A stretch of DNA of 64,000 nucleotides from an uncultured Gammaproteobacteria bacterium (GCA_963765545.1 CAVXWW010000004.1:1667923-1731922), one strand, 5' to 3'. Numbered from the stretch's first letter, positions 1 to 64,000 are shown. The notes: generated from the letters alone by a model not told the origin. Made by a program: numbers and translations.

Positions 1-374
1 CCTGTCGCTGCAGCGCCTGCGGCAACGGCCGCCCCCGTGACAGCCGGTGCCACTGCAACACCGCTGGTCGCGGCTGCCGGGGTGGTGGCCCGGGCAGGGG
101 CGACATATACCGGCGAAGGACCCGTCTGCCAGAGGTAAATATCCTGCCCCGGATAAATCGTATAGGGATCAGGAATGCTGTTAACCTCGGCAACCTTGCG
201 ATAGTCGAGGCCATAACGAAAGGCTATCGAATACAGGGTGTCCCCGCTTTGGACGACATAGACCGATACCGCCGACTGGCCCTTGCCGTGGCGGTCCTCG
301 ACCGGCGCCCTGCTGTTACTGCCACAGCCGACCAGGCCACACAGTAACAGCGTGATGATTATCCGAGTAAGCAC
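1..374 (-). CDS. nlpD: LysM-domain lipoprotein, NlpD-like (N-terminal part; gene runs off the left edge of the window)
   Basis: Not in the ORF track because there is no stop in the window. Manual minus-strand translation from GTG at 374 gives LTRIIITLLLCGLVGCGSNS (lipobox), then VYVVQSGDTLYSIAFRYGLDYRKVAEVNSIPDPYTIYPGQDIYL (LysM), then an Ala/Pro-rich linker. It lies downstream of pcm, as in Pseudomonas-type loci. Confidence 0.75.
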   Translation of the reverse strand, partial: MLTRIIITLLLCGLVGCGSNSRAPVEDRHGKGQSAVSVYVVQSGDTLYSIAFRYGLDYRKVAEVNSIPDPYTIYPGQDIYLWQTGPSPVYVAPARATTPAAATSGVAVAPAVTGAAVAAGAAAT

Positions 375-414
375 ATTCTTCCCCGACCGCGCGACCTGTT
401 GCAGAATGTCGCGA

Positions 415-1329
415 CTAGTCTCTCCCCCAGCTGTAATCGATCAGCCATACCACGGCAAAGCCCAACACCATTAGAGCAACGCACAGGACAATGGCAGGTT
501 CCTGCCCCGTGAGGGCGGCATATTCCGCCGGTGACACCGGAATCTGCCGGGCGGCTTTGAGTTGGCCGTGGCTGCCCTGAATCCACTCCAGAACATGTTT
601 CCAGGGCCACACAATAACGAGAGAGCCGAAAAGGAACCCTGTCAGCACGGCCATTGTGGCCTGGTGAAACCGGTGCAGTAACCAAAACAACAGGCGCGAA
701 AAACACAGCAGGCCCGCGCCGGCACCAGCGATAAACACCAGCAGGAATGCCAGGTCCAGAGATTTGACGGCGGCCAGAACCGTACCGTACATACCCAGAA
801 GCACCAGGATAAAGCTGCCCGAAATACCCGGCAGTATCATCGCGCATATCGCCAGGAACCCCGACAGAAACACCCCGACCAGGCCAAAATCCATGTTCGC
901 CGCAGGCGAAAAGGCGATAAGGCCCGCGGTAGCCGCCCCCGCCACCAGGCACACTGCGCGCGGCAGATTCCAACCCTCGATCTGGCGCAGCAGCACCACG
1001 GCAGATGCCAGGATAAGGCCGAAGAAAAAGGCCCACAGGGGTACAGGGTGATTGGCGAGGACCCAGGAAATCAGGCGAGCAAGGGAAAAAATGCTGGTAC
1101 CGATACCCAGCAGCAACGCCAGCAGGAAGCCACCGTTCACATGTTGCCAGGCCCCGCGGATATCCTGGCGAATCAATCGCCCCAGAAAATCGAGATCAAA
1201 GGAGCGCAGGCTGCCCAGCAAGGTATCGTAAATACCGGTGATGAACGCCATGGTGCCGCCGGACACCCCGGGCACGATGTCCGCCGCGCCCATCAGCATG
1301 CCGCGCAGGAAAACGCCGAGACTGTTCAT
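415..1329 (-). CDS. DUF368 family polytopic membrane protein (PopT-like candidate undecaprenyl-phosphate translocase)
   Basis: 304 aa and multi-TM. The N-terminal motif GAADIVPGVSGGTMAFITGIY is typical of DUF368. Confidence 0.85.
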   Translation of the reverse strand: MNSLGVFLRGMLMGAADIVPGVSGGTMAFITGIYDTLLGSLRSFDLDFLGRLIRQDIRGAWQHVNGGFLLALLLGIGTSIFSLARLISWVLANHPVPLWAFFFGLILASAVVLLRQIEGWNLPRAVCLVAGAATAGLIAFSPAANMDFGLVGVFLSGFLAICAMILPGISGSFILVLLGMYGTVLAAVKSLDLAFLLVFIAGAGAGLLCFSRLLFWLLHRFHQATMAVLTGFLFGSLVIVWPWKHVLEWIQGSHGQLKAARQIPVSPAEYAALTGQEPAIVLCVALMVLGFAVVWLIDYSWGRD

Positions 1330-1356
1330 TGCTGCCCCATTATCGGCTCACTGGCG

Positions 1357-1989
1357 TCACTTGACCGTGCCGGAACGCAGCGGCACAAAATTGACTGCCT
1401 CCACTATCTGGGTCTCATAGCCCTCATGAGTTCGGGTAACGACCTGCAGGTGCTGGCTCTCATTACCAACAGGGATGACGAGTCGGCCACCGGGGGCCAG
1501 TTGCAGCAGCAGTTCCTCGGGAATGCGCTCAGGAGCCGCGGTGGCAAGAATTCCGTCGTAGGGGCCGCGTTCCTCCCAGCCCATGCCACCGTCGGCATGG
1601 TTCATATGGACATTGCGCAATTTCAGTTGCCGCAGGCGCTGCCTGGCCTTGAGTTGCAGGGGCTTGATGCGCTCAACGCTATAGACCTCGGTCACCAGCC
1701 GGGCCAGCACGGCGGTCTGGTAACCCGAGCCTGTACCGATCTCCAACACGCGTTCGCGGGGTCCGGCAGCCAGCAACAGTTCGGTCATTCTGGCCACAAT
1801 ATATGGCTGGGACAGGGTCTGCTGAAATCCGATCGGCAGGGCCACGTCTTCATAGGCGCGATGGGCCATGGCCTCATCGAGAAACAGGTGGCGCGGAGTG
1901 CTGCGAACCACATCCAGCACCCTGGTGTCGGAAATACCCTGCTCCACCAGGCGCTGGATCAGGCGCTCCCGCGTGCGCCGCGAGGTCAT
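1357..1989 (-). CDS. pcm: protein-L-isoaspartate O-methyltransferase
   Basis: Internal ATG at 1989 ([14 protein letters not shown]...). SAM motif [16 protein letters not shown] and C-terminal PLRSG. The longer track ORF (to 2412) overlaps truD and is rejected. Confidence 0.9.
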
Positions 1990-2035
1990 CCCTATGCCGT
2001 TTACATCGACATTATTAACCGCCCTTACCACCCCT

Positions 2036-3079
2036 TCATTCCCCTGTTTGCGCCCCTTGCTTATACTGGACAATCTCCGCCAGCAGCGCCGTGGCGTAGG
2101 CGCCGGCACCGAGGGCAAAGTCCAGTTGCAGGACGTCATCATCACAAAACTGCCAGCAAAAGTCATCCGCCATAAGGCGGGCGGGGCGCCATGCCAACTC
2201 CAGCCCCTGATGTTCCAGAAAATCACACACAGCGCGCTGTCCCGCCAGGGTCTCGCGCTGCTGCAGCGCCCTGTCGGGCGAGGCGCTGGAGACGCCGCTT
2301 CCCCAAAGGGGCAATCCCGGGTGTATGTCACCGCAGCTGGCCCGCTGCCGTATCTCGTCGTCGACCAGCTCGCAGGTAAAGAGGCTGCGGCTGCCATGCA
2401 GCATACAGACATCGCCGTGGCAGATGCGGTTCCAGGTACCCGAGTCCACCCGCTCAGCCAACATCGTATTGAACAGAAAAGAGCGCAGTGCCGATAAATA
2501 CAGACCGCGCTTGCTCCGGGTCAGCTTGCGAGCGCCGCCCTTCGCCCAGCGACGCGCCTGCTCCAGCGTGGCGCCATTGCGCCCGAAACGCTGCTCGCCA
2601 AAATAATTGGGTACACCCTGCTCTGCCACCTGCTGCAGGCGCCCTTCCAGCGCCGAGCGCTCGCCGCTGACAGACCGCAATACTAGGCTGAAACGGTTGG
2701 CCCGATGCACCCCCCGCCTGAGTTTGCGGCTGTGCCGGCCACTGGTCAATAACTGTACATCGCCGTCCGCCTCCAGTGCCTGCCAGTCCGGCTCGCGGCG
2801 TCCCGCCATGCCGATACTGAACCACTGCCGGGTAACGGCGTTGCGGTCTTTCAGCCCGCTCAGGCCAATATCGCGTTCGGGCACGCCGCTTAGCGCAGCC
2901 AGTCGCGCCAGGAGCTCAAGGCTGTTGAGGTTACGCTTCTGCAAATACAGGAAAACATGCTCGCCCTCCCCCGACAATTCAAAACCCAACTCCTCGCGGA
3001 CCAGAAAATCCTCGGGGACACTGCGAACAAGGGCGCAGCCCACCGGCTCACCCCAGGCGCGCGACCAGGTCGCGATCAT
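2036..3079 (-). CDS. truD: tRNA pseudouridine(13) synthase TruD
   Basis: 347 aa. [28 protein letters not shown] and [14 protein letters not shown] match the TruD family. ATGA overlap with ispF. Confidence 0.92.
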
Positions 3080-3558
3080 GCGCCTGCGGCTTGCAACAGC
3101 ACCACGGCGTGGGCGGCTATTCCCTCTTCCCGGCCCGTGAAGCCGAGCTTTTCGGTGGTCGTGGCCTTCACGTTAACCTGTTCCACCGCTGCCCCCCCCA
3201 GATCCTCTGCGAGATTCACCCGCATGGCGTCTATATAGGGCGCCATGCGGGGTGCCTGTGCCACCAGGGTGGCGTCCAGATTGACAAGATGCCAGCCCGC
3301 CTCGCCCACCAACGTTGCCACCCTGCGCAGCAAAAGCCGGCTGTCTATACCTGCATTGGCCGGGTCCGTATCCGGAAAATGCCGGCCTATATCGCCCTGA
3401 CCGATCGCGCCGAGCAATGCATCACAGATTGCGTGGATCAGGACGTCCCCATCGGAGTGAGCCTCCAGGCCACGGTGATGGGGGATGCGCACACCACCCA
3501 ACACGATGCCGTCTCCCCCCCCGAAGCGGTGCACATCGTAACCATGTCCTATTCGCAT
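3076..3558 (-). CDS. ispF: 2-C-methyl-D-erythritol 2,4-cyclodiphosphate synthase
   Basis: Start [12 protein letters not shown] at 3558, then [10 protein letters not shown] and [12 protein letters not shown] motifs. The track ORF start at 3603 is probably an over-extension. Confidence 0.92.
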
Positions 3559-3583
3559 GACTGCCTGCTCCACCTTATCTTGT

Positions 3584-4291
3584 TCATGAATCGATGCCCT
3601 CACCGAGATACCAGGCCGCCAGCGCCAGGTCTCCGGGCAGGGTCACTTTCAGATTGCGCTCTGAACCTGCCACCAGCTGCACCGGGTGGCCGGCCAATTC
3701 CATGGCAGAGGCCTCGTCAGTGATTGCCACGCCCCGCTGTGCCGCGGCCACAATAGCTGCATGCAATTCACCCAGGCGGAACATCTGGGGAGTCTGGGCA
3801 CGCCATAACCGCCCCCGATCCAGGGTACTGGCTACCAGACCGTTCTCGTCTGCCAGTTTGACCGTATCGACGATGGCAGCTGCCAGAACGCCACCCTGCC
3901 CCCGGCCGGTGACCCTCTCAACCAGCCGGGCAAGATCATCGGCCGGCAGGCAGGGCCGGGCCGCGTCGTGCACCAGCACCCAGTCCTGCGGCTCACCCCT
4001 GGCAAGCAGTGCTCCCAGCGCTGCCAGTACCGAATCACTGCGACGTTCACCACCGCTAACACACTCAATCCGGTCATCGTCGAACAGCGATAACTGCCCT
4101 GCCCGCGCATCGTCAGGGTGCAGGGCGACCACAACGCCGGCAATACTGGCATTGGCCAGCAGGGCACTTACACTGTGCTCCAGAATGGTTTTCCCGGCGA
4201 GTTTCAGGTACTGCTTGGGTATGGCGGCGTTCATCCGACTGCCGATTCCAGCGGCCGGAACCACGCCCCAGCAGCGCTGCCCGGCCGCCAT
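3584..4291 (-). CDS. ispD: 2-C-methyl-D-erythritol 4-phosphate cytidylyltransferase
   Basis: 235 aa. [11 protein letters not shown]...PKQYL motif. Sits between ftsB and ispF. Confidence 0.92.
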
Positions 4292-4659
4292 CAGGGCGTT
4301 TGCCCAACGGTGGGCGGCGGGGTTGTTTCGGTCGCGGGCGTCGGCGCCTCCCCGTGGGCTGTAATGGCTGAGTCGGGAGCAGTCCCGGGAGGATCGACAA
4401 ACTGGAAGAAGGTTTCGCCCTCGCGAATCAGCCCCAACTGCTCCCGGGCTCGCTGTTCCAGGCCCTTGTTGCCAGTCTGCAGGTCCAGCACCTCACGTTC
4501 CAGCGCGGCGTTGCGCTCCTCCAGTTGCTGGTTGATCCTGGCCTGCTCATCGATCTGCCGTTCCAGCCGACTGTATTCAGCCAGGCTGCCCTCGGCAATC
4601 CACAGTCGGTACTGCAGCACAACCAACAGCAGTAACAGACCCGCGAGCAACCAGCGCAA
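4291..4659 (-). CDS. ftsB: cell division protein FtsB
   Basis: 122 aa. N-terminal TM helix plus coiled coil and the LGLIREGETFFQ motif. Conserved eno-ftsB-ispD order. Confidence 0.85.
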   Translation of the reverse strand: MRWLLAGLLLLLVVLQYRLWIAEGSLAEYSRLERQIDEQARINQQLEERNAALEREVLDLQTGNKGLEQRAREQLGLIREGETFFQFVDPPGTAPDSAITAHGEAPTPATETTPPPTVGQTP

Positions 4660-4661
4660 GA

Positions 4662-6860
<2,199 letters not shown>

Positions 6861-6890
6861 TCAATATGCGTATTAAAAACAGGGTGCCGC

Positions 6891-8573
<1,683 letters not shown>

Positions 8574-8660
8574 TCACTCAGCCCCCGTAGGGAATGAAAT
8601 CGACGGGTGCGAGTCCTGCGAAAAGATGGGAAGTCAGGCTACCAGAAAGCCGCAGCCAGC

Positions 8661-10022
8661 TCAATCGAAAGCAGTGGTGATGTTGCGCTCCCAACACGGC
8701 TGCCAGAGGTCGTCTCCCGCCACCGCGGCAGTCACCAGGCGGGTCGAATCGCACAGCCAGAGGTCGCCCACGGCCAGCAGCTCCCCATCAAGTGATAGCA
8801 GCGGTACCCGATCGCGCCACCAGGGAGGTATATCGCTCTCCTGCAGGAGTTTCTTCAGGCTGGCACTGCCGGCCCTGCCCCTGGGCCGGCAACGCTCGCC
8901 GCCCAGCCGCCAGGTAATCTCCAGCTGTTCCCCGGGGGCCAACCTGAGCCCCTCCCCGGGCGCGGGCGCCAGCCACAAACGTCCACCATCGGGCAATGCA
9001 AGGCTTTCGCCAATCGCCAGGGACAGCGAGTGATCCCCGGGGGCGCCCCCCTCAATACCGGGCAGCAGGTAGAGCCCATCACGAAAGCGCTGCAGGACGT
9101 AGGCGCTGCAGTGCAGTCGCGGCTTGCCGGAGGCGGCTGCATCTCCGAGCTGGCGCAGGAACTCGTCCAGGGCGGCCCGGTCCGGGGCCGGGAGGTCCGC
9201 CGCGCGCAGCCAGTGCCGCAGTGCCATAGCCGCCTCCCCGGGCCCACCGGAACTCAGCTGGGAAAGTGCAATTCCCGGATCGCCCATGACACTGTATACC
9301 GTTGGCGGCGCCGGCACCGCGCGGGCCAACTGCGCGGCAGCATCACCTATATGGGCACTGGCCCGAACCACAGTCTGGCGATACCCCGGCCAGCGCGCGG
9401 CAACCAGCGGCAAGATCTCTTTACGCAGGTAGTTACGGTCCATCGCCGTATCGCTGTTACTGGGGTCCTCTACACAGGACAACCCGCGTTGACTGGCGCA
9501 GGCCTCAAGCCGCGAGCGGGGCTGCTGCAGTAGCGGGCGCACCAGGCTTCCGCGCCCCAGGGGCCTGGTTACGGGCATTGCCGCCAGGCCCTGCACCCCG
9601 GCTCCGCGCAGCAGGCGCAGCAGGAATGTTTCAACCTGATCATCCGCATGATGCCCCAGAAACAGGACTTCCCCTGCCTGCAATTGTTGTTCAAACAAGC
9701 CGTAACGGGCCTCGCGGGCCGCATCCTCCAGGCCGCGCCCGGCAGCCGTCACCTCTGCCGCCAGACAAAGCAGCGGAACCTGCAGGCCCCGGCACAGGCC
9801 TTCACAGTGTTGCTGCCACTTGTCGGCATCAGCCTGTAGTGAGTGGTTCACGTGGATAGCCACCAGCGGCGGCGCCGCATTGTGCTGGCACCAGTCGCAC
9901 AGCAACTGCAGCAGGACGGAGGAATCGACACCCCCACTCAGACCCACGTGCCAGCGCGGAGCCTCCAGCAATGTCTCGAGCAGGGGATCCAGCGCCCGGT
10001 GAGTCAACAGCGCGTCAGCCAT
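8661..10022 (-). CDS. tilS: tRNA(Ile)-lysidine synthetase
   Basis: 453 aa. PP-loop SGGVDSS. Sits between accA and pyrG, as in Pseudomonas. Confidence 0.9.
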   Translation of the reverse strand: MADALLTHRALDPLLETLLEAPRWHVGLSGGVDSSVLLQLLCDWCQHNAAPPLVAIHVNHSLQADADKWQQHCEGLCRGLQVPLLCLAAEVTAAGRGLEDAAREARYGLFEQQLQAGEVLFLGHHADDQVETFLLRLLRGAGVQGLAAMPVTRPLGRGSLVRPLLQQPRSRLEACASQRGLSCVEDPSNSDTAMDRNYLRKEILPLVAARWPGYRQTVVRASAHIGDAAAQLARAVPAPPTVYSVMGDPGIALSQLSSGGPGEAAMALRHWLRAADLPAPDRAALDEFLRQLGDAAASGKPRLHCSAYVLQRFRDGLYLLPGIEGGAPGDHSLSLAIGESLALPDGGRLWLAPAPGEGLRLAPGEQLEITWRLGGERCRPRGRAGSASLKKLLQESDIPPWWRDRVPLLSLDGELLAVGDLWLCDSTRLVTAAVAGDDLWQPCWERNITTAFD

Positions 10023-10057
10023 AATAACCCGCGGCTTGAAGGGCGGCCTGGGCCCGC

Positions 10058-11005
10058 CTAGTTACCGTAGGACATCAGGCGCTGGTAGCGCTTGGCCAGC
10101 AGATCCTCAAGGGGTAATTGCCCCAGAGCAATCAACTGTTCCAGCAGGTGGGCCTTGATCCTATTCGCCATTTCCTCCGGGTCGCGGTGGGCGCCCCCGA
10201 GTGGTTCGGGAATGGTTGCATCTACAATTCCGAGCTCCTGCAGCACTGAGGATGTCACGCCCATGGCCGCAGCGGCCTCCGGGGCATTCTCGGTGCTCTT
10301 CCAGATGATATTGGCGCAGCCTTCGGGCGAGATGACGAAATAGGTTGAATACTGCAGCATGACCAGATGGTCTCCTACACCTATACCCAGCGCACCGCCG
10401 GAACTGCCCTCACCGATGACCACGCAGATAATAGGCGTCGCCAGCCTGGACATCACTGCCAGGTTGCGGGCGATCGATTCACTGATACCGCGTTCCTCCG
10501 AATCGATGCCCGGGTAGGCTCCCGGGGTATCGATCAGGGTAATGACCGGCAGCTTGAATCGTTCGGCTGTTTCCATCAGGCGCAGAGCCTTGCGATAACC
10601 CTCAGGCTTGGGCATGCCGAAATTGCGCAACACCTTGTCCTTTACCGCGCGCCCTTTCTCCTGGCCAATCACCATGACAGGCTGGCCTTCCAGCCGGGCC
10701 ACACCACCCACGATAGCCCGGTCGTCACCAAAGTGACGGTCGCCGTGCAATTCGTCGAATTCCTCGAATACCAGTGGCAGGTAATCCATGGTGTAGGGGC
10801 GCAGCGGGTGCCGCGCCACCCGGACCGTGTCCCAGGGGCTGAGATTAGAGTAGATTTTTTCGGTGAGCTTGGTGCTCTTCGCGCGCAGCGTCTCGATTTC
10901 TTCGCTGATATTGATCTCATTGTCCGAGCCAACGAGGCGCAACTCCTCGATCTTGACCTCCAGATCGGCGATTGGCTGTTCGAAATCGAGATAATTGGGG
11001 TTCAT
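10058..11005 (-). CDS. accA: acetyl-CoA carboxylase carboxyltransferase subunit alpha
   Basis: Start [16 protein letters not shown] at 11005 (the track start at 11017 is a GTG extension). Typical AccA sequence throughout. Confidence 0.95.
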
Positions 11006-11199
11006 GCGACACGACACTCACTGGAGAACAAGAGCGGCCAGTGTACAAAAATATTGGGATGCAGACCAATAGCAGATCACCCGAGAAAAACGGCACTATG
11101 CAGCAAAAGCAAGGGGCGCTGCACGGCGCCGCTGCAACCCGCGCCACCGGGCTGTCACATGCGATGTGGGCCCGGATGAGATCCCCACCCGCACCGCGC

Positions 11200-11853
11200 T
11201 CAGTCTGCCAGGTATATCCTCACGTCCCGGAACGCCGCCGATTCGTCAAGGTCGGGCAGCGTGCAACTCGCCTGGCGAGCTATCTGCCGGTAGGGCGGGT
11301 GATCAAAGTCCTTAACCCGGGAATCCGCGACCAGCACCTTCTGGGCCCGACCGACAAAACGCTGCAGCCAGCTGAGATTGGCCCTGTCATAAAGCACATC
11401 CGCGACGATAATCAGGTCGATATCGCCCCGCACACGGTCAAAGTCTGCGGCATAGACCAGATCCACGCCACAGCGCCGGGCATTACTACGGGTTGCTGCC
11501 AACGCCAGCGGATCGATATCACAGGCGATAACCTCGGCGGCGCCGGCCATGGCGGCAGCAATGGCTACCACCCCCGAGCCACAACCAAAATCCAGCACGC
11601 GCTTGCCCTGCACCCACTGCGGCTGTTCCAGCAAATAGCGTGCGAGCACCTGCCCGGAAGCCCAGCAAAAGACCCAGTACAAAGGGTTGTCCATAACCCG
11701 CCGCACAGCCTCCGGAGAGAGCCCTTCCTGAGGGTAATCGCTGGCCAGTAGCAACAGGCGCACCGCCGGTGTAGCGGGCAAGGCGACCTCCTCCAGTTTG
11801 GCCCCGGGTAATATTCGTTGCAGCGATTCACGCAGCAAATTGTCGTCAGGCAT
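11200..11853 (-). CDS. class I SAM-dependent methyltransferase (PrmA-like fold)
   Basis: [20 protein letters not shown] motif I. Start taken at the internal ATG 11853 (MPDDNLL...); the longer track ORF would overlap the divergent gene's upstream region. Confidence 0.7.
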
Positions 11854-11968
11854 GGTGGTACCTGGTGCGCAAAAAAAACGCATGTTAGCACCGTCAGCAA
11901 TGCTGCCCACACAGATCGTTGCGCAACAGTCGTATGCCGGCGCCACAGGGTTCTATAGAATACAGGCC

Positions 11969-12631
11969 ATGCTCGAGCCCCCACCTTATCTTGTCCCGCA
12001 CAGCCAGGAAGAAATTCGCATTCTGTACGAGGACGCCGACCTGCTGCTGGTGCGCAAACCCGACCTTCTGCTCACCATCCCCGGCCGCCATCCCCTCAAC
12101 AAGGACTGCCTGATAACCCGGTTACAGCAACACTATCCCTCGGCAAGCATCGTCCACCGACTCGACCTCGACACCTCGGGCGTCATGGTTGTCCCGCTGA
12201 ACAAACCCACCCACGCCCATATCAGTCGCCAGTTCCAGCAGCGGCAAGTGGAAAAAACCTATCACGCGGTTGTTTACGGCATCATTCCCGAAGACCGGGG
12301 CGAGATCGACCTGCCCATAGCCACCGATTGGGAGAACCGGCCCAGGCAGATGATCTGTCACGAGCGCGGCAGGCAGGCACTGACTCGCTTCGAAGTACTG
12401 GAACGCGGCAGCGACCGCACCAGGGTGTTACTGAAACCTGTCACCGGTCGCTCGCATCAGTTACGCATCCATATGCGCGAACTGGGCCACCCTATCCTGG
12501 GGTGTGACATGTACGCCCATCCCGAGGCGCTGGCCATGGCATCCCGCCTGTTACTGCATGCAACCGTCCTCGCCTTCGAACACCCCGCCACTGGGGAATG
12601 GTTGTCAGGAGAATGCCCGCCAGATTTCTAG
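11969..12631 (+). CDS. RluA-family pseudouridine synthase
   Basis: Start MLEPPPY at ATG 11969. Catalytic HRLDLDTSGVMVV motif and the VTGRSHQLRIH motif. Confidence 0.85.
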   Translation: MLEPPPYLVPHSQEEIRILYEDADLLLVRKPDLLLTIPGRHPLNKDCLITRLQQHYPSASIVHRLDLDTSGVMVVPLNKPTHAHISRQFQQRQVEKTYHAVVYGIIPEDRGEIDLPIATDWENRPRQMICHERGRQALTRFEVLERGSDRTRVLLKPVTGRSHQLRIHMRELGHPILGCDMYAHPEALAMASRLLLHATVLAFEHPATGEWLSGECPPDF

Positions 12632-12665
12632 GGGCTGTGGCCACGGCGACACGGATGACTTCAGG

Positions 12666-13466
12666 TTAACTTTCACCCAGGTAACTGCACCAATCACTCC
12701 AGCTACCGGCATACAGTGTTGCATCGTCTCTTCCCAGCAGCGCCAGGCTGAACAGATTGACACAAGCAGTCACGCCAGAGCCACAGTAGACAACCAGTTG
12801 TTCAGCCTCCAGTGCCTCACCCCAGTGTGCCCGCAAGTCGTCGGCTTCACGCATTTTGCCGTCCGCTGAGGTCACCCCCTGCCAGGGCCGGTTGACCGCT
12901 CCGGGAATGTGTCCGGCAATGGGGTCGATGGGCTCCTCCAGCCCCTGGTAACGACGCTCCTCCCTGGAGTCCACCAGCAATGCGCCCCCCTGCTGAAGGG
13001 TGCGAAGGGCATCGATATCACACCAGTCGCTGAACTGCCCCTGCCCACCGGCCGCACCGGTCCCCGGCTGGTTTGCGTCGGTTTCGGGCCGACCACCCGT
13101 TGCAAGCCAGGCCTGGTAGCCGCCATTGAGCAACCGCGGGGGACGGTATCCAAGGCTGCGCATCAACCACCACAGCCGTGCTGCAAAGGCAAAACGCGTA
13201 TCGTCGTAGGCGATGACATCGGTGTCTTTACGCACACCGTAGCTGGTCAGCAACGCGACAAAACGCTGCGCCTCCGGCAACGGATGCCGGCCACCATGCG
13301 CGGAGACAAGGCCCGACAGGTCGCTTCCAAGGTCCAGGTAATATGCGCCCGGAATATGGCCCTCGAGGTACTGGCGTCGGCCAGCCCCGGGATCTGCAAG
13401 GGAATAGCGGCAGTCAAAAATAAGCTGCCGCGGGAAAGTCGCCAATTGTTCAGCTTCGATCAGCAT
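12666..13466 (-). CDS. tandem-rhodanese sulfurtransferase (thiosulfate/3-mercaptopyruvate sulfurtransferase-like)
   Basis: 266 aa with two rhodanese halves. Active-site loop CGSGVTAC near the C-terminus. Confidence 0.85.
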   Translation of the reverse strand: MLIEAEQLATFPRQLIFDCRYSLADPGAGRRQYLEGHIPGAYYLDLGSDLSGLVSAHGGRHPLPEAQRFVALLTSYGVRKDTDVIAYDDTRFAFAARLWWLMRSLGYRPPRLLNGGYQAWLATGGRPETDANQPGTGAAGGQGQFSDWCDIDALRTLQQGGALLVDSREERRYQGLEEPIDPIAGHIPGAVNRPWQGVTSADGKMREADDLRAHWGEALEAEQLVVYCGSGVTACVNLFSLALLGRDDATLYAGSWSDWCSYLGES

Positions 13467-13622
13467 CGATTATGATTTCCACGCAGTCTAATTGCGCCTC
13501 GGGCTGCTGCAGCAGCCGGCATTGCTAAAGAGTAGGCGAGTCGAAGGAAATTCACTAGACTTGGTTTGATCGATGTACGGGGTATCACCTTGGTTACCAC
13601 CACTCGCACCACTTCGAAGCTG

Positions 13623-14093
13623 ATGATTGTGGCAACGCCGAACCGCTCGGCCAGCTGGCGTGCCAACAAATTGGTTCTGATCGCCCTTGCGATACCGTCA
13701 CTGGGCATTGCCACCGGCTTCGCCATGATAGGCGCATGGCCCATTTTGCCCTTTGCCGGGCTGGAATTGCTGGCGGTGGGCTCGGCGCTCTATTATGTCA
13801 ACTGGAAATTACAGTACCGTCATGTAATCACCCTGAGCGAGGACTGCGTCTATATCGACAAGGGCTTCTATGCCCCCAGGCAGAGCTGGAAGTTCCCGCG
13901 CCAGGGTACTGGCCTGGCCATAGTGCCCGAACAACACCCCTGGGACGGGCCCGGCCTGTCACTGCAGGGTACGGGCGAATCGGTCAGCGTGGGCGAATTC
14001 CTCAATCGCGACGATAGCCTGAAGCTCGCCAATCTGCTGCGCCAGGAATTTCGCGTTGGCAGCTACAGTGCGCAGGGCAACAGGCTCTTCTAG
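13623..14093 (+). CDS. DUF2244-like two-TM membrane protein
   Basis: NRSASWRANKLVLIALA... then AWPILPFAGLELLAVG, as in DUF2244. Start uncertain: ATG 13623 or TTG 13566. Confidence 0.6.
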   Translation: MIVATPNRSASWRANKLVLIALAIPSLGIATGFAMIGAWPILPFAGLELLAVGSALYYVNWKLQYRHVITLSEDCVYIDKGFYAPRQSWKFPRQGTGLAIVPEQHPWDGPGLSLQGTGESVSVGEFLNRDDSLKLANLLRQEFRVGSYSAQGNRLF

Positions 14094-14158
14094 GGCACCT
14101 CTGAACAATGGCAATCGCGCTCAGCGGAGCGCGATTGCCATTGTTCAGAGGTGCCCTA
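14091..14158. repeat. 68-nt perfect palindrome (32-bp arms, 4-nt loop) between convergent genes; candidate bidirectional terminator or REP-like element
   Basis: TAGGGCACCTCTGAACAATGGCAATCGCGCTC-AGCG-GAGCGCGATTGCCATTGTTCAGAGGTGCCCTA, with no mismatch. The outermost triplets are the TAG stops of the two flanking genes. Confidence 0.9.
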
Positions 14159-14932
14159 GATATCCCCAAAGTCACCGTGGCGACCTTTGCCCCGGGCGAA
14201 CCGGGTAGCACCCGCCACGGTCTCACGACTCTCTATAACCTCCATACCGCGTCGAAATTCGTTCGCCATGGCCTGCTCCATGGGTAAATCCCACTGCTCA
14301 CAGGCGCTCAGGCGATCAGAACGCAGGCAGTTTGGCGGAAAGCGACACAGCTCGCCCGCCAGTTCCAGGGCAGCATTGAGCGCCTCCCCGTCAGCTACAA
14401 GCCGATTGGCCAGACCTATCTGCATGGCCTCCTCAGCCCCAACCGCACGGCCCGTGAGTATCAGGTCCATGGCCCGACTGTGGCCTATCAGCCGGGGCAG
14501 GCGGACAGTACCGCCGTCGACCAGTGGCACGCCCCAGCGGCGACAATACACACCCATTACCGCACTTTGCTCCATTACCCGCAGGTCACACCAAAGGGCG
14601 AGCTCCATGCCCCCGGCCACCGCATGACCGGCGATGGCAGCGATGACCGGCTTACCGAGCAACATACGCGACGGACCCATTGGGCCATCCCCTTCGGGCG
14701 CCAGTTGATTGCTTTGCGCCTCGGCAGCCACTGCCTTGAGGTCGGCCCCTGCGCAGAACGTCCCGAACTCACCGTGCAGAATGGCCACATCGCTGTCAGG
14801 GTTGGCATCAAACGCCCTGAAGGCCTGCGCCAGCGCGTGAGCAGTGGGGCCATCCACAGCATTGCGCACCTCGGGACGCGACAAGCGCACGATAGTAATG
14901 CGATCGCGAATATCCACCCTGACTGAATCCAT
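14156..14932 (-). CDS. enoyl-CoA hydratase/isomerase (crotonase) family protein
   Basis: 258 aa. FCAGADLK and GHAVAGGMELALWCDLRV crotonase motifs. Confidence 0.88.
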   Translation of the reverse strand: MDSVRVDIRDRITIVRLSRPEVRNAVDGPTAHALAQAFRAFDANPDSDVAILHGEFGTFCAGADLKAVAAEAQSNQLAPEGDGPMGPSRMLLGKPVIAAIAGHAVAGGMELALWCDLRVMEQSAVMGVYCRRWGVPLVDGGTVRLPRLIGHSRAMDLILTGRAVGAEEAMQIGLANRLVADGEALNAALELAGELCRFPPNCLRSDRLSACEQWDLPMEQAMANEFRRGMEVIESRETVAGATRFARGKGRHGDFGDI

Positions 14933-15063
14933 ATTTCATCACCTTATTGCGCGTTTGTCTGTGTGGGGAGTTTACCCCAATGCGAGGCGGCATGGCCCCC
15001 TGTGGACGCGGACCATGCCAGCCCCTATCATCATCGGCTGACCCCTGGCAGGTACAGATTAAA

Positions 15064-17163
15064 ATGCGTATGAGAACCGTCATCACCCTGTGGCTGCTAG
15101 CCAGCCTGGGGGGCTGCTCCGAGTCGCAGGAACCCATGACCGTTACAGTCTCGCAGCGCCCCTCCGGCAACCTGCTGCCGGTTAACAAGGAAGTCCTCAC
15201 CTTTCGGGCAGCGCCGAATGCAGACCGCAATGCCTACTTCGGCGATCTTCATGTACACACGGGATATTCATTTGACGCCTATGTTTTTGGCAATACGACC
15301 CTGCCTGCGGATGCCTACCGGTACGCCAGGGGTGAGGCACTGAACCACCCCAGCGGCTACAGCATTCAGCTGCAACAGCCGCTGGACTTTTATGCCGTGA
15401 CAGACCATGCAATGTTTATGGGACTGGTGCGCGCTGCCGCCGATACCAGCACCCGATTCTCCCAGTACCCGGTGGCCGAACCACTGCACAACATCAATGC
15501 CTGGTACAACATGAACGATTTAAGCCTGGCAAAAAGAGCCCGCAATTTTGCCGCTTTCCTATCCAACAGCATAAATGAGCTACTCGAGGGTGCTATCGAC
15601 CCACAGGTCGTCGAGGCCGTGACGCGGTCGGCCTGGCACGACACGGTGCTCGCCGCCGATGACGCCTATGTTCCCGGGACCTTCACCACTTTTGCCGCGT
15701 TCGAATACACCACCTCCACCGACGACATGGGTAACCTGCACCGCAACGTTATCTTTAAAGATACCGACCGCCTGCCGGCGGTGCCCTTTTCACGCTTCAA
15801 TTCGCAGAATCCCGAAGGCCTTTGGGCATGGATGGATGAGCTGCGTAGTGACGGTATCGAGAGCCTGGCGATCCCCCATAACTCCAACGGCTCCAACGGC
15901 CAGATGTTCAAACTGACAGACTGGGCAGGTGACCCGATGGACGATGACTATTCCACCGTGCGCCTGCGCAACGAACCACTGGTAGAGGTCACCCAGGTAA
16001 AGGGCACTTCCGACACTCACCCGCTGCTGTCAAAGAATGATGAGTGGGCCGATTTTGAAATCGCCCCCTACCGGGTTGCAACCCAACTCCACAGCGAACC
16101 GAGCGGGGGCTACGTGCGCGATGCCTACCTGCGCGGCCTGCAATTGGGCGGGGCTGGCGCCGTTAACCCTTACAAGTTCGGACTGATCGGCGCCAGCGAT
16201 ACCCACAACAGCGCCACCTCGGTGGAGGAGCGCAACTACTTCTCGAAGGTCGGGATGCTGGATGGAACGGCGGAACTACGCGGTTCAATTCCCGCGTCTT
16301 TTGTCGCCGGCACCCTACTGAAATGGCGCGCACCGGCACTCCTGAAACAGGTCGATGGCAGGGATTACATGGTCGGCGGGGCCTTTGAATTCTGGTCTGC
16401 CTCCGGGCTGGCCGGCGTGTGGGCAGAGGAAAATACCCGTGAGGCAATCTATCGCGCCTTCCGGCGCAAGGAAACCTTTGCGACCAGCGGGCCCCGCATG
16501 AAAGTGCGTTTTTTCGCAGGCTATAATTTTGAACCTGAACTGCTGGATAGCCCCCAGATGGCGGCAACTGCCTACCGCACAGGCGTAACCATGGGCAGCG
16601 ACCTGGAGGCTGAGGCAGCACGGGAGCCCCGCTTCCTGGTCTGGGCAACGGCAGACCCGGCTGGCACCGCATTGCAACGGGTGCAGGTGATCAAGGGATA
16701 CCTGGAAGGCGGTGAGCACCGCGAACGAATCTATGATGTGGCCTGTTCGGACGGGGCAGTACCTGACCCTGCCACAGGGCGTTGCCCCGATAACGGAGCG
16801 CGGGTCGATTTGACCGACTGTTCCCTGACCGCTGGTGTCGGCGCCCCGGAACTGAAAGCCCTGTGGCGGGATCCGGATTTTTCCCCTGACCAGGAGGCAT
16901 TCTATTATGTGCGGGTGCTGGAAAACCCAAGCTGCCGCTGGTCTACCTGGGATGCCATACGTGCCGGTGTGGCGCCGCGCAGTGACCTGCACAGCACCAT
17001 CCAGGAAAGAGCCTGGTCATCACCGATCTGGTATCGTCCCGGACAGGAAGGTCCCCGACAGGAAGGTCCCGGACAGGAAAGTCCCGGACAGGAAGGTCCC
17101 GGAGACGTCGATTCTGATCGAAAAGTAAAACTCACCCCGGCTGAGATAGCCGGGGCTGCCTGA
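15064..17163 (+). CDS. DUF3604 family protein, predicted lipoprotein
   Basis: Start MRMRTVITLWLLASLGGCSE (lipobox) at ATG 15064. YFGDLHVHTGYSFDAY metal-binding-like N-terminal motif typical of DUF3604. The track start at 14947 is judged an over-extension. Confidence 0.8.
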   Translation: MRMRTVITLWLLASLGGCSESQEPMTVTVSQRPSGNLLPVNKEVLTFRAAPNADRNAYFGDLHVHTGYSFDAYVFGNTTLPADAYRYARGEALNHPSGYSIQLQQPLDFYAVTDHAMFMGLVRAAADTSTRFSQYPVAEPLHNINAWYNMNDLSLAKRARNFAAFLSNSINELLEGAIDPQVVEAVTRSAWHDTVLAADDAYVPGTFTTFAAFEYTTSTDDMGNLHRNVIFKDTDRLPAVPFSRFNSQNPEGLWAWMDELRSDGIESLAIPHNSNGSNGQMFKLTDWAGDPMDDDYSTVRLRNEPLVEVTQVKGTSDTHPLLSKNDEWADFEIAPYRVATQLHSEPSGGYVRDAYLRGLQLGGAGAVNPYKFGLIGASDTHNSATSVEERNYFSKVGMLDGTAELRGSIPASFVAGTLLKWRAPALLKQVDGRDYMVGGAFEFWSASGLAGVWAEENTREAIYRAFRRKETFATSGPRMKVRFFAGYNFEPELLDSPQMAATAYRTGVTMGSDLEAEAAREPRFLVWATADPAGTALQRVQVIKGYLEGGEHRERIYDVACSDGAVPDPATGRCPDNGARVDLTDCSLTAGVGAPELKALWRDPDFSPDQEAFYYVRVLENPSCRWSTWDAIRAGVAPRSDLHSTIQERAWSSPIWYRPGQEGPRQEGPGQESPGQEGPGDVDSDRKVKLTPAEIAGAA
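17038..17103 (+). repeat. 15-bp in-frame tandem repeat (about 4.4 copies) encoding PGQEG-PRQEG-PGQES-PGQEG-PG in the DUF3604 C-terminus
   Basis: CCCGGACAGGAAGGT units at 17038, 17053, 17068 and 17083, with 1-2 substitutions. Confidence 0.9.
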
Positions 17164-17165
17164 CA

Positions 17166-17642
17166 CTAGAGAGGCGGTATACGCAGGTTCTGGCCCACTT
17201 TGATCTTGTCGGGATCTGTCAGCATGGGCTGATTCGCCTCGAAGATAACCATATACTTGCTCGCCGCCCCATAGTGTTCCTGGGCGATTTTGCTAAGGGT
17301 ATCGCCAGATTTGACTGTGTAAAAAGTCGATTCTGCGGCGACGGGCGCTGCCTCACCCTCTGGGGCGTCTACCTGCATCTGGCAATCCACCTGGGCGATG
17401 CCAAACTGGTTACCCGCGCAAAGTACAATCTTTTCCATGGCTTCCTGGCTGGGTGCTGAACCCGTCAGCACGGCGGTCTCGCCATTAACCTTGACGCCTA
17501 CCTGTTCGCCATCGACATCCAGCTGAGCCACCATGCGGCTGATATTCTGCTCGCGCAACTCATTGACCCGGGCGGGCGGCACATCGACAGTCTCGGTTAC
17601 CTTGTCTTCTCCGGCGTCAGACAAAAAATCAAATAGTCCCAT
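17166..17642 (-). CDS. kbp: BON+LysM domain protein (potassium-binding protein Kbp/YgaU homolog)
   Basis: MGLFDFLSDAGEDK N-terminus, a BON segment, and the C-terminal LysM FYTVKSGDTLSKIAQEHYG...IFEANQPML. Closely parallels E. coli YgaU as I recall it. Confidence 0.85.
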   Translation of the reverse strand: MGLFDFLSDAGEDKVTETVDVPPARVNELREQNISRMVAQLDVDGEQVGVKVNGETAVLTGSAPSQEAMEKIVLCAGNQFGIAQVDCQMQVDAPEGEAAPVAAESTFYTVKSGDTLSKIAQEHYGAASKYMVIFEANQPMLTDPDKIKVGQNLRIPPL

Positions 17643-17857
17643 TATTCAGTGCTCTCCTGATTAAATATTCACAATAGCGCGGGGCCGCTGTGAGCCATGA
17701 CCCCTGCGCTTGATTAAATGACACACCATGTGTGGCGCCCCCACACTATAGTCCAGTATTTGCGGGATGCAACGGATAGCGAAACCAGGAATGGCGACAC
17801 GATCACCCCGCTTGTATCGTAACCCCACAGGTATCACTAACCAAAAGGTCAGACATA

Positions 17858-18313
17858 GTGAACAAGGTGCTATTTTCCATTATCAATCCGGTGGTCAAGT
17901 GCGTACTGCGCTCACCTCTTCACCGACTCATGAGTCACAACACCGTGCTTCTGGAGTTCACAGGCCGAAAAAGCGGAAGAGCTTACTCAACGCCTGTGGG
18001 CTATTACGCTACAGGCCTGGAGGTACGTTGCTTTACCGATAGGAACAACCAGTGGTGGCGCAATCTGGCCGGCGTGAAGGAGATCGGTTTAACAGTGAAG
18101 GGGCAGAGACTCACCGGCAAACCCAGCGTGGATGCGAGCGGCGGGCCCGACACTCGCAAGGCACTAAAAGAACTGCTACTGGCAAGCCCAAGAGATGCTT
18201 CCTATGCCGGAGTCAGCTTCTACCCGACTGGAGCGCCTGTCGCCGGGGATATCGAGAAAGCCATCTCTGGGATGATTTATATATCGGTGGAAATACTGGA
18301 TGGGGCCGCTTAA
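17858..18313 (+). CDS. PNPOx-like split-barrel protein (DUF385 / F420H2-dependent quinone reductase-like family)
   Basis: 151 aa. PLHRLMSHNTVLLEFTGRKSGRAYSTPVGY...WWRNL pattern. Family assignment is from memory only. Confidence 0.5.
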   Translation: MNKVLFSIINPVVKCVLRSPLHRLMSHNTVLLEFTGRKSGRAYSTPVGYYATGLEVRCFTDRNNQWWRNLAGVKEIGLTVKGQRLTGKPSVDASGGPDTRKALKELLLASPRDASYAGVSFYPTGAPVAGDIEKAISGMIYISVEILDGAA

Positions 18314-18437
18314 AGGCGCACCGCGCTGCTTGACCCAGCCTATGGTCTATCGTGACCACAGGATTTATATTACGATGCCTGAGAGACTCCTCACCGGCTC
18401 TACCACCCCCCCTGGGTGAAGGGGGAGAGAACTGCGA

Positions 18438-19878
18438 ATGTTTAGCGATGCGAAACTCTGGCTGATCGGCAACGAACCCGTTATCAGCGCCATTGTAGGC
18501 CTTGTAACACTATCAGCAGCTGTCTGGGGCCTGATGCGGTTGCGTTACCTGGAATCCGAAGGAGTTGCGGGGCGTGCGGCCGGCGAGACGCTTCAACCAA
18601 ATACCTCAGAAGATATAAACCCCGACACGCCCCCACCAAGACTGCGCGGCACTCCCAGGAAACTATTTAATCTTGGCATCACCCAAAAATCGCAAATAGA
18701 GGAGATTGTTGCCTCTCGTACTATCAACGTAACCGTTATTGCAATGCTGTCGCTAAATGTGGTGTGGATCATAGCTGGCTTGATGGTTAATGGCTTTGTC
18801 TACTTTACCATTTTGAACTGCGTAGTATTCCTGGCGGGGCTCCTGATTCTAATTCTTCAGGCAGGGGGTCGCAGCGATACAGCCCGCTGGATACTGCTGG
18901 TGGCAACCTACAGCTACTGGTCCAGCATACAGTTAAGCGTTGGAAAAATGTGGGGAGTGGAATACTTCCTTGTCATTCTCTGCCTGCTACCGATACTGCT
19001 TTTTAAACGCTATGAGTATCTTCAAAAAAGTGCCGCGGTAGCATTACTACTAGGATTTATGGCGCTCCAGCTACTGCTTTCTCGAGTCTATAATAGCGGC
19101 CTGCTTAACCTCGACGAACCTCTCTTAAAGATCGGTTACAGCGTTAACATGGCTGTTCTATGCGTTATGGTAATCGCCATAGTCACATACTACTCCAGGT
19201 TCTCGCTGGACAGTTTTCAAGCGCTTGAAACCCAAAAAGACAAAGCCGACAAGCTGGTGAAATCAGTGTTTCCAAAGGATGTTATCCAACAGATAAGGGA
19301 GAACTCGAAAACGGTTGCCGCCTACCGAGACGAAGCCGCCGTAATATTTGTAACGCTAGCGGGATTTGAGGACCTATATCACAGAATCACCGCCAGACAA
19401 CTGGTAGAAATGATGGGCGCAATATTTCTGAAAGTTGACGAGTTGCTGGAAAAGCACAGGATCGAAAAAATCAACATGTTGGGCACCCACTATGTGGCTG
19501 CCTCCGGAGTGTTCGAAGAAGGTGCAGCCAATTATGCGGCGGTCGCTCGATTTGCCCTGGATGTGACCGCTGAGGTCGCTAAGTTCGGTGAGGCAATGAA
19601 TCACAACTTCAGCGTGCGCGCAGGTGTATCAGTCGGACAGGTCGTCAGCGGTGTTATTGGGGACGCCAGACCCTGCTTCGATATATGGGGAGAGACGGTT
19701 GAACTTGCAGCAAGCTATGCAGGACGCTGCTGTCAAAAACACTGTGGTAGTGAGTGAACGCGCGTACTGGCGACTAAGAGATCGATTTGAATTTGCGGAA
19801 ATGACGGGTCATGAAAGCAGTTACATCCTGCTAAGAGAGCGCAGTGACAATATTATGAGCACAAATAGCTCACTATGA
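18438..19878 (+). pseudogene. membrane-anchored class III cyclase-homology-domain protein, paralog 1, interrupted by a 1-nt insertion near 19716 (or a sequencing error / programmed frameshift)
   Basis: Frame 1 (18438-19757) ends WGETVELAAS-YAGRCCQKHCGSE*. The +1 frame continues MQDAAVKNTVVVSERAYWRLRDRFEFAEMTGHESSYILL, which is collinear with paralog 2 (SMSDTAMDNSIVVNESAFWRLKDMFEFAEMPGESGSYLLL). The restored frame stops at 19876-19878, overlapping the ATG of paralog 2 (ATGA). Confidence 0.7.
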
Positions 19879-21260
19879 TATCCGCCGTTACCCATTGGCT
19901 TTCCATTAACGAAGCCTTCATAAGCTCCGTTGTAGGCTTGGGAAGCCTTGTGGCGCTAGCATGGGGCCTGATCAAAATCATCTACCAGAGTCCGTCCAGG
20001 TCAATAGTGCGAGCTCGTTCCGCATCTGAGAAGTCCCATTTTTTTCGTCACATTCCAATGACACTTTTTATCCCAATTCTTAATCTGGGGATTGGCCATC
20101 ACATCAATATTGAGGACAGAATCGCGGCCAGGACCGTAAATTTTTCCGCAATAGGATTGATAATCTTCAGCGTCGCGTTGATGCTCTTCACTGTCGTCAA
20201 CCCCGACGTTAAACCTCTAGGAATAATCCATGGAATATGCTTTCTCGCCTGCCTGCTCATATTGCGCCTGCAGGCGGAAGGAAAGCTTGGCATCGCGCGA
20301 TGGCTGTTTTTGTTTATCGTCATGTTGGAATGGACAGGTACGCAGATCTATATCGGCCCCTGGCACGGAAACGAGTATGTACTAGCTGCAATCGTGGTAT
20401 TCCCCATACTGCTTTTCAAGGGCGGTGAACTACAGCAACGTTTACTTGCCCTTATTCTGATAGCGGCATTCGCCCTGCTCACAATTATCTCGAGTATCTT
20501 TATCGATATTAAGCCCATAGAGCTCCACGCTGGAATGCACCTTATAGGTTACTACCTGGTTATGGTTAGCGTTACACTACTCGTTTTCTTTGTAGTCAAT
20601 TTTTATGTCAATTTTTCGGTTGCGAGTTTCAGTGAACTGGAACTTGAGCACATGCGAACAGAGGAGCTTGTAAATTCGATATTCCCTGAGGAGGTCCTGC
20701 GCCACATCAATGCCGAGAATCATCTGGTAGCAGAATCCCATGAAGAAGCCACGGTAATTTTTGTTACAGTCGGCGGCTTCGAAAGCCTCTACCAAAGAAT
20801 ATCCGCAGTCCAGCTCGTGGAATTGATGAGTGAGATTTTCGTAAAATTTGATGAGCTGCTGGTTTTGCATGGAGTAGAAAAAATCAACACCTTGGGCACA
20901 CACTATGTCGGGGCAAGCGGTGTATTCAACAGGAACACACCTGAACATGCAGCAGTTGCTCGTTTCGCTCTCGATATTCTGAAGGCGGTCCAGGCCTTCA
21001 GTGAAAAGCTCAACCATCGATTTACACTGCGAGCGGGTATATCAACCGGCCAGGTCATCAGCGGTGTCATTGGAAGCGCTCACCCCTGCTTTGATATCTG
21101 GGGGGAAACCGTGGAACTGGCGAACTCCATGAGCGACACGGCCATGGATAACTCCATAGTCGTTAACGAATCCGCCTTTTGGCGCCTCAAAGACATGTTC
21201 GAATTTGCCGAAATGCCAGGAGAAAGTGGCAGCTATCTGCTTCTACAGGCTAAAGGGTGA
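19875..21260 (+). CDS. membrane-anchored class III cyclase-homology-domain protein, paralog 2 (catalytic residues substituted)
   Basis: 461 aa. N-terminal TM helix, then a multi-TM block, then a linker (LVNSIFPEEVLRHI), then the CHD: ATVIFVTVGGFE, KINTLGTHYVGASG, FDIWGETVELANSMSD. Confidence 0.85.
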   Translation: MISAVTHWLSINEAFISSVVGLGSLVALAWGLIKIIYQSPSRSIVRARSASEKSHFFRHIPMTLFIPILNLGIGHHINIEDRIAARTVNFSAIGLIIFSVALMLFTVVNPDVKPLGIIHGICFLACLLILRLQAEGKLGIARWLFLFIVMLEWTGTQIYIGPWHGNEYVLAAIVVFPILLFKGGELQQRLLALILIAAFALLTIISSIFIDIKPIELHAGMHLIGYYLVMVSVTLLVFFVVNFYVNFSVASFSELELEHMRTEELVNSIFPEEVLRHINAENHLVAESHEEATVIFVTVGGFESLYQRISAVQLVELMSEIFVKFDELLVLHGVEKINTLGTHYVGASGVFNRNTPEHAAVARFALDILKAVQAFSEKLNHRFTLRAGISTGQVISGVIGSAHPCFDIWGETVELANSMSDTAMDNSIVVNESAFWRLKDMFEFAEMPGESGSYLLLQAKG

Positions 21261-21361
21261 ACAGGCGCTGAATCTACGCCAGCAGGGCCGGACCTGGCGG
21301 ATAAGGATATTGATTTTCGACTTGGTACGGTGATGAGTGCTGGCGTTTTCAGGGAACAAAC

Positions 21362-22576
21362 TCACCAGTACGTGCGTAAACCTGTAGTCAGGCCCCAGCC
21401 CTTGTATTCACCGCCATCGTTCGCGTCATCCTCCATCTTCGCGTACTGCAGCCCCGTCTGCCACTTGAGCTTCTGACCATAGATATACACGTTAAGGCCC
21501 AGGTAGAACTCGTTATAGCGATTGCCTTTACCGCTCACGACCTCCCGTTCATAGCGACCCAGCTTGAGACCGTTGTCATCAGAGCTGTCAAGGTAGGTGT
21601 AACGCAACACCACCTGCTGTTGCTCGCTGAAGGAGTAGAACGGCATCAGGGCGACACCCCACAGGTTGCTCTGCCTGTCCAGGCCATGCCCCGCGGACAC
21701 ATCAGTGGACAAGCCCCAGCCCCCGCTTTGCCACTGAGTCGCCAGGGTCACTGTATGACGAAAATCTGGCGTGGCATTGCGTTCGTAGTCGTCGTCATCG
21801 TCCGTCTGGTCGTCGTCGTCCTTGCTGTTGTAAACGTAGTCGACCCGAACCAGCGCTTCATCCAACGCCATTTTCCGGGCAAAATTATGTCCTAGCGACA
21901 GCAGCGTGAGATAGCCAACATTGCTGAGGCCGATTTCTTCGCTGTCATCGCCCGAAAAAAAGCCGGCCCGGGAGGTCCAGTGCTCGCCGGGGTTGCCACT
22001 AACGTGCACGCCAGAAAAGTACTCATCTGTGGCCCAAAGGTTATTGGTCAGGTTATTGCGTTGCAGCGTCAACAGCTTCTTGGATGAGGTGGCGCCGTCC
22101 AGGGTAAAGCCCACAGACTGCTTCAGAAGCTTGAGGTCCCAGGCCGAACCTGGCGAGTACCCGATATAGGCATCGGTCAGCCGGTTATACTGGTCGTCAA
22201 ACTGGTTATTGAGATCAAGATCGGCCTCCAGCTGGAGGGTATAGCCACCGCCAAACTCGGATTTAAAACCGAAACGAAAACGCCGCCAACGCATATCGCT
22301 GGCATCGTTGTCCGCGCCCTCCGGGACATCGTCCTCGTCTGCACTAAACCAATAGGCATCTGCCTGCAGGCGTCCGCTCAGAGCAAAGTAGCTCTCTTCA
22401 TCCTCGCTTTCCCATAGCTTTGCATGGCTCCATACACGATCGAACATGGCACTGGATGCTTCATCCCCCTGGGCCATGGTATTTCCCTTGGACAGGCACA
22501 GCGCCAGGCAAGCGGAGAATGCTAACTTACGAATATCGTGGTCGCCCGAGCCCGTTTTCAATAACAAGCTATACAA
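21362..22576 (-). CDS. OprO/OprP-family (phosphate-selective porin O/P fold) outer-membrane porin, unusually acidic
   Basis: 404 aa with a signal-like N-terminus. Beta-barrel pattern ending GLRTYW. RFRFGFKSEF and KLKWQTGLQY segments are typical of porin O/P. Confidence 0.75.
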   Translation of the reverse strand: MYSLLLKTGSGDHDIRKLAFSACLALCLSKGNTMAQGDEASSAMFDRVWSHAKLWESEDEESYFALSGRLQADAYWFSADEDDVPEGADNDASDMRWRRFRFGFKSEFGGGYTLQLEADLDLNNQFDDQYNRLTDAYIGYSPGSAWDLKLLKQSVGFTLDGATSSKKLLTLQRNNLTNNLWATDEYFSGVHVSGNPGEHWTSRAGFFSGDDSEEIGLSNVGYLTLLSLGHNFARKMALDEALVRVDYVYNSKDDDDQTDDDDDYERNATPDFRHTVTLATQWQSGGWGLSTDVSAGHGLDRQSNLWGVALMPFYSFSEQQQVVLRYTYLDSSDDNGLKLGRYEREVVSGKGNRYNEFYLGLNVYIYGQKLKWQTGLQYAKMEDDANDGGEYKGWGLTTGLRTYW

Positions 22577-22737
22577 GAGCTACTCCCCCATCGGAGCCGG
22601 TAAAAATCGGTTTGAGCCACAGCTGTGCGGTTCAGTACGAGCATTTTTTCAGCAGACAGAGCCACGACGACTCGGTTTTGCCGCGCAAGCCCCAACCATC
22701 ACAGACCATTGGCATCATCGTCTCCTGTGGCTCACAA

Positions 22738-23321
22738 CTACCGCGGATTAAACGGCTGCGTAGCCAGTTTACCTGAATCGACAACAATCACCGAGGACTC
22801 GGGCACGGGCTCCCACATCTTGCTCATCTGGGACAGTGGCTCGCAAACGATGGCACGTGCGTCATCCGCAATGCCTCGAAGGCTCGAACTCACCTCTTTG
22901 AGCGCGGCGATATCGCCACTGTGATAGAGGCTCCGGGACTGCTGTTCGCTAGAGTAACGCACGGCGAACAAACGTTGGCCGTCGCTAAGGCCTAAAGTCA
23001 TTTGTAGCGGGTACTGTATGCCATTGCGGTGACCGACTACTTCAACGAACCCGGTCATTCTCTCCAGGGCCGCAATCGGGTCTGACTCCAGGCCAAAAGT
23101 GAGCGCAAGGTTGAACATCAGCTCGGAGTCAGTGGTGCCTTCGATCAACGGAAACAGCGTCGCATCAACGGCGAACGCCAGTTCGCGCCGAAGCCGTCGC
23201 CATTGGTAGTTTCTACGCCCTCTTTCGAGTTGAGGCTCTGATGGATGAGTGAATTTTCCGGCTTGAGAATCAATTCATCCATGTTTAGAGGTGATCCTAC
23301 GTAACCAATCCAACGGCACAT
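22738..23321 (-). pseudogene. class II (Ntn, YafJ-like) glutamine amidotransferase remnant with internal deletion and frameshift
   Basis: From ATG 23321: MCRWIGYVGSPLNMDELILKPENSLIHQSLNSKEGVETTNGDGFG. At about 23187 it abuts, in another frame, RELAFAVDATLFPLIEGTTDSELMFNLALTFGL... (track ORF 22738-23148). The central roughly 100 codons of the family are absent. Confidence 0.75.
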
Positions 23322-23377
23322 GACATAAAATCCTTATTAGTTTGTGACTCTTGGAAAAGTACCCTTAATCGTTGTAA

Positions 23378-23405
23378 ATGACAAAGAGCGAAGCTCCGGT
23401 ATACT
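23378..23405 (+). promoter_or_regulatory. candidate sigma70 promoter for rimO
   Basis: ATGACA (23378-23383), 16-nt spacer, TATACT (23400-23405), about 30 nt upstream of the rimO ATG. Confidence 0.35.
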
Positions 23406-23435
23406 CTGGGCCTCTCCGAATTGTAGTGTAATCCT

Positions 23436-24758
23436 ATGAGCAAAAACTCTAACAAGGTCGGCTTTGTCAGTCTTGGCTGCCCCAAGGCGCTGGTGGATTC
23501 CGAGCGCATCCTTACCCAGCTCAAGATCGACGGCTACGACATCGTGCCCAGCTACGAGGATGCTGAAATCGTAGTGGTCAATACCTGCGGCTTTATAGAC
23601 AGCGCCAAGCAGGAATCCCTGGATGCCATCGGCGAGGCCATCAGCGAAAACGGCAGGGTAATCGTGACGGGGTGCATGGGCAAGGGCGATGATGCCCGGG
23701 CCATTATGCAGGCACACCCCCAGGTACTAAGTGTGACCGGCCCCGCCGCCTATGAAGAAGTTGTTGGTGCGGTGCATCAATATGTGCCCCATACCCCGGA
23801 GCACGACCCGTTCCAGGACCTGGTGCCGCCCCAGGGCGTCAAGCTGACCCCGCGCCACTACGCCTACCTGAAAATTTCCGAAGGCTGCAACCACCGCTGC
23901 AGCTTCTGCATTATACCCTCCATGCGCGGGGACCTGGTCAGCCGCCCCATCGGTGATGTTATGGAGGAGGCGGAGCGACTGGTTCGCGCCGGCGTGCGGG
24001 AACTGCTGGTGATATCACAAGATACCAGTGCCTATGGCGTGGATACCAAATTCCGCACGGGCTTCTGGAATGGTCGTCCAATGAAGACTCACATGCAGCA
24101 ACTGTGCGAGGCGCTGGGGGAACTTGGGGTCTGGGTGCGCCTGCATTACGTCTACCCCTACCCTCACGTGGACAAGGTAATCCCGCTGATGGCCGGGGGC
24201 AAGATCCTGCCCTACCTGGATGTGCCACTGCAACACGGCAGTCCCGAGATACTCAAACGCATGAAGCGCCCGGCGGCCGCCGAGAAGTCACTGGAACGCA
24301 TAAAGCGCTGGCGGGAAATCTGCCCCGATATCACCCTGCGCAGTACTTTTATCGTCGGATTTCCCGGCGAAACCGAGGACGACTTTGAACAGCTCCTTGA
24401 GTTCATGGAGGAAGCGCAATTAGACCGGGTGGGCTGCTTCCAGTACTCCCCGGTGAAGGGTGCCGCCGCCAATGAACTTCCCGATCATGTTCCGGAAGAG
24501 ATCAAACAGGAACGCTGGGAGCGCTTTATGGCTCAGCAACAGGATATCAGTACCGATCGGCTACAGGCCAAAATCGGCAAGACCCTGGAAGTACTGATAG
24601 ACAGCGTGGATGAAAAGGGCGCGGTCGGTCGCTCCAGTGCAGACGCACCGGAGATCGACGGCAAGGTCTATCTGGATGGCATTACCGACCTCAATCCCGG
24701 GGACCTGGTGGAAGCCGAGATCACGGGCGCGGACGAATACGACCTCTGGGCCGGGTGA
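23436..24758 (+). CDS. rimO: ribosomal protein S12 methylthiotransferase
   Basis: 440 aa. [14 protein letters not shown]-terminal cluster, radical-SAM CNHRCSFC, C-terminal TRAM. Confidence 0.95.
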
Positions 24759-24765
24759 GCGCGGG

Positions 24766-25473
24766 GTGAACCTAATACTATTCAGCCCAGCGGACCGGCT
24801 GGACGAACAGCGCATTTCAGTCACAGACAAGCGACTCAAACACCTGCTGGAGGTACTGAATGCCCAGGTGGGACAGAAGCTGAGAGTGGGCGAACTGAAT
24901 GGGATGATGGGTAGCGGCGAGATCCTGGAGATCAATCAGGATCTCGCCATAATGGCAGTCACGCTCGAGGAAGACCCGCCACCCAAATTACCCTTGCGGC
25001 TGGTCCTGGCCCTGCCTCGCCCCAAGATGCTCCGCCGCATCATCCGCGCTGTAGCCGAGCTGGGTGTTTTGGAACTACACCTGATCCACTCCTTCCGGGT
25101 GGAAAAAAGCTACTGGCAAACCCCCGCCCTCCAACCAGGTACCCTGCGCGAGTACCTGTTACAAGGCATGGAGCAGTCCCGCGACACCATACTGCCCACT
25201 GTGTACTGCCATCGGCGCTTCAAGCCTTTCACCGAGGACGTACTGCCCGGGCTGTTGGGCGACAGGCTGGCCCTGCTGGCACACCCGGGAGACTACCCAC
25301 CCTGCCCTACCCAGGTACAGCGCGACACCCTGCTGGTGATCGGCCCCGAGGGTGGCTTTATCCCCTATGAAGTCGAGAAACTGGAGAACGCCGGCTGCCA
25401 GGCGGTATCCCTGGGGCCGCGAATCCTGCGGGTTGAAAACGCAATCACCAGTCTGGTCGGACGATTATTCTAG
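24766..25473 (+). CDS. RsmE-family SPOUT RNA methyltransferase (16S rRNA U1498 N3-methyltransferase-like)
   Basis: GTG 24766 (VNLILFSPADRL...). PUA-like N-terminus, then LVLALPRPKMLRRIIRAVAELGV, then C-terminal IGPEGGF...LGPRILRVE. The track ORF start at 24610 overlaps the rimO 3' end and is rejected. Confidence 0.75.
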   Translation: MNLILFSPADRLDEQRISVTDKRLKHLLEVLNAQVGQKLRVGELNGMMGSGEILEINQDLAIMAVTLEEDPPPKLPLRLVLALPRPKMLRRIIRAVAELGVLELHLIHSFRVEKSYWQTPALQPGTLREYLLQGMEQSRDTILPTVYCHRRFKPFTEDVLPGLLGDRLALLAHPGDYPPCPTQVQRDTLLVIGPEGGFIPYEVEKLENAGCQAVSLGPRILRVENAITSLVGRLF

Positions 25474-25581
25474 TCCTCTGCGGCCGGGGACACCGCGATA
25501 TTTTGACGAGGGTCAAGGTGTTGCCGACGGCTTGGCGCTATGGTTGCCTCACACGCGACAAAACAAGACAAGGAACCAGCC

Positions 25582-26040
25582 ATGCTTACGGTTGCAGAAA
25601 TCATGACACGAGAGCCCTATACCCTGTCACCTGACGACAACCTGGCCACCGCGCGCCAAATGCTGGCAGAACACCATATTCGCCACATACCCATCATCAG
25701 CAACGACGGCAACCTGATCGGCATGGTGTCACAAAGAGATGTGCTGGCAGCCGGCGATACCAATGTGCTGAATGAGGCGGGAGAGGGTTCGCGCGACAGT
25801 TACGTGGCCCTGTCTTCAATCATGACTGCGCCGGTGCAAACAGCGGACGAGTCGTCAAGCCTGCGCGGCGCCGCCATGCACCTGCTGAAACACAAGCTGG
25901 GCTGTCTGCCGGTGCTGCGCAGTGGCAAACTGATAGGGATTATCACCGATTCGGATTTCGTCGCGATTGCGGTTAATCTGATGGAACAACTGGAAGCCCA
26001 GGAGCCCGACGAAACCGATTACGACGAACTCGACGCCTAG
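25582..26040 (+). CDS. CBS-pair domain protein
   Basis: Start MLTVAEIMTREPYTL at ATG 25582 with an upstream AAGGAA. Two CBS repeats and an acidic tail. Confidence 0.85.
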   Translation: MLTVAEIMTREPYTLSPDDNLATARQMLAEHHIRHIPIISNDGNLIGMVSQRDVLAAGDTNVLNEAGEGSRDSYVALSSIMTAPVQTADESSSLRGAAMHLLKHKLGCLPVLRSGKLIGIITDSDFVAIAVNLMEQLEAQEPDETDYDELDA

Positions 26041-26191
26041 CGCCAGCGCCCGCTGACGACCTGCCACGAGCCGGTTTGTGGCGTTTCAGTCCGTACCTTG
26101 CAACGCAGCGTTGCTGCGCTGGTGTGGCGAGACGCCTGGAGGGGGACTGCAGATCCCACGTATGATGGTTTAGGCGCTTACAAGCCGCCTG

Positions 26192-26854
26192 TCACGACTC
26201 CGGGACGGCAATTCCTGCCGGGCAGCTCACACCGGTGCCGCCCAGGCCACAGTAGCCCCCGGGGTTTTTGGCCAGGTACTGCTGATGATAATCCTCGGCA
26301 TAATAAAAGGTCGGCGCGGGCAGGATCTCGGTAGTGATCTCGCCGTAGCCGGCACCGTCCAGCGCTTCCTGAAAAGCCAACCTGGACGCCTCGGCCTGCT
26401 GGCCCTGCTCCTCATCGAAGACATAGATCCCCGAGCGATACTGCGTACCGCGATCGTTACCCTGGCGCATGCCCTGGGTGGGATTGTGCCCCTCCCAGAA
26501 AACCTTGAGCAAAGACTCGTATGACACCACCGCGGGATCAAACACCACCAGCACGACCTCGTTATGACCTGTCTTGCCGGTGCACACTTCCTGGTAGCTG
26601 GGGTTGGGGGTTATGCCGGCCGCATATCCGGCCGCTGTGGTGTATACACCCTCGAGCTGCCAGAACATGCGCTCTACACCCCAGAAACAGCCCATGCCAA
26701 ACACCGCCTGGCGCAGGTGATCCGGGAAGGGTCCCTCCAGTGGGTTGCCATTGACGAAGTGTGCCGCAGGTACAGGTACCGGTTGCTCACGCCCTGGCAG
26801 GGCGGATTCTGGATTGGGTATCCGGCTCTTGCCGGTCAAATCAAATAAGCTCAT
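26192..26854 (-). CDS. msrA: peptide-methionine (S)-S-oxide reductase
   Basis: 220 aa. GMGCFWGVE active-site motif. Confidence 0.95.
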
Positions 26855-26881
26855 GCCCGCCAGTATAGCGCCCCTCAGCCG

Positions 26882-26918
26882 AAAAAGAAGCGGGCGTCGC
26901 AGCGCTGGGCCCCGCTTC
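26882..26918 (-). terminator. rho-independent terminator candidate downstream of the GFA-family gene
   Basis: On the minus strand: GAAGCGGG, a loop containing the CAGCGCTG sub-palindrome, CCCGCTTC, then TTTTT. Confidence 0.5.
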
Positions 26919-26963
26919 TAGCCAGCCGCCTGAACAACACGCGGACAAGTGCTTACACAGAGA

Positions 26964-27467
26964 TCACGAGTGCGCCGCAAGCAGCACTTTGCGGCGCGCC
27001 AGGCTAGACTCGGGCCAGACATCTTTCGCCCGGTAATACTCTGGAAAAACCTGCGCATCCTGGCCGAGCACAAGCCAGGGCAGCTTTGAACTGGCATAGA
27101 TATGCACGTCGGGTGGCAGCTGGCCTGGCTTGTCCAGGGTCCCGACCCGGACAAACGCGACGAATTGACCAATACCCGCAAACGCATAGTGGCTCCAAAG
27201 CGCCGTCTTGCAAGCGGTGCAGCGGGCAATCTTCTGCCCGGCACCACTCGCGCTGGGCGTGTCCACCTGCTCTACTGTTCCGGCCAACAGCTGCAGGCGA
27301 TCACTCTCTATCAAGGCATTCAGCACAAAACCGGAGCCACTTTCACACTGGCACCAGCTGCAATGGCAACAGTGCACAATCATTGGCGCGCCCACCATAG
27401 AGTAACGGGTGAGGCCGCAGCTGCAGCCTCCCTCCTCAGGCTGTGATTCCGCAGTGTTCGCACTCAT
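26964..27467 (-). CDS. GFA (glutathione-dependent formaldehyde-activating enzyme / CENP-V) family Zn-Cys protein
   Basis: 167 aa. CSCG...HCCHCSWCQ...CTACKT cysteine pattern typical of the GFA fold. Confidence 0.85.
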   Translation of the reverse strand: MSANTAESQPEEGGCSCGLTRYSMVGAPMIVHCCHCSWCQCESGSGFVLNALIESDRLQLLAGTVEQVDTPSASGAGQKIARCTACKTALWSHYAFAGIGQFVAFVRVGTLDKPGQLPPDVHIYASSKLPWLVLGQDAQVFPEYYRAKDVWPESSLARRKVLLAAHS

Positions 27468-27472
27468 ACCGG

Positions 27473-28534
27473 TTACCCGACCCTGGCTTCCATCACTATA
27501 TTAAACGGCGTCTCCGCTACTGTCCTCACGTTGGCGAAGCCGGCCTGCGCCAGCACCTCCCCCAGGCGACGTGGGCCCGCCTGCGCGCCCAGGGCCAGCC
27601 CGACGTCCTGGGATCTGGAGCAGGGTGTGCAGACGGCAGTGGATGCGGCGTAATACATACGGCTCACCGGATTGATGTTATCGCTGACACAATCTCGCGC
27701 CGCCGGCTCTACCAGCAGCAGACTGCCACCGTCCCGGAGTGCGGATTTTGCGTTCATCGCTGCTCCCACCGGGTCCCCCATATCGTGCAGGCAGTCCATA
27801 AAGCAGATTAGATCAAAGTCGATCTCACTGTAGCTACCGGCATCGGCGAGCAGAAACTCGATATTGCCAGCGCACCTGGCCTCCCGGGCGCGCTCCCTGG
27901 CGGTAGTAATGGACTCTTCGTGACTATCGAAGCCATAAAATCGGGAATTCGCAAAGGCGTTCGCCAACACAATGGTTGATGCACCGTGGCCACAGCCAAT
28001 GTCAGCTACCTTGCCACCGCGCGCCAGTTTTTCGGCCACGCCGTCCAGTGCGTGTATCCACTGCGGTATAAGGTTAGCCCGGTACCCCGGACGGAACAAT
28101 GCCTCACTGCCACAGAACAGCCTGTGATGGTGCTCGTCCCAGGCAATGCCTTCGCCCGACTTGAACACCCCGGTGATCTTCTCCTCATCCAGCCAAAGTG
28201 AGGCTGCCACTTCCAAAGCCGGCACCAGGAATACCGGGCTGTCTTCATCAGCCAGCACAGGCACATGGTGATCCGGCAGCTGGTAGTGACCCGATTGTGC
28301 ATCATAATGCACGTAACCACCGGCCACCTGGTTGTTCAGCCACTCCCTGGTGTAACGCTCGTCTGTTTGCGCGCGAGATGCCAGGGTGCCGGACGACAGG
28401 GGGCCCGCCCCTGCCATGGCCTTGTAAAGTCCCAGCTTGTGGCCAACATTTGTCATCACCCCGGATAATGTCGCCGCCACATCCGTTACCACCTGGCCGG
28501 CAAACGCCTCTACCTGCTCCATATTCTGAATCAT
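27473..28534 (-). CDS. class I SAM-dependent methyltransferase with N-terminal dimerisation/wHTH-like domain
   Basis: Start MIQNMEQVEAF at 28534, preceded by AGAGGA. Motif I VADIGCGHGASTIVLA, then ICFMDCLHDMGDP. Confidence 0.8.
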   Translation of the reverse strand: MIQNMEQVEAFAGQVVTDVAATLSGVMTNVGHKLGLYKAMAGAGPLSSGTLASRAQTDERYTREWLNNQVAGGYVHYDAQSGHYQLPDHHVPVLADEDSPVFLVPALEVAASLWLDEEKITGVFKSGEGIAWDEHHHRLFCGSEALFRPGYRANLIPQWIHALDGVAEKLARGGKVADIGCGHGASTIVLANAFANSRFYGFDSHEESITTARERAREARCAGNIEFLLADAGSYSEIDFDLICFMDCLHDMGDPVGAAMNAKSALRDGGSLLLVEPAARDCVSDNINPVSRMYYAASTAVCTPCSRSQDVGLALGAQAGPRRLGEVLAQAGFANVRTVAETPFNIVMEARVG

Positions 28535-28715
28535 CTCTATTCCTCTCATCTTCATTAGATTTGTGGCGTGAAAGCACTGTAAACCCCGCCTGGTCACCCC
28601 CGCACCAATGTGCAGGTACAGACCCCCAGAGCCTGCTCATTGGCGCCTGGGGGCGCGCTTGAAATATCGCTCAAGCAATACTGCGCGGTGCCATTGCCAG
28701 AAAGATTAGCCTGCA

Positions 28716-28757
28716 ATAAGATATAAATATAATTATTATTTATTAATATAAGATATA
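28716..28757. promoter_or_regulatory. AT-rich divergent control region with a 10-bp direct repeat (candidate LysR-type regulator site)
   Basis: ATAAGATATA at 28716-28725 and 28748-28757 (32 bp apart), within a roughly 60-bp nearly pure A/T tract just upstream of the LysR ATG (28761). Confidence 0.3.
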
Positions 28758-28760
28758 GAT

Positions 28761-29666
28761 ATGGCAAATATTAAGAAGATCGACCTCAACCTGCTGCATG
28801 CCCTGCTCATTTTGTTGGAGGAGCGCAATGTCACCCTCAGCGCGGCGCGCATGAACCTCACCCAACCGACCGTCAGCAATATGCTTGCAAGGCTGCGAAC
28901 ACTGTTAAACGACCCGCTTTTCACCCGCACCCGGCACGGCCTGGTGCCTACCAGCCGCGCGCTGGGGCTGGAGCCGGAACTGAGGCAGATATTCAGCTCT
29001 GTCGATGCGATTCTTACACCCGGCAACTTTGACCCACAGACTTGCGACCAGACCGTGATATTGAGCTCCAATGACTATATGCAGTACACGCTGCTGGCAC
29101 CTGCCCTGCTGGAGATGCGCAAGAAGGCGCCCCGCATGAACTTCGCGGTTCGCCAGGCGGAGATCGCCGACATCGTACCCATGATGGAGAAGGGAGCCAT
29201 CGATATCGCGATAACCATTCCGGAGTTCTCCGACGACAGGCTGCGCAGCCAGCTGCTGTATACCGAGCGCTATCTCGTTGCGATGCGCAGGCACCACCCT
29301 TTGGAGCGGGAGAAACTGACCCTGGATGCCTTTCTGGAAATGGACCATGCGATAGTATCCCCCACCGCCGGACAGTTCCGGGGGCCAACGGATCACGCCC
29401 TGAAAAAACTCGGCCTTGCCCGCAAGGTATCGCTGTCGGTTTCGAGTTTTTTCACTCTCATCGAGGTGATCGCGAACAGCGACTATCTTGCACTGATACC
29501 GCAGCGGTTATCGGCAAAGTTTCTCGATCGACTCAGCATAGCTGAACCCCCATTGGCAATCCCGGGCTTCGAGGCAATATCCGCCTGGGGCAACGCCACT
29601 CACCTGGACCCCACCCGGCGCTGGGTACGCGCAGAATTGCTCAGGGCTGCCAACCAACAGCAGTAG
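28761..29666 (+). CDS. LysR-family transcriptional regulator
   Basis: 301 aa. N-terminal HTH (DLNLLHALLILLEERNVTLSAARMNLTQPTVSNMLARLR) plus a substrate-binding domain. Confidence 0.92.
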   Translation: MANIKKIDLNLLHALLILLEERNVTLSAARMNLTQPTVSNMLARLRTLLNDPLFTRTRHGLVPTSRALGLEPELRQIFSSVDAILTPGNFDPQTCDQTVILSSNDYMQYTLLAPALLEMRKKAPRMNFAVRQAEIADIVPMMEKGAIDIAITIPEFSDDRLRSQLLYTERYLVAMRRHHPLEREKLTLDAFLEMDHAIVSPTAGQFRGPTDHALKKLGLARKVSLSVSSFFTLIEVIANSDYLALIPQRLSAKFLDRLSIAEPPLAIPGFEAISAWGNATHLDPTRRWVRAELLRAANQQQ

Positions 29667-29912
29667 TTAGCGCGCCAGACATACCGGCCGGAAACACCCC
29701 TGCCGAGATCGCCCCCACCGCCTCGCTCTGCCGGCCGCAGCCACACCGCCAGCCCGGGGGTCTTTCCCTTGGGGCCGACAAACGTGTAAGCTGGGTAAAA
29801 ACAGCGCCGCCGGAACAAACGCCATAACGCTATTGTCATAAAAGAAAATTAGACTTTATCCGGTTACAAACGCAGTGCCACAGGCGCACTGGACCAACCG
29901 GACGCAAGAGAC

Positions 29913-30116
29913 GTGGTAACAACTATGAACCAGATCAGATTCAACCCAACAGAGCTGTGCAGCCGCAAGCTGTGGCAACTGGTGAGCACGGAAACTGATG
30001 AGCAGGTCAGCGAACGCGAGCTCAAGGATGCCATAGCGGAGCTTGCCAAACGCCGCCATTACCTGGAGCAATTACAACAGATCGGTGCGTTAAAGGGACA
30101 GAGCTCGGGTAACTGA
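29913..30116 (+). CDS. small hypothetical protein (63-67 aa), first gene of the VWA/J-domain operon
   Basis: Track ORF. The likely start is ATG 29925 (MNQIRFNPTELCS...). Helical, charged C-terminal half. Ends 30 nt before the VWA gene. Confidence 0.45.
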   Translation: MVTTMNQIRFNPTELCSRKLWQLVSTETDEQVSERELKDAIAELAKRRHYLEQLQQIGALKGQSSGN

Positions 30117-30146
30117 ATACCCGGCAAGCCCCCTACCTTTGCGCCT

Positions 30147-30833
30147 ATGGCCAAACCTCCCGCTCGCCGATCATCGTCGCAAGATATCGACCAATTCCTG
30201 CAGCAGAGCAAGAACATATCGGAATTTGTCGCCAGGCAGCCGCGCCTGTTATTCGCCATCGACGCCACCGCCAGCCGCCAACCCACCTGGGATAGCGCCA
30301 GTCAGGTGCAACAGGAAATGTTCCTTGCCACGGGCAAGGTTGCCTCGCTAACCGTGCAGCTCGCCTATTATCGCGGCTTCCAGGAGTTTTTCGCCAGCCC
30401 CTGGCTCACCGACAGCCGGGAGCTGGCGCACCTGATGGCCACCGTGCAATGCCAGGGCGGCCACACCCAGATAGCCAGGCTTCTGCGCCACGCGCAGGCA
30501 GAGCACCGCAAGGCGGAGCTGCGAGCCCTGGTGTTTATCGGCGACGCAGTGGAGGAAAGCCAGGATACCCTCAGCGACCTGGCCGGGCAGTGCGGCCTGC
30601 TGAAGCTGCCGCTATTCCTCTTTCAGGAGGGGCGGGCGCCAACGGTCGAGGCAACCTTCCGCCATATGGCCAAACTCAGCGGAGGTGCTTTTGCCCGCTT
30701 CGACAGCAGCAGCGCCAGCGCCCTGGCTGCTTTGCTGGGAGCCGTCGCGCGCTATGCTGCAGGCGGGCGGGCCGCACTGGAGAACAGTACCGGCGATAGT
30801 GATAGACTGCTGCTCCAACAACTGAAACCCTGA
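30147..30833 (+). CDS. cytoplasmic von Willebrand factor A (VWA) domain protein
   Basis: 228 aa with no signal peptide. MIDAS-like DATAS ([12 protein letters not shown]), a later GGHT, and FIGDAVEE. Confidence 0.8.
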
Positions 30834-30841
30834 GGCGGCGT

Positions 30842-31558
30842 GTGCCCCGACTGATTCTACTGCTGGCTGTAGCCGCCGTTCTATACCTGATGTTCAGGCG
30901 AGTGCAGACCGTGCCGCCCCACAAACGGCGGGGGGAGTACATCAAACTTGGCCTCGCCATCGCCGCAGCCGTTGTGGTGGTATTGACGCTTACCGGCCGC
31001 ATGCACTGGCTGGGCATTGCGGCCACCGGCCTGCTGGTAGCCCTGCGCGCGCTGCTGCCCACCCTGGTACGCCTGTTCCCACTGCTCGCCACACGCCTGT
31101 CCCAGGGAGCGTCAGCCCAGGGTCAGGGGCAGTCCTCTACCGTGGAAACTGCCGTACTGCGCATGCAGCTTGCCCACGACACCGGCGATCTGCAGGGCGA
31201 GGTCTTAAAAGGCGACTATACGGGGTGGCGACTGGCCGACATGGACCGCCAACAGCTCGAAGAACTGATGGTATTTTGCCGCAGTGAGGACGCCGATTCC
31301 GCCCGGCTGCTGGACAGCTACCTGCAGCAGCGCTTTCCCGGCGAGGGGCCCTTCGGCCAGGCCCAGGCCAATAACGACCACGGCGGCAATATGAACCGGC
31401 AGGAAGCGCTCGCCATTCTCGGCCTGAGCGAGGGCGCCAGCCAGGAGGATATTGTCAGTGCCCACCGCAAACTGATCCAGAAGCTGCACCCCGATCGCGG
31501 TGGTAACGACTACCTCGCGGCCAAAATCAACCAGGCAAAAGACGTTTTGCTGGAATAA
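30842..31558 (+). CDS. membrane-anchored J-domain co-chaperone (DjlA-like architecture)
   Basis: GTG start 8 nt after the VWA stop. Three N-terminal TM helices, a middle domain, and a C-terminal J domain ([37 protein letters not shown] motif). Confidence 0.85.
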
Positions 31559-31682
31559 CGCCGCTGAAGGGCATCCCGGCGCCCCGCAAAACTCTTTGCA
31601 GTAACCCCTGCAGTACCCTCTGGCCAGTGCCGGAATAAATGCTTAAACTTGCGCCCACACTCTCCGTGACACCCCTACTTTT

Positions 31683-32042
31683 ATGACTGACGCATATGTT
31701 ATCCGCAATCAACTCGGGCACTACTGGGGCAAAAGCAAGGCCTGGGTCGATGGGTCGCAGCCCCGCCTGGTATTGCGCGCCCAGCACCGCGACGAGGCGG
31801 TTAACACCCTGTTCGAACTCAGCTCGAAAGACTTCGAACTGCGCGGCGACGTCATCACTGTTGAACTCACCGAGCGCGGCGAGCCTGTTATCGAGCCCAG
31901 CCAGAACCCGCTGCCACTGGAGCCCGGGACTGACGACCCCGCAGAGGCAGCGGACACACAACCGGCCACCACTGACGGGACTGAGCCCGCGGACAGCGCA
32001 GAAGCAGAAAAAGACATCGAAACCGCCCAACAGGCTCCCTGA
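31683..32042 (+). CDS. hypothetical protein with acidic Pro/Thr-rich tail
   Basis: 119-aa track ORF. The globular N-terminal 75 aa look coding. No recognisable family. Confidence 0.5.
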   Translation: MTDAYVIRNQLGHYWGKSKAWVDGSQPRLVLRAQHRDEAVNTLFELSSKDFELRGDVITVELTERGEPVIEPSQNPLPLEPGTDDPAEAADTQPATTDGTEPADSAEAEKDIETAQQAP

Positions 32043-32068
32043 ACCAGACCAAAGTTGCTGCCGCAGGG

Positions 32069-32096
32069 CTTGAAAAACGGGCCAGAATCACCATAT
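32069..32096 (+). promoter_or_regulatory. sigma32 (RpoH)-type heat-shock promoter upstream of htpX
   Basis: CTTGAAA (32069-32075), 13-nt spacer, CACCATAT (32089-32096), compared with the consensus CTTGAAA-N13-15-CCCCATnT. It lies 77 nt upstream of the htpX ATG. Confidence 0.6.
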
Positions 32097-32172
32097 CCTG
32101 CTACTAGAGCGCCGGCACTATTATCGTCGGTGTACCCGTTGTTTTACCGGCTAAAGGGGCGCGTCAGGTCCG

Positions 32173-33054
32173 ATGAGAATCATCTTATTCCTCGCTACCA
32201 ATATCGCAGTACTGGTATTGGTCAGTATCGTATTCAACCTGCTTGGCCTGGGCGGCATCCTCGCCGAGAACGGGGTCGACCTGAACCTTGGCGCGCTGCT
32301 TGTGATGTGCGCCGTGTTTGGCTTTGGTGGCTCACTCATTTCACTGTTTCTGTCCAAATGGATGGCCAAGCGCAGCACCGGCACCCGCATTATTGAACAA
32401 CCCGCCAACCGCGACGAGGAGTGGCTGGTCAGCACGGTGAAGGAGCTGGCAACGGAGGCGGGCATTGGTATGCCTGAGGTAGGGATCTTTCCCTCCCAGG
32501 CCTCCAACGCCTTCGCCACCGGCTGGAACCGCAATAGCGCGCTGGTGGCCATCAGCGAGGGTTTGCTGCAGCGCTTCAGTCGGGAAGAAGCAAAAGCAGT
32601 CATGGCCCATGAGATCGGGCACGTCGCCAATGGCGACATGGTTACCCTTACCTTGATACAGGGCGTGGTAAACACCTTTGTCATGTTTTTCGCCCGCATC
32701 ATCGGTCACGCGGTAGACCGGATCGTATTCAAGACCGAGCGCGGCTACGGCATCGGCTACTACGTGGTCACCATGGTGGCCCAGTTAGTGCTGGGTATTC
32801 TTGCGAGTATGATCGTGTTCTGGTTCTCGCGCTGGCGAGAATTCCGGGCCGACGCAGCATCCGCTTCACTGACCAGCAATGGCGACATGATTGCCGCGCT
32901 GCAGAGATTGCGCCAGGAGCAGGGACTGCCACAGGACCTGCCGGGTGAGCTCACCGCCTTTGGCATAAATGAGCAGCTCAAGCAGGGCATAGGCGCCCTG
33001 TTCAGCTCCCATCCGCCGCTGGAAGACAGGATCAGGGCGCTGGGAGGAGCGTGA
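32173..33054 (+). CDS. htpX: membrane zinc metalloprotease HtpX
   Basis: 293 aa. [15 protein letters not shown]-terminus and the HEIGH zinc motif ([13 protein letters not shown]). Confidence 0.95.
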
Positions 33055-33623
33055 GGCTCTTTAGCGCGCCGACAGGCCCTGCCAGGGGCTGCTCCAGGCA
33101 TTGACCTCAATGCACAGGTGGTCATGTTCGCAACCACCCGGAAGCATCATCGCATCGCTGGCATAGGCGACTCCCCGTCGACGACACCATCGGCAATAGC
33201 ACCGGGGGCCATTTTGTTCAGCACAATCTGTGTCGCCGGCGCCTCGGCCAGCACCTCGTTGTATTTTTGCAGCGTACAGAATTCACCCGACCACTATTGC
33301 CCTGCCCCCGCAAACGAAATACTGCCCTAGTGGGATGCGGGTCACAGATTCACCAGCCAATCCGGGCTCAGGTCATTCCCTGTGCTAGCTTGATTCTGTG
33401 CCCCTGAGATTTCGAACGCGGAGCAGTCGATGCAGGACAGGAGGAGAAAAGGGAGTGACGAGGATCTATGGGCCATGGTGCGCTACCGATTCTGGCATGG
33501 CGCGTGGGTATACGCTGCGGCTATCGGCTTGTTGCTCCTGGTAGGCATGCTATAGGTCCCACTGGGGCATCGCCGCACTTCGGCTAGAGTACCGGAAAGC
33601 TCTTCGGAGTCGAAAAACGCTCG

Positions 33624-34334
33624 TCAGATTGGCTTTAGCAGGTACTCACTCATTGGAATGACATCAATGTGCTCGAAGTCGATAAATCGGGCGCAACTTT
33701 CGATCATAGCGGTCATCCGCTGCTGCAACAGGTTTTCATCGCCACCGGTATCGTAAAACGCATGGTCGCAGGACATCGCAGCCGCAGGGAAATTCTCTTC
33801 GACGATGGCGTCACAATCCAGCACATCTTTGCCCAGCTTGCGCACCACCACATTCTGGCGATAGCCAAACGTTGACTGTGTCTCGATGGCGATAGGCGTA
33901 TGGCTGCCCTGCCAGATCGAGAACCAATCGTCCCTGGCAAGCTGGCCCGGCTTGCGCAGAAAAACCACCTGGCACATGCCCGGCACGCGCTCGCCAGCCA
34001 CCACCGGGTCAGTGTGCCTGCTTACCAGCGGCTCGGCCTCCACCACCAGGTAGCTATGCCTGCGCGCCACATGCCTGTCCAGCAAAGACTCCCAGGCGCC
34101 TGCCGAGCCAGCGCAGTCCACCCACAGCGACAGCACCGCGTCGGGCAGGGGAGAATGGCTCTCCATACGGCGCCCTTGCGCAGGTGCCACCGCGCTATCA
34201 ACAACAGACAGGCGGGCCCCATGAATACCGGGCAGCTGCAACAACCGGGGGGCGAACTCGCCCAGCAAATCATCACGAAATGCATCTCCGGATGACTGTT
34301 CATCCTGCCACAATGCGTAAATCAGCTTTTCCAT
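33624..34334 (-). CDS. conserved hypothetical protein (possibly EthD-like alpha+beta barrel repeats)
   Basis: 236-aa track ORF with a coding-like composition. Family assignment is tentative. Confidence 0.55.
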   Translation of the reverse strand: MEKLIYALWQDEQSSGDAFRDDLLGEFAPRLLQLPGIHGARLSVVDSAVAPAQGRRMESHSPLPDAVLSLWVDCAGSAGAWESLLDRHVARRHSYLVVEAEPLVSRHTDPVVAGERVPGMCQVVFLRKPGQLARDDWFSIWQGSHTPIAIETQSTFGYRQNVVVRKLGKDVLDCDAIVEENFPAAAMSCDHAFYDTGGDENLLQQRMTAMIESCARFIDFEHIDVIPMSEYLLKPI

Positions 34335-34413
34335 CCGCCTGACCTGCTCGCCCTTTTTATGATTTGTTACGCCCTGTCAAAACTCCGCCTGCCCTGCAGG
34401 GCCCAGGCGCACC

Positions 34414-35187
34414 TCAGGATACGCCCAGTGGCGGGGTTATCGTGGCGCAGTTATCGATCAGCATTTCCGACCCGTTGACGAAGCCGGATTCATCCGATGC
34501 GAGGTAAAGTACCAGGTTTGCGATATCTTCCGGATCGCACATGTTGCCAAACTTGCCGACTTCCTCAATATCTTCTGCCGTGGCGACGTCCTTGCCCATC
34601 GCCACTTTCACCACCATGGGGGTCTTTACCCCGTCAGGATGGATTGAATTGCAGCGTATACCGTTTTTCTGTTCCTTACAGAACATGGCAATACTCTTGG
34701 TCAATGAACGCACCGCACCCTTGCTCGCAGTGTAGGCCGCCACAAAAGACTGACCGTGAATCGCTGCCACAGACGACATATTGATAATGGAACCGCCCCC
34801 ACTGACAGCCATCGCGGGGATCGCGTGCTTACAACCGAGGAAGACACCGTCACTGTTGACCGCATTGATCTTGCGCCAGGTAGCCAGGTCGGTATCAACG
34901 ATAGTGCCCAGGGCGATCATGCCCGCATTGTTGACCAGGATATCCAGAGCGCCGAATTTTTCGACAGTAGCGCTGATAACAGACACCCAGTTATCCTCGT
35001 CGCTGACATCCAGGCGCATGAAAACAGCCTCACCGCCGATGCTTTCTGCCACTGCCTGCCCATCCTTTTCATTGAGGTCAGCCACGACCACCCGGGCACC
35101 CTCACGGGCCAGCAAAACTGCATCCGCCTTGCCCATGCCACTGGCACCCCCGGTAACAATGGCTACTTTCCCGGCAACTCTGCCCAT
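34414..35187 (-). CDS. SDR-family oxidoreductase, 3beta/17beta-hydroxysteroid dehydrogenase-like
   Basis: TGGASGMG, NNAG and YxxxK (YTASKGAV) motifs. The segments GGSIINMSSV, IRCNSIHPDGVKTPM and LVLYLASDESGFVNGSE resemble the Comamonas testosteroni 3beta/17beta-HSD as I recall it. Confidence 0.8.
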   Translation of the reverse strand: MGRVAGKVAIVTGGASGMGKADAVLLAREGARVVVADLNEKDGQAVAESIGGEAVFMRLDVSDEDNWVSVISATVEKFGALDILVNNAGMIALGTIVDTDLATWRKINAVNSDGVFLGCKHAIPAMAVSGGGSIINMSSVAAIHGQSFVAAYTASKGAVRSLTKSIAMFCKEQKNGIRCNSIHPDGVKTPMVVKVAMGKDVATAEDIEEVGKFGNMCDPEDIANLVLYLASDESGFVNGSEMLIDNCATITPPLGVS

Positions 35188-35405
35188 GCTTTGTGTTCTC
35201 CCCGTCGATGTTCGATTATTTGCACAACTGCGATGAAGCAGAAATATCCAGCGCGAGAGTTAATCAGATGCCGACCGGCAGCTCAAACCGACGGTGGCTA
35301 AATCTGCTACAGGACTGCCCAATTGAACCGCACCGCCACTCGCATGTACCGCGGTCAGCTAGTATTCTGTGCGAGCGCCAATCACTACCGCCGCAGGAGA
35401 CAACT

Positions 35406-36140
35406 ATGAGCCAAGCAATGGACGCACAAGCCAGACAAACCCCGGGCCTGGTCAACTGGCTGGGCTACCTCGCCCTGACCCTGCTGCTGGCACTGCCCGC
35501 CGCCGTGTTGATGGTCCGTTCAGGGGCCTGGCAGCAGGGGCTTCTGGTATACGCTATCGCGTGCGCAGGGGCCGCGCTGCTGGTGCTGCTGGCCGTGGTG
35601 CTGATGCTGTTGCCGCGCTTCGCACCCTGGCGCAAGCCGATCGCGGGGCGCGCCCTGTTCGCACTACCGGGGGCCTTGCTACTGCTGTCCTTGTTGGGAT
35701 CGGGCAATTACCCGCGCATCCACGACATCTCCACCGACCTGCAGGACCAACCGGAATTTACCGCGGCCGAGCAGCTGCGAGGCCCAGACAGCAACTCTCT
35801 GCAGACCGATGCCGCTACCATGGCCGCGCAGGCCGAAGCCTATCCCGACCTGGAAACACTGCAAACGGAGCTGGAGTTCGACGAGCTGTTTGACCGGGCG
35901 GTGCGTGTAGCTACCGGAATGGGCTGGGAAATCCACCTGCAGGATCCCAATGCCGGCATCATCGAGGCGGTGGACACCACAGCAATAATGGGCTTCAAGG
36001 ACGACATCGTGATCAGGGTACGCACCAATGCCCAGGGCGCACTGCTGGACCTGAGATCCGTCTCCCGCGTTGGCGTCAGCGACATGGGCGCCAATGCCAG
36101 GCGCATAAACGCCTTCCTGGCAAAACTGCAACAACAGTAA
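35406..36140 (+). CDS. DUF1499 domain membrane protein
   Basis: Start MSQAMDAQ at ATG 35406 after GGAGA. N-terminal TM helices. C-terminal LDLRSVSRVGVSDMGANARRINAFL is typical of DUF1499. Confidence 0.75.
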   Translation: MSQAMDAQARQTPGLVNWLGYLALTLLLALPAAVLMVRSGAWQQGLLVYAIACAGAALLVLLAVVLMLLPRFAPWRKPIAGRALFALPGALLLLSLLGSGNYPRIHDISTDLQDQPEFTAAEQLRGPDSNSLQTDAATMAAQAEAYPDLETLQTELEFDELFDRAVRVATGMGWEIHLQDPNAGIIEAVDTTAIMGFKDDIVIRVRTNAQGALLDLRSVSRVGVSDMGANARRINAFLAKLQQQ

Positions 36141-36146
36141 AACGCC

Positions 36147-37226
36147 ATGGTGACAGCAAAGTTCGCGCTGACTGCGCATTACCGCCTGACTATTGCAGCG
36201 CTGTGTCTGCTGGCCGCGCTTAGCGCAGCTGCGAAGGACATTGACTATCTCAGTTTCGCAACTGACGACGAGGCCAATAGCACCGAGATATTCAGCAGGG
36301 CAAGCCCCTCGGTCGTGTTTGTCACAAACAAGGCATTGCGCCGACATTTTTTCAGCCCGAATGTACAGGAGATCCCCCAGGGGGCCGGCACCGGGTTTGT
36401 CTGGGACAACAGCGGACTGATCGTCACCAATTACCACGTTATCGCCGGGGCGCACCGGCTGACGGTTACACTGCATGATCGCAGCGAACACGATGCCGAG
36501 GTCATAGGGGTTGCACCTGAGAAAGACCTTGCCGTACTGCGCATCGAAGAACCACCCGATCACCTGGTAACCCTGCCCCTTGGCGATTCCTCAGAATTGA
36601 CCGTGGGCCGCAAGGTTCTTGCCATAGGCAATCCATTCGGCCTTGATACCACCCTCACCACCGGTATCGTCAGTGCGCTGGGGCGCGAGATCAAGGCACC
36701 GGACAATCGCAAGATTCGAGGGGTCATCCAGACCGATGCCGCCATCAACCCCGGCAACTCCGGCGGGCCGCTGCTGAACTCGCTGGGGCAGCTGGTAGGC
36801 GTCAATACCGCGATATACAGCCCCAGCGGCGCCAGCGCCGGCATCGGCTTTGCCATCCCGGTCAACACGGTGAAAGAGGTAGTGCCGCAACTCATCAGTT
36901 ACGGTCGCATCCTGCGGCCTGTGATCGGCGTGGAGCTGGCCAGTGACCGCTGGATCAGGCGCTACCGAATCGAAGGGCTGCCAGTAGTGCAGGTCTACCC
37001 TGGCCTGCCGGCTCACAAGGCGGGCATGACCGGCGCTTACAGGGGGTCCAGGGGAGAGATTGTACTGGGGGACATCATTACCCATATCGATGGCCGATCC
37101 ATTCTGAACAACGATGACTATCTCGACGAGCTGGAGAAGAAAAAACCCGGGAGCAGCATCCGCATCCAGACCCGGCGCGGTGAGCAAGAGAAGACGTTCA
37201 AGGTGAAAGTTATCGAGTCCCAGTAG
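36147..37226 (+). CDS. S1C (HtrA/DegP-like) trypsin-fold serine protease with one PDZ domain
   Basis: 359 aa with a signal peptide. TNYHVI (His), DLAVLRI (Asp) and GNSGGPLLN (Ser), plus a C-terminal PDZ. Confidence 0.88.
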   Translation: MVTAKFALTAHYRLTIAALCLLAALSAAAKDIDYLSFATDDEANSTEIFSRASPSVVFVTNKALRRHFFSPNVQEIPQGAGTGFVWDNSGLIVTNYHVIAGAHRLTVTLHDRSEHDAEVIGVAPEKDLAVLRIEEPPDHLVTLPLGDSSELTVGRKVLAIGNPFGLDTTLTTGIVSALGREIKAPDNRKIRGVIQTDAAINPGNSGGPLLNSLGQLVGVNTAIYSPSGASAGIGFAIPVNTVKEVVPQLISYGRILRPVIGVELASDRWIRRYRIEGLPVVQVYPGLPAHKAGMTGAYRGSRGEIVLGDIITHIDGRSILNNDDYLDELEKKKPGSSIRIQTRRGEQEKTFKVKVIESQ

Positions 37227-37368
37227 CCTTTATCCCGAAAGGTTTATCCGGGAGCTTTTGCCTCGCCACAGTAATTGCAGTTCGCCCGGATTAAATACAC
37301 CTCCAAAGCAACAGCGTTTCAAGTAAGCTCTGTCCCTTCAATACAAGAGCACTCACAAGGAAACCAGC

Positions 37369-37668
37369 ATGATAGTTGTCAACGGAATCATAGAATCATC
37401 CAGCGAAGATATCGCCACCCTGAAGGACATGCTTATCGAAATGGAGGCCGTCACCCGCGAGGAGGCGGGCTGCCTGGACTACGCGTTCAGCATCGAGATA
37501 GCGAACCCGGAAGTACTGCGACTCACCGAAAAATGGGACACCCTGGAGTCTCTGCAGGCACACTTTGCGATGCCTCATTTGCAGGCGTTTCAGAAAGCAA
37601 TCACCACGCGGCCGCCAAAGCGCACTGATATCAGTTTCTATCGAGTGGAGGAGCTGGACCTGATGTGA
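37369..37668 (+). CDS. antibiotic-biosynthesis-monooxygenase (ABM) domain protein (YgiN-like quinol monooxygenase family)
   Basis: 99 aa. GCLDYAFS...EKWDTLESLQAHFAMPH pattern. Confidence 0.8.
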   Translation: MIVVNGIIESSSEDIATLKDMLIEMEAVTREEAGCLDYAFSIEIANPEVLRLTEKWDTLESLQAHFAMPHLQAFQKAITTRPPKRTDISFYRVEELDLM

Positions 37669-37702
37669 GCTGGCCCGGCGGGCCCTTTGCGTTGCGCGCG
37701 AA

Positions 37703-38098
37703 TTACAGGATCAGCACCAGCAACATCACAATCACCGCTGCGCCCAGCACCCACTTGTACAGGTCCTGTTTGGTCATTCCGGGCTTGCGATTGCGGTTTT
37801 CTTCCATCACCAGCCTGGCCATCAGCGCGTCAACGTCGCCGCTACCCATGCGCTCAGGCTTTACGGGTTGATAGGCCGGGCGTGCTGATGGGGTAACGTC
37901 TCCGGTAGCTACCGCCACTTTATCCAGGGCCTGGCGCGCTATTTCCGCAGCGCGGCTCTCCCTTTGTTTTACCGCCTCCAGCAGTTCAACCAACTGCTGG
38001 CGCTCTGCCGCTGGCATCGCATCAATGCCGCTGACATCGCTGGCCCTGAGACTGAACGTCTGGCCATTGATAACGAATGTGATCCTGGGCTGTTCCAT
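37703..38098 (-). CDS. hypothetical tail-anchored protein
   Basis: 131-aa track ORF with a C-terminal TM helix (WVLGAAVIVMLLVLIL). No family recognised. Confidence 0.5.
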   Translation of the reverse strand: MEQPRITFVINGQTFSLRASDVSGIDAMPAAERQQLVELLEAVKQRESRAAEIARQALDKVAVATGDVTPSARPAYQPVKPERMGSGDVDALMARLVMEENRNRKPGMTKQDLYKWVLGAAVIVMLLVLIL

Positions 38099-38118
38099 AA
38101 TCGCGCGCTGCTTCCCCT

Positions 38119-38868
38119 TCAGGCCAGGGTACCGCCATCCACCCGTATGTACTCTCCGGTAATATGAACACCGTCCTGTGAGGCAAGCATGGCAATCACA
38201 CCCGCCACCACCTCAGGGCCACGGGCACCGGTTGGCGAAATAACCCGGGATATAAGTTCAAAGTCCATGGTATCTGGGAAGGCCACGCCGTCAGTCATGC
38301 CTGTCTTGATTTCACCCGGACACACACAGTTGGCGCGAACACCACGCTTGGCGTATTCGATGGCGATGCTGCGGGTCATCGCAAGCACGCCGCCCTTGCT
38401 GGCAGAGTAAGCCACTCCGCAGGGCAGCCCTGCCAGCGCCGCCGTCGAAGCCGCATTGACGATGGCGCCCTTGCTCGCCACCAGGTGAGGCAGCACCTCC
38501 CTGCACAGCAGCATGGTGCCAGTAAGGTTGACGTCCAGCACCTTCTGCCACTGCGCCAGTGCGAGTTGCTCGGTGTCATCAAAGCGCAGCACGCCGGCCA
38601 TATTGACCAGGGCGTTGAGACCGCCATACACGTCAACGCAGGCTGCCACACAGGTTTTTACATCGTCCTCGCTACTGATATCGCAAACCCTGCCACTGGC
38701 CTTGCCGCCGGCCGCGACTACCGCGGCCACCGTGGCGTCTACCGCATCTGCATTAAGGTCCACGCAATACACCGCGCCGCCCTCCGCCGCCAGGCGCAGG
38801 GCGCTGGCCTGGCCAATGCCCCCGCCGGCACCGGTTACCAATAGCACCTGGTCTTTGAATCGTTGCAT
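38119..38868 (-). CDS. SDR-family oxidoreductase
   Basis: 249 aa. TGAGGGIG, NMAG and YSASKGGV motifs. Confidence 0.88.
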   Translation of the reverse strand: MQRFKDQVLLVTGAGGGIGQASALRLAAEGGAVYCVDLNADAVDATVAAVVAAGGKASGRVCDISSEDDVKTCVAACVDVYGGLNALVNMAGVLRFDDTEQLALAQWQKVLDVNLTGTMLLCREVLPHLVASKGAIVNAASTAALAGLPCGVAYSASKGGVLAMTRSIAIEYAKRGVRANCVCPGEIKTGMTDGVAFPDTMDFELISRVISPTGARGPEVVAGVIAMLASQDGVHITGEYIRVDGGTLA

Positions 38869-39110
38869 TGTTGGCCCCTGTTTCGAATCGCAGCCAGCAT
38901 GCCTCCGGCGGCAACGGCGGTCAACTGGTGAAGTATGGATCGATAAACCAGTTTCGAGTGGAAACCGCCTGTTGCCGGATTATGTCAGGCAGGCTGACTT
39001 ATTAAGCCATTGTCGTGTACCGCAACGGCGCTAACATGGAGCCTCTTTAATCAGTGGTCGCGCGCCCCTAACATAGCGGCAAAATGGGGCGCTGATTCAA
39101 GCTGGATCAT

Positions 39111-40337
39111 TTGCCTACAGACCCGGACAGGAGAACACATTTGCAGGATCTAGAACATTTTCGCCAGGAAGTAAGGCAGTGGCTGGAATACAATTGCCCG
39201 GATTCACAGCGCCAACCCATAACACCCGAAGAACAGTACTGGGGCGGGCGCCGCGGCAGCTTTGCCAGCGAGGACGCCCGGCTGTGGTACGAGCGAATGC
39301 GTGACAAGGGCTGGATAGCCCCCGAATGGCCAAGCCAATACGGCGGTGGCGGCCTGAGCGACCAGGAAGGCCGTGTCATTAAGCAGGAGATGAAGCGCCT
39401 GGGGGCCCGCACCCCACTCTACGGCATCGGCCTGTGGATGCTTGGTCCCGCGCTGCTGGAATACGGCAACGAGGAGCAAAAGAAGCAACATATACCCGCC
39501 ATTATCAATGGAGAGTCCCGCTGGGCGCAGGGCTACTCGGAACCCGGCGCCGGCTCGGACCTGGCCAGCCTGCAATGCAAGGCGGAAGACATGGGAGATC
39601 ACTTCCTGGTCAACGGCAGCAAAATCTGGACCACAGCAGCCGACAAGTGCGACTGGATATTCTGCCTGGTGCGCACTGACCCCAACGTCAAAAAGCAGGA
39701 AGGCATCAGTTTCCTGCTGATAGACATGGATGACCCGGGTATCAGCACCACACCCATTGGCCTGATCAGCGGGGAGTCCGAGTTCTGCCAGACCTTTTTT
39801 GACAATGTGAAAGTGCCCAAGACAAACCTGGTGGGCGACCTGAACAAGGGCTGGTCTGTCGCCAAGGCACTGCTGGTACATGAGCGCAAGCTGATGGCGG
39901 AAATTGGCAGTGACTCTCCGCGCAAGATTGTGGCGCCTACTGAGGCCGCGCACAAATACCTGGAGTTCCGCGACGGCAAGATCAGCGATGCGCAGCTGCG
40001 CAGTGACCTGGTGGATTACAACATGCAGATGCACGCGATTGCCCTCACCCACTTTCGCGGGTTCGAGGAGAAGTCCGCCGGCGTGCGCAGCGCCGCTCCA
40101 TTGGTGATGAAATACCTGGGGACAGAGGCGGAAAAAACCAAGAGCGAACTGCTGCTGGCCATCATGGGCAGCCAGGGGCTGGGCTGGGAGGGTGAGGCTT
40201 TTACCGCCGAAGAACTCGATACCCTGCGCCTGTGGGCCATGTCCAAAGCCATGACAATTGCCGGTGGCAGCTCCGAAGTGCAGCTCAATGTCATTGCCAA
40301 AAGCGTGCTTGAACTCCCCCAGTCCGGCGGCAAATAG
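39111..40337 (+). CDS. acyl-CoA dehydrogenase family protein (subunit 1 of an adjacent pair)
   Basis: 408 aa. ACAD N-terminal, middle and C-terminal pattern (YSEPGAGSDLAS, GSKIWTT). The track start is TTG 39111. An alternative TTG at 39141 is preceded by AGGAGA. Confidence 0.9.
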   Translation: MPTDPDRRTHLQDLEHFRQEVRQWLEYNCPDSQRQPITPEEQYWGGRRGSFASEDARLWYERMRDKGWIAPEWPSQYGGGGLSDQEGRVIKQEMKRLGARTPLYGIGLWMLGPALLEYGNEEQKKQHIPAIINGESRWAQGYSEPGAGSDLASLQCKAEDMGDHFLVNGSKIWTTAADKCDWIFCLVRTDPNVKKQEGISFLLIDMDDPGISTTPIGLISGESEFCQTFFDNVKVPKTNLVGDLNKGWSVAKALLVHERKLMAEIGSDSPRKIVAPTEAAHKYLEFRDGKISDAQLRSDLVDYNMQMHAIALTHFRGFEEKSAGVRSAAPLVMKYLGTEAEKTKSELLLAIMGSQGLGWEGEAFTAEELDTLRLWAMSKAMTIAGGSSEVQLNVIAKSVLELPQSGGK

Positions 40338-40340
40338 ACG

Positions 40341-41480
40341 ATGGCGCTGGTACTGAATGAAGAGCAGCGATTGCTCAGGGATAGCAGCCGGGACTTCCTC
40401 GCCAGCAACGCTCCGGTGGCTGCCCTGCGCACGCTGCGCGACGAACGGGACCCTTTGGGTTACTCACAGGAACTGTGGCAACAGATGGCGGGGCTTGGTT
40501 GGGCAAGTATTATCCTGCCGGAACAGTACGGTGGGCTTGACTTCGGTTTCACCGGGCTGGGTGTGGTTATGGAGGAGTGCGGCAGAACGCTGACTGCATC
40601 ACCGCTGTTCGCCTCAGCCGTCGTGGGTGCCTCCAGCATACTGTTGGGCGGCAGCGCCGCGCAGAAATCCGACCTGTTGCCAAAGGTCGCCTCCGGAGAA
40701 TTAACCCTGGCGCTGGCCCTGGAAGAATCACATCACCACCGGCCCAGCCATATTGCAACCACCGCCCGGCGCGATGGTGAACATTTTGTAATCAATGGCC
40801 GCAAGACTTTTGTGCTCGACGGTCACAGCGCACAGAAACTGATCGTGGTCGCGCGCAGTTCCGGCGAAGAGAACAGTGCACAGGGATTGAGTCTTCTGCT
40901 GGTTGATCCTGAAACCCACGGTGTCAATTGCCAGCGCACGGTGATGGTAGATAGCCGCAACGCGGCCAACGTGAGTTTCGACAACGTCAGGGTGAGCTCG
41001 GATGCGCTCATCGGTGAAGCTGGCGGCGGCTGGGACACTCTGGAGCCCGCGCTGGACAGGGGGCGGATTGCCCTCGCCGCAGAGATGATGGGCTGTGCGC
41101 TGGAAGCCTTTGAACGCACGGTGGCCTACCTGAAGGAGCGCGAGCAGTTCGGCGTACCCATCGGCAGCTTCCAGGCACTGCAACACCGGGCCGCCGGCAT
41201 GCAGGCTGACATCGAGCTGTGCCGATCCGTGTTGCTGCAGGCACTGGGCGCGGTCGATGAGACACCCGATCAGCTGCCGCTGCTGGCCAGCCTGGCCAAG
41301 GCAAAACTGAACGAACTGGTAAAACTGGTGACCAACGAGGCCGTTCAAATGCATGGTGGTATAGGGGTAACTGATGAACTTGAAATTGGCTTTTTCCTGA
41401 AACGTGCCCGAGTGACCATGCAGATCTACGGGGATACCGGGTTCCACAAGGACCGTTACGCCACACTGAGTAGTTACTAG
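40341..41480 (+). CDS. acyl-CoA dehydrogenase family protein (subunit 2 of an adjacent pair)
   Basis: 379 aa. Starts 4 nt after the previous stop. ACAD fold (FQALQHRAA, MHGGIGVTDE). Confidence 0.9.
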   Translation: MALVLNEEQRLLRDSSRDFLASNAPVAALRTLRDERDPLGYSQELWQQMAGLGWASIILPEQYGGLDFGFTGLGVVMEECGRTLTASPLFASAVVGASSILLGGSAAQKSDLLPKVASGELTLALALEESHHHRPSHIATTARRDGEHFVINGRKTFVLDGHSAQKLIVVARSSGEENSAQGLSLLLVDPETHGVNCQRTVMVDSRNAANVSFDNVRVSSDALIGEAGGGWDTLEPALDRGRIALAAEMMGCALEAFERTVAYLKEREQFGVPIGSFQALQHRAAGMQADIELCRSVLLQALGAVDETPDQLPLLASLAKAKLNELVKLVTNEAVQMHGGIGVTDELEIGFFLKRARVTMQIYGDTGFHKDRYATLSSY

Positions 41481-41510
41481 AGCCGCTTCTTAGAAGCCAA
41501 CGAGGACGAC

Positions 41511-41867
41511 ATGGACGCAAGCGATAAAGTAAAAGTAGTGGAAGCTTACATAGAAGCTTTCGACACCTGTGATATGAACATCATCCGTAATATGTATGCC
41601 GCCAATGCCCGGGTGGAAGACCCGGTTGGCACGCCGGTACACGACGGTATCGAGGCAATTTGTGCGTTCTATGAAGGCGCGCTCAAATCCGGCGCCACGC
41701 TCGCCCTGACCGGCACACCACGTTGCGCCGGAAACGCCGTTGCCTTTGCTTTCCAGGCCAGGATGCCAGGAATGGTGGTCGATATCATCGACGTCTTCGA
41801 GTTTAACGAGGACGGCAAAGTAGTGGACATGAAGGCCTATTGGGGCCCGGAAAACATGCAATCCTGA
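41511..41867 (+). CDS. ksi: ketosteroid (delta5-3-ketosteroid) isomerase homolog, NTF2-like fold
   Basis: 118 aa. Aligns by eye with Pseudomonas putida KSI: EAYIEAFD (Tyr16 equivalent), NMYAANARVEDPVG (Tyr32 and Asp40 equivalents), CAFYEGAL (Tyr57 equivalent), VDIIDVFEFNEDG (Asp103 equivalent). Confidence 0.8.
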   Translation: MDASDKVKVVEAYIEAFDTCDMNIIRNMYAANARVEDPVGTPVHDGIEAICAFYEGALKSGATLALTGTPRCAGNAVAFAFQARMPGMVVDIIDVFEFNEDGKVVDMKAYWGPENMQS

Positions 41868-41885
41868 CACAGGCACGTTGGCCCC

Positions 41886-42024
41886 ATGGAAATCAACGGC
41901 ATAGCACACAACGTTCTGACTGCAGGCGACTTCCCCCGGTCGATAGGCGCCCATGTCGTGCACCCACCCGGAAGGCATCCGGCTGGAGGCCAATTTCGTG
42001 CCCGGCAAGGGCCTGCTCAGCTGA
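41886..42024 (+). pseudogene. VOC (glyoxalase/bleomycin-resistance/dioxygenase) family gene remnant
   Basis: The N-terminal MEINGIAHNVLTAGDFPRS is fused, in a +1 frame, to the C-terminal HPEGIRLEANFVPGKGLLS*. Only about 139 nt remain of an expected roughly 400. Confidence 0.45.
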
Positions 42025-42112
42025 CCTTTGATTTCTGCCGACAGCAACAGTTGATCCAAAGCAATCGCGACAATTTCTCGGGGCGGTTATAATCCCGCAC
42101 CGGAGGTAAGTC

Positions 42113-42535
42113 ATGTTTGCATACACTACACCCCTGATCGGCGGGTTGCTGATTGGCGCGGCATCGGTCGCCCTGATGTTCTTACTGGGCCGCATCGCAG
42201 GTATTGCCGGCATTGTATGGGGCGCCGTATCGGCGCAGCCCGACAACGCCTGGCGCTGGCTGTTTATCGTCGGACTTGTTGTCGGCCCGCTTCTCTACCA
42301 CTTGCTGTCGGGGGCGCCAAACCCACCGCCAAGCCAGCTGCCGTGGTGGCAGGCGGTCGCGGGCGGCCTGCTGGTAGGTATCGGTGTCAGGCTGGGAAGC
42401 GGTTGTACCAGTGGTCACGGCGTCTGCGGCATAGGGCGACTGTCACCGCGCTCGCTGGCGGCGACCTGCACCTTTATGGTGACCGGGATCGCTACTGTGT
42501 TCGTCATACGCCATCTGCTGGGAGACCTGCTATGA
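42113..42535 (+). CDS. YeeE/YedE-family sulfur-compound transporter half-protein
   Basis: 140 aa with 4 TM. GSGCTSGHGVCG motif. Confidence 0.8.
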   Translation: MFAYTTPLIGGLLIGAASVALMFLLGRIAGIAGIVWGAVSAQPDNAWRWLFIVGLVVGPLLYHLLSGAPNPPPSQLPWWQAVAGGLLVGIGVRLGSGCTSGHGVCGIGRLSPRSLAATCTFMVTGIATVFVIRHLLGDLL

Positions 42536-42942
42536 AAGCGCTGGTAGGGCTGCTCTGCGGCATCGTATTCGGGGTCGGGCTGGCCATGTCCGGCATGACG
42601 GACACAGCCAAGGTACTCGGCTTCCTCGACGTGACAGGCCACTGGATCCCCGACCTGGCCTTCGTTATGGGGGGCGCCGTGCTGGTTACCCTGATCGCAT
42701 TTCGCTTTATCCCCAAACTGAAGCGTCCGGCATTGAACCCGCGCTTTTACCTGCCGGCCACCACCGTCATCGACGGCCGCCTGCTAGGTGGCGCCGCAAT
42801 CTTTGGCATAGGTTGGGGCGTGTATGGCTATTGTCCTGGGCCCGCCATCTCTGCCCTCACCTACCAGGATGAAAAAACCGCGATGTTCGTGGTCGCCATG
42901 CTGGTAGGCATGGCACTGACAAACAAGCTGGCGCCGGGCTGA
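42532..42942 (+). CDS. YeeE/YedE-related (DUF6691-type) partner half-protein
   Basis: Start MKALVGLLCGIVFGVGLAMSGMT at ATG 42532, with an ATGA overlap on the upstream stop. GYCPGPA motif. The track ORF start at 42217 is rejected. Confidence 0.8.
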   Translation: MKALVGLLCGIVFGVGLAMSGMTDTAKVLGFLDVTGHWIPDLAFVMGGAVLVTLIAFRFIPKLKRPALNPRFYLPATTVIDGRLLGGAAIFGIGWGVYGYCPGPAISALTYQDEKTAMFVVAMLVGMALTNKLAPG

Positions 42943-43020
42943 ACCACGCCGGCTCCATGTGCCCGGGGCTCGCCTGCAACACGGTGTTGCAGGCAGTCTC
43001 TCCCTGCTAGACTCCACGTT

Positions 43021-44460
43021 ATGGATTTACAGCTGCTCACGACGCTTGTCGCTGTCGCCCTGGTTCTGGTCTACGTAATAGCGATCGTCTCGGCACTGGA
43101 AGCGATCCTGAACGCGCGCACCTCACAGGGAGCCGTCGCGTGGACAATCTCCCTTCTCACCCTCCCGTACCTGGCGGTTCCGCTATACCTGGTATTCGGG
43201 CGCAACAAGTTTGATGGCTACCTCGAGCAGCGCGATGAAATCGAGCGCGAGACCCTGGAGCTTATCCGTAAAACCAGCGGCATGATCGAACAGCACATTG
43301 TGCCCGTAACAGACGATACTCCGCTGTATGCGAGCCTCTTCAAGCTGGCGCGAATGCCGGCTACCACCGGCAACAAGGTTGAATTACTGATCAACGGCCA
43401 GCAGACGTTTGAAAGTATCCTGACGGGCCTGGCCGGCGCGCAGAACTATATCCTGTTCCAGTTCTATATCATCCGGGACGACGACCTGGGCAGGCGCCTG
43501 TGCAGGGTGCTGGCAGACAAGGCAAGAGCCGGAGTCAAGGTATTCCTGTTGTACGACGAAATCGGCAGCCGCAAATTTCCGAACACGCGGCTGCACCGAC
43601 AACTCGAGATGGCCGGGGTAAAAGTTTCTGCATTCAATACCACCCAGGGGCGACGCAATCGATTTCAGCTCAATTTTCGCAACCACCGCAAGAACGTGGT
43701 CGTCGATGGACGCTGTGCCTGGATAGGGGGCCACAATGTTGGCAACGAATACCTTGGCCTGAACAAACGGGTCGGCCATTGGCGGGATACCCACACGCGG
43801 GTAGAGGGTCCAGCCGTGCTGGGAGCCATCCTGGCATTCTCCACGGACTGGCGCTGGGCGACCCGCTCGACCATGGATATCAGCTGGGATTTCTTTGATA
43901 CGAACAGAGGTGGGAGCACCGTGCTGGTATTTCCCTCTGATCCCGCCAGCGAGTACGATGAAGCGGGCCTGATGTACCACCAGGCTATCGCGTCAGCCAC
44001 CCAACGTATCTGGATTGCCAGCCCTTACTTTGTACCCGACCACGGTATCGTGTCAGCACTGCAACTGGCAGCGCTGCGCGGGGTCGATGTGCGGGTGTTG
44101 ATCCCCGACGAACCCGACGGGCCGGTGGTCGCGATGGCGAACTGGTCCTACACCCGCGACCTGTTGCCCACCGGGGTAAAGGTTTACCGTTACCAGGGTG
44201 GCTTCATGCACCAGAAAGTACTGTTGATGGATGATCACATCGCAGGGGTCGGCACCGCCAACTTCGACAACCGCTCTTTTCGCCTGAATTTCGAGGTAAC
44301 CCTGCTGGTGGACGACCCGGTTTTTGCGTCCCAGGTAGACCAGATGCTGCAGGCAGACATGCGTCGCAGCCGCCAGGTCAGCACCCAGGAAATGGAGAAC
44401 AAGCCAGTGTGGTTTCCCCTTGCCATGGGGATCGCGAGACTGTTCTCACCCATGCTGTAG
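43021..44460 (+). CDS. cls: cardiolipin synthase (PLD superfamily)
   Basis: 479 aa. Two N-terminal TM helices and two HKD motifs (HRKNVVVDG, HQKVLLMDD). Confidence 0.93.
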   Translation: MDLQLLTTLVAVALVLVYVIAIVSALEAILNARTSQGAVAWTISLLTLPYLAVPLYLVFGRNKFDGYLEQRDEIERETLELIRKTSGMIEQHIVPVTDDTPLYASLFKLARMPATTGNKVELLINGQQTFESILTGLAGAQNYILFQFYIIRDDDLGRRLCRVLADKARAGVKVFLLYDEIGSRKFPNTRLHRQLEMAGVKVSAFNTTQGRRNRFQLNFRNHRKNVVVDGRCAWIGGHNVGNEYLGLNKRVGHWRDTHTRVEGPAVLGAILAFSTDWRWATRSTMDISWDFFDTNRGGSTVLVFPSDPASEYDEAGLMYHQAIASATQRIWIASPYFVPDHGIVSALQLAALRGVDVRVLIPDEPDGPVVAMANWSYTRDLLPTGVKVYRYQGGFMHQKVLLMDDHIAGVGTANFDNRSFRLNFEVTLLVDDPVFASQVDQMLQADMRRSRQVSTQEMENKPVWFPLAMGIARLFSPML

Positions 44461-44524
44461 ACTCAGATCGAGCATGCAGTGATTTTGCTGCAAACCCGAC
44501 TTCCGCCCAAGGAGAAAAGAACCC

Positions 44525-44872
44525 ATGCTGGGATTTTTCATTATTTTGCTCACCTGCCAGCTGCTGGGTGAGGTGTTGGTCATAGCCACCGGCGCTCCGG
44601 TGCCGGGCCCGGTAATCGGTATGGCCATACTGTTTGCGGGCCTGGTAGTGCGCGGCGGCATCCCGACTGGCCTGGATGATACGGGGGACGCGCTGCTTTC
44701 ACACCTGTCTTTATTGTTTGTGCCGGCCGGCGTGGGTGTCATGCTGCATGCGCAACTGATCGGCACCGAGTTACTGCCCATTGCCGGCTCGGTAATCGTC
44801 AGCACCATGTTTACCATCGTGGTGACCGCCTGGATTATGCAGCTACTGGTTCGAAAAAGGGCTGAAAAATGA
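44525..44872 (+). CDS. CidA/LrgA-family membrane protein
   Basis: 115 aa with 4 TM. Overlaps the LrgB-like gene by 4 nt. Confidence 0.85.
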   Translation: MLGFFIILLTCQLLGEVLVIATGAPVPGPVIGMAILFAGLVVRGGIPTGLDDTGDALLSHLSLLFVPAGVGVMLHAQLIGTELLPIAGSVIVSTMFTIVVTAWIMQLLVRKRAEK

Positions 44873-45588
44873 ACCAGGAACTACAGGCGATCTGGGTTTA
44901 TCTCGCAGCCAGTCCACTGCTGACCCTGACCCTGACCCTGGTCGCCTACCAGGGCGGAATCTGGCTCTACAACAAAAGCGGCAACAACCCCCTGGTGAAC
45001 CCCGTGCTGATCGCCGTCGTGGTGATCGTAGGCCTGCTGCTGCTGACTGGAACCGATTACCACACGTACTTCGAAGGGGCACAGTTCATTCACTTCCTGC
45101 TGGGGCCCGCTACCGTGGCACTGGCTATTCCGCTGTACCGACAGATCCAGAGCGTGCGGGAATCATGGCTGGCGATCACCGTGACTGTGCTGTCGGGTTC
45201 GCTGGCTGCGGCCATCAGCAGTGTCGGCATTGCCTGGCTGCTGGGCGCATCACGCCTGACCCTGCTGTCGCTGGCGCCAAAATCCGTCACCACCCCGGTT
45301 GCCATGGGAATCGCCGAGCAACTGGGAGGGCTGCCTACTCTCACGGCTGTGGTTGTGATACTCAGTGGCATTACCGGAGCCATGACCGCGAGCGGCTTGC
45401 TGAAACTGGTGCGTATTCGCGACGCGCGCGCCAGTGGCCTGGCGATAGGTATTGCCTCCCACGGCATTGGCACCGCGAGGGCTTTCCAGATAAACGAGGT
45501 GACCGGTGCCTTTTCCGGCCTTGCGATGGGCCTGAATGCGCTGGCGACAGCGATACTGCTGCCAGTTCTCTTTCAGCTGTTGGGCTGA
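44869..45588 (+). CDS. CidB/LrgB-family membrane protein
   Basis: 239 aa and polytopic. SLAPKSVTTPVAMGIAE motif. Confidence 0.88.
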   Translation: MNQELQAIWVYLAASPLLTLTLTLVAYQGGIWLYNKSGNNPLVNPVLIAVVVIVGLLLLTGTDYHTYFEGAQFIHFLLGPATVALAIPLYRQIQSVRESWLAITVTVLSGSLAAAISSVGIAWLLGASRLTLLSLAPKSVTTPVAMGIAEQLGGLPTLTAVVVILSGITGAMTASGLLKLVRIRDARASGLAIGIASHGIGTARAFQINEVTGAFSGLAMGLNALATAILLPVLFQLLG

Positions 45589-45594
45589 GTGACG

Positions 45595-46950
45595 CTAGCC
45601 GGTCACGCCCACGATGAAAATCACCAGCAGCACCGGCGGCACAACAAACCGTATGAGGAAATGCCATATCTCGTAGGTAACTGCGTTGAGCCCGGTGAGC
45701 TCATCACGGGTCGCCGACTTCTTGACGGCCCAACCGGCGAATATCGCAATCAACAGGCCTCCCACCGGCAGCAGGACCTTGGTTGAAAAATAGTCCAGGG
45801 CATCGTTGAAGTTGTTACCAGCCAGGGTGAAGTCACTGATCATATTGTAAGACAGCGCGCTGATCACGCTAAGCACAGCGATGGAACCGATAACCAGTAC
45901 TGCACTCTTGTGCCGGGCAATACCGTAGCGTTCTTCCACCCAGAAGTTGACCGACTCCACCAGCCCGACCATGGAAGTAATGCCCGCCACAGCGAGCATC
46001 AGGAAAAACAGTATGCTGAAAAGATGGCCGCCCGGCATCTGGGCAAATGCCACCGGCAGGGTGTGAAAGATCAATCCCGCACCCTCGGCCGGATCCAGCC
46101 CGTTGTGGAAAACGGCGGGGAAAATGACAAGGCCGGCCAGTATTGCGACTCCTGTATCGGCCACCACAATAATAAGCACCGACTGGGTGATCGAAATCGA
46201 CCTTGGCAGGTAGGAACCGTAGGTCATCATACCGCCCATGGCGACACCGATAGAGAAAAATGCCTGGCTGACAGCCGCCAGTACGGTAGTGGGTCCGATC
46301 TTGCTGAAATCCGGGGTAAACAGCCAGGTTATCGCCTCATCGAAGCCACCGGCGAAGTAATTGTAGGTTGCCAGGCACACCAGCAGCAGGAACATCAGTG
46401 GCATCATCACCACGACCGCCCGCTCAATGCCGTTCTTCACACCTGAGTAGATAATAAAACCGGTGATAGCCAGCCCTACCAGGGTCCAGAACACCATGCC
46501 GACATTGTTGCCAAGCACCGCATCAAACTGGGCACTGGCGGCTGCCCCGTCCACGTCGGCAAAACCGGTAGTAGCCGCCTTGAACAGGTACCACAGTACC
46601 CAACCCACCACTACTGCGTAGACGATCTCAATGGTGTAGGCCGCCAGCAATCCCATGCCGCCCACACCGGCCCATAAGCGCGACCTGCCACTCTCGGCCG
46701 CGACAGCGGCCATTGCGGCCGGAGGACTGCCCTGCCCTCGCCTACCTATCAGTATCTCCGATACCAGGATGGGGACACCAATGCCAAAGGCACAGGCCAG
46801 GTAGACCAGCACGAAAGCCGCACCGCCGTTCTCACCGGCCACGTAGGGAAAGCGCCAGATATTACCCAGGCCGACCGCGAACCCGACCGACGCCATGAGA
46901 AACGAAAAGCGTGATGACCAATGCGACTGCGCGCCACCTGCTGCAGACAT
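45595..46950 (-). CDS. sodium-dependent transporter, neurotransmitter:sodium symporter (SNF) family
   Basis: 451 aa. GLGNIWRFPY motif. About 11-12 TM. Confidence 0.9.
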   Translation of the reverse strand: MSAAGGAQSHWSSRFSFLMASVGFAVGLGNIWRFPYVAGENGGAAFVLVYLACAFGIGVPILVSEILIGRRGQGSPPAAMAAVAAESGRSRLWAGVGGMGLLAAYTIEIVYAVVVGWVLWYLFKAATTGFADVDGAAASAQFDAVLGNNVGMVFWTLVGLAITGFIIYSGVKNGIERAVVVMMPLMFLLLVCLATYNYFAGGFDEAITWLFTPDFSKIGPTTVLAAVSQAFFSIGVAMGGMMTYGSYLPRSISITQSVLIIVVADTGVAILAGLVIFPAVFHNGLDPAEGAGLIFHTLPVAFAQMPGGHLFSILFFLMLAVAGITSMVGLVESVNFWVEERYGIARHKSAVLVIGSIAVLSVISALSYNMISDFTLAGNNFNDALDYFSTKVLLPVGGLLIAIFAGWAVKKSATRDELTGLNAVTYEIWHFLIRFVVPPVLLVIFIVGVTG

Positions 46951-47030
46951 CGCTGTATCCCCAAAGTTGTTGTTATGCGATCAGTCTACACAATTCGCCG
47001 CACGTAATCAGCCGATATGCCTACAAGGGA

Positions 47031-48821
47031 TCAGGCAGCTACGGGTCGGGTAGCGTGCTCCAGCCATGCCAGGTCGCTGCCGTCCAGCAGCGGGCTGATG
47101 ACCTCGGCCACGCGTTGGTGGTAACTGTTCAGCCAGTCGAGTTCCGCGCGACTCAGCAGGCTGGCATCCAGCAGCCGCAGGTCAAAAGGCACAAGGGTAA
47201 TGGCCTCGAACTCCAGCATGGCCTGCTCTTCATCGGTGCGAGAGGACTCGCGTACCACCACCAGGTTTTCGCAGCGAATACCAAAGCCGTCCGCCCGGTA
47301 ATAGCCAGGCTCATTACTGACAATCATGCCCGGTGCCAGTGCCGTGGCATTGGCTGCCTTGCCAATACGCTGGGGACCTTCGTGCACACTCAGGAAGACG
47401 CCTACACCGTGCCCCGTTCCGTGATCATAATCAAAGCCCTCCTGCCACAGGAACTGGCGGGCCAGGATGTCCAGTTGCGTGCCGGTGGTTCCCACCGGAA
47501 AGCGCGCAAGGTCCAGTGCGATATGACCCTTGAGCACCAGGGTAAACATTCGTCGAATATCCTCACCGGGATCACCAATCGCTACGGTGCGCGTGATATC
47601 CGTGGTGCCATCAAGATACTGGCCGCCGCTGTCTATGAGATAAACGCTATTCATGGGCAGGCTCGCGGGACTTGCCACATTCAGGTGATTGTAGTGACAC
47701 ATGGCCGCGTTGGGTCCGGCGGCGGAGATTGAGTCAAATGATACATCCTGGAAGTATTCGCCTTGCTCACGAAACGCCAGCAGCTGCCTGGCCAGGGTGT
47801 CCTCGTCGTGCAGTCGGCCGGCGTCTACCTCGCTATCCAACCAGCACAGAAAGCGCACCTCGGCTACCGCGTCACGAATATGGGCATTGCAGCTGCCTTT
47901 GATTTCCACCGCATTTTTGCACGCCTTGGGCAGCAGAACAGGATCGCTGCCGGCAATAAGTGTGGCACCACTGCTTTCCAGCGCAAGCTGACTCCAGGCA
48001 TTTGCCGTGTCCGGATCTGCAAGAACAGTGCGGCCGCTATAGCTGGCCAGGACGGAGGCCGCGTCAGCCTCGGGGAGAACGGTCACCCCCTCACCCACAT
48101 GGGCAGCAATGCCCTCGGGCACTCTGGCGGGATCTGCCAACAGGGTCGCTTGCCCGTTCGCCTCCAGTAGCGCCATAGCCTGCACCACCGGTAACTTGGG
48201 TATGTCAGTACCGCGAATATTGAACAGCCAGCTGACCGAATCCGGTGCAAATATAAGCGCAGCCTGTGCGCCTTTCTCGGCAATCAGCGCGCCAATGCGC
48301 TGCCGCTTGGCGAGACTGGACTCGCCCGTGAATTGCTCCTCCAACAACAGGGCAGCACTCACCTGCGGCTCCGGCCTGTCCTGCCAGCACAGGTCGATCA
48401 GGTTTTGAGTAGTGGCAGACAGTTCCAGCCCGGCAGCTGCCAGCGTCTCGCAAGTGTCCCGGTACCAACGCAGGCTGTGCATCCGGGTATCGCAGGCCAC
48501 GACCGCACCAGTGCGTAAATGCGCCGCCAGCCAGGCATCGTGCGGATCATCACCGAGGTGGCAATACTCAAACAGCTCCGGGGAGACTTCCTGCCGCACC
48601 TGCACGGTGTAACGACCATCGACAAAAATCGCCGCCTTCTCGGCGGTTACCAGCACGAAACCCGCTGAACCGGTAAAACCGGACAGCCAGCGCAGCCGTT
48701 CATTATGGGCGGGAATGTATTCTCCCAGGTACTCGTCTGCCCGCGGCACTACCAGTGCATCACAGCCAGCGGCCTTCATCTGCTCACGCACGGCGTCAAG
48801 CCGCCCGGCAATCAAATCCAT
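47031..48821 (-). CDS. M24-family aminopeptidase P (Xaa-Pro aminopeptidase, long form)
   Basis: 596 aa. Creatinase-like N-terminal domains and pita-bread metal ligands (DSGGQY, DITRT, HGTGHGVG, NEPGYY). Confidence 0.9.
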   Translation of the reverse strand: MDLIAGRLDAVREQMKAAGCDALVVPRADEYLGEYIPAHNERLRWLSGFTGSAGFVLVTAEKAAIFVDGRYTVQVRQEVSPELFEYCHLGDDPHDAWLAAHLRTGAVVACDTRMHSLRWYRDTCETLAAAGLELSATTQNLIDLCWQDRPEPQVSAALLLEEQFTGESSLAKRQRIGALIAEKGAQAALIFAPDSVSWLFNIRGTDIPKLPVVQAMALLEANGQATLLADPARVPEGIAAHVGEGVTVLPEADAASVLASYSGRTVLADPDTANAWSQLALESSGATLIAGSDPVLLPKACKNAVEIKGSCNAHIRDAVAEVRFLCWLDSEVDAGRLHDEDTLARQLLAFREQGEYFQDVSFDSISAAGPNAAMCHYNHLNVASPASLPMNSVYLIDSGGQYLDGTTDITRTVAIGDPGEDIRRMFTLVLKGHIALDLARFPVGTTGTQLDILARQFLWQEGFDYDHGTGHGVGVFLSVHEGPQRIGKAANATALAPGMIVSNEPGYYRADGFGIRCENLVVVRESSRTDEEQAMLEFEAITLVPFDLRLLDASLLSRAELDWLNSYHQRVAEVISPLLDGSDLAWLEHATRPVAA

Positions 48822-48934
48822 CGTAGAATCCTGTATTTAGCTTCAAGTAAGTGGCCGCCAGTGTACCTGAACCTGGCTGGCGAACCGAAAAGCGATACCA
48901 GCAAGGCGGGGGCAACCGGGCCTGGAGTCCCGGT

Positions 48935-50308
48935 TTACAAACCGGGTTTGCGGGTAAGCGAGACCGCGAGTTCCCTCGCGGCCTGAAGCTTGGCCCGAAA
49001 CTCGGGATTACGCGCGGCGCTGGCCACTGGCTGGCTTGAAAACCAGGCCATTACCGTATCGGCGCTACGGTTGATATAAATGACCTGGCCATGAATACCG
49101 ACCGCGCAGTACTCCCCAGCCTGGGCATCCAGAATCCACCACATATTGTGGTATGCCGACCAGGGCTCCTCACCATACTTCGGGTTGGCCGCCATATTGG
49201 CCTTGAGCTGCTCGCTGATACTGAGGGTGGCATCCACCCAACTGGCGGGAATGACCTGGCTACCGGCGAATTCACCCCGGTCGCGGATCATCATGCCGAA
49301 ACGCGCCGCATCGCGCAGCGTGGTATTCATGCCACCCGTGGCAACCGGCACCAGGGCACGGTCCACCACCAGGTAGGCATCGTGCTCGGTTCCCAGTCTG
49401 GCCCACAGGTTCTGCTGGATAAAGTTCTGCAGCGGCTGGCCACTGATCCTCGCGATCAGCCAGCCCAGCACATCGGCATTGCTGGAGTTATAGTCAAAGG
49501 CGCCACCCGGGGCAATGGCCCGGTCGGGCTTGATGAACTTCACCAGGAAATCCTGCACCCCGAAGATCTCGGCATTGTCGGGTTGCACATCTGCCGCGCC
49601 AGGCAGCCAGCCCATACTCAGGGCGGGAGCGTAGAAGCGGAAAAAGTCCGACTCGGGATCTGTGTAATCCTCCTTGAAGTCGATTGCCGTCGCGTGATCC
49701 AGCACCTGCTGTATGGTCACTCGCTCGAAGCCACTGCCTTTCAACTCCGGAATATATTTGGCCGGGGAGGCGTCCAGATCGACCTTGCCGGCCTCCACCA
49801 ACAGGCCGAAGGCGGCGCTGACCAGTGATTTGGTCATGGAGAACCAGATGTGCTGGCTGCGTTCATTAAAGTCGTGAAAATAGGCTTCATGCAGCAATCG
49901 ACTGCCCTGCATCACCAGCACACCATCGGCGTAATTGGCCTCGAACAGCGCATCGAAACTCAGTTCCTGCCCCCGATCGGTAAAAACCCGCTCCCCCAGC
50001 TCAGGGCGAAGGGGGCCCGGCAGCGCACGGATCTCGCCCTGCCTGGGGACCATTACCGTATTGAGCACAGCTCCGGCGTTGTGAAACGCCCACATACTCA
50101 TGGGATAGTCGCGGTAGTTCGCCATGGTGACCTGGGATTCCCGGCTGGGGGGTATACCCTGCATCGGTTCGGCCGCCGGCTCTTCTGCGGCAATAGCGTG
50201 TGGGCCAACTGACAAGGCCAGCAACGCGGTTGCCAGCAGTGCCCGTGCACACAAGGCATGGCGTCCTTGCGCGAAACGGAATTGCACCGGCTGCCGGCTT
50301 GTCAACAT
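48935..50308 (-). CDS. serine hydrolase, beta-lactamase/transpeptidase-like family (secreted)
   Basis: Start MLTSRQPVQF at ATG 50308 with a signal peptide (ALLALSVGPHAIA). SxxK motif FSMTKS. The track start at 50440 overlaps the rubredoxin gene in another frame. Confidence 0.85.
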   Translation of the reverse strand: MLTSRQPVQFRFAQGRHALCARALLATALLALSVGPHAIAAEEPAAEPMQGIPPSRESQVTMANYRDYPMSMWAFHNAGAVLNTVMVPRQGEIRALPGPLRPELGERVFTDRGQELSFDALFEANYADGVLVMQGSRLLHEAYFHDFNERSQHIWFSMTKSLVSAAFGLLVEAGKVDLDASPAKYIPELKGSGFERVTIQQVLDHATAIDFKEDYTDPESDFFRFYAPALSMGWLPGAADVQPDNAEIFGVQDFLVKFIKPDRAIAPGGAFDYNSSNADVLGWLIARISGQPLQNFIQQNLWARLGTEHDAYLVVDRALVPVATGGMNTTLRDAARFGMMIRDRGEFAGSQVIPASWVDATLSISEQLKANMAANPKYGEEPWSAYHNMWWILDAQAGEYCAVGIHGQVIYINRSADTVMAWFSSQPVASAARNPEFRAKLQAARELAVSLTRKPGL

Positions 50309-50312
50309 ACAG

Positions 50313-50492
50313 CTAGGCCTCCATGGGTTCGAAATCGGCCTTGGAAATACCACAGTCCGGGCACTCCCAGTCCTCCGGCAAATCCTCAAACCGGGTACCC
50401 GCGGGGATATCATCCTCCGGCAGGCCCTCTGCCTCATCATAGATGAATCCGCAAATTACACACTCCCACTTCCGGTAACCACTATCAGCCAT
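50313..50492 (-). CDS. rubredoxin
   Basis: 59 aa, so below the track cutoff. Manual translation: [59 protein letters not shown]. Both Cys pairs are present (CVIC, CPDCG). The stop lies 4 nt before the serine-hydrolase ATG. Confidence 0.9.
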
Positions 50493-50602
50493 TGCCCGTT
50501 TTCCTTGTTGACGTTGGAGGAAAGATTATAGAGGAGCTTTGCAGCGGTGGTCGAACTTCACGGTAGCTGCGACTGAACCAATCGCGATCCAGTCCTGGCA
50601 AA

Positions 50603-51355
50603 CTAGAATTCGCCATTCAACTTGAGCCTGTAACCACCCTCCACCGGACGCGCCATCAGGCTGAGTGCCTGCTGCAAGCGCTCATCCAGTCCATTCTCGC
50701 CCACTAAAAGGATGTCGATATTATAAGACTTGCCCTGCAGCTGAACCGTCCCCTCTGCGCTGACCTCACCCGCCAGGGTCACCACCTCTCCCAACAGAGC
50801 CGCCCCCTCTGCCTGCTGGAAATCCAGGGCATAGCTACCCAATGGCAGGGGGCCTGAGGGCGCATTCCAGCCCCCGCCCTGCCAGACCAGGCGACCGGCT
50901 CCCTCGACAGGCAGGCCATCGCGAACAGACAGCTGCTGCAGTTGCACGGACAGTGCCCCCGAGAGACTGACGGGCACAAACTGGCGCAGCAGGTCTGCCG
51001 GGATACTCGCCTCCAGGTCGTGGATATCAACATCGTCGCCACCCCGCAAAACGAGCCCGGTAGCAAGGGTCTGGTTACCCCACTTCGAATCCAGGGTCAG
51101 CCGGGGCGCAAACAACAGCAGGGAGAGGGGGTTCAGCTCCCAACTCACAGCACCGAGATGGAGGTAGCCCGCAGGGGTACTGGCCAGGCAGCGACTCGCG
51201 CTTCCGCGCCATAAAGTGCCGTTGAAGCCCTGCATCACCAGCTCGTCCCCGGGCAGCAAGAGCCCCAACAATCTCGCGGGGATGGTCAGCACCAGGCAGA
51301 TCAGCAACAGCAAGGTCAGGGCGACAACCCTGAGTGTTCGGGACATGGTTATCAC
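50603..51355 (-). CDS. gspN: type II secretion system protein N
   Basis: 250 aa with an N-terminal TM helix. Last gene of the gsp operon. Overlaps gspM by 4 nt. Confidence 0.8.
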   Translation of the reverse strand: MITMSRTLRVVALTLLLLICLVLTIPARLLGLLLPGDELVMQGFNGTLWRGSASRCLASTPAGYLHLGAVSWELNPLSLLLFAPRLTLDSKWGNQTLATGLVLRGGDDVDIHDLEASIPADLLRQFVPVSLSGALSVQLQQLSVRDGLPVEGAGRLVWQGGGWNAPSGPLPLGSYALDFQQAEGAALLGEVVTLAGEVSAEGTVQLQGKSYNIDILLVGENGLDERLQQALSLMARPVEGGYRLKLNGEF

Positions 51356-51822
51356 GCCTGGGAGATACGGATGGTGGCATTGACCCGGCCGACATTCCCG
51401 CTGCGGGTAATAGCGATCTCGGTGACCAACAGTCCCTCGCGGTTTTCTACCTCATCGAGCCAGGCCACGACATCGTCAAACACGGCATTTTCAAGGCGTA
51501 CCTGGATGTCTCCCCGGCTGTTGGGTTGCAGGCGGCTGACCTGTAATCCATGTCTGCCGGTAGACTGGTTTACCAGTGATGTCAGGTTGCGCCGGGAAGC
51601 ACTGGCGCCGCCCCCTTCACGCAGGCGGATTATTTCGGACACCATGGCATCCACCCGCTGCAGGCTCTGGGCCACTGCCTCATTCTGCACCTCCAGTTGC
51701 GCGCGCCGTTCGGCCAACGGCGCCCAGGCAACCATGTAGAGCAGGTAAAGGACCAGGGCGATACCGAGCACAAGCAGGCTAACCTGTTCCCGTTGGTCAA
51801 GTCCGGCAAACCACTCCTTCAC
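51352..51822 (-). CDS. gspM: type II secretion system protein M
   Basis: 156 aa, single TM. Position and size are typical. Confidence 0.85.
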   Translation of the reverse strand: MKEWFAGLDQREQVSLLVLGIALVLYLLYMVAWAPLAERRAQLEVQNEAVAQSLQRVDAMVSEIIRLREGGGASASRRNLTSLVNQSTGRHGLQVSRLQPNSRGDIQVRLENAVFDDVVAWLDEVENREGLLVTEIAITRSGNVGRVNATIRISQA

Positions 51823-53018
51823 GACCTGCCTCCCACGCGCAGACGGGCCCGCACCTTGTCGCCCTGGGCGCTGCTGCTCTCCATGACAGCATCCAGTCCG
51901 GCCTCATTCATATTCGCGCGCACTCGCTCAACCGTCTCGAAATCAGCGGCCAGTATATTCATGCGCATTTCACCGCCCCGGTCACTGAAGTTGTAGTTGA
52001 TCGCATCGATCGACGTGCCCGAATTGGACGCAATTACCGTACCCACCTGTTCAACCAGGTGTACAAAGCCGCTGTTCTGGCCGGTCCCGCGCAGTGCAAC
52101 CAGCTGGCGCTGTAACTGTTTTTCAGGCTCTGGCGCATTCCCCCTCGGGTTGGCCTTGCGATAACTGCTCTCCACCGCCCCCCGCAACGCCAGGTTTTCC
52201 CGCTCCAGCTTCAGATAGTCGGTGTAGGTGGAGATCATCTGCAGGCCAAAAGCCACGGCGAACACGGCTGCCACCGCTCGCCACTCCTGCCACCAGCGCG
52301 CCAATGGCAGGCGCACGGCGAAAGCGCCGTGCAGCAGGTTCAGTGCGGGCTGGGGCTCCTCGCCCAGCAGCAGCGCGGAATACAGGTTGCCTCGACGCCA
52401 CTGCACCTTTTCCTGCAGTGCCTCCGGCAGTAATGCGACGTCCGCTGCCTGCTCGCGGCCGTAGAAAATCACTGCCCCAGGCTCCTCCCGCAGCCCCGCC
52501 AGCATGGCGGGCAACAACTCCCGTTCCACGCTAAAACCACCGCACTCGTCGTAACGGACAATGGCGCTGTCATCCTCCAGCACAATACACCACTCACCGT
52601 TGCGCCATGGCAGTAACAGCGGTTCGGGCAGCCAGACCCTGATACCTGGAAGATCCTCCAGCAGGGCCCGCCAGGCCTCCATATTTTCCACACTGCAAAC
52701 AGCCACACCCAGTTCCAGCTTGTCCAATGCCACGCTGGCAAAATGCAGTTCCTCGATATCCTCGGCTACCTGCTCCTCGAGCATAAATGGCAGGGACTTT
52801 GCGATATGTTTTTTCTCTTCCCCGCTGAGGGTGAGTCGCAACAGGCGCACATCCGCTCCCGGCGCGGCGAAGCAGGGCGCGCTTCGCTGCTCTGCCATGG
52901 CGGCAAACAGGCTTTCGCGCACCTGCTCGTCATCCAGCCAACGAGGCTCCTCGCTGGCACCCGGTGCGTACCAGGCCAAACGGCCGTCTACCAGTCTAAT
53001 GATGGCGCTATTGTGCAA
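51819..53018 (-). CDS. gspL: type II secretion system protein L
   Basis: 399 aa with a TTG start. Cytoplasmic actin-like domain, TM helix, periplasmic domain. Confidence 0.85.
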   Translation of the reverse strand: MHNSAIIRLVDGRLAWYAPGASEEPRWLDDEQVRESLFAAMAEQRSAPCFAAPGADVRLLRLTLSGEEKKHIAKSLPFMLEEQVAEDIEELHFASVALDKLELGVAVCSVENMEAWRALLEDLPGIRVWLPEPLLLPWRNGEWCIVLEDDSAIVRYDECGGFSVERELLPAMLAGLREEPGAVIFYGREQAADVALLPEALQEKVQWRRGNLYSALLLGEEPQPALNLLHGAFAVRLPLARWWQEWRAVAAVFAVAFGLQMISTYTDYLKLERENLALRGAVESSYRKANPRGNAPEPEKQLQRQLVALRGTGQNSGFVHLVEQVGTVIASNSGTSIDAINYNFSDRGGEMRMNILAADFETVERVRANMNEAGLDAVMESSSAQGDKVRARLRVGGRS

Positions 53019-54082
53019 GTGTCTTCTTCTCCCCGTAAGGCCTGGCTATTATCAAGGCTACCACTGGCCCGCGCGACGGCAGTCACCTGTCGCCCACTGC
53101 GCTGGAGCACACTGTACAAGCGCATCCGCCGGTCGGCAACTTCCACCTCGGCTGATAGCAGAAAGTACGCTGTGGACTCCCCCAATAGCGATTTGGCTTT
53201 ATTCATCTGTTCCTGTTTGCCGGCAAATACCGGGCTGGACAAAAAGTCTTCCAGATCCGCAAAACCGGCGGCCTGGCGCTGCTCCACCAATGCCTGCCCG
53301 TCGGCGGCACTGAGTGGGCTCAGGTCGTCATCGGCATTGATCGAACGCAACACCGTGGCCGATGCAGTATGAATGTTCAAGGGGGCCGGCTGCTCGGGCC
53401 AGACGCTTACCAGCGGCTCCAGGTTGCGGTAGATATCGGGGGTAATGTTGGCGACGGCGCGCAACTCACTGACGCTTGCCATAGGTCGGTTCGCGGCGCG
53501 GTAGCCAGGGGACAAACCAAAATAGTAATCGTCCTCGGCACCTTCAAGGGTGGGTTCCAGATCCCTGTCTAACCAATCAGCGACCGCGCGGGTAACTGCT
53601 ATCGCTTCCTGTTCGCCGAGCTGGGGCTCCTCGAATGTCTGTAGCAGGCGGATAAACTGGGCCTGTGCGGGTGTGAAGCGGGGCGCTCCCGTTAACGACT
53701 CTCCCTCGGCCGCCGCGGCAGGCTGCGCCAGGGCGTTGAGATTAAACCGCCCCTGCAGATCGCGCAGACACCCTGTCATCCAGCCGCCCTCGTCCAGCGA
53801 ATAAGGCGCCGGGGTCTGGGCCCAGATTTCGACCAGATCATCACGCGGCTGCTCCTGACCCTGGTCGGCGTCATAATCAGCCAGTAACGCCAGCACTGCC
53901 AGATCTTCCGCGCCGCGCAGGTAGGCGCTGGCTTGCTCTGCCAGCAGGATATTGGCGACACGCTGGTAGAGCCGACTGAACTCCAGTTCCATTGCCACCA
54001 CCAGCGCGGCACACAGGGCGAACACCAGCAACGCCGCGATCAGGGCGGCACCGCGCTGATCGCTAGAGCGGCGGTAACGCAT
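52988..54082 (-). CDS. gspK: type II secretion minor pseudopilin K
   Basis: 364 aa. QRGAALIAALLVFAL N-terminus. Confidence 0.88.
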   Translation of the reverse strand: MRYRRSSDQRGAALIAALLVFALCAALVVAMELEFSRLYQRVANILLAEQASAYLRGAEDLAVLALLADYDADQGQEQPRDDLVEIWAQTPAPYSLDEGGWMTGCLRDLQGRFNLNALAQPAAAAEGESLTGAPRFTPAQAQFIRLLQTFEEPQLGEQEAIAVTRAVADWLDRDLEPTLEGAEDDYYFGLSPGYRAANRPMASVSELRAVANITPDIYRNLEPLVSVWPEQPAPLNIHTASATVLRSINADDDLSPLSAADGQALVEQRQAAGFADLEDFLSSPVFAGKQEQMNKAKSLLGESTAYFLLSAEVEVADRRMRLYSVLQRSGRQVTAVARASGSLDNSQALRGEEDTCTIAPSLDW

Positions 54083-54719
54083 ATATCCGCCTCATCTCGC
54101 CCATGTCCTCCAGTTGCAGCCTGAACTCAAGGGCCACAGGCGGCGGCAGTTCGGTTTGCGGGGCGCCGGTATCCGCTATCCAGCTGCCCTCCCAATCGCG
54201 CGTGTCCAGAGCAATGCCACGCCCATCGGGCTGGGCCTGGGCCAGCTGGCCGAGAAACACCAGCTCCAGCACCTCTACGTCCTCCAGCAAACGCACCTGC
54301 TGGGGAACGCTGTCCGGTGCCCGGTCCAGCACAAAGTAGGCATCGCGCCACAGGTCGCCATCCTCCAGGCGATAGTTAACACGCTGCAGATTGCTGCGCT
54401 GGTTGTCGTTGGGGTTGTGCCAGCCGGTGCGGGTAAAACTCAGGGGAAAGCGGGCCGCTGCCCCGCCCACCATCGCAGGCTCGACCTCGCCGAACTCGTC
54501 GCGCACCGGCCTGGCCGCAAACTGGCGCAGGTCCCTGGAAATTATCATCCAGGCCCGGTCCAGCTCGTAAGTGCGCTGGGCGGTGGCTCGCATACTTTCC
54601 ACGGCCAGCAGTGCGCTGGACAGGCTGCTGTAAGCAATAGCGGATATGAAAGCCGTTATCGACAGCGCGATAAGCACTTCTATCAGGGTAAAGCCACCCG
54701 CGCGCCTAACCACTCGCAT
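54063..54719 (-). CDS. gspJ: type II secretion minor pseudopilin J
   Basis: Internal ATG 54719 gives MRVVRRAGGFTLIEVLIAL (prepilin leader plus GFTLIE). The track ORF to 55064 is an over-extension. Confidence 0.88.
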   Translation of the reverse strand: MRVVRRAGGFTLIEVLIALSITAFISAIAYSSLSSALLAVESMRATAQRTYELDRAWMIISRDLRQFAARPVRDEFGEVEPAMVGGAAARFPLSFTRTGWHNPNDNQRSNLQRVNYRLEDGDLWRDAYFVLDRAPDSVPQQVRLLEDVEVLELVFLGQLAQAQPDGRGIALDTRDWEGSWIADTGAPQTELPPPVALEFRLQLEDMGEMRRIYALPPL

Positions 54720-55221
54720 TGTCCTGCCCTGTATCCTGTCCCGGATCCGCCCCAGGATCTGTTCCGGGATCAGCTCCAGGGTCTGCTCGCAGGTCCGACG
54801 AGAGAAACGCGATAAGAGTGTAAAGAGGCTGCTCGCGCTGCTCTTCATCGGCAGCGACAGAGATTTCCACGCGGTAAAAATTGCTCGCGTCGGTGGGCCG
54901 ACTATCGATCCACCAGAAGAACTCCCGCTCAGCCATGGTCGAGGCTCCACTATCCTCGCCCTGCAGCAAGTTCTGGCTTGCCCGGGACAGAATGCGCAAC
55001 TCTTCCAGCTTGTTGGCGGCGACCATCTGGGCCAGGGATTTATCCCGCAAATACCCGGTAGCATCCACGTGCTGGGACAATGCGACCATCAGGGCAGGCA
55101 GGGCTATCGCCACAACCGCGAGCGCCACCATCACCTCTATCAGGGTGAAACCCCGCCCCCGGCCAGCCCGCTGCCTGTCACACGGCAGCGCGCGCGACTG
55201 TGCGGGGCGCAAATTATTCAA
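54706..55221 (-). CDS. gspI: type II secretion minor pseudopilin I (start uncertain; C-terminal DPGx repeat tail)
   Basis: GFTLIEVMVALAVVAIAL prepilin core. The only in-frame canonical starts upstream are TTG 55221 and TTG 55212. Confidence 0.8.
   Translation of the reverse strand: MNNLRPAQSRALPCDRQRAGRGRGFTLIEVMVALAVVAIALPALMVALSQHVDATGYLRDKSLAQMVAANKLEELRILSRASQNLLQGEDSGASTMAEREFFWWIDSRPTDASNFYRVEISVAADEEQREQPLYTLIAFLSSDLRADPGADPGTDPGADPGQDTGQDNASG
54721..54783 (-). repeat. 12-bp in-frame tandem repeat encoding DPGA-DPGT-DPGA-DPGQ-DTGQ-D at the GspI C-terminus
   Basis: GATCC(G/C/T)GG(A/G)nnn units read on the minus strand. They overlap the gspJ start region. Confidence 0.85.
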
Positions 55222-55774
55222 GCTCCAGCTCCTCGCCGCGAGGCAGCACACTGAAGCGACCGAGCAGATCCCACTCGATCCGCCACAGCAAATCACCATC
55301 AGACTCGCGCCGGACTTCGACAGCGCCAGCGGTAACCTCGCCGCTGGCATAAAATACTACCTGGGGCGCGGCGTCCTCTTCACCCTCGGCCAGGCTCAGC
55401 TCCTCGACGGGTGCGTCCTCCAGTTCCAGCTGCAATTCAAACCCGGGAGGCAGCACCTGGGGTTCGAACACATCCTTGCCAGTTTCCGGCGGGCGCCAGC
55501 CCGCGGGAAGTCGCTCACGCCACTCATAGCTGTAGACAGTCTCTCTGCTCACGACATCGCGTTGCAGCAGCAGGCCGAAATCGCGGCCAGTCATCTGCGC
55601 CTCGTCAAGGGCATAGGCGGCCACCTCGCCCAGGTTGCGCACCCGGGCCTCCAATTCAATGTCCTGCCCGCCGGAGCCGATATTAAGACTGACCAGTGAG
55701 GTGACCAGCACGATAACGAGCAGGGCGACCAGCAGCTCCAGCAGGCTGAACCCACCCTGGCGCGCCCCAGTCAT
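55214..55774 (-). CDS. gspH: type II secretion minor pseudopilin H
   Basis: 186 aa. MTGARQGGFSLLELLVAL leader. Confidence 0.88.
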   Translation of the reverse strand: MTGARQGGFSLLELLVALLVIVLVTSLVSLNIGSGGQDIELEARVRNLGEVAAYALDEAQMTGRDFGLLLQRDVVSRETVYSYEWRERLPAGWRPPETGKDVFEPQVLPPGFELQLELEDAPVEELSLAEGEEDAAPQVVFYASGEVTAGAVEVRRESDGDLLWRIEWDLLGRFSVLPRGEELELE

Positions 55775-55780
55775 AAAGGT

Positions 55781-56230
55781 CTACTCTTCCTCGCGCCAGT
55801 TGCCGATATCCGCATTCTGGCCATCGCCACCGGACAAACCATCCGCACCGAGCGAGTAGATGTCTATCTCCCCGTTCTCACCCGGGCTCAGGTACAGGTA
55901 TGGCCTGCCCCATGGATCAATCGGTAGCTGTCCAAGGTAGCCACCCTCCTTGAAATTGCGCGGCTCCGGATCCAGGCTGCTGGCCTCGACCAGTGCCTCC
56001 AGCCCCTGCTCTGTACTGGGATAGACATAGTTGTCCAGCCGGTAAATCTTCAGTGCCGTCTCTATCGCCTTGAAATCGGCGTAGACCTTCTGCACTCGCG
56101 CCTCATCCGCGCGATTCAGCACTGTGGGAGCGACAACGCTTATCAGCAATCCCATAATCACCAGCACCACCAGAATTTCCACCAGGGAAAACCCTCGCTG
56201 GGTACCTGCGGCTTGTACTTTGTGTTTCAT
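55781..56230 (-). CDS. gspG: type II secretion major pseudopilin G
   Basis: 149 aa. QRGFSLVEILVVLVIMGLL and the conserved GspG core (YRLDNYVYPSTEQGLEAL). Confidence 0.95.
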   Translation of the reverse strand: MKHKVQAAGTQRGFSLVEILVVLVIMGLLISVVAPTVLNRADEARVQKVYADFKAIETALKIYRLDNYVYPSTEQGLEALVEASSLDPEPRNFKEGGYLGQLPIDPWGRPYLYLSPGENGEIDIYSLGADGLSGGDGQNADIGNWREEE

Positions 56231-56234
56231 AATG

Positions 56235-57455
56235 TCATTTCACCATTGTGTTGAGATCAAAAATTGGCAACAGCACGGCCAGCACTATCGTCAGTACCAT
56301 CCCGCCCATGAATACCACCATCAGCGGTTCAAACAAGCTCATCATAGTACCAAGGGTCATTTCCAGTTCGCGCTCCTGGTTCGTCGCCGAGCGCTCCAGC
56401 ATGGTTTCCAGTTCACCGCTGGCCTCGCCACTGGCTACCATATGGACCATCATTGGCGGGAAATGTCCACTCTGCTGTAGCGCGCGGTTGAGACTGCTGC
56501 CCTCTTCCACCCGCTCGGCCACCAGCCTGGTGTCCTCCTGCAACACGAGGTTGGTCAACACCTGGCCTGCTATACGCAACGCTTCCAGCAGTGGTACCCC
56601 GCTGGCCATGAGAATGCTCAGGGTCGAGGCGAAGCGCGCGGTGTCCAGCGCGATTACCAGCCGCGATATACCGGGTACCCGCAACAAGAAGCGGTGCCAG
56701 CGCTTGCGTCGCTGGGGATTGCGCAGCAGCTGCCTGGCAATAAACACCAGTGAGGCCAGGCCCACCAACAGCCACACGCCGTAGTCGCGGAAAAAATCAC
56801 TGCTGGCAATCAGGCCCCGGGTCAGCAGCGGCAACTCGCGCCGGCTGTGGGCAAAGATGCCCACCAGTTCCGGCACCACAAAGACCATCAACGCCACCAC
56901 CACGGCTATGGCGACTCCGACCAGGATAAACGGGTAGATCATTGCCATCTTCAGCTTCTGGCCGGTGTACTGGCGCTGCTCGGTGTAGTCCGCCAGCTGC
57001 TCCAGCACCGGCCCGAGAAAACCGGCGTGTTCGCCGGCCTTCACCATGGCCCGGTACATCTCGCTGAACACCTGCGGAAACTCGCCCATGGCATAGGCCA
57101 GGGTATGCCCCTCGGCAACCCGGGACCGCACCTGCAACAGGGTGCCCTTGATACGCGCATTGCGACTCTGTTCGGCCGCGGCCTGCAAGGCCTCATCCAG
57201 AGGCAGGTTGGACTGGACCAGGGTCGACAGCTGGCGGGTCAGCATTGCCAGGTCACCCGCGCTGATACCACGCCGCAGCAAGGGAAGACGCCAGCCCGAA
57301 CTGGTGGGCTCGGGCCGGTTGGCTACGGCGACCTCCACCGGGCGCAGGCTCTGCACCCGCAGCTGGGAGCGTATCTGGCGTTCGGAATCGCCCTCCAGCA
57401 CGCCTCGGACCAGCTTTCCCTTGGGGTTAAGTGCGCGGTAGCGATAGGCAGTCAT
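56235..57455 (-). CDS. gspF: type II secretion inner-membrane platform protein F
   Basis: 406 aa with two GspF repeats. Confidence 0.95.
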   Translation of the reverse strand: MTAYRYRALNPKGKLVRGVLEGDSERQIRSQLRVQSLRPVEVAVANRPEPTSSGWRLPLLRRGISAGDLAMLTRQLSTLVQSNLPLDEALQAAAEQSRNARIKGTLLQVRSRVAEGHTLAYAMGEFPQVFSEMYRAMVKAGEHAGFLGPVLEQLADYTEQRQYTGQKLKMAMIYPFILVGVAIAVVVALMVFVVPELVGIFAHSRRELPLLTRGLIASSDFFRDYGVWLLVGLASLVFIARQLLRNPQRRKRWHRFLLRVPGISRLVIALDTARFASTLSILMASGVPLLEALRIAGQVLTNLVLQEDTRLVAERVEEGSSLNRALQQSGHFPPMMVHMVASGEASGELETMLERSATNQERELEMTLGTMMSLFEPLMVVFMGGMVLTIVLAVLLPIFDLNTMVK

Positions 57456-57472
57456 GTTTCAATCACGGGCTG

Positions 57473-58993
57473 TCAGGCGACCGCTGTCACCCTCAGCACT
57501 TCCTCGATGCTTGTCTCACCCGCCAGCACCCGCCGCCGGCCGTCTTCCTCTATACCCGGGCAGCGCTGACGGGCCTCCACCAGCATGGCCTGCTCACTGC
57601 AACCGTCATAGATCATGGTTCGCAGGGCCTCGTCCACCTCGATCATTTCGTAGATACCGGTACGGCCCCGATAGCCGCCGTAGTTGCACTGCGCGCAGCC
57701 CTTCGCCTTGTAGATACCAACATCGGCTGCGTCCGGCGCAATCCCGAGCATTTCCCGCTCCGCCTGGTTGGCGTTGACCGGCTCCCTGCATTGTGTGCAC
57801 AGCAAACGCACCAGGCGCTGGGCCATGACGGCCAGCAGGCTGGATGACAACAGGAACGGCTCAATGCCCATGTCCTTGAGCCGGGTAAACGCACCGATAG
57901 CCGTATTCGTGTGCAGGGTGGACAGCACAAGGTGGCCTGTCAGCGATGCCTGGACCGCTATCTCAGCGGTCTCCAGATCCCGTATCTCACCGACCATCAC
58001 CACATCCGGGTCCTGGCGCAAAATGGCCCGCAGACCGCGCGCGAATGTCATATCGACCTTCGGGTTGACCTGGGTCTGGCCCACCCCGGGCAGCATGTAT
58101 TCGATGGGGTCTTCGATAGTAAGAATGTTCCGGCTCGCATGGTTGATCTCGGATAAACCTGCGTAAAGTGTGGTGGTCTTACCCGAACCGGTGGGGCCCG
58201 TCACCAGGATGATGCCGTGCGGGCTGTGCAGGTGTTTCTCATAGGCCGTCAACACCTGTTCGTTCATCGCCAGCTGCGACAACTTGAGTTGGCCAGCCGC
58301 CGTATCCAACAGACGCAGCACCACGCGCTCACCATGGGCCGACGGTATGGTGGACATACGGATGTCCACTGCGTGGCCTGCGATCCTGACGGAAATCCTG
58401 CCATCCTGCGGCACCCGCTTCTCAGCGATATCCAGCCTGGCCATGACCTTGAGACGCGATACCAGCAGCGGTGCCAGCATCTTCTTGGGGGATAGCACTT
58501 CCGTCATCACCCCGTCTATGCGATAGCGCACACTGAGGCGGTCTTCAAATGTCTCTATGTGGACATCGGAGGCCTGATCGCGCACGGCCTGGGAGAGAAT
58601 CGCGTTGATCAGCCGGATGATGGGCGCGTCATCCTCCGCATCCATCAGGTCCCCGGCCTCGGGAATATCATCCGCGAGCCTGCTCAGGTCCACGTCTGAG
58701 CCGATATCCTCGGCCATCTGCACCGCCGCGTTATTGTCGCGCTGGTAGGCGAGGGTAAGACGCCGCTGAAAATCAGTTTCCGACACATTCTGCAGTTCAA
58801 ACGGCGACCCCAGATAGCGCCGCAATTCCGTCAGGACCTCAATACCGGGTGGGCCCTGATGCACCACGACAGGGCGCTCACCACTGAAATCGAGCAGCAC
58901 GCCATTTTGCTTGGCATAGGTGAACGGCAGGACGCGTTGATCCTTCGCAGTACTGGCGGAGGCATCCGCTAACTGAGTGACGGGCTCTACCAT
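57473..58993 (-). CDS. gspE: type II secretion ATPase E
   Basis: 506 aa. Walker A GPTGSGKTT and the CxxC...CxxC zinc motif (CTQC...CAQC). Confidence 0.96.
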   Translation of the reverse strand: MVEPVTQLADASASTAKDQRVLPFTYAKQNGVLLDFSGERPVVVHQGPPGIEVLTELRRYLGSPFELQNVSETDFQRRLTLAYQRDNNAAVQMAEDIGSDVDLSRLADDIPEAGDLMDAEDDAPIIRLINAILSQAVRDQASDVHIETFEDRLSVRYRIDGVMTEVLSPKKMLAPLLVSRLKVMARLDIAEKRVPQDGRISVRIAGHAVDIRMSTIPSAHGERVVLRLLDTAAGQLKLSQLAMNEQVLTAYEKHLHSPHGIILVTGPTGSGKTTTLYAGLSEINHASRNILTIEDPIEYMLPGVGQTQVNPKVDMTFARGLRAILRQDPDVVMVGEIRDLETAEIAVQASLTGHLVLSTLHTNTAIGAFTRLKDMGIEPFLLSSSLLAVMAQRLVRLLCTQCREPVNANQAEREMLGIAPDAADVGIYKAKGCAQCNYGGYRGRTGIYEMIEVDEALRTMIYDGCSEQAMLVEARQRCPGIEEDGRRRVLAGETSIEEVLRVTAVA

Positions 58994-61002
58994 TACGGGC
59001 TCTCAAAGTTCACGGTAGGTTGGCTCGCTTTTATCTGGTCCAACTGCTCCAGTTGCTCCTGCCACTCGGGCAGCACCGGCAAGGTGTCGTCCCCCAGGAA
59101 TTCCAGGCCCTGCTGGCGCCGCAGTACCTGCTGGTCACGTATATAGCGGTACTTTTCCGCTGTTGCGCCGGCCAGGGCTTCATTGTCCCTGATAATCGTC
59201 GGACGGATAAAAATCAACAGGTTGGTTTTGGTCGACTGGACCGCATCGGTGCGGAACAAGCGACCAAGGTAGGGAATATCGCCCAGCAAGGGCACTTTCT
59301 GAGTGCCGTCCTGGACGTCATCCTTGATCAAGCCCCCCAGTACTACCACGCGGTTATCCTGCGCCAGTACCTTGGTCTGTATCTTGCGCTCATTGGTAAT
59401 CAGGTCTGAAGCAACCGCGCTCAGGCCACTGAGGCTGGAGACTTCCTGCACGATATCCAGTACCACCGAGTCCCCCTCGTTGATATGAGGTGTCACGGTC
59501 AGGGTAATACCCACATTCTCACGCTGGATAGTCTGGAACGGGTTCTGGGCACCATCACCCCCGGCCCCGGTATTGGTAAAAGAGCCGGTGACAAATGGCA
59601 CGTTCTGGCCGACGGTTATATAGGCCTCCTGGTTGTCCAGGGTCAGCAGACTTGGCGTGGACAGGATATTGGCGTTGTTCTGCTCGTTGAGGGCACTGAG
59701 AATAACCGCCATGGTCAGGCTGTCACTGATCTGGCCCCAGCCCAGCGTGGTACCGCCCGTATTGGCCAGCGCGCCGGCCAGGCCACCCAGGCTGATGTCC
59801 GTGTCCGTGTCGCCCTCCGGCAGAATCGCATCGGCGATGGTGCGCGCCCGGGCGTCAGCCGCATTGATATTACTGCCAAAAGCACCGCTGCTGTCGGCAA
59901 ACAGCCACTGGATACCCAGATCCTGGCCGTTGATCACTTCCATCTCGACGATGATCGCCTCGACAAGTACCTGGGCGCGGCGGATATCCAGTCGCTGGAT
60001 CACGGCCTCTATGGCCGCCATTTCATCCGTCTCGGCAGTAATGATGAGAGAGTTGGTTCCCTCGTCCGCCTCTATGGTGGCCGAGTTATCAGAGCGCGGC
60101 TTCTTGGCGCCTTCAGAAGTGTCCAGGCGATTGATATTCTGCATCACCCGGGTCAAAACATCCGCTATCTCACTGGCCTGGGCGTACTCGAGATAGACCA
60201 CCTTGACATTGCCGCTTTGCTCCAGCGGAGTATCGAGGTACTCCACCAGTGTGCGCATCCTCGCCCGCTCCAACTCGTCACCACTGACCAGTACGCTATT
60301 GGTACGGGAATCTGCGACCAGCAATACTTCCGACTCACCCCCGGCCTGTTTCGCCTCTGACTTGGCCAGCTGGTCCAGCATACTCACCACGTTCTCCGCC
60401 ACGCCATAGCGCAGTTTGATGATATCCGTTTGCTGCACAGCGGACTTATCCATGCGCTGGATAATGTCCCTGATGCGATCGATGTTAGAGGACAGGTCAG
60501 AAATAATAATAGCGTTACTGGGCGCATAAGCAGCCATATGCGCCTGTTGTGGCACCAGAGGTCGCAGCACCGGGATCAGCTTGGCTGCCGAGATGTTGTC
60601 GAGCTTGATCACCTCGGTGACATATTCGTCGCTGGTCAGGCCTGAACCGCCATCGCGCACCTGCACCGGCGCAGAGCGCGCATCCTTGCTCTGGATAACC
60701 CGGATAACCCCACCGGAGCGCACGGCGGTGTAACCATGCACTTCCAGGATGGACAGGAACAATTCGTACAGTTCATCTCTTGAAACCGGCTTGCTGGACA
60801 CGACCTTTACCTTGCCCTTGACCGAGGGATCCACCACGATAGTGGTGCCGGTGGCCTCCGCCACGAACTTGATAAGTTCCTGGATATCGGTTTCCTTGAG
60901 GTTAACCGTGAAATCCTGGGCCACCACCGTTCCAGCGCCCGATAACAGGGTAATGAAGACTGCTAACAGGGCTCTTCGGACTGATCGGGTCAAAACGTTC
61001 AC
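58993..61002 (-). CDS. gspD: type II secretion secretin D
   Basis: 669 aa. Signal peptide, N0-N3 domains, and the secretin core (VPLLGDIPYLGRLF). Confidence 0.95.
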   Translation of the reverse strand: MNVLTRSVRRALLAVFITLLSGAGTVVAQDFTVNLKETDIQELIKFVAEATGTTIVVDPSVKGKVKVVSSKPVSRDELYELFLSILEVHGYTAVRSGGVIRVIQSKDARSAPVQVRDGGSGLTSDEYVTEVIKLDNISAAKLIPVLRPLVPQQAHMAAYAPSNAIIISDLSSNIDRIRDIIQRMDKSAVQQTDIIKLRYGVAENVVSMLDQLAKSEAKQAGGESEVLLVADSRTNSVLVSGDELERARMRTLVEYLDTPLEQSGNVKVVYLEYAQASEIADVLTRVMQNINRLDTSEGAKKPRSDNSATIEADEGTNSLIITAETDEMAAIEAVIQRLDIRRAQVLVEAIIVEMEVINGQDLGIQWLFADSSGAFGSNINAADARARTIADAILPEGDTDTDISLGGLAGALANTGGTTLGWGQISDSLTMAVILSALNEQNNANILSTPSLLTLDNQEAYITVGQNVPFVTGSFTNTGAGGDGAQNPFQTIQRENVGITLTVTPHINEGDSVVLDIVQEVSSLSGLSAVASDLITNERKIQTKVLAQDNRVVVLGGLIKDDVQDGTQKVPLLGDIPYLGRLFRTDAVQSTKTNLLIFIRPTIIRDNEALAGATAEKYRYIRDQQVLRRQQGLEFLGDDTLPVLPEWQEQLEQLDQIKASQPTVNFESP

Positions 61003-61048
61003 TCAGCTGTATTCCTATACACTAATTCAGTTATCGAAGGCGATGGCA

Positions 61049-62104
61049 TCACTGCCCTGCCGACCCGTCAGCCAGGCTGACGCTGATAGTCAATGACTCT
61101 TCATTGCGCTTAAGCTCAAATACCGCCTCGGTGGCGGTGCGCATGGTCTGGTAAAGCTGCAGCGTATTCGCCGGGTCGTTCAACGCGATACCGTTCACTC
61201 CGGTCACCAGGTCACCCGGCTTGAAGCCCAATTGCTGGAACTGTTCCTTTTCCTTGCCTGGCGCAATGCGATAGCCCGTCAGTTCACCGTTCTCACGCAC
61301 CGCACTGATATTCACCACCTCTGCCAGTGACTGGGGGTTCTGGTAAAGGCGATCGCGATAAGCCTGTGCAAGCTCCGAGGCATCCTCTGACACGGCCGCC
61401 TTTGCCGCCGGCGGGCGACTACCGGTCCTTCGTACCTCGCGCCCGGGCGCCTGCAGCGGCAATTGCGCGTCCAGCGGTGAATCCTCGAACAGCTCAAGCA
61501 ACTCGTAGGTACCACCATTATCGAGCACAACCTGTCGGGCCATCACTTTAGCCAGCACTACCCGACCCGGCAGGGGCAGCTTGTCTTCGACCGCATAAAT
61601 TGCCTGCTTCGATTTGTGCTCGATGACGGCGTAGCCCAGGCCGTCCTCGGTCGACGCTACTGCGCCACGCAACTTGAGCGCCAGGCGAGTTTCCCGGGCT
61701 CCCTTCTCTATCCCGTCCCGGGAACTCGCTGCAACCGGCTCCGGCACTGCCGCTTGCTGGGCCGCAGCAACTGCTCCCGCCTCGCCGAACAGGTGCCTGC
61801 TCCTGAGTTGTTCGATATCCACGGGGTCAGAGCCGGCCTGGGTCGATGAAACGGTCACAGCATTGATCACTACAGCATCCGCCGGCATAACCGAATCACC
61901 GCGAGGTAACAGGGCCCAGATCAACTGGGACAAGGCCAACACAGCCCATATTGCAAACAATACCACCAGCACCTGGCGCACGCGCCGCATTCGGGCCGGT
62001 TGGGCGAGGGAGCGAAGCGCGTGCTCAATGGCATCGGTAGCACGCTGTGGCACATCGCTGGTATTACTGAGCCATTTGGCCGGCAAAGGGGCACTCCCGT
62101 TCAT
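61049..62104 (-). CDS. gspC: type II secretion protein C (PDZ-containing)
   Basis: 351 aa. TM helix, HR-like region, and C-terminal PDZ (GYRIAPGKEKEQFQQLGFKPGDLVTGVNG). Confidence 0.85.
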   Translation of the reverse strand: MNGSAPLPAKWLSNTSDVPQRATDAIEHALRSLAQPARMRRVRQVLVVLFAIWAVLALSQLIWALLPRGDSVMPADAVVINAVTVSSTQAGSDPVDIEQLRSRHLFGEAGAVAAAQQAAVPEPVAASSRDGIEKGARETRLALKLRGAVASTEDGLGYAVIEHKSKQAIYAVEDKLPLPGRVVLAKVMARQVVLDNGGTYELLELFEDSPLDAQLPLQAPGREVRRTGSRPPAAKAAVSEDASELAQAYRDRLYQNPQSLAEVVNISAVRENGELTGYRIAPGKEKEQFQQLGFKPGDLVTGVNGIALNDPANTLQLYQTMRTATEAVFELKRNEESLTISVSLADGSAGQ

Positions 62105-62286
62105 CTACCCGACACCAACACACAATGGCCACGGGGGTCTCTGGCACCGATTATAGGGGGCGCGATTGAAAGTTAAAACCGCGCCAGCCGGAAAATCAGC
62201 CGAATCAGGCAGGGCCACCAATTTCCAGATTACACCGTCATTGGACCGGGGTCCGGCGCCAAAGTTCTCCGGCGCCGTGACCGGTT

Positions 62287-63474
62287 TCAGGCGTCCAGCG
62301 ACTGATAGTAATCGGACAGTATCTTCGCCACTTCGGGGCGCGAAAATTCGGGTGGTGGGGCAATACCCTTGCCCAACATTTCCCGCACCGCGGTGCCAGA
62401 CAGCAAGACGAAATCGTCCTTGGTGTGGTCCGGCACATCGCACATCATCACCACCTTGTTCAGCTTCTTGCTGTAGGCCGTGTGATCAGCCCGGAATATC
62501 TCCAGCTCCAGGGCGTGTGGCGGCACTTCATCGTCGAAAATCGTCTGGGCGTCAAAGCCACCGTAGTAGTCCCCTACCCCGGCGTGATCACGACCCACTA
62601 TCAGGTGGGTGCAACCACAGTTCTGGCGAAATACCGCGTGCAGCACAGCCTCGCGCGGCCCGGCATACAACATATCAAAACCGTAACCGGTGACCATCAC
62701 ACTGTTGGGCGGGAAATAGATCTCGACCATCTTGCGAATGGAGGCATCCCGCACATCTGCGGGAATATCGCCCGGCTTGAGCTTGCCCAGCAACATGTGG
62801 ATCAGGATGCCGTCCGCATCCAGTTGCTCCATAGCCATGCGGCACAGTTCTTCGTGTGCACGGTGCATAGGGTTACGTGTCTGGAAGGCCACCACCTTCT
62901 CCCAGCCGTGTTCTGCAATCTCGTTGCGAATTTCCACCGCGGTGCGAAAGGTATCCGGAAAGTCGGACTGGAAATAGGAGAAGCTGAGCACCTGTATCGG
63001 CCCGGAAAGTACCGTGTTGCCCAGTCCGGTGAAGGTGGCGACACCGGGGTGCGCCGGATCCACGGTACGGAAGATACGCTCGGCCATGGCGCTGATCTGT
63101 TCATCGCTGACCGTCTCAACGGCTTCGACGTCCATTATGGCAAGCACCGGGTGTCCCTCTACATTGGGGTCACGCAGTGCAATACGACTACCTGCGGTAA
63201 CATCAGTGTCGTTGGTGCGGTTGAGTATCGGCACCGGGAAAAACAGGCCGTCTGCAGTATGCATTTTCTCGGCGACACTCAGGGCATCTGCCAGATTCAT
63301 ATAGCCTGTCAGGGGGTTGAAATAGCCCCCTCCCAGCATCACCGCATTGGCGGCCGCTGCGGAATTCAGCAGCAGGGTAGGGAGAGTTTCAGCTTCTGCA
63401 ATCAGCGCATGGCGCTGCTCGGTATCGTAAACAAATAGCGGGTTAAGTTCATCAGAACCGTGGGGCTTGATCAT
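62287..63474 (-). CDS. sat: sulfate adenylyltransferase (homo-oligomeric ATP sulfurylase type)
   Basis: 395 aa. QTRNPMHRAHEEL and VGRDHAGVG motifs. Confidence 0.93.
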   Translation of the reverse strand: MIKPHGSDELNPLFVYDTEQRHALIAEAETLPTLLLNSAAAANAVMLGGGYFNPLTGYMNLADALSVAEKMHTADGLFFPVPILNRTNDTDVTAGSRIALRDPNVEGHPVLAIMDVEAVETVSDEQISAMAERIFRTVDPAHPGVATFTGLGNTVLSGPIQVLSFSYFQSDFPDTFRTAVEIRNEIAEHGWEKVVAFQTRNPMHRAHEELCRMAMEQLDADGILIHMLLGKLKPGDIPADVRDASIRKMVEIYFPPNSVMVTGYGFDMLYAGPREAVLHAVFRQNCGCTHLIVGRDHAGVGDYYGGFDAQTIFDDEVPPHALELEIFRADHTAYSKKLNKVVMMCDVPDHTKDDFVLLSGTAVREMLGKGIAPPPEFSRPEVAKILSDYYQSLDA

Positions 63475-63491
63475 CGGGGGGCTCCTGCCTG

Positions 63492-64000
63492 TTATGCTGG
63501 GATGATGCCGCGCTGGCGCAGCACACTGAGAATCTGTTCCACTTCCTCGGCCAGGCTCTGCTGGTCGGAGTGAAGGTGGATCTCGGGGCTCGGTGGCGCC
63601 TCGTAGGGGTCATCGATGCCGGTAAAATTCTTGATCTCGCCTGCCCTGGCCTTCTTGTACAGGCCCTTGGGGTCCCGGCCCTCGGCCGCCTCAAGCGAGC
63701 AGTCTACAAAGACCTCAATAAAGTCCATATCGGCGGCCTCATGCAGCGCCCTGACCTGGTCCCGGTCAGCGGCATAGGGGCTGATAAAGCTGCTCAGGGC
63801 AATCACACCGGAATCGACAAACAACTTGGCAACCTCGCCAATGCGGCGGATATTCTCGGTTCTGTCTTCCGCACTGAACCCCAGGTTCTTGTTTATCCCC
63901 ATGCGCACATTGTCGCCGTCCAGGCGGTAGGCGAGTACGCCCATTTCACTCAGCATGCCTTCCAGTTCGACCGCAACGGTGCTCTTGCCACTGCCGGAGA
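63492..64000 (-). CDS. cysC: adenylyl-sulfate kinase (5' end beyond the right edge of the window)
   Basis: The reading frame stays open to 64000. The P-loop SGSGKST is read at the window edge. [10 protein letters not shown] and [19 protein letters not shown] motifs. Confidence 0.92.

What the first reader, a model, noticed from the sequence alone, without database searches (positions are those of the whole stretch)
18438..21260. Tandem membrane-anchored cyclase-homology proteins with a conserved, fully substituted active site (pseudo-cyclase pair)
Two adjacent paralogs share one architecture: an N-terminal TM helix, a spacer, a multi-TM block, a short helical linker (LVKSVFPKDVIQQI / LVNSIFPEEVLRHI), and a class III cyclase homology domain. 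I aligned them by eye to canonical class III motifs (FADIVGFT; K-x-x-G-D-x-Y-M; Y-D-V-W-G-D-x-V-N-x-A-S-R-M-E).
- Metal Asp 1 is Thr (IFVTLAGFE / IFVTVGGFE).
- The substrate Lys is Asn and metal Asp 2 is Thr (NMLGTHYV / NTLGTHYV).
- The transition-state Asn is Glu in both paralogs (WGETVELA). The Arg is Ser in paralog 2 (LANSMSD). In paralog 1 that position lies at or beyond the frameshift and is also not Arg.
- Only the second specificity Asp (FDIW) is retained.

The same substitution set occurs in both copies, while the fold-defining residues are kept. That pattern argues for selection on a non-catalytic function (ligand sensing, scaffolding or hetero-dimeric signalling) rather than random decay. 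I know of no characterised bacterial system built from a tandem pair of membrane pseudo-cyclases. The pair also sits in the most compositionally deviant DNA of the window.
Basis: partly seen in the sequence, partly recalled or inferred. Interest (0 to 1): 0.72.

Follow-up and report, generated by a model that had tools for sequence, protein, structure and literature searches.

The report
Paired membrane pseudo-cyclases, conserved dead site
Two adjacent, translationally overlapping genes encode membrane proteins built like the mycobacterial/mammalian adenylyl cyclases. They have lost every residue needed to make cAMP yet keep a remodelled pocket under strong selection, so they are probably a small, undescribed family of non-catalytic "pseudo-cyclase" signalling proteins of marine Halieaceae.

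Summary

- **The genes.** P1 (18438-19878; 479 aa once a 1-nt insertion near 19710 is removed) and P2 (19875-21260; 461 aa) overlap by ATGA. They are 43% identical.
- **Architecture.** Both have one N-terminal TM helix, a basic spacer, 6 TM helices, a helical transducer and a class III cyclase homology domain (PF00211, E 6e-30 and 4e-37). The best structural match is full-length Rv1625c/Cya.
- **Active site.** Alignments to AC8/AC9 C1 and C2 give metal Asp1→Thr, Lys→Asn, metal Asp2→Thr, Asn→Glu and Arg→Ser/Ala. A 7-residue deletion also removes the C-terminal Lys hairpin. Only the FDIWG Asp and the RxGxxxG Arg remain.
- **Family.** About 60 homologues (roughly 10 clusters at 50% identity) share this substitution set. 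Named members are almost all Halieaceae. The substitute residues are ≥92% conserved and are encoded by all synonymous codons, so they are selected, not decayed.
- **Pairing.** Tandem pairs with conserved gene order occur in four genomes, in two orthologous pair types and in unrelated neighbourhoods.
- **Origin.** The sister group is a large, canonical, catalytically intact 6TM cyclase family.
- **The frameshift.** An independent assembly has an intact 479-aa P1.

Function is inferred: a probably heterodimeric non-catalytic receptor whose remodelled interfacial pockets bind a ligand or a partner. I rate it a new variant of a known kind.

The parts
18421..18429 (+). Shine-Dalgarno-like GGGGGAGAG, 8 nt upstream of the P1 ATG
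   Evidence: Read directly from the sequence. The consensus scans found no sigma-70 promoter in the 124-nt intergenic region and no terminator. There is no Rfam match in 17000-22000.
18438..19878 (+). P1, the upstream pseudo-cyclase. It is 479 aa after removal of one inserted base; as it stands the ORF stops at 19757 (439 aa).
   Evidence: ORF list. Repaired translation. 76% identical over 467 aa to the intact 479-aa homologue P0021. 43% identical to P2. PF00211 E 6.4e-30.
18480..18536 (+). P1 N-terminal TM helix (residues 15-33), in the family-specific conserved NEPxIS...WG segment
   Evidence: Hydropathy. Conserved only in the pseudo-cyclase family and absent from the canonical sisters.
18705..19187 (+). 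P1 six-helix TM block (residues about 90-250)
   Evidence: Hydropathy and alignment to P2 and to the family.
19254..19295 (+). P1 helical linker LVKSVFPKDVIQQI (residues 273-286), the cyclase transducer-type element before the CHD
   Evidence: Sequence. Aligns with the LLxxxLPxxIA element of the canonical 6TM cyclases.
19326..19875 (+). P1 cyclase homology domain. Catalytic-position residues are T306, N346, T350, D415, E422 and A426 (repaired numbering).
   Evidence: PF00211 match at residues 297-425. Motifs.
19707..19713 (+). Site of the +1 frameshift in P1 (GCA-G-CAA; one extra base)
   Evidence: Frame comparison. The repaired protein reads VELAQAMQDAA, matching the family's VELAxSMxDxA with no length change. 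In the Logan contig of run ERR15964224 the distance from P1 start to P2 start is 1436 nt against 1437 here, and the upstream gene there is an intact 479 aa.
19875..19878 (+). ATGA overlap: the P2 start codon (19875-19877) overlaps the stop codon of repaired P1 (19876-19878)
   Evidence: Sequence. The same 4-nt overlap is seen in the Logan contig and in Ca. Litorirhabdus singularis (L001 genes 6577-8004 and 8001-9401).
19875..21260 (+). P2, the downstream pseudo-cyclase, 461 aa, intact
   Evidence: ORF. PF00211 E 3.6e-37. AF2 model with mean pLDDT 85.6. Foldseek top hit is full-length Rv1625c/Cya, 7yzk_A, E 6.6e-24 over 378 columns.
19911..19988 (+). P2 N-terminal TM helix (residues 13-38)
   Evidence: AF2 helix 13-38. 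Hydropathy. L9, E13, I16, V20, G21 and G31 are ≥93% conserved in the family.
19989..20108 (+). P2 basic spacer (residues 39-78), predicted cytoplasmic and the least conserved region
   Evidence: Mean conservation 0.34. pLDDT 56-77. Rich in Arg and Lys by direct reading.
20109..20609 (+). P2 six-helix TM block (residues 79-245), Rv1625c-like with weak MASE7 similarity
   Evidence: AF2 helices 79-108, 110-134, 138-160, 167-180, 186-209 and 219-269. The family profile aligns to Rv1625c 7yzi_A residues 72-431. The motifs RTxN, ARW, GxEY and PxLxF are shared with the canonical sisters.
20610..20720 (+). P2 helical domain and transducer element (residues 246-282, including LVNSIFPEEVLRHI)
   Evidence: AF2: continuous helix 219-269 plus helix 272-280. 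Alignment to the AC8 and AC9 juxtamembrane helices.
20721..21257 (+). P2 cyclase homology domain (residues 283-461). Substituted catalytic positions: T298 (20766-20768), N338 (20886-20888), T342 (20898-20900), E414 (21114-21116) and S418 (21126-21128). Retained: R386 and D407 (21093-21095). The C-terminal Lys hairpin is deleted.

Best explanation
P1 and P2 form a two-gene operon of paralogous membrane pseudo-cyclases. Each protein has an N-out TM helix, a cytoplasmic spacer, a six-helix Rv1625c/MASE7-like membrane domain, a helical transducer and a class III cyclase homology domain (CHD). They descend from a canonical 6TM adenylyl cyclase family.

The CHD has lost all six canonical catalytic elements: both metal Asp, the substrate Lys, the ribose Asn, the transition-state Arg and the hairpin Lys. 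It therefore cannot perform two-metal nucleotide cyclisation. The replacement residues (Thr, Asn, Thr, Glu and a small residue), together with about ten further cleft positions, are fixed under purifying selection. The cleft has been remodelled, not abandoned.

The most likely mode of action has three steps, all inferred. First, the two proteins are made in fixed ratio through the ATGA overlap and assemble head-to-tail into a P1·P2 heterodimer with 14 TM helices and two CHDs. That would be a two-gene counterpart of the mammalian pseudo-heterodimeric cyclase, but with two forskolin-site-like pseudo-sites and no active site. Second, the membrane domain receives a signal and passes it through the helical element to the CHD dimer, as proposed for Cya. 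Third, the output is not cNMP. It is either binding or release of a small ligand in the remodelled interfacial pockets (possibly purine-like, since the invariant FDIWG Asp is kept) or binding of a partner protein. This parallels the way degenerate GGDEF/EAL domains act as receptors.

Shown here: the architecture, the loss of catalytic residues, selection on the substitutes, the conserved pairing and the origin from canonical cyclases. Inferred: heterodimerisation, the direction of signal flow, and the nature of the ligand or output.
For: **Fold and architecture**
- PF00211 hits.
- AF2 model with pLDDT 85.6, showing 1+6 TM helices, a long helix and a CHD.
- Foldseek top hit is full-length Rv1625c/Cya. 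The family profile aligns to Rv1625c residues 72-431, E 4e-55.

**Catalytic loss**
- Alignments to AC8/AC9 C1 and C2.
- Residue roles as summarised in PMC4174876.
- Hairpin deletion.

**Selection**
- T298 92%, N338 95%, T342 93%, E414 95% and D407 100% conserved across sequences 33-76% identical.
- All four Thr codons and both Asn and Glu codons are used at these sites in 12 genes.
- 15 family-specific switches lie in or next to the catalytic motifs, and the CHD is the most conserved region (0.68 against 0.48 for the 6TM block).

**Pairing**
- 4-nt ATGA overlap.
- Tandem pairs in the window, Ca. Litorirhabdus singularis, a Congregibacter MAG and a Logan contig.
- Upstream-to-upstream identities are 51-54% and downstream-to-downstream 53-57%, against 31-44% between upstream and downstream genes. 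Flanking genes are unrelated.

**Origin**
- The nearest non-family relatives are 400-436-aa 6TM cyclases with intact D/K/D/N/R/K and the same TM motifs.

**P1 is intact elsewhere**.

**Receptor role of such TM domains:** Cya structure paper 10.1101/2021.12.01.470738; PMC4821796 and PMC12505454.
Against: - No biochemical or genetic data exist.
- Heterodimerisation was not modelled, because no multimer prediction was available.
- Solo family members exist (L002, L004/L005), so homodimers must work for some clades.
- No conserved neighbouring gene points to an output partner.
- The window's clade lacks even the Arg at +2 (SMRD) that most of the family has, so the pocket chemistry is not uniform.
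- Thr hydroxyls plus Glu414 could in principle still hold a metal, so some catalysis cannot be excluded from sequence alone.
- P1 is frameshifted in this particular assembly.
Confidence: 0.6

Rival explanations
1. Cryptic enzyme. The remodelled cleft (Thr/Thr, Asn, Asp, Glu, and in most members an Arg shifted by two positions) catalyses a reaction by a non-canonical mechanism. This could be nucleotide cyclisation with an unusual metal geometry or a different nucleotidyl-transfer or hydrolysis reaction.
For: - The substitute residues are polar, nearly invariant and under purifying selection. That is what an active site looks like.
- D407, R386 and the glycine-rich loops are kept.
- The CHD is the best conserved region.
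- Thr hydroxyls coordinate Mg2+ in other nucleotide-binding folds (general knowledge).
Against: - Both carboxylates of the two-metal centre, the two phosphate-binding basic residues (Arg, and the hairpin Lys by deletion) and the substrate Lys are all gone at once.
- The pocket becomes more acidic, which is poor for binding a triphosphate.
- No class III CHD lacking both metal Asp was found described as active in the literature searched.
- The window's own clade also lacks the shifted Arg.
Confidence: 0.12
2. Dominant-negative or regulatory subunit. P1 and/or P2 heterodimerise with a catalytically competent class III cyclase encoded elsewhere in the genome. Because they contribute neither half of an active site, they switch that cyclase off in a signal-dependent way.
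For: - A class III active site needs the metal Asp from one subunit and Lys/Asn/Arg from the other (PMC4174876). A partner lacking both halves would therefore kill both sites of a mixed dimer.
- The family derives from, and still resembles, a canonical 6TM cyclase family.
- Pseudoenzymes commonly regulate active paralogues (general knowledge).
Against: - No canonical cyclase gene is present in the 64-kb window or next to the pair in any locus examined.
- The named canonical sisters come from other phyla (Acidobacteria, Deltaproteobacteria, Spirochaetes), not Halieaceae.
- The conserved two-gene module suggests the partners are each other.
- Strict conservation of the pocket residues is not needed merely to be inert.
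Confidence: 0.12
3. Decaying remnants. The pair is a horizontally acquired, low-GC island of dead cyclase genes on the way to loss, with no function.
For: - P1 carries a frameshift in this assembly.
- The pair is the lowest-GC DNA of the window, with GC3 0.54 against 0.67-0.72 in neighbouring genes.
- Relatives sit next to transposases in some loci and appear split in L010.
Against: - Full-length intact orthologues of both genes persist at 51-76% identity with fixed order.
- The substitute residues are maintained through synonymous codon turnover.
- The CHD is the most conserved region.
- An independent assembly has P1 intact.
- P1 orthologues are no more diverged than P2 orthologues: 76% against 71% for the closest homologues, and 54% against 57% to Litorirhabdus.
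Confidence: 0.03
4. Two independent homodimeric pseudo-cyclase receptors that are merely co-transcribed. The architecture and non-catalytic role are as in the best explanation, but there is no P1·P2 complex.
For: - Solo family members exist, so homodimers must be viable.
- Rv1625c is a homodimer.
- P1 and P2 carry nearly the same pocket residues, so the window pair shows no obvious complementarity.
Against: - Gene order and overlapping stop/start codons are conserved in two separate pair lineages and in different neighbourhoods.
- In the second pair type the upstream partner is consistently different: Lys retained and EALEAA in place of ETVELA. This suggests division of labour.
Confidence: 0.2

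Closest known systems
Mycobacterium tuberculosis Rv1625c / Cya (class IIIa 6TM adenylyl cyclase; PDB 7yzk, 7yzi)
   Same: Same overall build: a six-helix membrane domain, TM6 extended into a helical domain, then a CHD. It is the top Foldseek hit over the whole chain, and the family profile aligns to residues 72-431. Its TM domain is proposed to act as a receptor.
   Different: Cya has all the catalytic residues (Asp256, Asp300, Lys296, Asp365, Asn372, Arg376) and makes cAMP as a homodimer. P1 and P2 keep only the Asp365 equivalent, lack the C-terminal Lys hairpin, carry an extra conserved N-terminal TM helix plus spacer, and occur as a gene pair.
Canonical bacterial 6TM (MASE7-type) class III cyclases, e.g. 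P0087-P0106
   Same: These are the closest sequence relatives outside the family (286-336 bits against the family profile). They share the TM motifs RxxN, ARW/GRF, GxEY/F and PxLxF and the transducer element.
   Different: They are 400-436 aa, lack the N-terminal helix and spacer, and have intact D/K/D/N/R and the VKG hairpin. The group is large and taxonomically broad (2981 hits at E ≤ 1e-40), whereas the pseudo-cyclase family comprises about 10 clusters at 50% identity.
Mammalian membrane adenylyl cyclases (AC1-9), C1·C2 pseudo-heterodimers with a forskolin pseudo-site
   Same: They are the best sequence hits in the PDB (AC8 C2, 94 bits, extending into TM12). The parallel is two different 6TM-CHD halves forming one complex with a degenerate, ligand-binding interfacial site. 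Mammalian ACs are thought to derive from a bacterial monomer by duplication and fusion (PMC9552081). The P1/P2 operon looks like the duplicated but unfused state.
   Different: In mammalian ACs the catalytic residues are split in a complementary way (Asp in C1; Lys/Asn/Arg in C2), which gives one active site. Here both partners lack both halves, so both sites are pseudo-sites. There are two polypeptides rather than one, and there is no G-protein context.
Heterodimeric rhodopsin-guanylyl cyclases of chytrid fungi (RGC/NeoR)
   Same: Two separately encoded membrane-sensor-CHD proteins that function only as a heterodimer (PMC8815786, PMC12264004).
   Different: They are eukaryotic, use a rhodopsin sensor, and the heterodimer is an active guanylyl cyclase.
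Degenerate GGDEF/EAL domain receptors of bacteria (general knowledge, not tested here)
   Same: The concept is the same: a nucleotide-cyclase-type fold that has lost catalysis but is retained under selection as a ligand-binding or signal-relay module.
   Different: The fold subfamily and the ligand (c-di-GMP) are different. No ligand is known for P1 or P2.

Membership tests
Class III nucleotidyl cyclase homology domain (PF00211 fold) | [quoted passage not shown] | tested here: met
   PF00211 at 104.5 and 128.2 bits against a cut-off of 21.9. The AF2 CHD superposes on Rv1625c, AC and GC catalytic domains with target-normalised TM-scores of 0.8-0.9.
Catalytically competent class III cyclase | Two metal-binding Asp (Rv1625c Asp256 and Asp300) | tested here: not met
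   Thr298 and Thr342 in P2; Thr306 and Thr350 in P1. Family-wide Thr 92-93%.
Catalytically competent class III cyclase | Substrate-specifying pair (Lys296 and Asp365 in an adenylyl cyclase) | tested here: not met
   Lys is replaced by Asn (95% of the family). The Asp is retained and invariant.
Catalytically competent class III cyclase | Transition-state Asn and Arg (Asn372 and Arg376) | tested here: not met
   Asn is replaced by Glu (95%). Arg is replaced by Ser in P2, Ala in repaired P1, and Ser/Ala/Thr across the family.
Catalytically competent class III cyclase | C-terminal beta-hairpin Lys (xVKGxG) that contacts the phosphates. The residue's role is from general knowledge of mammalian AC structures. 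| tested here: not met
   A 7-residue deletion relative to the canonical sisters. The PF00211 match ends at position about 163 of 183, against 182 in the sisters.
Catalytically competent class III cyclase | Measured cNMP synthesis | not testable with these tools
   Needs an enzyme assay.
Rv1625c/Cya-type (class IIIa) membrane cyclase architecture | Six TM helices, TM6 continuing into a helical/transducer domain, and a C-terminal CHD | tested here: met
   AF2 helices. Foldseek 7yzk_A at E 6.6e-24. Profile alignment to 7yzi_A residues 72-431. There is one extra N-terminal TM helix.
MASE7 membrane sensor domain (PF20967) | Score above Pfam's gathering threshold (26.2 bits) | tested here: inconclusive
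   No hit for P1 or P2 at E ≤ 1. Family member P0034 scores 25.0 bits and canonical sister P0088 scores 19.7 bits, both below the cut-off. Several canonical relatives carry a precomputed PF20967 hit.
Complementary pseudo-heterodimeric cyclase (mammalian AC C1·C2, sGC alpha·beta type) | One partner supplies the metal Asp and the other supplies Lys/Asn/Arg, giving one active and one degenerate site | tested here: not met
   Both partners lack both sets, in the window pair and in the three other pairs examined.
Complementary pseudo-heterodimeric cyclase (mammalian AC C1·C2, sGC alpha·beta type) | Physical heterodimer of the two CHD proteins | not testable with these tools
   There is only indirect support: the ATGA overlap and the conserved gene order.
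Pseudoenzyme (a non-catalytic homologue kept under selection) | Fold retained, catalytic residues lost, and purifying selection on the protein | tested here: met
   Intact orthologues exist in several genomes.

The most novel reading that the evidence does not exclude
P1·P2 is the founding example of a bacterial heteromeric pseudo-cyclase receptor: a two-gene, 14-TM counterpart of the mammalian 12-TM adenylyl cyclase. In it both interfacial sites have been converted into conserved binding pockets for a new ligand, or into a new active site, so that a cyclase chassis signals without making a cyclic nucleotide.
Probability: 0.3. Interest if true: 0.75.

Novelty: new variant of a known kind. Interest (0 to 1): 0.55.

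Why it matters
Class III cyclase domains are annotated automatically as "adenylate/guanylate cyclase". The sources do this for members of this family too. Here that label is almost certainly wrong, so counts of cAMP-producing enzymes in Halieaceae genomes are inflated.

The family is also a natural experiment on the Rv1625c/mammalian cyclase chassis. The membrane "receptor" domain, the transducer helix and the CHD dimer are all retained and conserved although catalysis is gone. This implies that the chassis can deliver an output other than cNMP. The pair may also show the duplicated-but-unfused stage postulated for the origin of mammalian cyclases.

One host, Ca. Litorirhabdus singularis IMCC14734, carries an isolate strain designation. 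If it is available in culture, genetics would be feasible there.

The family is small and taxonomically narrow, and no function has been shown, so the immediate impact is moderate.

Tried and rejected
- **NCBIfam** gave no family-level match; only a 18-bit hit to TIGR03903.
- **Regulatory signals.** There is no Rfam family in 17000-22000. No terminator was found, and promoter matches did not exceed the shuffled controls. The operon boundaries therefore rest on gene geometry alone.
- **Other cyclase genes.** No other CHD gene is present in the window.
- **Gene neighbourhoods** were examined in six loci. No gene recurs next to the pair, so guilt-by-association gives nothing.
- **Organism.** The cluster look-up returned no accession or organism name for the window's proteins. 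The organism is inferred only from its relatives (Halieaceae).
- **Literature.** Searches for pseudo-cyclases, degenerate CHDs and MASE7 found no description of such a family. The held library is incomplete, so this is absence of evidence only.
- **First tree.** The first NJ tree was distorted by unrelated ORFs. It was redone on cleaned, trimmed data. It remains a distance tree without support values.
- **Distribution outside Halieaceae.** I considered this and largely rejected it. The "Cryomorphaceae" locus L010 is 76% identical at the DNA level to a Halioglobus gene and has GC about 0.50, so it is probably mis-binned. L004 shows a GC gradient from 0.35 to 0.59 beside IS elements, so it is either chimeric or a transfer.


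Full report
**What is there**

The + strand carries two adjacent ORFs at exactly the reported coordinates: 18438..19757 (439 aa) and 19875..21260 (461 aa; P2). A second frame (19624..19878) continues the homology of the first ORF to P2.

The break is a single extra base in GCA-G-CAA at about 19710. Removing it gives a 479-aa protein (P1r) that reads ...FDIWGETVELAQAMQDAAVKNTVVVSERAYWRL.... This matches the family pattern without any length change. P1r is 76% identical to an intact 479-aa metagenomic homologue, P0021, and 43% identical to P2 over the full length.

The repaired frame ends in TGA at 19876-19878 and overlaps the ATG of P2 at 19875, giving an ATGA junction.

An independent Logan assembly of run ERR15964224 contains an identical P2. 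It is preceded by an intact 479-aa gene with the same 4-nt overlap, and the spacing from P1 start to P2 start is 1436 nt against 1437 nt here. So the frameshift is either an assembly error or a very recent lesion. P1 is a real gene.

A good Shine-Dalgarno-like GGGGGAGAG lies 8 nt upstream of P1. No promoter, terminator or Rfam element was detected.

**Architecture**

- Both proteins match PF00211 strongly (E 6.4e-30 and 3.6e-37).
- An AF2 model of P2 built on a 54-sequence family alignment has mean pLDDT 85.6. It shows an N-terminal helix (13-38), a poorly conserved basic spacer, six TM helices (79-245), a long helix from TM6 into the cytoplasm followed by a short helix (the LVNSIFPEEVLRHI element), and a CHD.
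- The distribution of Arg and Lys (direct reading) fits an N-out, C-in topology with seven TM helices.
- The best structural match in the PDB is full-length Rv1625c/Cya (7yzk_A, E 6.6e-24, 378 columns).
- The family profile aligns to Rv1625c residues 72-431 (E 4e-55).
- The best sequence matches are the C2 halves of mammalian AC8, AC9 and AC5, with the alignment running into the last TM helices.
- Pfam's MASE7 model matches relatives only below threshold.

**The active site**

HMMER alignments to the solved AC8 and AC9 C1 and C2 domains fix the residue equivalences. The roles of these residues are those summarised for Rv1625c and mammalian ACs in PMC4174876.

| Canonical element | P2 | P1 (repaired) |
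|---|---|---|
| Metal Asp1 | Thr298 | Thr306 |
| Substrate Lys | Asn338 | Asn346 |
| Metal Asp2 | Thr342 | Thr350 |
| Ribose Asn | Glu414 | Glu422 |
| Transition-state Arg | Ser418 | Ala426 |

A 7-residue deletion also removes the C-terminal hairpin that carries the xVKGxG Lys of canonical relatives. Accordingly, the PF00211 match stops near position 163 of 183 in the family but reaches 182 in canonical sisters.

Two elements are retained: the FDIWG Asp (invariant in 64 of 64 sequences) and the RxGxxxG Arg.

**A family, not a one-off**

A search of 5.8 billion proteins found about 65 full-length homologues. The named ones come from Halieaceae (IMCC14734, Halioglobus, Congregibacter).

Across the family the same set recurs: Thr 92%, Asn 95%, Thr 93%, Glu 95%, and Ser/Ala/Thr at the Arg position. 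Most members have an Arg two residues later (SMRD), which the window's clade lacks.

An exhaustive profile search of 1.84 billion representatives shows roughly ten clusters above 430 bits. Scores then drop to 353 bits and below.

The next-best hits are mostly 400-436-aa 6TM cyclases. They have intact D/K/D/N/R/K and the same TM motifs (RxxN, ARW/GRF, GxEY/F, PxLxF), but no N-terminal helix or spacer. That sister group is large and taxonomically broad.

The pseudo-cyclases are thus a narrow offshoot of a canonical membrane cyclase family. The offshoot gained a conserved N-terminal TM helix (the NEPxIS...WG segment) and lost catalysis. Among 185,579 species-representative genomes only six loci were found, five of them in Halieaceae. 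The sixth, labelled Cryomorphaceae, is probably mis-binned.

**Selection**

- Fifteen positions are fixed differently in the family and in the canonical sisters. All of them lie in the CHD, and most fall in or immediately beside the catalytic motifs: D298T, K338N, I340L, D342T, M345V, N414E, S417N, E420R, G423A, G426N, Q429V and P311A.
- The CHD is the most conserved region (mean 0.68). The N-terminal helix scores 0.59, the transducer 0.57, the 6TM block 0.48 and the spacer 0.34.
- In 12 genes for which DNA is available, Thr298 and Thr342 are each encoded by all four Thr codons, Asn338 by both Asn codons and Glu414 by both Glu codons. The amino acids are therefore held by purifying selection.

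This rules out simple decay. It points to a remodelled, functional cleft.

**The pairing**

Tandem pairs occur in the window, in Ca. Litorirhabdus singularis IMCC14734 (4-nt overlap), in a Congregibacter MAG and in a Logan contig.

Identities and a cleaned NJ tree show two pair types:

| Pair type | Loci | Upstream vs upstream | Downstream vs downstream | Upstream vs downstream |
|---|---|---|---|---|
| A | window + Litorirhabdus | 54% | 57% | 41-44% |
| B | L003 + L009 | 51% | 53% | 34-35% |

Gene order has therefore been kept since before these genera diverged, while the flanking genes differ completely between loci:

- F420H2-quinone-reductase-like gene and porin in the window.
- Luciferase-like gene and MerR in Litorirhabdus.
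- GGDEF-EAL and Rieske genes in L003.

In pair type B the upstream partner is consistently different: it keeps the Lys and has EALEAA.

Solo genes also exist.

The pair is the lowest-GC DNA of the window (0.46-0.49 against 0.59; GC3 0.54 against 0.67-0.72). In four of the five other loci measured the gene or pair is at or below both flanks. This is consistent with a self-contained, possibly mobile module.

**Mechanism (inferred)**

A class III active site is built across the dimer interface. The metal Asp come from one subunit and Lys/Asn/Arg from the other. Neither P1 nor P2 supplies either half, so no homo- or heterodimer of the two can form a canonical site.

The most economical reading is as follows:

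- The two proteins form a P1·P2 heterodimer. This is supported only indirectly, by the stop/start overlap and the conserved order.
- The heterodimer has two conserved pseudo-sites, analogous to the forskolin site of mammalian cyclases.
- It is coupled through the transducer helix to a membrane domain of the type proposed to be a receptor in Cya (also PMC4821796 and PMC12505454).
- The output would be ligand or partner binding rather than cNMP synthesis.

The invariant Asp407 together with Asn338 could still read a purine edge. The loss of all phosphate-binding basic residues argues against a triphosphate as the ligand. Both of these points are speculation.

The rivals cannot be excluded without experiments: a cryptic enzyme, a dominant-negative partner for a canonical cyclase, or two independent homodimers. 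Pure decay is essentially excluded.

**Comparison with known systems, and novelty**

The proteins work like, and are built like, Rv1625c/Cya and the halves of mammalian membrane cyclases. They nevertheless fail every catalytic membership test for a cyclase. They also fail the complementarity test for a C1·C2-type pseudo-heterodimer.

I found no description of a fully degenerate, conserved, paired bacterial CHD family in the literature available here. That library is incomplete.

I classify the finding as a new variant of a known kind: a pseudoenzyme offshoot of class IIIa membrane cyclases. Interest is moderate (0.55). The sequence-level case is solid, the evolutionary parallel to mammalian cyclases is attractive, and one host carries an isolate strain designation. 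Against that, the family is small and its function is unknown.

Noticed in passing
window 22738-23321 (- strand): Two short ORFs (58 aa, starting MCRWIGYVGSP..., and 136 aa) overlap by 4 nt in different frames. They look like the two ends of one broken gene. The N-terminus resembles a class II (Ntn, Cys2) glutamine amidotransferase, but that is from memory only. Pfam gave no hit at E ≤ 0.001. Together with the P1 frameshift, this may indicate indel errors in the assembly or real pseudogenes.
   Followed up: partly
window 17036-17103: A 15-nt tandem repeat (4.5 copies, 92% matches) encodes a GPGQE-like repeat in the C-terminal tail of the 738-aa DUF3604 protein at 14947-17163.
   Followed up: no
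P0086 (894 aa, from the representative search): A natural single-chain fusion of two 6TM-CHD modules from the canonical sister group. The first CHD has D/K/D/N/R. The second reads DTVVFASGLE, so its Asn and Arg are lost. This is a bacterial, mammalian-style 12-TM pseudo-heterodimeric cyclase. Its origin is unknown.
   Followed up: no
L002/L008, 6759-9278 (Halioglobus MAG chromosome OZ253569.1): The solo family member P0033 (425 aa) lacks the first ~23 residues relative to P2. It begins 10 nt after an ISL3-family transposase gene, which suggests that an IS insertion truncated it or removed an upstream partner.
   Followed up: no
L010, 2773-4151 (MAG labelled Cryomorphaceae): The family gene is split into two ORFs. 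It is 76% identical at the DNA level to the Halioglobus gene of L007, and the contig has GC about 0.50. The contig is probably mis-binned rather than a Bacteroidota copy.
   Followed up: partly
L004, whole locus (ENA contig_10426): GC rises from 0.35 to 0.59 across 14 kb. CHU_C-type (Bacteroidota-like) genes lie on the low-GC side, and rve and IS110 transposases lie just beyond the solo pseudo-cyclase gene. This is either a chimeric contig or a horizontal-transfer junction.
   Followed up: partly
window 21362-22576 (- strand): A porin O/P-like protein (PF07396, E 5e-14) carries an unusual Asp-rich insert (SKDDDDQTDDDDDYERN). It is convergent with the pair and conserved next to it in the Logan contig.
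   Followed up: no
Family alignment A1, subclade P0007/P0013/P0014/P0018/P0022/P0023/P0030: These solo-type members read NTLDTTYV. An Asp sits one position before the lost metal-Asp2 site (Gly→Asp). The rest of the family does not have this. Its significance is unknown.
   Followed up: no
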